From: Vitrella brassicaformis CCMP3155
Taxonomy: Eukaryota; Protista; Chromerida
Reading direction: 5' to 3'
Assembly (NCBI GenBank): GCA_001179505.1
Contig: CDMY01000802.1
Coordinates: forward strand, 62,001-126,000
Length of the DNA: 64,000 nt
Shown: positions 1-64,000 of the stretch, piece by piece
Layout of the letters: each line of letters starts with the position of its first letter
Numbering within the stretch: the stretch's first letter is position 1
Translations under genes and position numbers: made by a program
The notes under the pieces: generated by a model
Seen by the model: only the letters and a program-made list of their open reading frames with translations
The model's database searches: none
Told to the model about the DNA's origin: nothing

Positions 1-11507: not shown

Positions 11508-13766
11508 TCAGCTCCTTTGGGCCGCCACTCCTGTCGCACTCGTCGGTTGCCCCCCCTCCCCCGCCCCCTCCCTCTTGCCGCCTTGGTCGTCGCCCGTCAT
11601 GTGTTCCATTTTCTCGTTTTGGGGTACGAGGAGTATGATGGGCAGGTACATGAGCACGGCGGCCGTGTAGACGTGGGCGGTGATGAGAAAGGTCTGCCTG
11701 TATCCGTTGAGTGACGTGTCGGCGATGACGCCGCCCAGGACGGCACTGCCGCTCCAGGTGAAGCGCGTCACGCCCTGGATCGACGCCCAACGCGCACGGA
11801 ACCGACGGGGCACGTAGTCCTGCGAACAAAGAGCGCACACATGACATGCACACAGACATTCATGCAGGTCGTTCGTCTGCAGCTGCTGCGCTCGCCCACT
11901 CACCATGGTGATCGACCGGTCTATCGGGGAGCGAGCATTCTGTTCGATCACACAGACAGGAAAACACGTCTTCCGTCGTCCCTCCCTCCCTGAGATCCTC
12001 ACCTGTATGCCACCCCTGACGAGGAAGAGAGCGAGGAAGAGTGCGAACGGAGTGACGTACGCGAGTGAGTAGAGGCAGAGGCACCCGATGAGGGCCATGA
12101 CCCACGCCGTCACAGGCCGCCCCACCCTCTTGGTCACGCGCGATGCCAGGCCCATGAAGACCACCATGGCCAGCTGCTGCAGCACCAGCACCGTGCACAC
12201 CCCTGATGGCGACAGCTGGTAGTCGTTCTTGCTGCACACACATAACATACACACACAGGCGGGGAGAGAGACAACATGAGCAATGCCTGTCTTTCTGTCT
12301 GTCTGTGCTGTTGAAGGCCCACAAGAAGAGTGGAAAGAACTTGACCGTCACTGATCGACCGAACACACGTAAGAGAGAGAGAGATGTACTTGCCCTTGTC
12401 AAATCATGTGTCTGTCGTGTGCGTCGGCTTACTCCCAGCCCCGATCGCCAGCGTGAAGTCGCACATGGAGATCAATATCGGCACCGCCCAGCCCGCAACC
12501 GTCCGGCCGCCCAACACGGGCAAGTCACCCTCACCATCGCACTCCAAATGCACCACATGGTCATCTTGGTCCAGCAGGGGCGTCGACAAGCCGTTGTTGA
12601 TGCTCGTCCGCCGCCTCTCTACGTCGCTGTTGCCGTTGAGAGCAGTATCGTCCGCCAGAATGCGCCGCTGTCTTGCCCTATTGGGGCAGAAGAACCGTTT
12701 GGCGTGGGTCAGTACGTCGTTGACCCGCCTGGCCGAGTACTGGTGCAGGAAACAGACGTGCCGCTCATCCACGTCGAATGAGAGGACCGAGTTGTGGTTC
12801 TGCTGGCTATAGCTGCGGTCGAGACTCTCGTGGGGCGAGTCGTCACTGCCGCTGTCGATCGACGTGGTCTGGTCCGATGCCGATGTGCTCGCGAGCGATG
12901 TCGGCTGCTGCTGCCGCTGCTGCTGCTCTAGCGGATGGTGTGGGGTGGGGTTGGTCGTCATGAAGGCGAACACGATCACGAGCGGCCAGATGATGAGCCC
13001 CGAGAGCAGCACATAGTGCAAAGGGCCGATCTCCCACACATTGCCGAGAAAGTAAAACATGACGATCTCGATGGCCGGGCCGAGTGAGAAGCCCAGCTGC
13101 CCCAGTGACGCCTTGATGGTGTTCATCTTTGACCGCCGGCCGGGCAGCACCGCGTCGGCATACAAAGCCTCCCCCACGGCATAGTTGCTTTGCCCCGCGA
13201 TGCCCCACAGACACAGCCCCACATAGAGCGCGTGAAGCTGGTCGAACCCAATGCCGATGACGAAGCACACCACCGCACATGTGCCGACGATGGCGGCCAC
13301 GCGCATGAGGAGCGGCCGCTCGAACCGGTCGAGCAGGCAGACGGCAGGGATGGTCATGACGAGGCTCGTGAGGCCGGTGATGCTCTCGGCCACGCCGACG
13401 ATGGTGTTGGAGGGCTGGTGGTCCCGGGTGTAGTTCTTGCTGACTTCATAGAGGTACGTGTCGAAAATCCCGTAGAGGCTGATGCTGTTGATCACTCGAA
13501 TCAACACCCACTGCGCGATGAGCACCTGTAGGGTGCCACGTACACACCCAACCACCAGCCACCACACAAAGAATGGACGTACACAGAGACAAAAAAGTGT
13601 GTTCGTGTGTCTGTCTGTGGCTGCTGACTTTGACGTTTCGATTGAAGAGCGGCGGCGGTGAGGGCTGCTTGCCCTCTGCAATCACGCTGACATCCTCACT
13701 GAGTCTCCCGACGGCCTCCTCGCTGGCAGGCCGTTCGATGGCCTCCGACTGCCTCACTTCGGCCAT
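11508..13766 (-). CDS. Major facilitator superfamily transporter
   Basis: ATG 13766. Repeated TM helices with motif-A-like LLDRFERPLLMRVA and ALYADAVLPGRRSK in the N-half, a long central loop, then RVTKRVGRPVTA, DYVPRRFRARWASIQG, GSAVLGGVIAD in the C-half. Stop at 11508. Confidence 0.85.
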
Positions 13767-14083
13767 GGCTGCACAGCTGAGCGTTGGGGGATCGACGGGA
13801 AGCCCTTTCTTGGGCAGTTTGTCTGGCACCAGGCTTTAGGGCGCCGACGTGCGTAAAAGCGACGAGACGAGGGAGCACTGGGCTGCTGCTTGAGATCTTC
13901 AGGCAGTGGTGAGATCTGCTAAATCCTGTTTGTCTGTCTGCCTGTCTCTTCCTCGGCCTTGCTCGGATCTCATCTGGCTGGCTCCGTCTTGCTGACCTGA
14001 TCCAAGAAGGCTCTGTGTTACCACCACCCACCTTTGGCCCACAGAACAAACAGCTAAGGCTCTCTTTCTTTCGTCCTCTCACG

Positions 14084-15033
14084 ATGCCGACTGTGTGGAG
14101 TGATCTCATGCTGATGACGATGGCGGCGTGGACATGTGTTGCTGAAGCGAGACCACCCGCACAACAGGTACACACATCGGTGGCTCGACCCATTCACCCA
14201 TCCACTCATTTGATGCTTCGCTCTGGTCCATGGCTGACTCTTGTGGTCAGGTCTATGAGCGGGGCCTGCAGGGATTGTCTGGCGGCACATCGCTGTCTGC
14301 GTCGGAGTATGAGGCGCTGCTTGGCCTGCTGGGGGGCAATGACACCACACGACTCACATCACTCTACCGGTAGATACACATCATGCCAACAGTGCTGGGA
14401 TGATGGGCAGATTCCGTGTGTGTGTGTGTCTGTATGTGTGTGTGTAGGACGTCTGTGCACGGCACCACTTATGACGACCTGCTGGACCGAGTGGGCGACG
14501 CAAAGCCTCTCGTGTTTGTTATCAGGAAGGACAAGTATGTCTTCGGCGCCTTCATCAGTGACAGCCTGCGGCTGCCCGACGACCCCACCGCTTGGCACTA
14601 CTACGACTGTCACAAATGGTATTTCTCACTGTCCGGCCACTTCGACAAACCGACCAAGATCGTTCTCCCGGAAAGCACGACGGTGCCGCCGAGGATGTGG
14701 GTGGCGGGGAGGGAGGAGAAAACGTTGGGTACGAATGTGCTTATCGGTGGGCAGCTGTGCCTGGGCTGGGCTAACTCTGGCGGTGGTCCGCCTGCTGCCG
14801 ATATCCGCAGCTGCCTTCAGGTGACCTACCGCAGCAATGTGCCTGAGGGCTACACAGGAGAGTGGGATGAGAATGGCGATGCGGTGTTGGGCGGATCTAC
14901 CGTATTCATGGCTGACGAGATTGAGGTGCTGTCACGTGTGCCGCCATCATCAGCGAGGCAGATGGGTGTGTGGCTGTCGTTCTGTCTGTGGCTCTCGTCA
15001 TTCCTGTTTTCCATGTCCTATCGCATGATGTGA
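14084..15033 (+). CDS. Signal-peptide TLDc-domain protein (3 exons), copy 1
   Basis: Exon1 MPTVWSDLMLMTMAAWTCVAEARPPAQQ; exon2 ..LLGLLGGNDTTRLTSLYR; exon3 TSVHGTTYDDLLDRVGDAKPLVFVIRKDKYVFGAFIS..WYFSLSGHF..LGGSTVFMADEIEVL, with TLDc hallmarks LYR..HG, FGAF, F..DEIEV. Confidence 0.85.
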
Positions 15034-15053
15034 ACCCATGGGCTACTCGTGTT

Positions 15054-15119
15054 ACTTTTCTGGGCGGGTCGAGTTAATTCATGGCTAATGAGATAGAGGT
15101 GCTGCATGTGGTGCAGTAG
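15054..15119 (+). pseudogene. Orphan TLDc C-terminal fragment with in-frame stop
   Basis: Reads TFLGGSS*FMANEIEVLHVVQ* (TAA at 15075-15077), matching the family end LGGSxxFMADEIEVLHVVQ*. Confidence 0.8.
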
Positions 15120-15822
15120 GAAGGGAGCGAGGGAGGGAGGGAGGGACATGTGATTTCCCCTCTCTATGGTGCCGTCCACAGAGACAGGCACTGATACATC
15201 TGCCGTCCTCTGTGCCCCCGTCTGTCTGTCTGTCTGTCTGTCTGTCATTCATCTGAGTGTAGCTAATCTGCCGGCACACTGCTGGTGCCCCTGTGTGTGT
15301 GTGCCTGCGTGAGTGTGTGTGTGTGCGGTGGCTGGACCTGTGAGCTTGTCGCTCTTCTGCTATGGTGTGTGTCTCTGCGATTGAGTAGATGACCTTGTGT
15401 GTGGTCGACAGGTAAACACGCTGCAATGGTGTCATAGCCAGGCGTCGTTGGTGGCGGCGGCGAGTGAATCGGTGTGGTTGGGTCACCATGTGTGGACCAT
15501 GCCTCTGTGTGTGTGGTTGTGGTGGGGTTTGGGGTGTGTGTATTGATTTCTATGTCATCTTTGGTACCGAACCAGACACGTATGCGTTGAACGAGTTCGC
15601 CTGCACTTTTCCCTTTGGCTGTGGCCCAGAGATACGCAGAGAGAGATGTCAATAAACTTTTGTCCTTCAGAAAATGCCAGTCAATCGCATATACACACAG
15701 ACGTGCACACACACATGCACCTGTCTGTCCGTCCCGCTGCCGCCGCGCTAGCTACCGCCGACAGTTTGTCTTGCCGCCACTCGCATTAGCAAGTGGGGCA
15801 CGTTTCTACACGTGTCTCGCGC

Positions 15823-17236
15823 TTAGGCGCGGGCCTGGAACTGCACCTTGGCGCAGCCGACTCCCTTGGCCTGGGCCCTCATGCTGCTGGCGCACTCCTC
15901 GAGGGTCAGCGCCGTGCCCGTGAGGTCGCGGACGCGGGCAGCCGGGGGAACGTCTGCCAATCGCCTGAGATACACACACATCAATGCGGCCGCTGCACTA
16001 TGTCTCGCCACTGTCTGTCTGCGTGTGTTACTTGACGGCGATGTCTCCCATGTAGATGACGGCCATGTGCGTCTTGTCGCCGCTCATAAACACCTCCACG
16101 AGAGGCATCTGCGCCTCGCCCGTCAGACCCTTGACGCCATGCAGGTAGTCAGCCAACTTCATCTGCACACACACACGCACACACACATGGACGATACAAA
16201 TCATTCGACACACATACGGCGTCTCCCCGGCTGACCACATCAGCGATGAGCACATTCTTTGGGCACTTGACGATGAAGCTGTCGGCCAGCGATGCTGCGA
16301 CGTTGAGCACATTGAACGCCGACTGCAAGTCATGTAAGCGGCAACCAACACACACACGGAGAGAGAGAGAGAGAGAGACATACATATGGTACACATTGTC
16401 CGTCCGTCGCGTACCATGGTGCCATCGCCCATTTTGTCGAGGCAGTATGTGTTGCTGTTGTACTCTTGCCCCCAGGGCATGTCGAAATGGATGGCCGCGA
16501 ACTTCGTGCCCTCCTTGAGCCACCGGGCTGCCAGCTTGGCCACCCTCTTGAAGTAGTCGCCGCAGCGTATGAAGAGGCGCTCGAGGACTCCCACCCCTGC
16601 ACACACACAACGCAGCAATTTGGCAGCAATTTTGCATATGGATATGTCATAACATCCGCCACCCGTTGCTGTGCTCTTGTCAATGTTCGTACCGTGGGCA
16701 CTGGCGTTATGCTTGGTGTGTTCGACATTGGCGGCGTCGATGTCGCACGCATAGACCGTCAGGCCCGCAGCCAACAGAGAGGCGGTCTGGCCGCCGACAC
16801 CACTAAATGCATCGAGCACCATGCCGACTCCCAGGTATGTGACGATAGTGGTGGTGATGCAGTCGGCGATGAAGCGCGGCGTGATGCTCCTGCTGCATTC
16901 ACCATTGATGAAGAAATGGATAAGTCAATCCGGGCAACAGCGTGAATGCATCAAAAGGTCCCCTCATCTCACCGCATGTCGAAGTTGTATTTGACCTTCC
17001 GCCATATCTTTCCCCACAGCCATTCGTTGGCCGTCTGCATAAACACATCCAATGCATCAGGCGCCACACATGCATTCGAGAACCCACAGACGGCCAGTCG
17101 TGTCTCAGATGCATTGGGGCTCGTGCAGTTGTACCCTTGCGTGTGGGCAATTCGTGATGATGATGGTCACCAGCCCCATAATGCACTCGGCACCGACGGT
17201 GGCCCCCTCGCCGAGCTCCTCGGGCATGGCGGGCAT
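15823..17236 (-). CDS. RNA cap guanine-N2 methyltransferase (Tgs1/Tgs2-like, trimethylguanosine synthase family); 5' end uncertain
   Basis: Spliced SITPRFIADCI..VLDAFSGVGGQ (SAM motif I), VYACDIDAANVEHTKHNA, IRCGDYF, HFDMPWGQEY, IVKCPKN, matching the Tgs pattern SVTPExIA..DAFCGxGGN..DID..HNA..GDF..PPWG. Stop at 15823. Confidence 0.75.
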
Positions 17237-17654
17237 CTTGAAGACGATGACAGAAACACGGGCAAGGTGCAGCCGGGGGACTGCCGCGCTGCAAAAGCCT
17301 TGCCGACGGGTGACGAGACGATCTAGAGGTCAAAGAGAGGGAGAGGGTGGTGAAAAAGGGCTTGATATCAGCAGCAGGGCAGCGGCTGATCGAAGGCTGG
17401 GGCCACGGCCCCAACACGGGCTACGCCTCCGATCAGCCAGACTGACACCACTGGCAGGGAGAAGACCCGCCATTCACCGCGAAAGGAAAGAAGGGGCCGA
17501 TGATCTGCGTGCTACGTGCGCTTGGATAATGTCGGGTGGCTGACCAGGAACAGCGTGAAAACAGATCACGTCTTGGTACCAATTCCGAGTCACCGGTGGC
17601 CACACACACGTACGCACACACACACACACACATGCAGTCTCTATCTCTCTCTTC

Positions 17655-17689
<35 letters not shown>

Positions 17690-17788
17690 TCACAGCCCCA
17701 TCATGTGAATGCATCCCCCCATCCACTGGCACCACTGCGGGCCACACACATTCACTCATCCATCCCTCCGTCTGTGTGCGCACATCAA

Positions 17789-18823
17789 TCACATCAACGC
17801 ACAGCCGGGGAACAGAAGGTTCAGCACACCACAGCAGCACAGGGCAGCGAAACTGACACTAGTCAAATAAAGTTTCTCAGCCATCCGCAAGAAGCTGTAG
17901 TACTTGCACAACCACACGACAAGACACCCCACCGCCAGGGCGACCCCGAGCACCAAACACATCAGTACTACACAAAAAAGAACAAACATCCCCACGTCGC
18001 CGAAGGCTGGCGCCAGAGTGGGCCAGAGAAAGAATTCTCTGCATTTGCTGCAAACCATGTACTCGCAGCCACCGACCTTCTCTATGCGTATGCCGCACCG
18101 GGGGCAGCTTCTGACGTCCTTTCCCCTCGCCCACTGTTGGAAGCTCTGATCTTCCAGCTGGTCGCACGTCAGCTGGCCCTCATGCCACCTGACCGATCGA
18201 CACCATCAGTGACACACACAATTCACCCACGCACACGTGGTGTTCAGTCAGCCCTTCCCTTACAGTTGGCCGCATCGGAGGCAGAGAGGCGTCTTGCACT
18301 GAGAGCAGGCGCCTTTCTTGCTGACAGGTGAGATGCGGTGATGGCCCTCGCAGCCAGGCACCGAGCACCACCGCAGGTGGGGATTCTAAACGGACACACA
18401 CACACACACACGCACACACGCACACACACACACACACACACACGATCTGTTCGTGAGAGGGTGGCCATCCAACCACAACACCAGCGAATGCGTGTGTGCA
18501 TCTGCCCTGCGGACCTTGTCGATTCGCGATTGCTTCCTGAACTTCTTCAGACGCTCAAAAGTGCTTTCGTCGAGCAGCGGCCCAATGTCGGCGTCGGTCA
18601 GCACCCGCGAGCAGCCGGGCGCGGGGCACTTGATGCGCTCCACCTGGTTGCTGTCGATGCGCGTCTCAACGTACTGAGCCATGCACTCGGTGCACGTGCC
18701 GTGGGGCGAAGGGGAGGCGTGGAAGCACTTTGCCTTCTGTTTGGAGCATGCAGGGGGCTCCAGCGGCTCATAGCACACGCAGCACGAGTACTCCTGCGCG
18801 GTGTTTGCAGCTTGTCGTGGCAT
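17789..18823 (-). CDS. RBR (RING1-IBR-RING2) E3 ubiquitin ligase with C-terminal transmembrane segments (RNF144/RNF19-like topology)
   Basis: RING1 CCVC..CFH..CTECMAQY..IKCPAPGC; IBR NPHLRWCSVPGC..CSQCKTPLCLRC..WHEGQLTC; RING2 CPRCGIRIEKVGGCEYMVCSKC; then hydrophobic FVLFCVVLMCLVLGVALAVGCLVVWLC. Stop at 17789. Confidence 0.88.
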
Positions 18824-19229
18824 CCCGTTTTGTCGTCTGCAGGCGATGCAATGCTCCCTGACACACGCACACACACGCACACACACGTGTCCGCGTCTGT
18901 AGCAGGTCTGTAGGTGACAAGGGAAGCAGATCCCACCAGATCTATAATCTCCTCTCGAGAGGCCCTTGGCTGCTCGGTGGATCTCTCAGATGTGGGAGCC
19001 TAACCGATTGCAGATCCAGCCCCCCTCCCTAGCCCCTTCTCACGGACTTCTCATGCTCCTCTACCTTTCCTTGTTTTTTCTGAGTTTTCTGAGCTTGCAC
19101 CTGCGAGCTTAGCGGAAAATGACGTAACCGCTGACGAGCAGGCATGGCGGTGACGAGGTGAGGCGTGCAGAGCCTGTTGAAGCCCCAAAACGGCATTTTG
19201 ATTCATAGCTTTGGTGGCCTGGCTGCACG

Positions 19230-21153
19230 ATGGCTGCCAGCGCTGCTCAGGTGAGAGAAGAGGAGCCAGGCAAAGAACGTGAACGACGGCATGCATGGGG
19301 CTATGTATATTTGATTGACAATGTGTTGTTTGCCGATGCGGCAGCGGCTGCTGGCACAGATTCAGGCCTAGCAGACCAATCAGGCCAGGGTAAGGAATCA
19401 ACACACTCACTCTCATTCAGTGCATCCGTCGCTCATCGGTTGTTTCGCGTTGTTTGTGTGTGGACTGTGGTGTGCAGGTCAACAATGGCATCGGCCGACT
19501 CTCTCAGATGGACGCCGCTATGATCACACCACTGGTGCGGCCAGACTGCCACACACGGCACAAAGGCCTCTGTGTCATGGTCTCTCGTGTGCTTGATTCA
19601 TCAGATGGTGGCCAAGGTCAGTCGTCAACTCGCCAACGAATCGGCCCGTCTGGCCCAGCTGGCGGACAGCATCGACTCGACCATCGCACTCACAACACAC
19701 ACCCACACACAGGTGTGAGAGAGGGACCACACACACACACACACTCTCACACACACAGCTGCATGTGTGTCATTCTGTGTGTCGTCAGGCTCGGCGGTTG
19801 CACGTGACTGACATTCCCGCCGGGCCGATAAGTATCGTCCTGGCACTCTCTGACCTCACCGCCGTCGGCCGACTCAAGGCGACAGCCCGCCACTTCAGAA
19901 ACGCCCTGCGGCCCATCATCCGCAATATTCGGCTGCCGAAGGCCATCGAGTGTGCGGGGGTGGGCGGGGTGGTGCGGTTCGACGATCAGCTGAGCCACGG
20001 CGATGTGATGAAGGCCATGTGGGTGATGGAGGAGGGAGGCGAGGGCGGCTGGGGGGAGGTGACGGACACTCTCAGATTCGGTGAGCATTGGGGCTATTGC
20101 CAGCTGCCGGTCACTGTGGGTGCCGGAGATCTGCAGACACACGCCACCAAGGCGGTAAGCACGACACACGACACAAAGGAGAGGCAATGGGGCAATGAGT
20201 GAACGGCTCTCTGTCTGTGTCTGTGTGTTGAATGCAGGACTACTCATCGGTGCCCCGTTTCTGTGTGCAGTGGATGCTCGTCGGCCGCCATGTGGCCCTC
20301 CGTCGCCTCAATGGCCAGCAAGACGGCACACTCCAGCTCTTCCACCATAACCATGAGATTCGCGCCATCCGCAACGAGCCCACCTTCGCCATCACCCTCA
20401 ACCCGCCCCTCCCCCTCCCCACCCGCCCCGTCCATCCCTTCTCACTTCACCCCTTCCAGCAGCACTCCAAGCCGCACGACCCGCCCGTCCGCAGCCGCAT
20501 TGCGTGGCAGCCTGGTGTGGGCTGGGCGATGGTCGCTGCCAACGACGGGGCCGTTTTCTCATCAGCGAGTTCCATGCTGAAGCAGCTGATGCTGCTGATT
20601 CACCGGAGCATATCTGTGGGCGGCATGTCCCGATCACCACCAGTGGCGGTAGACCGGTGACTGGATGGACGGCAGGTCGCTCGTGGTCTGTTTCAAACAT
20701 GTGTGTATGTGTGTGTGTGTGTCAGGAGTGAGCGTGGAGGTTATTTGGATCGCATCGTCACCCAATCCCCTCACACGCCCCTTGACGAGTGCTCACACGT
20801 GATGGCATATGAGGCGGTCGGTGGGCTGTGTATGCATTCACATGTGCTGACATCATCAAGCGATCCGTTCGTCGCATACATTGCCTTCCGCATCCCTCCA
20901 GGAGACAACCAAAACGGTACGCATACACGTGGTAGAGAACGAGCAACTCAACAACACCCACATGCCGTCGTGGTGTCTGATTTTGTGCTCATGGCTGCGT
21001 GCAGTGCGCGTCATCATCCGTACCACCGAGGCGGCAGCAGCAGGTGTGGCCCATGACGCGCCCTTCGCCCAGCGATTCCCCCTGACGGCTGCCAAGGCCC
21101 GCCGCGTCCTCGGCCCCATCGCCCCCATCGTCCTCGACGGCCAGGCACCGTAG
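19230..21153 (+). CDS. Lineage-specific protein with F-box-like motif (expanded chromerid family); possible nonsense allele in exon 2
   Basis: Phase-0 exons MAASAAQ / ..TNQAR / VNNGIGRLSQMDAAMITPL / MVAKVSRQLANESARLAQ.. / LHVTDIPAGPISIVLALSDLTAVGRLKATARHFRNAL (F-box-like) ..FDDQLSHGDVMKAMWVMEEGG..; ends IAPIVLDGQAP* at 21153. Confidence 0.7.
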
Positions 21154-21373
21154 ACACACAGGTGTGGGCCACACAGTGGCGTGTGTTTGTTGGTGTGTTC
21201 TGCAGGGCGGCTGAATGGCGTCAAGGAAGACACACAAGGAGCTGACTGTTTGGCGGTGCGGTGGTGTGTGCATCAATCATTTCTGCTGGTGCATTATGTT
21301 GTACGAGAGCGAGTGGAGAGCGAGTGGAACACACGTGTAGCGTGTGCACAGATCGCAAGAAAGCGGATGACAC

Positions 21374-21445
21374 CTGGAGCTCTATGACGTCGATGAGACC
21401 AACCAAGGGGGGACGGACGGGGGTGCGGACGACGACAGTGACTGA
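21374..21445 (+). pseudogene. Orphan 3' end of a paralog of the 25172-25892 gene
   Basis: LELYDVDETNQGGTDGGADDDSD* aligns at DNA level to 25868-25926, including downstream tgaatga..gagcg. No upstream exons found. Confidence 0.7.
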
Positions 21446-21932
21446 GTGAATGAGATGAGCGAACCAACAGACAGACAGTGACGGCGGCTGTTCTGAGGGA
21501 GATGGTGTATGTGGGATCCTTTCTGAGTTTGCCCCAGCGTGTGTTCGTGTGATTTGTGCACGCCATTCATTCGATGGGTCATGATCGATCGCCCATTGCA
21601 TGCGTGTAATCATCCCCAGCCAGAATGACGGTCTCATGACACTTGTATCAGTGACCATTTCAGCCCTTCACGCAGTCCGCTATGCACATTTACCTCGTAC
21701 GCAACATTCACACACATGTCACTCCCCCACTCACATACAAATTCCCACATGGATGGGTGGGGCATTGCACTCATTCCGTGGTCTCATTCAGACCACACAC
21801 ACATACACATACACCGCCGGCCGGATAAACAACAAGCCGAACGTACAGCAGCACATCGACTGACTGATAAAACCCGCGGCAATGCGTTCAGCGATCTCTC
21901 ATCTGTCATTTCTCATTTCTAATGGTCTGGTA

Positions 21933-24359
21933 TCACTGCCTCCGTTGCCTGGTGTATCGTGTGCCGGCCATTGCAGCCCTTCTGCGCCCATATTGGCCCT
22001 TCTGCCGCGCAACCATGCTCGACACATGCCACACATAAGGCTGCACACACACACACACACACACATACATAAGTGGAGATGCTCCATTGGTTCTGCAATG
22101 CTCACTTTTGTTGGCCCCAGAGATTTGGTACAGGTCTTGTCGCGCCCGCACGACTCGGACGATCGCACTGCACGCCGCCTCCCCTGCACACTCACAGACA
22201 GACAGAGAGAGAGAGAGACGCTCGCGTCATGATATCATCTCTGTTGCTGATCCCTTCTCCGCCACGCACTCACCCTTTTCTCCTTGTGGCGCGTCTCGCC
22301 CACACAGCTGTCTGTTGTCGGCGGCTGCCCGCCCTTTTGTGGCTGCTGGCACTGACTGCACCCATTGTCACATCCCGTGTGTGTGTCCGCTGTGCCTGTG
22401 GGGCTGGGAGGGAGGCCGAGAGGGATCAGCTGACTCAGTCTTAGATGGGTCGCCTGGGACACACACACGGACACACAAGCATAGCATATATATTTATGGT
22501 GTCTGTCTGTCTCACTCAGCGTGTCAGTCAATGTGCGTGCCTTGCCTTGAGTATGTCGTTCTCGTTGAAGTGCTTTTGTGAGAATGGCGACCACAGCAGT
22601 GGGGGGTCGGTCAGGAACCACCCCACACCAAACACAAGACCCGCCACATCCACCTGGAAGTCACGGCCACCCTACACACAGACACACACAACACAGCCAA
22701 TATACACACACGTGTGTGTGCGTCTCTTCGCCTGTGTCTGTGTAGGTGTGTGTGTGGGTTTACTCACCTCCCAGGCGTCGAATTCCCGGATGGTTGGCGT
22801 GTGGGGGGCCCACTGCTGCTGCTCACACTGCTGCTGCTGGCCATGAGCATCTGCAGCAGCACGGTGGCCGTCACTCTCGTTGACAGACCGCTCATCGTCC
22901 ACCAGATACCTGACACCACACACACACCACAATCCGGTGTGCACGTGTGGATGTATGTAAGTGTGTGTGTATTGCCATCTGCTGGCATACCTACCTTTCA
23001 ACCACGTGTTCGCCCGCCCATCCGACGCCCAGGAGGCCCACACCGAGGGAGGGGACGGAATGAAGACCAGAGAACAGACAAGGGTGGTAGGCACTGAACG
23101 AACGAAGCCACGAACGCAATATACATGTAGATTCGGGTGGGTGTGACAGATTCTCTTTTCGTCTGTGTGTGTACTTGTCGTCATCAGCGAAGTAGACCAC
23201 ACTTGACTGATGAAGGAAGGGAGGAACACAGACACAGCACAGACACACCATTGACTGACGTCTGCTCCCATCCGTCCGTCTGATCTCTCCTCTGCCGTGC
23301 CCACGTGCTTGCTGACCTGGATGAGCTGATCCCGTAGGTGCGGCATCCTCTCAGCCCGTATGATCTCCCGCAGCCGCCATATGCCCCTGTTGCGAGGCTC
23401 CGCACCACGCACACGCAGACCTATACACACACGAGCCATATGCAGGTGAGGTGTCTGTCCGCCTGTCTGTCTGTCTGTGTGTCTGTCTGTCTGTGTGTGT
23501 GTCTGTCTGTGTGTCTGCAAGTGTTACCAGGGGTGCTGGCGAGTATCAAGTGGTCGTAAGAGAACATTTGCCTGTTCATGCTGGTGGTGTCCAGGTGGTG
23601 CTGGATGGTCTGCGACGGGGTCGAGGCGTCCTCAACCAATATCAGGTGGATGTGCACCCCACCTGCGCCGAGAAACAAACAAACACAGAGGGATGGATGG
23701 ATGGATCAGGTTGTCCATCTGTGTGTGTGCCCAGTGCAAGGGTACCTACCTGGGTGGTTGATGCGGACGGTAGCCAGGCTGGCAAAGAGTCGAATGAGGT
23801 CGGGCACCTGTGTGGGCCTCTCGTGTGTCGGGCAGATCACAAACACCACTCTCGTACCATTGCCAATGACCTCCGACAAGGGCAGTGCCGTCAGATACCC
23901 ATCCGGCAGCCCGTGACCGTCATGGGCATCACGACCACCACCGCCCCCCTCCCCCTCCCTCTGCCCGCTCAGCGCCATCTCCCCGACGAGTCTGTCGGTC
24001 TCCTTCTCCATCATGATTGCGTGGTGCAGCGTGAGGCTGTTCTTGGTCAGCTCCATGTTGTCCTTCAGCCGCTGCAGCTGCCCCTGCATGGCCTTGGCCT
24101 GCCGACGTATCTCGCACACCTGACGCCTCGACGGCCAGTGGGCGAAAGAGGGGAACAGCCAGGAGATGGCGCCGGATAGCAATGACACGACCACCAGCAG
24201 CCCCGAGCAGAAGATGAAGGCAAGCACACGGGGAGGCAGGTCGGAGAGGCAGATGGGGGGGGCGCTGCTGTGCTGCAGCAGCTGCTCGTGGTCGCGGCTG
24301 CTGCTGCTGTCCTGGGGCTGCTCGGAGGGATCAGCAGCAACTTCATCTGCTGCCAACAT
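21933..24359 (-). CDS. Glycosyltransferase family 43 (beta-1,3-glucuronosyltransferase/IRX9-like), type II membrane protein
   Basis: ATG 24359; TM VLAFIFCSGLLVVVSLLSGAISWLF; coiled stem; VFVICPTHERPTQ..LIRL, LILVEDAS, EPRNRGIWRLR, VVYFADDDNAY (DxD), RDFQVDVAGLVF, FNENDILK, PYVWH. These follow the GT43 motif order TPTY..LVED..QRN..YFADDDN..DMAGF..ESxLL..VWH. Confidence 0.85.
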
Positions 24360-24629
24360 TGGCGCTACAATTTAGCAGCCGCTCGCCGCCGAGAACTCTG
24401 ACGCGGCAGATCTCCGCTGCTCCACGGGATTTGCGTTGGAGGGATCTCCATTCTAAGCTCGCAGGCGAAAACGGTTTAACGCAGTGCCCCGGAAGGAACC
24501 GACGGAGGGAAGGGCCTGGGCTGCAAGATCTACGTGAAGGTCTGGCAAAATCGGCTCGGACGGCAACCGGCAAGTCCCTTCCGTCTCTGGCAACGCAGAC
24601 AAGATGGTGCCATCCAACAGGAGTGTCGC

Positions 24630-24986
24630 ATGCGTTAGTAGCTGCCCGTTGATGCAGTGATCAACCTGTTCCTGGGCGTCGTGTTGCTGCTCTTCTCCTC
24701 CTCCTCCACGGAGCTTCCGGCGATCTTTGGCATCCCGAGGTCCGACAGCTCCTTCTACCCCGCCATCGCACTGCTTGTTGAGGCGTTCCGCAAACCCGGC
24801 GCCGTGGGGCTCGGACTCGGTGGTACTGTGGCCATCAACCTCAGCGGAGGCATCGTGCTCGTGTGCTGGCTTGTTTCCGGCGGGCTCGGCTTGCCTACCA
24901 AGGGGGTGGTCATTCTTTGGGCATTGGCCGTAGTGCTGGTGCTCATCAGCAGCGCGGAGCTTCTTGCCCATTGGTTGACAGACTGA
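24630..24986 (+). pseudogene. Intronless 4-TM bacterial-type hypothetical membrane ORF (interrupted start; CDS or pseudogene)
   Basis: ATG CGT TAG TAG CTG CCC GTT GAT GCA GTG ATC AAC.. reads MR**LPVDAVINLFLGVVLLLF..FYPAIALLVEAFRKPGAVGLGLGGTVAINLSGGIVLVCWL..LPTKGVVILWALAVVLVLISSAELL. No introns or microsatellites. AGGAG at 24619-24623, 6 nt before the ATG. Confidence 0.5.
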
Positions 24987-25171
24987 TCATCTGTTAGTAC
25001 GCCAATCGTAGGCAGACACGAAAGGGGGTCTTTGACCTTTGCTTGGTGTGTGCACTGTCGTCCCTTTGTCTGTGTGTGTTTGTCGATTGGCAGCTGCCTT
25101 GATTCATCCACCATCCACGCATCTGGAACGGCATCTGCCTTGATCCTTTGATTGCGCCGCTGTGACTGAGA

Positions 25172-25892
25172 ATGGGCACTAAGGGTGTTGCGGGTTTTCG
25201 GTGGCGCGGCCGCACCATAACGGTCTACAACTGCTTTGACAGCTACCCGTCTGGCCTGGGGGTTGCGGTGCTGCTGCAGCTCCTGTGGGAAATGATGAGG
25301 GACCCTGACCTCACACGCTGGAAGGAGCAGATCGACAGGCTCGAGAAGGTCGAAATTCCCGACCTCTGGCAGGCAAGCTCGACAGACAGACAGATCATGG
25401 GATAGATGGGATGTGTGTGGTTGTTTCGTTGACCTTGCCGTCTGTGTGTGTGTGTCTGTGTGTGGTTCCGTGTGTGTGTGTGTGTCTGCGCAGCTGCAGC
25501 GCAACCACAACGGGCTGCAGCTGCCGAGAGTGTTGGACATGGGCATGTACTGCCACGAGGAGCCGCTCACTGCATGCGACCTCTTCAGACACGTCCGCTC
25601 ACACACACACACACACACCTCTCTTCCATCTACCTCTGCGTGTGTGTGTGTGTGTGTGGATCATCAGTATGGTTACTGGATAGACTTGGACAAGAATCGC
25701 CTGATCTTTGCCACCATGCGCGAGAACGACACTGGAGGCACCGAGTACGACGGCGGCACCTACAGCTACATCCCATTCGACACCCTCCCCAAAGGCGAGC
25801 CCAAGAAGACCGACCTGGAAAGACTGTTCGAACAGCCCAACCTGAAGCCGATGCCCCGGAGTGACATCCTGGAGCTGTATGGCGTCGATTGA
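25172..25892 (+). CDS. Uncharacterised protein of the MGTxG..YxxxDSYP..YxIDLD family (3 exons)
   Basis: MGTKGVAGFRWRGRTITVYNCFDSYPSGLG.. / LQRNHNG.. (GC donor at 25373) / YGYWIDLDKNRL..ELYGVD*. Confidence 0.75.
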
Positions 25893-26284
25893 GACCGACG
25901 GGGATGCGGAGGACGACAGTGACTGAATGACTGACTCAATGAATGAATGAGCGGGCAGCCAGTGACGGCGGGTGTGTGTGGATGAGTGAGTGAGGGGGAG
26001 ACTGCAGTCATGACGGCATTATTATGATCTGCACGGTGGGTTGCGTTTTTGTGTGCTTTTTGAGTACTATACTATCGCACAGGGGATTGGTGAGGGCGTG
26101 GTTTTCCTCGTCGAGTAGAGTGGCTCGTGTGCCTGCCTGCCCGCCCTGTGTCCTCCTGTCTGTCTGCTCTTCCTTCCAGCGACTACGCACCTTGTCGGAG
26201 GTATAGACGGGACTCGCGACGCAGATCCACATAAAAAACACGATGCGAGATGTCCACTTCGCATCAAAAGGTGTCTCGTCAAAC

Positions 26285-26640
26285 CCTATATCAATACGCA
26301 CACTGCATGTCTTTACAGTTGTTCCCGGTCTGACAAGGCAACCAAGGCAGTCAGTCGAGTAAACCCGACTGACGCCATTTATTCGCTCAGCCATGACAGC
26401 AAAAAGCCTGTCGAGGCGCACACACTCTCATGCAGCCACCAGATCAGCACGAAGAGACACATACATGCCAGGCAGACAGGCAGACAGAGAGGCAGACAGG
26501 CCGTTTATGTCACAGGGACGACAGGCAGGCCCGATTGACCGCCCCTGGCTCCCACAAACATGCACACAAAATGGCCTCAGGAGAGAAAACAAAGAGAGAC
26601 TCACATTATGCGATAGAACATCAAAGGGAGGAAAGATGCA
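26285..26640 (-). repeat. Dispersed repeat R (3'-associated), copy downstream of TLDc copy 2
   Basis: About 300 bp highly similar to 32757-33090; core CTATCGCATaATGTGA at 26601-26616 (minus). Confidence 0.85.
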
Positions 26641-26719
26641 ATACAACATGCGACAGGACATGGCAGGGGGGGGGGAAGGACAGAGAGAGCGCATCAGGAA
26701 AAACACCCACATGACTTCC

Positions 26720-27549
26720 TCACTGTTCCACATTCACCCACAGCACTTCTATCTCGTCCGCCATAAACTCATACGACCCACCCAGATAAGCATCGCCCTC
26801 CCCATCCCCGGCCCCCGTGTAGCCCTCAGGCACGTCGTCGCTGCCGATGTACTGAAGGCAGCTGCGGATGTCGTCAGCAGGCTGCTGACTGCCATGGCCA
26901 CCAAAGCCCAACTCCAGCTCCGTACCGATAGCCATATTCACCAATTCTTCCGCCTCCGCCCCTGTCACATACACAAAGTGCCTCTCTCGGTCGATGTCAA
27001 TCTTGGTCGGCTTGGGGAAGTGGCCGGCCAGTGAGAACCACAACACATCACTGTCGTATCTGTGGCTGTCGGTCGGGCCGTCGGGCATCTGGATACCCTC
27101 ACTGATGTAGGCGCCGAACAGATACTGGTCCTTCCTGATCACCAACACGACAGGCCCCAAGCCGCTCGCGTAGCCCAGCAGATCCCAATAACTGGTGCCG
27201 TCCACAGACGTTCTGCACACCACACACACGCGCGCACAACACACGGAGAATCATCGGCCAGCTGTTGTCAGGGCGTGTGTGTGTCTACCGGTAGCGTGTG
27301 TCGAGTTCCGTGGCGTTGAGGAGACCGAGCAGCCCCTCTTGTTCAGACATAGACAGCGACGTGACGATTGGCCGGGACTGCATTCGACGGACCTGCACCG
27401 GCTGAGACTCGTGAGTGAGTGAACACCCAGGAATGCATCAATCACATGGCATGTGGACATACCTGTTGTGCACGTCTCGCCTCAACGTGGTCCCACGCCA
27501 CACAAAGAAACATCACCATCAGCATGAGAGCACTCCACGCAGCCGCCAT
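26720..27549 (-). CDS. Signal-peptide TLDc-domain protein (3 exons), copy 2
   Basis: MAAAWSALMLMVMFLCVAWDHVEARRAQQ / ..LLGLLNATELDTRYR / TSVDGTSYWDLL..KDQYLFGAYIS..WFSLAGHF..LGGSYEFMADEIEVLWVNVEQ*. Confidence 0.85.
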
Positions 27550-27740
27550 CGTGTGAACTAAGGGCAAGAGGACGAGAGAGGATGAGAGAGCAAACAGATT
27601 TCTGTTTGTTGAGTCGGAAGACGAAGACGAAGACACAGAGAGGAGGAAGAGGAGAGAGAGAGAGAGTCGAGGAGATCTTCGAGGGATTTGTAAGGCGAGC
27701 TGAAGCTAGTACCCTAGCCCAGTTCAATTAAAAGCCACGC

Positions 27741-27779
27741 ACCCTAGGGTTTGGGCAGTAGGGCTTAGGGTTTAGGGTT
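27741..27779. repeat. Short telomere-like motif cluster (TTAGGG/TTTAGGG) in a divergent promoter
   Basis: accctagggtttggg..cttagggtttagggtt between head-to-head TLDc and NYN-TLDc starts. Confidence 0.45.
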
Positions 27780-27970
27780 CCCTGAGCCGCTGAGAACAGT
27801 GCTCTCTCCCGATTGTTGGCGAGATCTCTGAGTGGGTGGCTGCCAAAGCTTAGTAGCGGACAGGTACGAGAAAATGAGCATCACTCATTCGCATCGATTC
27901 ACTTATTCTCTTGCCCTGCATGCATGTGGGTTGTGATTGCTTTGCAGGTTGGAGCACCCGTTGGGACAGC

Positions 27971-28995
27971 ATGGCGTTGACGAAGCCGAAAGCCGTGTTC
28001 ATCGTCGATGGGTCCTACATACAGGCGCGAATTCGCTCACACACATGCAGCAGGAAACGGCCGAATGGCGAGTGTACGTGTGATTTGTTTGTTGTCTTGT
28101 TGGTGTGTTCAGGACAGCTTCAAGGCGAGGCGGGGGTCCGACATGAGTGGTGACGTGTGCCTCAAAATGCTCGAGTATGCGGCGGCCACGCTGGGAGTGG
28201 ACAACGTCCAGACGTACTTTGTCGACGGAGATCCTGACAAATGGTGACACTTACAGACACAGAGCGCTTTACGCCATACAGCTCTCCTGGCTGTGCTTCC
28301 TGTAGGTACTCGAAGGTGGCTCGCGGCAGGACCGCAGATCTGATTCAGAAGAAGAACAAGCGCATCGTCCTCCACGACCACTTGCGTCACCAGCGGTGCA
28401 TCAGCTCGCGAGTCACCGTGGAGCTGTGCGATTTCAAGAAGCAGAGCGTGGGCTACAACGAGAGAGGAGAAAGGCTCCAAGGTGAAAGGGACGACCGTCA
28501 GGGTGTGGGTGTGTGACGTACAATCTCTGTGTCTGTCTGTCTGTCTGTCTGTCAGGTTGGGTTCAGGGTGGCGACGTCATGATAGTTCGCAGGATGCTCA
28601 AAACGGCATTTGGTAAGTCGGCGAAGCAAGGCCATGACGACGGAGAATGACTCGCATGTGTCGTTGGCCGCATCAGAGAACTCGCGCATCGGTGCAAGGG
28701 AGTCCGCAGCGTCTTCATCAGCCGAGTGCAGTGACGGAATCACAACAATCGTCCTGTAAGTACACAAACGGGGCAAGAGAGAGAGAGGGACAACATGACA
28801 CACATCGGTTGATGCATTGCTTCAGGGTTGCGGGTGACAAGGACTTCTCGGACATCATCGACGACTGCCGCCAGCTGGGGCTCAAGGTGGCCATCTGCGG
28901 ATATGAACATAACATGGCGTAAGACACACACATGCAGACACACTCGGCGAGTGGCACACCAACTCTTTCCCACTCTCCCTTTCCGTGTGTGTGTA

Positions 28996-29032
<37 letters not shown>

Positions 29033-30044
29033 GGGTGAGTTGAAGGAAAAGCCCAATGAGATTCGCATCATCTATTTGGACCAGTGGCCCGCCGACAGCA
29101 GCGAAGGCGCGAGGCAGCGCAAAGCCAGTAGCCCTTCCACCCGATTGCAGCCCAGACCCACGCCTCAGGTACGCTCATTCATATGAGCCAGCAGCCAGAC
29201 ACACGTGAGGCCCTCTGCCCCGTTTGTGTCGATGTGCAGCCTTCGTTTGAGCACGGCGGCCCCTTTGCCAACCGGCGGCAAGCGCCGCCAGCTGGTAGGC
29301 CCAGCTGCCAGCCGTACAAATGTGTGTATGTGGATGGCTATGTGTGTACATACATAATAGGTGGCGACGGCTCGTTTAGTGGTGTGGCTGCTGCTGCTGT
29401 GTGGAAGTCATCGAAGGACGTCCTCGATCGCATATTCCCTCAGTGGCTGGGGCGCGCCACAGAGCTGAAGGTGCTCTACCGGTAAGTCGGTGACACACAC
29501 CTGCAGTGGTGCAGGTTGCATGGCGTGTGTCTGTGCCTTCGCGCTTGTGATGTCTATCAGGTCTAGTCACCACGGTGTTACGTATGGTGACCTGCTCGAC
29601 CGTGTGGGCGCCGAGAAGCCGCTGGCGGTCATCATCCACAAGGACCAATACCACTTTGGCGTGTACATCAAGGGCGGCCTCCAGCTGCCCGACGACCCAA
29701 GCAAGAGCCGCACAACAGAATGTCGTGTATGGTATTTCTCGCTGACCGACCACTTCGGCCAGCCGACCAAGATCGACATCGACCCACGTCTGCAGTTCGT
29801 GGAGGTGGCGGGGAGGGAGGGGTCTGTGAATAGTGGGTGTGTGTCAATCGGTGGGCGTCTGCAGCTGGGTGTCGCCCATTGTGGGCGGCCTGCTGGGGAC
29901 CTTTTCAGCTGCTGCCAGCTTACCCCCAGCTGTTATGTGCCTGCGGGCTACATGGGGCTGACGAATAGCAGGGGCGATGCTCTGCTGGGTGGGTCGGAGC
30001 TGTTCCATGCGGATGCGATAGAGGTGTTCCATGTGGGGCAGTGA
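27971..30044 (+). CDS. NYN (LabA/DUF88, PIN-like ribonuclease) domain fused to a TLDc domain
   Basis: MALTKPKAVFIVDGSYIQ / ..YFVDG.. / QGGDVMIVRRMLKTAF / GITTIVLVAGDKDFSDIIDDCRQLGLKVAICGY (NYN) / linker / ..WLGRATELKVLYR / SSHHGVTYGDLLDRVG..YHFGVYI..WYFSL..LGGSELFHADAIEVFHVGQ*. Junction phases are consistent across the NYN-TLDc boundary. Confidence 0.8.
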
Positions 30045-30222
30045 GTGAGTGAGGCGGTGGGGAGTGGGATTGCTGTTAGTTGGTGTGTGCATAGGTCGGT
30101 CCATCTGCCTAGGTGTGTTGACAGAATGCGGCTGTGTGAGGGGGGACCCACGTGAATGTATGTGCAATAGTGACAGGACCGTGCGGATGAACGATCAATC
30201 AATTCTTCTCGGTCGCATGCAA

Positions 30223-30650
30223 ATGTGTCCACGCAGCTCAGCAAATAGTCGATAAATCCACGAGCACCGAACACCACACACATTACGATAGCCAAGGGCT
30301 GCAGCAAGCCCTCTACACCATCCCCTCACCGCTTCGTTCGCTCGTTAGGTGCTCATTACAGACAGACACACACACACACACACACGTTAGGCAGAAAGGC
30401 CGTGGAGATCACAGGGAATCGTCAGGTGATGGTTCGCTGTTTAGGTCAATCGAGCCTGCCTACGTTCATCGACGCATGAATGCATACACCCATTGAGGCG
30501 TCCGTCCATCTACACGTACTGGCAGTCGCACGGGCGAGTGTGTGTGTGTGTGTGTGTTTTGACAGTGCGTGTTTTGAGTGGATGACAGTGTGTGTGAATA
30601 ATTCAATGACCAAACGAAGAAACGACAGTATATCAATACGCACCGACGAT
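30223..30650. repeat. Dispersed repeat R, composite partial copy
   Basis: 30223-30315 is the reverse complement of 53468-53562; 30440-30650 matches 32536-32745. Confidence 0.75.
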
Positions 30651-31091
30651 GAAGTCGGTATGCCATAGGTGGCTGCATCCGTCACCCACCATCAGGCATG
30701 TTATATGCGCTCTCTTCTCGAGTCCGTTCGTCCATGTGTGTGATGGCTGACTGACCGCATGGATGTTTGTCGCCCTTGAGCAGTGATTTGCTGTCAACCA
30801 CAGCAGCAGCCGACGATGAGCCGGCCGCCATCACCCCTCACAACACAGGCCTGCAGCATTACGCCCGTAGGTTCACAGAAAGGCCCCTCTCTCACCTCTG
30901 GTGACTGTCAGTCGGCTCAGTGTTGATTCGAATGATTCGATTCGGCGCTTTGTCTGCTGATTGACTCACTCTCCCGACGGACAGCCGTCTGACGACAGAA
31001 AAAAGGAGAACAAACGCCACGTTCTCAAAGGATTGCCTCAGATCTCTAAGCTCGCAAACAGTGCAATCCTGTGTATCACTCGTGTGTTCAG

Positions 31092-31246
31092 GTGCATTTG
31101 CGTCGTGTGCAGAGTGACCCGCCCAACGGCACTTCGCTGTCTGCCGCATTGTGTGAGGGGCTGCTCGATTTGATGGGTAACGAGACCACACGACTGACCT
31201 CACTCTACCGGTACACACACAAACACACACACACACACACACGCAC

Positions 31247-31281
<35 letters not shown>

Positions 31282-32059
31282 TGCGCAAATGTGTGAGTGT
31301 GTGTGTAATGCAGGACATCTGTTCACGGCACCAACTATAGCGATTTGCACGACCGTGTCGGTGACAACACCGGCATGGACATCACTACATGAGGCACGCA
31401 ATCTCGCTGCTTCTCTTCTTCTCTGTTAGGTCTTCGCTACCGTCTTCGCATCTCGACGGAACCACCTGCTAGACGGAGTGGGCGACGCGGGGCCTCTCGT
31501 GGTGGTCATCAAGAAGGATCAGTACGTGTTCGGCGCCTTCATCAGTGGCGGCATCCAGTCGCCCGACCACACGGCAGGGGGCGGCTTCTATAAATGTGAT
31601 GGTACGGCTATCTTTCACTACGATATGATCTACGACGGATTTCGCACATACGAGTGTGACGTGTGGCACTTCTCGCTGGCCGGCCACTTCCCCCAACCGA
31701 CCAAGATAGAAGGAAACCCAGAGCGGCAGTATGTGGGGCTTCTTTCGGAAAGATGGGCGAGTATGTATATCGGAGGCCCTGGGCGTCTGTATTTGGGGCC
31801 TGCTGCCGACATCCGAAACTGCTCTCAGTGGACGGACAGCGAGTATGTGCCTGATGGCTATACGGGAGAGAGGATTGAGTTGGATGGCGATGCTTTCTTG
31901 GGTGGGTCGTACGAGTTCACGGCTGATGAGATCGAGGTACTGCATGGGAGCGTACAGCAGCAGCAGACTGAGGGCAGGACGAAATCGGTCGCCAGCCGCA
32001 CGCAAGTGGCCACGGCGGTGCTCGTGGGGCTGACCGCGTTCATCTATGCCGCATCTTGA
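31092..32059 (+). CDS. TLDc-domain gene, copy 4, with duplicated/broken exon start and C-terminal hydrophobic tail; no signal-peptide exon found
   Basis: Exon VHLRRVQ..TRLTSLYR (31092-31210); first TSVHGTNYSDLHDRVG copy stops at ~31391; second copy resumes LLDGVGDAGPLVVVIKKDQYVFGAFIS..FTADEIEVL..VATAVLVGLTAFIYAAS*. Confidence 0.6.
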
Positions 32060-32232
32060 TGGATTCATTCATGACCTGGCGTGTATTGCGGTCTCTAGCC
32101 GACATCCGCGGCTGCTTTCAAGCTATGTGTTTGTGGGTGTTGAAGGGGTCGCCGACGTGCAACACAAGGGGCAGTCACTAAGTGAGATGTCTGTATGTAT
32201 GTATGTGTTTCTCTACTGCCCCTTTTCATATC

Positions 32233-32345
32233 CTATCGCACGATGTGAGTGGCCGTCTTTCTCACTGTCTCTCTTTCTCTCTTCTGGTAAAGTGGCAAAG
32301 TGCCACCAGAGGTCAATCGGGCCTGCCTGACAAAGTGTGTGATAT
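32233..32345 (+). repeat. Dispersed repeat R, degenerate copy downstream of TLDc copy 4
   Basis: CTATCGCACGATGTGA..GGTCAATCGGGCCTGCCTG. Confidence 0.7.
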
Positions 32346-32535
32346 GTGTGGCCTGCCTGCCTGCGTGCGACAATGCTCACGTGTGTGTCTGCCATAATGT
32401 GTTGGCAGACATGTCCGTCTGTCTGACTGTCTGTCTGTCTGTCTGTGTCTCTTGTCGCTCCCTTTTTCCTCATCCTTTCTACCTCTGGTGTCAGCTGAGT
32501 ATTGTCAATCGAGCCTCGCAGACAGACGTAGGTTG

Positions 32536-33090
32536 TTGTAGGTCAATCGATCCTGCCTACGTTCGTTTTTTGCCTGCTTCAGTATATTGACTGGCAGAAA
32601 ACTTCAGTATATTGACAGTGACGTATTGAAGTTTGAGTGGTTGACTGACAGCTACAAAGGGTCCCACTCATGAATGCATACACCCATTGAGGCGTCCGTC
32701 CATCCACACGTACTGGCAGTCTCACGACTAAACGAAGGAACGTGCATGTTTTCCATTTGTTCCCGGTCTGACAAGCCAAACAAGGCACTCGGTCGATTAA
32801 ACCCGACTGACGCCATTTATTCGCTCAATCCATCAGCCATGACAGCAAAAAGCCTGTCGAGGCGCACACACTCTCATTCACCCACCAGATCGGCTCGAAG
32901 GAGACACATACATGCCAAGCAGACAGACAGACAGGCAGGCAGACAGGCAGACAGAGAGACAGACAGGCCGTTTCTGTCACAGGGACAACAGGCGGGCCCG
33001 ATTGACCGCCACTAACTCCCACAACGTGCACACAAAACGGCCTCACGAGAGAGAGAAAAAAAGCGATTCGCATCATGCGATAGCAGGAAA
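32536..33090 (-). repeat. Dispersed repeat R, copy downstream of TLDc copy 5
   Basis: Matches 26318-26635 and 30440-30650; core at 33068-33083 (minus). Confidence 0.85.
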
Positions 33091-33137
33091 GAACGAGTGG
33101 TCAGCAGACGCGCAAAAGACATCCGCCTCACTCATGA

Positions 33138-33976
33138 CTACTGCACTACATGCAACACCTCTACATACCCACCGAGATACACACTGCCAGTAAGCTCCTC
33201 TCTGACCCTCGTATAGCCCTCAGGCACATACTCGCTGTCGCTGACCTGAAAGCAGCTGCGGATGTCGGAAGAAGGCCCTCGTGGATAATTACCCCAGCCC
33301 AACCACAGAGCCCCACCGATAAGCACATTTGCGGACTCATCCGCATTCCCCTCCCTCCCCGCCACAGCCACATACTGCTCCTCTCGTGGGATCTCGATCT
33401 TGATCGGTCCACCAAAAGCGTCGGCCAGTGAGAACCACCACACATCAGACTCGTACTCGCGGCTGTCGAACGGATCGTCGGGCAGCCGAAGACCCTTGCT
33501 GATATAGACGCCGAAGTCGTGTGGACCGTTCCTGACCACAAACACGATAGGCTTCGCGTCGCCCACTCGGTCCAGCAGGTCGCCGTAGGTGGTGCCGTGC
33601 ACAGACGTCCTACACACACACACACACACACACACAGACATGCACACAGACAGAGAGCCATCTGCCAGCTGTTCGTGTCAGGGCATGAGATGTGTGTCTA
33701 CCGGTAGAGTGAGGTGAGTTGTGTGGTGTCATTGCCCCCCAGCAAATCCAGCAGCCCCTCATACTCTGACGCAGACAGCGACGTGTCGTCAGGCGGGGAG
33801 GCCTCCTGCACACGACGCAAATGCACCTGAGCACGAGCCATGCACACCGGAGCATCAAAAGAATGAATATGAGTGAATGGGATGGTGTGCGTGTGTGTGT
33901 CTACCTGTTGTGCCTTGACAGCCGTCCATGCCACAGAGCAGAGAATCAGCAGGACACCCACGGCACGGGCCGCCAT
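33138..33976 (-). CDS. Signal-peptide TLDc-domain protein (3 exons), copy 5, short deletion in terminal motif
   Basis: MAARAVGVLLILCSVAWTAVKAQQ / VHLRRVQ..TQLTSLYR / TSVHGTTYGDLLDRVG..LGGYVEVLHVVQ*. It lacks the SxxFxADE segment seen in the siblings. Confidence 0.8.
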
Positions 33977-34859
33977 GAAGGACTGATTCAGAACGGGAGA
34001 CGGGAGGATCAGAGTCTTCTTATCTTCTTCAGACAGACAAACGAGAGGAGAATTTCTTTCCCTCAATCGTAGATCCCACCAGCCTTATAAGCCGCCTGCC
34101 CTCCAATTGTTAACGGATTCACAGATGCCCTACCCAAGCTCTTCGACGGTTTTTGAATGAGTTTTGATCCCTCGAGGACTCACACGAGCTGCCGGCGGTG
34201 CATACAGACCCAACCCACTTGTATGCAGGCCTTGCGGTGGTCTTTCGGCGTGCGATCGATTATACGTATCTGTATCTCTCCTCGCTCCCTCGCTCTTTGG
34301 GAGAGCTGGTGAGTGATAGATACCTGACGCGCGACTGACGCGACGCTCGTACGCTGATCGCCTTGTTTGTGATTGCCCCGTGACAGCGAGGATAGAGACG
34401 GTATGGGCGGTAGGGGGGACGACGGCCGTGTGGGCACCGTTGGAGAAAGCGAATGCGTGTGTGGTGTAGATGTGGTCCTTGTGGCACAAGAGAAGGAGAG
34501 ACGACGCTTGTGGACGCGAGAGGAGGTGGGTGTGCTTGTGTGCGTTGGTTGCCGGTGTGTACGGGGACGTGCTGGTCGGTCCGGGGTGTGTCTGTAGTCC
34601 TTCACTCCTTCACAGTGTGCTTGTGCTCCTCCCTCCCTCTCTCTCTGTGTGTGCAGGCCGGCGGATGATCTGTGTACAGATGAGCGGACACACACGCATC
34701 AAGAGTGAGTGAGAAAGCAAAGCACATCATTCCCTCTCTCGAGCAGACACGTGCATCTGTCTGTCTGTCTGTGTTTGTATCTATCTGCCTCTGTGCGTGT
34801 GTGTGCTTAGTTACTGTGCGGCCCTCTCGAGAATCCAAGACACAAAGTTGCCCTCTCGG

Positions 34860-48100: not shown

Positions 48101-49339
48101 TGTGTCTGCAACTGACACACACACACACACACACACACACACCATGCGAGCAAATGCGTTCAGACTGCCTTTGCGATGATGGACATCGACGGCGACGGCA
48201 GGATATCTGTCGAGGACCTCATGGAAGTCCTCTACCCTGGCAAGAGGTAAGTGCACCCATCTCTCTCTGTGTACGGGTGCTCCTGTACACGGGTATGTAT
48301 GTGCACCTGTGTGGACAGCTCGAGCACAGCCCGTACGGACTTTTGCTGCGGGCTGATCAGGGAAGTCGACAAGTCGCTGAGCGGATACGTCTGTAAGCAA
48401 TGATCCGGCCCAAACAAACAAAGACAAATGGGTGATCGATTTGTGTCCCAATCGATGATCGACCACCAGCTTTTGAGGATTTCCAGGAGTGTCTATCCCA
48501 GCTGACGCCCGACGGCAACGTCAAGCTGATGCCTCACAGACGAAGGGCGTCGCTCGCAAGCCCACTGACAGTATGAATGCAGACCACAGAGGGGAAGAAC
48601 CCAGTGTGTACAAATCCATCCGTGCAGTTGCCGTCATCGCCGACGAGCTACGCGTCGGTAGACTCGCCTCGAAGGAGATGGAGCGTCATGACCGGGGTGA
48701 GTGGTGGGGCCGAGCCGAGAGACATGTGTGCACATCTACGCCAGTGTCATGTCTCTATCTCTCTGTCTGTGTGTTTGTGTGTGTGTGTGTCTGTGTGCAA
48801 TCAGCCTGACAATATACCCACTTCTCCTGGTACCCAAACCACGAAGAACAGACACATGTGTACGTGTCTCTCTCTATGCACACAGCCCGCTCCGAGCGAA
48901 GTGCTAAGCCCAGCCCCGCAGCACCGGCCGCAGCATCGGGGTCGCCCAGCTCGTCCAAGCGCCGCAGAGTCACCGACTCATCAATGGTCATCGGGGCCGT
49001 CATGGCCAACCTCGAGGGACGCTCCAACCCCACCAGCCCATACGTGTCGGAGAGACGAATACCGCCACTCTCGGCTGATGAAATGCTGCCACCGGTAGGC
49101 ACAGGGAGAGAGGCATAGAGAGATGGGGCTAGGCAGTCGGGCGTGTATGTGTGGATGATGCTGTGCAGGTGTCTTCTGTGCAAGGAAAGGGGAGGGCACG
49201 GGAGAGGGAGAGGGAGAGGGAGAGTGTGTCGTCGGTCGGGACGGCTGGGAGTGCGTCGATGGGCCTGCATCCGCACTCGGTCATGATGCCCGTCATCCAC
49301 AAGGGAGACGACACGCCCGATGTCATGTCGACTGACTGA
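45114..49339 (+). CDS. Calcium-dependent protein kinase (CDPK) with N-acylation motif, 4 EF-hands and Ser/Pro-rich C-terminal extension
   Basis: MGC start; ASGAFG, AIK, ELDHPNVLK, HRDIKMEN, DFG, APE, DEWSCG; EF loops DEDDSGLINFSE, DVDGSGTISYTE, DIDGDGRISVED, DKSLSGYVSFED; further in-phase exons to TGA 49339. Confidence 0.92.
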
Positions 49340-49647
49340 TATTTGTCCATGAATGTGCACGACATGGCGGTGGTGTTTGTTGATATGTTTATCGCGGTGG
49401 ATTGTGCGCTGCGTCAGTCTATTTATTTGTTGTTGTTGTTGCCGATTTCTGGTTATTGCGTGATTGTCCCATGTCATGGATATCTTACACGTCAATGTAC
49501 GTTCCCCCCCCTCAAGTCTCAACTCATGGCGGCAACCCACACGTATCACAACGACACACACGTCGCTAGACATCGACACAGTCCTCACGTATGTACAGCT
49601 GGGACAGATCGAGCGGGAAAGAGGAGTAAAATCCGACCACTGGCCGA

Positions 49648-50520
49648 TCACTGCTCCATCAAATGCAGCACCTCTATCTCGTCCGCCATGAAGGCACGCG
49701 ACCCACCCAGCACCGCATCGCCAAGGCGATCCCTCACTCCCGTGTAGCTACCAGGCATAGAGAAGTGGGAGATGTACTGACGGCAGCTGCGGATGTCGGC
49801 AGCAGTCTTGCCGCCATGGTCACGGCAGCCCAACCCCAGCCACAGACACCCACCGATGGACATACTCGCACTATACGCCCTTTCCTGGCTCCCCGCCACC
49901 CACACAGACTGCTGCACTCGTGTGAAATCGATTTTGGTCGGTGTGGCGAAGTGGCCGGCCAGTGAGAAATGCCACATCACTGTGGTACATGCGGCAATCG
50001 TTAGGGCATCGGACAGCAGCAGGCCGGCACTGATGAAGGCGCCGAAGACGTATAGGTCCTTGCGTATGATGAACACCAGGCCGGTCATGTCGCCCATACA
50101 GCGCAGCAGATCGTCATACACTTGTGCCGTCACGCGACGAGCTGACACACACAGCCGGGGCGGCAGGAGGAGGAATGGCCAGTTACTGATGTTGCAGTCA
50201 CATGCATACGTCCGATTCGCACCGATAGAGAAGTTTGAGCCCTCTTTTGCCGTCGATCATATCAAGCAGGGCAATGTAGTGCGAAGGTGTGAGTGACGTG
50301 CCGGCAGGCAGACGGACCTGCACGACACAACCACAAGATGGAATGCGACAATCCACCCACTGCATGCGAATGCAAAGAATGTTCGTGTGTGAGTACCAGG
50401 GCAGCCCTCGTCATCCTGACGATGGCCAACAGGACCCACACCAACACTGAGGCCGACGCGCGCAGCACGGAGCCGCACACGGACACAATGATCGACACGA
50501 GCACGCCGACCAGCGGCAGC
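49648..50520 (-). pseudogene. TLDc gene copy 6, frameshifted
   Basis: After ..GLKLLYR the next exon reads SSRDGTSV* because of one extra G (ggcacaagtGtatgac); TLDc frame resumes YDDLL..FMADEIEVLHLMEQ*. A further local frame distortion is present at YHSDV(W). Confidence 0.65.
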
Positions 50521-50763
50521 ACCCACCTGCACCAAGCATCATCGGTCAAGATACAGCATGGGCATACATGAGTCGATTTTTACGCCTCACCTCTTGACGT
50601 TGGCCCGCACAGAGCCTCCCAGTGCACTGGTCTGCACTATCGCCACACACTCTTGTGCCAAGTAGTTGGGACGCACCGCAGCCTCCTGAGTATTCGCTCT
50701 GATCCATCCAGCAGTCGATGCACACACAAAGAGAGAAGGCAGCACTACGCCAGTGTGATGTCC

Positions 50764-50811
<48 letters not shown>

Positions 50812-51747
50812 CTGTATGCGTGTGAGTACCTGCATGTAGGGCAGCATACAGCACGAAGGCCGTGGGGGCGGTGGCGGATGAGCTCTCCGACGCACTCCAA
50901 ACATCCGGAATGTCCTGCATCAACAATGGCGGCATTGACAGGTCCGGCATGTCCACGTCATTCAGCTCTGAGAGTCTGTGTGCACCATTCATTGCTCACT
51001 CACCGCATGTCTGCACCTGGGTGTGAGTCTGTGTGTGATAGATAACACACGCCGCACTTGGGCACACCACCAGAGAGAGGAACCCGCCGCCATCTCTGCA
51101 GCCAACAACACACGGAAGTCACACGGATGCAGGGGACCATGAATCATGACGCTTCATCTCACCAATTGCCTCTCACATGGGAATGTGCCCTTCCTTCTGC
51201 ACCAGCCGCATTGCAGATCGGTAGCGTACCTCTAGGCCTCCCTGCCGCCCTCACCTTGGCCACGAGTTATCTCTCCACCGCTCGGTGATCACATACGATA
51301 TGGGAGGGCTGGCTCTCTTAGCTCGCCAGGAAGGAAGCGCTAAGGGCGGGCGGAAACGGAGAGAAGCCCCTGAGGAAGGGATCTGAGCTGTCCAAGCAGT
51401 TTGAGCGCAGAGATCTACTGTATGATGGTTGGCCTGGCCGGAGAGACAGACAGTCACTCATCTCTCCCTCTTGTCTCGCTGTTTGTCTATCTGCTGCCTC
51501 TGCATCTGGCTGGACTCAACAAGAAGACTCTCTTGACTCTTTTCCCGTCCACGCGATGGCCCATCACTCCATGTGTGCTGCTGCACTGCTGATGATGACT
51601 CTCAGCTTGGCCTTCATTGACACGCAGGCACAGCATCCCGAGGTGCGCAAAGTCAACACAACCACACCGCACACAAACACGCTCTTGTCTGTCTGAGATG
51701 ATCTGCTATGTGTCTGTGGGTGGTGGTGTTTCCGTCAGGTTGAGGCG

Positions 51748-53287
51748 ATGAAGTCGGCTCGAGGGGCTGACGGCGCACTGATGTCTGGTCGGCTGAATGG
51801 AGGTCCGTTGAGTGGCAATCACACGCCGGTGGGCAGCGCCACCCACGGCACGAGCGGCCCGCGGATGTTCAAGGAGATGACATTCGACAACGGGGCTGTC
51901 TACAAGGGACAGTGGCTCGCTGACCCAAACGTGATGCCGATACACGCACGCACACGCCATGCGTGACTGCTTCTCTCTCTCTCCGTGTGTGTGTGTCGTG
52001 TTGTTGGTTCCTTCAGGGTGACCTTCGCGATGGTTTTGGTGTCCAGACGTGGGCTGACGGGGCCATGTACGAAGGGCAGTGGGTCAACGACAAGAGACAG
52101 GGATACGGCAAACTCGTTGAAGGTAGGCAACTCACACGCAGGGCAGGGCACACAAGTAGAAAACGTTCCTTCCCACAGCCGACCCGACCTCTCCCTGCCG
52201 TTGTGTTGTTTGGTGGGTCTGTCTGCTGGTTAAATCGCTCAGCTGATGGTGACGTGTATGAGGGGGAGTGGTTTGAAGACAAGGCACACGGATACGGGCT
52301 CTACCAACGCGCAGACGGATGCAAGTATGTATGTCATGTGAAGTACACAAAACACCTGCACTATTTATGGCTGACTGATGCGTCGCCTCCCTGTCTGGTC
52401 TGATGGGGGGATCTTACTGCAAGTACGAGGGTCAGTGGCAATCGGACAAGCAGCACGGGAGAGGCGTTGAGGAGTGGCCAGACGGCGCCAAGTACCAGGG
52501 GCAGTACTCACACGGAAGGAAACACGGAGAGGGCACCTTCACGTGGGCAGACGTGAGCAAGACACGCACACGCACACGCACAAGACAGCCAGCAATTGAC
52601 CATCCCTCCCTGCTCTGTGTGTTGGTGTGTCCTCTGTGTCCCTTAGGGTTCTGTGTATGACGGCGGCTTCTACGACGACGACATTGAGGGTTGGGGCGTG
52701 TACAAGTGGTCTGACGGTCGCAAGTACGACGGCCAGTGGAAGAAGAACCGCCTGCACGGCGAGGGCACCTTCACGTGGCCCGACGGCAGATCTTACTCGG
52801 GACAGTACGAAAACGACCAAAAGGAGGGAATCGTAAGCAGCCAACCAATGACATACGTGTACATCACGGCCGGCCAGTGCGACCGGACCACCTCTCTTAT
52901 GTTGCCTGCCTGCCTGCCTGCCTGGCTGCCTGCCTCAGGGTACATTCACATGGCCGAGTGGCAGCAAGTACGTGGGGGGATGGCGCAACGGCAAGCAGCA
53001 CGGGAGAGGGATCTACACCACAGGTACATATGAAATGGACAAGAGAGAGGACACACGAGAGCGGCCGTCACTCAGGTTTTCCTCTCCCTTCCTGTTGCTG
53101 TGCAGCCAAGGGCGAGAGGCGTGTGGGCGAGTGGGCCGAGGGTCGGAGGGTCAGGTGGTGCAAAGACGAGGACCCCGACCGCGTGCAGGGTCCTCGGGAC
53201 TGTCCAGGGAGGGGCGGGACTGTCCATCCATCTGTCCTGTTGTGTCTCTCGTCACTCATTTTCTCCGTCTTCTATCGCATGATGTGA
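51748..53287 (+). CDS. MORN-repeat protein (about 9-10 repeats; 5' end may extend upstream)
   Basis: Repeated YEGQW..D..HG.G..TW.DG units (e.g. [43 protein letters not shown]). Ends ..FYRMM* inside a repeat. Confidence 0.88.
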
Positions 53288-53562
53288 GCCGTTTTGTTCG
53301 TCGCTCTCGTGAGGCCATCGTGTGGTGTGGGCATGCTGTGAGGCGGTCAACCGGGCCTGCCTGTCGATTCCCTGTGATGTATACGGCCTCTCTGTCTGAC
53401 GTTTTCCTGTCAAATATCGTGTATGTGTCTGTCGCCTAACGAGCCAACGAAGCGGTAAGGGGCTGGTGTAGAGGGCTTGCTGCAGCATGTGGATATCGTA
53501 ACGTGTGTGGTGTATCCGTGCTCGTGGGTTTATCGACCATGTCCTGAGCTGCGTGGACACAC
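53272..53562 (+). repeat. Dispersed repeat R, copy overlapping the MORN gene end
   Basis: CTATCGCATGATGTGA..GGCGGTCAACCGGGCCTGCCTGTCGATTCCCTGTGA. Confidence 0.8.
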
Positions 53563-53647
53563 TTCAAGCATGCAGACCAGGAAGAATTGATCAATCAATC
53601 AATCGTCCATCCACACGGCACATATTGCAATCACGTGGGTTCCACCT

Positions 53648-53744
53648 CACAGACAGACAGACAGACAGACACTATCAGCCAGACAGCGGCTGCCTGTCTG
53701 TGCCGCTGTCTGTCTGACAGTGTCTGTCTGTCTGTCTGTCTGTG
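53648..53744. repeat. 43-bp-arm inverted repeat (hairpin), 2 mismatches, 11-nt loop
   Basis: cacagacag..cactatcagccagacagcggc pairs with gccgctgtctgtctgacagtg..ctgtg. Confidence 0.8.
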
Positions 53745-54551
53745 GATGAATGGCATCGAAAGAATGGACCATAACAGACATCGAAAGAACGGGTTGGCCA
53801 TCAGCTTATCTCCTGCTGACTGTGGTGCTTGTGCGATCAGCCTTTATTTCATAAGGTCGCACACACAGCAAGGCCTCCAGGTATGTATCTTCCTTCATCA
53901 ATCACTCACTGACGACATCTCACGTTTGGTGAGACACACACACGCAGACGCGGAAAAAAAAAGATGACACCGACTGCTCTCATGCATCAGGGGCTGGGCG
54001 GTTGACAAGAAGGCATTACACCTACCTCATAAACATCGGCCGGGGAAGAAGAGACACTGAACCTCGTGAGCCTGTCCCAGACAGCTGTAGCCATTCTGGC
54101 TATCTCCTGGCAGAAACAGTCGCTCACTGACGAGGGAATTGGTCATCGACACGCACAGACACGCCAAAAACGAATCCCACCGACCGCACTCGTCAATCAG
54201 TCATTGCGGTTGGTTGACAAAAACACCACGTCGCGTCACGCACACGCACACGTATTACTCATCCAGACACCGACGAACCCCACAGTCACATGATTGTCGG
54301 CGGCAGCCACACTCGATGGATGCATCATCGACAAAACTTCTCCCCCGCCCCCCCTCATGCATTCGAATCATACGTCCAAGTAACTAACTTGGATGTGTCG
54401 ATCCATCCATCGGTCTCTCTGGAAAAAATACGTCCACCAGCATCGCATACACTCGACAGAGGAAAACACTTACACAAAACACACACACGGACACACAAAA
54501 CACACTCTCACGGACACGGACGGCATACACGAGGCCAGCAAACGCATTTCT

Positions 54552-57500
54552 TCATGCAGACACGCCAGAAGGTCGACTCATCGTGACTGTCACTTTGTCG
54601 TTGGCAGTGGTGACGGTGGCAGCGGTGACGGAGATGGAAAATCTCTGTCCTGCCCCCTCCCCCTGCTCCCGCAGATGAGTGTACACCTGAGTGCTAGACG
54701 AGAAAAATTCCATGACAAACGTGACGCGCTGCAAAAGCGGGCAGCTGTCCAAGGCCGTCGCCATACTCTCTAGCATTGAAGTGCAAAAGGTGGCGATGTG
54801 TGGGATGGTTGGAGCGCCGATAAAGGTGACATGCAGCTGCCGCACTCTCTTCTCCATGACCTCTCTGACCTCTCTGCCCTTGTCGCCATCCCCATACAGA
54901 CGCCACTGAGCGATATCGAGGCCATCACCGGATCTCACTCTCAACACGAGGCTCGAGTGTAGGGTCAGTGGTTTGCCTTCGGGTGCCAAAAAGGCAGCCC
55001 CCGGCGGCACTACGCACAGCGTACCATTCGGGGTCACGTCAGCCACGGCCTCAAAAGTGGCTGTCTCGAGTGCAGGCAGAGCACCCAGCACCTTCCCCAC
55101 GCCACGCCCATACAGCGCCTCGCCTGTCTGCCTTTCGTGGACAACGACCGACTCGACAGATGGAAAAAACGAGGCAGGATCGGACACGATAGACGCGGGC
55201 AGACGCTCGGTATCGATACCGGGCCTGGGGAACCTGACCTGGGGCGGGAGACGATCTTCAACGTACAGCTCCTTCGCCGTGCTGCACGCAAGCGCCCCCG
55301 CCGGCAGCGTGGCATCGTCCATCAGACCCCGCCCCTGTGGCCGCAGGACCACCGCGTCAGCCTGCGCGCAGAGGACCTGCGCGGTCGACAGGCATGCGGT
55401 CAGTCGGCTGCGGACGCCCGATCTGGTCTCTTGTGGGCCGAGGACGGTCTCGCTCGCCAATGGGAGGCACAGGCAGAGCCTCTTGTCATTGCGGGGGATG
55501 GTGGGGATGAGCCTCAGGGGGTCGATGCTGTAGTACGTCTCCTCCGCAGTGGGGGCCAGACATCTCGTCCGAAAGTGATGCAGTGCCTGTTTGGTATCGG
55601 ACGCATCACAGAGTCTCATTGAGGGTTTGGCCGATGCTTGACAGCTTCTCTTTGTGGTTGTGTGTGTACCTCGATGCAACTGAGTTCGTTCTCATTCCTT
55701 AGCATCAGTTCAATCTTCTGCAGGCGGCTCCCGTTGAGTGCTCGGATGAATCGCGGGAGCCTGTCCGGCCGAGGCGTGAGAAGACCCGTCAGGGACGTGA
55801 GCGTCGCGGCTGATCATGAGAAAAAGAGAAAAACCGTCAGTTGGGCCTTTCTGACAAGTCCTGTCTGTCTGTCTGTTTATCTGTCTGTCTGTTTGTCTGT
55901 CTGTCTGTCGATCTGTCATAGCACCCCTCACCTGACTGCGTCGGGGTGCTGATCAGCGAGCTTGCCACCTCATTGAGGTCCATAGTTTCCACACGCTGCT
56001 CCTGCAAACACACACACACGCGTCATCTGGTCGTCACATCTGTGTGTGTCCTTAGCGCACCTCTCCGACGATGTGGATGGATGTGAGGCCCACTGAGGCC
56101 CGTCCGATCCATTTTAACGGAGCCGACGTACTACTCATTGTCAAGTGTGAGAGGGCGGGAAACTGGTAGTTGCGCAGGTCCGGTTCGATGCCCCACGAGT
56201 CTCCACGGACGCTCACCTTCCGCAGGTGGGGGAACACGATCGGCTTCTGGACAGATACAAAGTGCATCGATATATGTTGTGTGCTGTTCTTCCCTCGTGC
56301 GTCCATTCCATGCCTGTACCTTCTTTTCCACCTCCTTTTTTCTTTCCTCTGGTACCACTGGCATCTGCCACACACACACACACCGATAGAATCATGCTCT
56401 CCTGCTTGCCTCGGGTGTGTCTGCCTGTTACCTTGTCTGCCATCTTGTTTCCACCGACGGCCTCGGAGGTGGCCTTCCTCCTCATGGGGGGTGGGGCCAG
56501 CAGCCTGCGGGGTGCCTGCCACTGGCCCCGGAGGTCGATTGTCTGGACGGTCGGCGCAGTGGCCTCGAGCACCTGGAGGAGCGATGCCGTCGGCCCGCGG
56601 TCCACAACCAACGTATGGCACATCGACAACCGACCTGATGCGCACCCACACACACACACAGATGTGTCGTGTCGGTTCGTGTATTTGGTGGCTTGTTGCC
56701 CATTTCTTACCTGTCCATCTGGCAGCGATGCTTGGCTTTGGGCTGCGGTTGAGCTGGACGATTGGGTGCATGGCCGGCTGCTCCGTGAGAGAGCGAAAGT
56801 GGGTGCTCACGCGAAGGATGGACTCGATTGAGGGAATGAAGCCCAGGAAGCAGCCAATGCCGATGCGCCGCTCGTCGCTCATCCAGAGGACCTCAGGCAC
56901 ATTCTCCAAAAGCGAATACTCAACCTGACAGACAGACAGCAACAACAGCATTGCAACCTCTCTTCAACACGTGATCGGCTTGCTAACCTGCTCATCTCTG
57001 CCGACATTGGCCATCTTGCCTTCGATCATGGCGACCTTGCTGGCCATCTGCACCCGCAAAACCTCCATCCGCCGCTCAGCTTCCGTTTCCTGGAGTTGCG
57101 GCTGAGTCTCTAGCCGGACCATCGACTGCAGCACACGCAGGTGTTGGTCGACGTCCTGACAACACAAGGCAATAATTAATAAGGGTCAGATATTTGCTTC
57201 AGTTTGTGTTGGTGCGTGTTGGCCTCCTCACCTGCACTCGGTTTTGCTGTGCATCTGTTTGGGGCGGCGGCAGGGCATCCCTCACTGCGAACAAATGCTG
57301 TGCCTGAGCAGTCCAGGTGCCAGACACAGACACAGACACAGACAGGCGGTCGCTGTGTCACGGACGGGTGGGTGGGTGGATGCATACATACATGTGTGAA
57401 TCGTTCACCTTTGCCTCTGCCTCCTCGACGCGTGCCAGCTGCCTCTGTAGCTTGGCCTTGACGGCGCTGAGGACCGACAAGACGGCGGTGTCACCATGCC

Positions 57501-57933
57501 CACCCTGATTGATTGCATTACACAAACCCATCCGTCCCGTCCCGTCCCCACTTCATCAAATGTCTTTTGTCTTTCCCCCCACCTGCATGTCGATGTCATC
57601 TTCCACACCCATGGGCGTGCCAGCGTCACTGTCCTCCGTCCTGCCCTGGCCACCAGCCATCGCCGCAGCTGCCGCGCCACTGACACCATGCTGCGTGCTG
57701 CCCACTCGCTGTTTCTTGCTGACCCCCGCTGCTGCGTCTATGGATGTGCGTCTGCATCCTCCACCTGCACCACGGGCACCGCTGCTGCTGCTGCTTGCTG
57801 CCTCCTGCTGCTCAGCTGGCACTTCTTCGTCTTCTTCTCTTGTGCGTTTGTTGCGAGAGGGAGGGGCGGATGCTGAGGCACTCTGGGGGGGCGTGGCGTC
57901 CATGTCTGGACGGCTGGAAGGTGGGCCGTCCAT
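54552..57933 (-). CDS. Lineage-specific protein: low-complexity N-terminus, coiled coil, F-box-like motif, LRR-like body
   Basis: MDGPPSSRP.. / coiled coil (LQRQLARVEEAEAK, MEVLRVQMASKV) / LLENVPEVLW..IGCFLG..LRVSTHFRSL / FPHLRKVSV, FPALSHLTM, LTSLTGL, CPLLQRVTF; stop at 54552. Confidence 0.65.
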
Positions 57934-58015
57934 CGGTTAGAGAAGGGAGAATTTATGGCGGTTGTGATCCAAAAGGTGATCTAAGAATCCAATTGGATCC
58001 GGGGAAATCTCGGGA

Positions 58016-61000
58016 ATGGAGACCCATTATGTCGTTTGGCTGACTGTGGCGGGGGTCTGCTGCCTCATCTCAGGTATTCTGCACCCACATAAGCCAATGA
58101 GTCTTCGCTTCTGTTGTCATGCAGGCGCCGCTGAGTCGTTTGACCCTCTCGCGTTTTTCCATGACCCGCTGAGCAACCGGTGTGCCATTCAACATGATAC
58201 CTACGTGTACATTTCATCCCTGACGTTGCCAATGCATGCAGCTTCTGTTCCAACACGCTGACGACATACAGCGGCATCGAGACGGCCGAGGGATGCGCTG
58301 AACAGTGAGTGAGAGATGCATGACAGCAACAGCGCATGTGTCTATCGTGTATGTCACGCTGAGTGTGTATACATGCAGGTGTCTCGCGATTGCAGCATGC
58401 ACGTGTTTCGACTTCAAGTACCCTTACAGGTCGGTCGGTGGGACATACAAAAAGAACGGCCTCTCTGAGGCTCTCTCCTTGTATGTCTGTGTGTCTATTT
58501 AGTTCCTTCACGTGTCGCATCTCGCGAGAGAATGTCACTGGGATGAGCGGAGTGGGCTTTCAGGCATACACACGCAGAGGTCACACCAACACTGCCTGTT
58601 CACACCAATACTGGCTATCGCACTTTGCAATTGTCCAGATCCGTTCCTCACATTTGAGCGGCGCATCATCGATGCCCGCATCGGTGTTTACCGCGTTGAG
58701 TACGTCTTCAGCACTCAGGAAGAGTGTGCAAGAAGGTGCGCGTGGACACTGACAAATCGACGTGTGCCATTCGCTCTCTTTTTTGTGGGGTGCCTGGTGT
58801 GCGTGTAGATGTGAGGGTTTGGCCGACTGCTATGCCTTCTCTGTCATTTTAGCTGTAAGGACTGTGGGCGTATGTCTGTGTGTGTGTGCATCGTGCACAG
58901 GCACTCACATAGGGATGTGTGTGCAGACGCTCACAAACCAGTGGACGTGCCATCTGGGCAAACCATTTGCAGTACGTGGCATGCACAATCTGTCTACACA
59001 CACACACACGTCGAGAGCTGTGTGTTGTGTCCACTAGATATACTACAACAAAGTGCTGACGGAGCTCTGGCCGCAGTATGTTTACATCAGGAAAGGTACA
59101 CACACACACATAAGTGACATACACTCTGGCCTGCACGTGTGTGTATGTATCTGCATCAGGCCTCTCCCTCCTCGTGTCGAACTTCGTCAACCCCTACCTC
59201 TTCTCGCAAAATGAGCAGTGTACAAACACAGCACTCGGGTGTACATGTGGTGTGTTTGCTTCCTTTGGACTACGAATGCGTGTGTGTGTGTGTGTTTGTG
59301 TGCGTGTGCGTTCGCAGGTGAGGCAGACACCTTCACTGTCTCCGACGCATCGACGCCTCTGCTATGTGCCGAGAGGTGTGAATCCCACACAGCCCATAGA
59401 CACGGGATGGGTGTGCGTGTCCACAGGTGTCTCTCATCTGACGGCTGTTACTGCTTTGATTTCTCCTACGCGACGCTCGAATGCCGCACACACGAGACCA
59501 TGTACGAGGGGTCGAGATGTGTATCCGCTTCATCGTGTACATATTGTGTATGCACGGATGTTTGTGTCCAGTGCTGGCATGGTCAGAGGCGCCACACTGG
59601 CGGTGGATGTCTCTTTGCAGGCGGACGCATTTCTGCGCATTGGTAGGCACTGAGTCGTGTGATGGATTATATTCAGGCGCATGTGTTGTCATGCATGCAC
59701 GCACGTGTGTTTGCAGACAACACGCCCCCCAATGTATCTCTCGCCCTTCTGGAGCCTTCAAGCACACAAAACACAATCATCGGTATCTTCCGGCCCACCA
59801 GACCACAAAGTACACGCCGCGTGTGTGGCCTGGCCTGTCTCCGTAGGTCCGCTGTTCCAGCTGTCAGTCACCTTCTCTCATCGCATAACCGATGGCGACC
59901 GCATTTTCGATGCCCTCCTGCTCGGCAACTGCATTGTGCAGGACATCTCTGGGGAGCACACGTATTTCAGTGTCACGCTGAGGGCACTGTCTCTCGGCTA
60001 TGTGACCATACGCATACGGGAAGGTACGTCTGTGCCCTTGCGCGCATGTGTGGATGCATCCAGAAGTGCGATTGCTTTGCTGTGTGTGTGTGTATGCAGG
60101 TGTGATATCGAGTGCTGTTGACGACTGCAATGGCTGTGTTCGCAACAGAGAATCCAACACAGTGGATCTCTTCAATGGTGTGTATGTGCACGTCTCGATG
60201 TGTGTCCTCCCCTCCCCCCCACTATATGTGTGTGTGTCCTAACGCGCTCAGCTCAGGAGTGTGTGGGTGACCTTTCTGTCAGCAAGTCGGCCACACACAG
60301 CGGACAGACGACTGCTACCCTCACACAAAACACGTACATACAAACAAACACGCGCACACATTTCTTAAGATGCAAACACGCCCCCACACGCACAAGTATT
60401 CAATTCTCTCTCTCTGTGTGCAGCGACCTAATCTTCCCTCTGTCATATTGCAACCCTTCTCGCGTGTCTGTCTCGTTCCTCGTGGACAATCTGGCGGTAC
60501 CAGCGACGATTGTGTACCAGGTGCGCGTGTGTGCAATGATACAGACGCACACAGGAACACCACATCTGCAGCAGTGTGTGTGTGTGGGTGTGTGCACACA
60601 CAGGATGCGCCAATGAAATCGGCTTCCTTTGTCACACACACAAGTGGAGATGGAGACACATCAGAATGGCAGTGGTAAGGCGCGCACATAGCCGTGCATA
60701 CCGATCGGTCTGGTGGATGTATGTGTGAGTACGCAGGACGACCCCTGTGAGCGTGACGCTCGATCCAGAGAGAGACCAACAGACGATCGGCATCAGGTAT
60801 AGGTGCACAGACAGAGAGACATGTGGATGCGTCCACGTGTGCACACTCACAGGTATGAAGGGAGTGAATCGCTGCGCGTCAAGGCCGTCAGGCTCTTCTC
60901 CATGTTTGACCGCATCCAAAGTAATGAGACACACACCACACCTCCCTGACGCGCAGACACATGCAGGGGCGCACACACAGGATCGACCAAGCCGTGTGCT

Positions 61001-64000
61001 CAGCTGAGATGGCCGTTCTCTCTTTACAACGCTCACGTGTGCTCACACACCGACCAATGCGACACGTGCGTACCGAAGGGACAGACAGAGAACCAGGTAG
61101 AGATGGATGGATGCACGTGTCATGTGTGTGGGTGTGTGCAGGCCGCTGACCCACGCGGCCTCCCTGCAGATGTGCACGCAGATGGGCGCACGACTGTGCA
61201 CTCATGAGGGTATGTATATACACGACACACACGCACACACATCTGTCTGTCCGTGTACTTCCGAACGAAAACAGAGGTCATTCGTGGCTCGGCCATCCAG
61301 ACGGCCGTCGCGTGCAGGCAAGCCCCCCCCAATTCAATCCTTCTACACGCATATAGAGACCCACACACGCCTTTTCCTTTTGCGCATATAGATTGCCGAC
61401 CGACGCATTTGTGTGGACGGACGAGCAGTGTACAAATGGCGGCCATCTGCGTGTACAGTGGACCGGTACGGAAGACAGACACAGAAGTGAATTGTGTGTG
61501 TGTGTGTGTGTGTGCGTGTGTCCATCGGTCAGGTGTGCAGATGGAGTGTGCATCGGCGGAGAGCGACACGGCCCACCACATGTGCTGCGCCGACGGCACA
61601 CCCCACATCAGTCAGTGCACAACACACACACAGACATACACACAACCATTTGTGACCTCCATCTTTCGTGTATGTGTCTCATTCGCGTCAGCGTCTCTTC
61701 GCTCATGTGCAGAGCTAGAGCAGCGGGCGGATGATGCCGATGCCAATGCCAATCGGACAGACACAAACATGACGTGTACGTGTGCATCGACCGACATTGG
61801 GCGGAGAGAGACACAGAGACCCACACCCCTTTGTGTGTGCAGATACTTACGAGGAGGGTGTGTCTGTCTGCCAGCAGATGGGGGCGAGGCTGTGCTCATT
61901 CGACGAGCTGCAGTTCAAGTACCCCCGCCACACAGATACATGGCTGTGGTGCAGATGTACGTGTGTGCACGCTGCCTCAGCATGACGACCAACGGTGGAT
62001 TCATGAGCACCTGCTTTGTCAACACGAGGTGCGTTTGCATGGCAGATACACACACATGGAATGGCCCCCCTTATGTGTGTAGCTCTCTCTGCTTGTGTGG
62101 GTGCAGCACGCAGGCTGACAAGTGGACGCTCACCCAGTGCAACAAAACTCACGTGTACACATTTCCGGAGAGGGAATGTGCGCCAATGGACATGAGCAAC
62201 AGCACGGTAAGCTCCCGTCCGCATGCAGGAAGGAATGCACATTTACCATGGATGTCTGTAATGAATGGGTTTGTTACCCATTCAGGCTTACGGCGTCTCC
62301 TGCTGCGCTGATTCGGCCGTGCCCCATCGTACGTACGATGGACGCACATACACATACACAAATGCGCATCCATGCACTGAGAGATGGATGTGTCCGTTTG
62401 TCCGTGTGTGTGCAGCCGAGTGGCTTCTGCTCGCGCATCAGATCGCACCCTCAATGTGGCCAACTGAATACGTACTTGGGCAGGCAATGGCGCGTTTGCA
62501 TGAGTGAAGCCACACACCCACGTGTTTTGTTTGTGGGTGGGTGTGCGCAGATAGACATCGACACGTGCTGCCCTCGGGTGTTCTCGCAGATGGACAGTGT
62601 CGATTGGGAACACTTCAGAGACGAGCAGACAGGAGTGTACACATTCCTGATGGAATGGCCCAATACAGTACGCACACAACCACACACATACACACACAGA
62701 GACACATACACACACTCACACGTGTCATTCATGTGTAATCAGGAGTTCGATTCCCTCACGTGGCGGCAGTCCTCACCCCCCTTTGCGCAAGACGCGCAAA
62801 GTGTCCAGCACGACAGCAGCACCGAGTATGTGTTCGGTGGTTTGCAGGTACACACACACATACACATGTATTCTCCCGTAAACGAGTGATGCATGCATCT
62901 GTCGTCCATGCAGATGGGCGACAACCGATCGCTCGTGGTGGGCTCTGCAGACGAGAGAGCATACGTGGTTGGACATTCTGAGCTGACAGGTAGATACACT
63001 TATCTATCCCACAGACACATCCATCCATCCATGGGTGTGGTGTGTGCAGCGATCCCCGGCCCGTTGTTGAAGGCCACGGGCGAAGTGGCGTACGTCAACG
63101 AAGTCAAGCTGTGGATCAGAGGTGTGTATGATATGTGTCCATCCATCCATCCACCTCCGCCACACACACTTCTTTGTCTGTCTGTCTGTCTGTCTGTCTC
63201 AGCCCCATCAGCACGTTTCTCTTGGTGGAATGGTGGGTGCGCGCATCACAGACACACGCAGAGGCGCACATACCAACCAACATGTGTCTATGCTTGTATT
63301 GATGCAGACACCACCACCCCAGTGCCCTCGATCGCCCCCGTTGGCCAGTCCATCACCGACGAGTACCCCATACGCATCAACGTCACTTTCAACGAAGCCG
63401 TTTATGTGCGTGAGAATGCAAGTGAACCAGCTGCCAGCTGCCCACGAACACACAAGTGCTGTTTGTGCACGGTGCGCAGGATTTCACTGAATCGTCTGTG
63501 GCTTTGGAGAATGGCAGCATCCTCTCCATCGAGCCATTCGCCGACTCACGGAGGCGATATGCCATCGAGATCCATGTAACTGACGTACTTACACAGAGAG
63601 GCGCGCACCTTCGATCTGTGTCTGTTCGTGTGTCTGCCTGACAGCCACTGGCATACACAAGAGTGTCGCTACACATACGAGAGGGCACAGTGATGGATAC
63701 GAACGGCCTGCCCAACCGTGCGTCGAACACCGAAGGCTTCCTCTTCGGTATTCAGAAATATCCATTCGCCCGCATAGTCCGTCGCACCTGTGTGTGCGGT
63801 TTGCACTGCACTGCACGGACAGTGCCCGAGTGTGGGGATGTCCACGAGTGGGTCGATGCTACGACCGGCCACACGTGCGAATGGTACGGTACGCACAAGC
63901 GCAGAATGGATGGAAGCGTCTATACGTCCATCCATCCAACCACAGGTCTGTCATGCAGGTTTGCAGCCGATCCCTCTCGGTGCTATGAATGCCCCCATGC
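58016..64000 (+). CDS. Large secreted multi-domain adhesin-like protein (PAN/apple-like, Ig-like, GARLC..CCAD Cys modules); truncated at window end
   Basis: Signal peptide METHYVVWLTVAGVCCLISGAAE; CAERC..CYCFDFSYATLEC (PAN-like); two Ig-like units DNTPP..RNRESNT and DTTTP..INVTFNEAV.DFTESSV.LENGS..PNRASNT; two modules CxQMGARLC..W...C..CCAD. Confidence 0.6.

What the first reader, a model, noticed from the sequence alone, without database searches (positions are those of the whole stretch)
27971..30044. Spliced NYN ribonuclease-TLDc fusion gene
Seen: an N-terminal NYN/LabA-type domain keeps the acidic residues typical of the family (FIVDGSY, QGGDV, VAGDKDF). Phase-consistent exons (CAG|gt..ag|CCT; G|gt..ag|GT; CG|gt..ag|G) run without a stop into a complete TLDc domain. 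Established: NYN domains are PIN-fold, metal-dependent RNases; characterised TLDc proteins (OXR1, NCOA7, MEAK7, yeast Oxr1/Rtc5) are V-ATPase-associated or stress-protective. I know of no characterised NYN-TLDc protein. The TLDc part has the same phase-2 intron after LYR as the neighbouring TLDc genes but no signal peptide. Inference: exon shuffling produced an RNase tethered to V-ATPase-bearing compartments or gated by stress, a candidate new RNA-decay or defence module.
Basis: partly seen in the sequence, partly recalled or inferred. Interest (0 to 1): 0.82.

Follow-up and report, generated by a model that had tools for sequence, protein, structure and literature searches.

The report
Expressed NYN nuclease-TLDc fusion gene
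This is a real, spliced and transcribed gene of the alga Vitrella brassicaformis that joins an RNA-cutting NYN domain to a TLDc domain; the protein is already in public databases, unstudied, and what the pairing does is not known.

Summary
A 10-exon gene (CDS 27971-30044, +) encodes a 461-aa protein. Spliced transcript contigs from two studies run from the 5' UTR through every NYN exon into the TLDc exon and 3' UTR.

My model is letter for letter the public 'uncharacterized protein' of Vitrella brassicaformis CCMP3155 (P0125). It passes Pfam's cut-offs for NYN and for TLD. A predicted structure matches solved NYN domains (Z 11.5 and 10.8) and TLDc domains (Z about 15). The four catalytic aspartate positions of MARF1 have counterparts: D13, D56, D127 and D170.

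The gene is not unique. I found two more NYN-TLDc genes in this genome (contigs C339 and C516). The scan had already noted NYN-TLDc genes on other DNA of this genome. The TLDc part belongs to a Vitrella-restricted family of at least 150 copies. Some members carry signal-peptide-like N-termini; others carry RING or transposase-type domains.

Between the two closest paralogs, NYN is under strong constraint (dN/dS 0.18) and TLDc evolves fast (0.73). Nothing here tests the V-ATPase or stress idea. No paper describes the pairing. Verdict: a lineage-specific new combination of two known domains, of moderate interest.

The parts
27778..27863 (+). 5' UTR exon. The first base is the start of transcript contig X7; the true transcription start is not known.
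   Evidence: table 8 and joint 27860>27945 (GT..AG, cut +3). There is no ATG in the spliced 5' UTR.
27948..28024 (+). Exon holding the rest of the 5' UTR and CDS exon 1. ATG at 27971; codes aa 1-18, MALTKPKAVFIVDGSYIQ, with D13.
28025..28112 (+). Intron 1, 88 nt, GC-AG.
   Evidence: Joint 28021>28110 with 4 ambiguous bases. The sequence reads ACAG|gcgcga...ttcag|GACA. The C339 paralog has the same GC donor.
28113..28243 (+). CDS exon 2 (aa 19-62), NYN, with the invariant DGDPDKW motif (D56).
28306..28481 (+). CDS exon 3 (aa 62-121), NYN.
28556..28612 (+). CDS exon 4 (aa 121-140), GWVQGGDVMIV with D127.
   Evidence: table 8 (record coordinates; X1 record 2).
28677..28755 (+). CDS exon 5 (aa 140-166), a Ser/Ala-rich loop and the start of strand 161-167.
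28826..28918 (+). CDS exon 6 (aa 166-197), VAGDKDF with D170 and D172.
   Evidence: This exon alone hits Pfam NYN at E 0.01.
29033..29168 (+). CDS exon 7 (aa 197-242): the end of NYN and the start of the disordered linker.
29240..29294 (+). CDS exon 8 (aa 243-261), linker.
   Evidence: Joints 29165>29237 and 29293>29360 in X6 and X7.
29361..29481 (+). CDS exon 9 (aa 261-301), the N-terminal helix of TLDc up to 'LYR'.
29561..30044 (+). CDS exon 10 (aa 301-461 plus stop), the TLDc core.
   Evidence: This exon alone hits Pfam TLD at E 2e-4. pLDDT is 95-98 and Z is about 15 to solved TLDc domains.
30045..30504 (+). 3' UTR, as far as contig X6 reaches.
   Evidence: table 8 (X6 record 14: 29560-30504).

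Best explanation
A single nuclear gene of Vitrella brassicaformis encodes a 461-aa protein without a signal peptide. It has three parts: an N-terminal LabA/MARF1-type NYN domain (aa 1-215), a disordered linker of about 55 residues, and a C-terminal TLDc domain (aa about 270-461).

Shown: the gene is real, spliced and transcribed. Both folds are present. The four acidic positions that MARF1 needs for catalysis are kept. A whole-gene duplication kept the fusion intact in a second locus, with strong purifying selection on NYN.

Inferred: the NYN part is a Mg2+/Mn2+-dependent endoribonuclease. The protein has no recognisable RNA-binding domain, so the fast-evolving TLDc part most likely acts as a partner-binding module that places or gates the nuclease. 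The partner is unknown. I hold V-ATPase to be unlikely, because the TLDc is one of a large lineage-specific family with many different N-terminal fusions.
For: - Transcripts: spliced contigs from two studies span all exons. No second 100% copy exists in the assembly, so the spliced form is not a retrocopy.
- Identity: the model equals public protein P0125.
- Pfam: NYN 25.9 bits and TLD 29.2 bits, both over the cut-off.
- ESM Atlas: for aa 1-215 the nearest clusters are NYN families, feature score 0.90 and structure TM 0.70.
- Structure: in the AF2 model TLDc has pLDDT 95-98, NYN 50-80 and the linker about 32. VIA Z is 15.3-13.5 to NCOA7, mEAK7, Skywalker, OXR2 and Oxr1p. It is 11.5 to 2qip and 10.8 to mouse MARF1 NYN (5yaa).
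- Active site: MARF1 needs four Asp, at the C-terminal ends of strands 1, 2 and 4 and at the N-terminus of helix 3 (PMC6217404). Here D13 ends strand 7-13, D56 follows strand 48-55, D127 opens helix 126-141 and D170 follows strand 161-167. D56, D127 and D170 are invariant columns in the paralog alignment; D13 is kept in the three rows that reach it.
- Paralog: the C339 gene has the same 10-exon layout. dS is about 0.6 in all three segments; dN/dS is 0.18 for NYN, 0.56 for the linker and 0.73 for TLDc.
- TLDc by sequence: a profile of the Vitrella family hits solved TLDc chains, 4acj at 6.3e-5 and NCOA7 at 2e-4.
Against: - No nuclease activity has been measured.
- The NYN half of the model has only moderate confidence. 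I could not inspect coordinates, so the active-site geometry is inferred from secondary-structure positions alone.
- The Asn that MARF1 has three residues after the first Asp is Tyr here, and its Ser270 equivalent is Ala168.
- TLDc dN/dS of 0.73, and a long terminal branch for this copy in the family tree (0.91 against a median of 0.63), could mean the TLDc half is decaying and not serving a function.
- Contigs cannot exclude additional NYN-only or TLDc-only isoforms.
Confidence: 0.6

Rival explanations
1. One reading: the TLDc domain docks the nuclease on V-ATPase (as OXR1, NCOA7, mEAK7, Oxr1p and Rtc5p dock), so that RNA decay is tied to acidic compartments or to oxidative stress.
For: - All characterised TLDc proteins bind V-ATPase (PMC8608904).
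- The fold matches TLDc chains solved on V-ATPase at Z about 15.
- The family profile aligns the conserved Gly/Ser, FG and C-terminal Glu positions mutated in Ncoa7. By eye these correspond in P0125 to G306/T308, G334 and E455. This is my mapping and was not checked on a structure.
- This copy lacks a signal peptide, so it could meet the cytosolic V1 sector.
Against: - The TLDc is a divergent member (Pfam 29 bits) of a family of at least 150 copies that returned only 124 cluster representatives in 1.84 billion proteins.
- About one in six representatives have signal-peptide-like N-termini. Others carry RING or Tc5-HTH domains. A common V1-binding role is therefore unlikely.
- TLDc dN/dS is 0.73 between the paralogs, not what a conserved docking surface would give.
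- The residues above are mostly fold-determining.
- More canonical TLDc proteins exist in the same genome, for example P0025 at 74 bits.
Confidence: 0.1
2. TLDc is the shared module of a lineage-specific stress or conflict (immune-like) gene family in Vitrella. NYN, RING and other N-terminal domains are interchangeable effectors, and NYN-TLDc is the RNA-degrading effector.
For: - A huge lineage-specific expansion arranged in tandem clusters.
- Varied fusions: RING in up to 8 of the 125 proteins scanned (124 representatives plus P0125), Tc5-HTH in 9, NYN in 3 and LNR in 2.
- Secreted-looking members.
- A fast-evolving TLDc beside a constrained NYN.
- At least three NYN-TLDc genes.
Against: This rests on guilt by architecture alone. 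No expression response, no partner and no pathogen are known. A high dN/dS may be plain relaxation. I did not test for positive selection by site.
Confidence: 0.2
3. The gene is a transcribed but functionally irrelevant chimera, or one whose TLDc half is decaying. The NYN half works as in the NYN-only paralogs and the TLDc tail is a passenger.
For: - TLDc dN/dS is 0.73 and linker dN/dS is 0.56.
- Three sister NYN genes (C463/P0126, C524/P0127 and C628) carry unrelated low-complexity tails in place of TLDc.
- P0033's TLDc lacks an 8-residue stretch near its C-terminus.
Against: - Both paralogs keep open frames through all ten exons at dS about 0.6.
- The TLDc of this copy folds at pLDDT 95-98 and keeps the family's conserved positions.
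- A third, more distant NYN-TLDc gene also exists.
Confidence: 0.1

Closest known systems
MARF1 / LabA-type NYN domains (Pfam PF01936; structures 5yaa, 2qip)
   Same: Same fold (Z 10.8 and 11.5). It passes the Pfam NYN cut-off. Asp residues sit at the four positions that MARF1 needs for Mg2+/Mn2+-dependent ssRNA cleavage.
   Different: No sequence-level hit to any solved NYN. There is an extra insertion between strand 2 and helix 3 (helices 59-90 and a hairpin at 99-112). It has no LOTUS/OST-HTH, RRM, KH or CCCH partner domain; TLDc takes that place. The NYN subfamily was found only in Vitrella plus one metagenome contig.
TLDc proteins OXR1, NCOA7, TBC1D24/Skywalker, mEAK7 and yeast Oxr1p/Rtc5p
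   Same: Same fold (Z 12-15.3, rmsd about 3 Angstrom over 150-160 residues). It passes the Pfam TLD cut-off. A profile of the family reaches these chains by sequence.
   Different: In the known proteins the N-terminal partners are LysM/GRAM, TBC or a myristoylated EF-hand-like region, never a nuclease. Here TLDc belongs to a family of at least 150 copies restricted to one lineage, some with signal-peptide-like N-termini. V-ATPase binding was not tested.
Other NYN-TLDc genes of Vitrella: C339 (P0033) and C516 (P0064)
   Same: Same architecture. C339 has the same 10 exons, including the GC donor, and is 80% identical over NYN. C516 has the same NYN subfamily (E 9e-16 to the A1 profile) followed by TLDc.
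   Different: The TLDc parts are only 51% (C339) and about 38% (C516) identical to this one. The C516 gene is interrupted by assembly gaps, and its public protein is open at the N-terminus.

Membership tests
NYN domain (Pfam PF01936, LabA/MARF1 type; PIN-like superfamily) | Profile match above Pfam's gathering score | tested here: met
   P0125, identical to the model, scores 25.9 bits against a cut-off of 24.2. Residues 1-215 alone score 28.0 bits. Exon by exon, only E6 reached E 0.01.
NYN domain (Pfam PF01936, LabA/MARF1 type; PIN-like superfamily) | PIN-like alpha/beta fold resembling solved NYN domains | tested here: met
   VIA Z is 11.5 to 2qip (146 of 162 residues aligned) and 10.8 to MARF1 5yaa (135 of 150). 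FEN/ExoIX chains follow at Z about 9. Foldseek gives 2qip E 6.6e-4. The Atlas structure search gives TM 0.70 to a NYN cluster. The model's pLDDT in this half is only 50-80.
NYN domain (Pfam PF01936, LabA/MARF1 type; PIN-like superfamily) | Four conserved acidic residues at the ends of strands 1, 2 and 4 and at the start of helix 3 (PMC6217404; PMC5499597) | tested here: met
   D13, D56, D127 and D170 (plus D172) sit at those secondary-structure positions. D56, D127 and D170 are invariant columns in the paralog alignment; D13 is kept in the three rows that reach it. The placement is by secondary structure, not by superposed coordinates.
NYN domain (Pfam PF01936, LabA/MARF1 type; PIN-like superfamily) | Metal-dependent ribonuclease activity | not testable with these tools
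   Needs a biochemical assay.
TLDc domain (Pfam PF07534) | Profile match above Pfam's gathering score | tested here: met
   29.2 bits against 24.5 for the whole protein, and 32.3 bits for residues 255-461. The last exon alone gives 21.7 bits.
TLDc domain (Pfam PF07534) | TLDc fold as in OXR2, NCOA7 and mEAK7 | tested here: met
   pLDDT 95-98. Z is 13.5-15.3 with rmsd 2.8-3.5 Angstrom over 151-162 residues. Foldseek E is 9e-7 to 3e-4.
TLDc domain (Pfam PF07534) | Binding to V-ATPase, the shared property of characterised members (PMC8608904) | not tested
   No Vitrella V-ATPase subunit was available by reference, so no complex job was sent. Indirect evidence argues against it as a family-wide role.

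The most novel reading that the evidence does not exclude
TLDc in Vitrella is the common sensing or adaptor module of a large, fast-evolving, lineage-specific stress or immune-like system. NYN-TLDc is its RNA-degrading effector, switched on or positioned by whatever the TLDc part binds. That would give TLDc a role outside V-ATPase regulation.
Probability: 0.15. Interest if true: 0.7.

Novelty: new variant of a known kind. Interest (0 to 1): 0.4.

Why it matters
Every TLDc protein studied so far regulates V-ATPase, and its biochemical role beyond that is debated. A chromerid alga (a photosynthetic relative of apicomplexan parasites) has more than 150 TLDc genes. These include secreted-looking forms and fusions to a constrained nuclease, to RING fingers and to transposase-type DNA-binding domains. 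That offers a natural experiment on what else the TLDc fold can do.

The NYN-TLDc genes are a tractable entry point, because the nuclease gives an assayable output. The gene itself is one lineage-specific member among at least three, is already in public databases, and has no functional data.

Tried and rejected
- My first guess for intron 1 (GT donor at 28072, acceptor at 28117) was wrong. Transcripts show a GC-AG intron at 28025-28112.
- Exon-by-exon Pfam scans gave only sub-threshold hits. The full-length protein was reached by reference as public protein P0125 and shown by a script to equal the model.
- Sequence searches of each domain, and of the NYN profile, against PDB chains found nothing relevant.
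- The six-frame Pfam NYN search of the genome did not pick up this locus or its paralogs, because the exons are short. The seven loci it did find are other NYN families, and none has this TLDc next to the NYN hit.
- NYN-only paralogs C463, C524 and C628 were checked up to 5.6 kb downstream, as far as the fetched loci reach, and have no TLDc.
- The TLDc tree puts this copy and the C339 copy in one weak clade with two others (93/77). That is compatible with a single origin but not decisive. The equal dS across segments and the identical exon layout are the better evidence that the fusion predates that duplication.
I could verify three.
- No complex prediction, no NYN-only fold and no second Atlas search were run. 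They would not have changed the verdict.
- Two paper searches (TLDc with NYN; Vitrella with TLDc) found nothing relevant.

Full report
**What the sequence is.** The window is C802:62001-126000 of a 72.7-Mb, 1064-contig eukaryotic assembly. Public proteins identical or near-identical to its genes are labelled Vitrella brassicaformis CCMP3155.

**Gene model.** Three-frame translation and splice-site inspection gave a 10-exon open frame. Contigs of four public runs were then laid on 27400-30600.
- X6 (1944 nt) and X7 (1654 nt), from different studies, each hold one intron-less contig.
- Together these two contigs cover a 5' UTR exon (seen in X7, from 27778), a 5' UTR intron (27864-27947), all coding exons, and the 3' UTR (X7 to 30203, X6 to 30504).
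- X1 holds a spliced fragment of exons 3-5. X5 holds only unspliced pieces.
- Two joints next to simple repeats (introns 3 and 6) were filtered from the joint table. The contigs' own coordinates imply them.
- Intron 1 is GC-AG (28025-28112), which replaces my first guess.
- Final CDS: 27971-28024, 28113-28243, 28306-28481, 28556-28612, 28677-28755, 28826-28918, 29033-29168, 29240-29294, 29361-29481 and 29561-30044. This is 1386 nt, or 461 aa.
- The spliced 5' UTR holds no ATG.
- Exons 2, 3 and 10 each have only one 100% match in the genome. The spliced contigs therefore come from RNA of this locus, not from a retrocopy.

**Joined model.** The full-length protein was obtained by reference as follows:
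- A search of cluster representatives with the last exon gave P0033.
- A word search with P0033's NYN region returned P0125. It is 461 aa, from Vitrella brassicaformis CCMP3155, 'uncharacterized protein', with Pfam NYN and TLD precomputed.
- A script showed that P0125 equals my model.

**Domains.**
- Pfam on P0125 gives TLD 29.2 bits (cut-off 24.5, aa 286-459) and NYN 25.9 bits (cut-off 24.2, aa 161-204).
- ESM Atlas places aa 1-215 next to NYN clusters, with feature score 0.90 and structure TM 0.70.
- AlphaFold2 with a 62-row alignment gave TLDc at pLDDT 95-98, NYN at 50-80 and a disordered linker at 215-272.
- Foldseek and VIA-align matched TLDc structures at Z 12-15.3: NCOA7, mEAK7 on V-ATPase, Skywalker, OXR2, Oxr1p and Rtc5p.
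- They matched NYN structures at Z 11.5 (2qip) and 10.8 (mouse MARF1, 5yaa), ahead of FEN-type PIN domains at Z about 9.
- MARF1 needs four Asp, at the ends of strands 1, 2 and 4 and at the start of helix 3, for Mg2+/Mn2+-dependent cleavage of ssRNA (PMC6217404). D13, D56, D127 and D170 occupy those positions here.
- D56, D127 and D170 are invariant columns in the paralog alignment; D13 is kept in the three rows that reach it. The fourth is FVDGDPD.
- A profile of the Vitrella TLDc family reaches solved TLDc chains by sequence: 4acj at 6.3e-5 and NCOA7 at 2e-4. It aligns the conserved Gly/Ser, FG and C-terminal Glu positions that were mutated in Ncoa7 (PMC8608904).

**Context and relatives.**
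- TLDc is hugely expanded. There are 151 six-frame Pfam hits. With this gene's last exon as query, 152 matches came from the 150 scored of 402 candidates, many in tandem on C802, C217, C268 and C286.
- Five more copies lie in this window.
- Across 1.84 billion cluster representatives, only 124 proteins match this TLDc at E <= 0.001. The subfamily is therefore lineage-restricted.
- Pfam was run on 125 proteins: those 124 plus P0125. TLD was found in 103, HTH_Tnp_Tc5 in 9, RING families in up to 8, NYN in 3 and LNR in 2.
- About one in six representatives have a hydrophobic, signal-peptide-like N-terminus. One is the minus-strand neighbour P0035.
- The neighbour and this gene share the phase-2 intron in the Arg codon after 'YR'.
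- The NYN half has four paralogs in the genome: C339, C463, C524 and C628.
- In 5.8 billion proteins, only these and one metagenome fragment match it.
- C339 (P0033) is also NYN-TLDc, with the same ten exons and the same GC donor.
- C516 (P0064) is a third, more distant NYN-TLDc gene, interrupted by assembly gaps.
- C463, C524 and C628 have no TLDc in the sequence I could fetch downstream (up to 5.6 kb; C628 reaches the contig end after about 1.7 kb).
- The scan's earlier notes already report NYN-TLDc genes on other pieces of this genome. One note says 'at least four copies'; I verified three.

**Evolution.** Between this gene and C339, Nei-Gojobori dS is 0.64 (NYN), 0.51 (linker) and 0.60 (TLDc). 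The whole fused gene was therefore duplicated at one time. dN/dS is 0.18 for NYN, 0.56 for the linker and 0.73 for TLDc. A TLDc tree places the two copies in one weakly supported clade with two other members, and this copy has a long branch.

**Reading.**
- The fusion is real and maintained, and its nuclease half is under strong constraint with an intact catalytic set. An active NYN endoribonuclease is the most likely biochemical function.
- There is no RNA-binding partner domain, so the TLDc half most likely supplies targeting or regulation through a protein partner. Its fast evolution fits either diversifying pressure or relaxation.
The size, divergence, partly secreted-looking make-up and promiscuous fusions of the Vitrella family argue against V1 binding as its common role.
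- Strict exon shuffling is not shown, because the border in front of the TLDc helix exon differs in phase from the neighbour's. 'Gene fusion inside a TLDc cluster' is what the data support.

**Novelty.** No paper in the library links NYN with TLDc, or Vitrella with TLDc. The protein is public but unstudied. It is a new, lineage-specific combination of two known domains, one of at least three such genes, and of moderate interest.

Noticed in passing
G000 C339:84825-86885 (L018:3826-5886, minus strand): Closest paralog (P0033, 456 aa), also NYN-TLDc. It has the same ten exons and the same GC donor in intron 1. The public protein starts at an internal Met (MFIVDG...), but the frame continues upstream with an 'MALTKPKA'-like stretch, so the annotated start is probably too short.
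   Followed up: partly
G000 C516 (L029:1053-2764, minus strand; N gaps at L029:513-812 and 2042-2341): A third, more divergent NYN-TLDc gene (P0064, 338 aa, open at the N-terminus), interrupted by assembly gaps. A separate NYN hit lies about 3 kb further downstream on the same strand (C516:32777-32926).
   Followed up: partly
window 14452-14931(+), 26735-27205(-), 31643-31945(+), 33150-33605(-), 49660-50121(-): Five more TLDc last-exon copies in this window. They are part of a genome-wide family: 152 matches from the 150 scored of 402 candidates. Only 124 cluster representatives were found in 1.84 billion public proteins.
   Followed up: partly
TLDc family representatives P0001-P0124 (not window coordinates): Nine of the 125 proteins scanned carry a Tc5/pogo-type transposase DNA-binding domain (HTH_Tnp_Tc5), and up to eight carry RING fingers. 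Transposon-linked spread or domestication in this family was not examined.
   Followed up: no
window 27745-27777: Degenerate TTTAGGG-type (telomere-like) repeats lie directly upstream of the first base covered by the transcript contig (27778). This may be a promoter element or may be chance.
   Followed up: no
window 26720-27636 (minus strand): The neighbouring gene encodes P0035 (222 aa), a small TLDc protein with a signal-peptide-like N-terminus. It is transcribed divergently from the NYN-TLDc gene, about 140 bp from its first transcript-contig base. Contigs in X1, X6 and X7 end in a splice-like loose end at 27463.
   Followed up: partly
window 29183-29485: An in-frame ATG inside intron 7 opens a 100-codon frame that reads through exon 8, intron 8 (66 nt, no stop) and exon 9. 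With retained introns, a TLDc-only product would be possible. No contig supports it.
   Followed up: no
G000 C524 (P0127): A NYN-only paralog has GDSGF in place of GDxDF (the second Asp of the motif is lost) and a long low-complexity tail.
   Followed up: no
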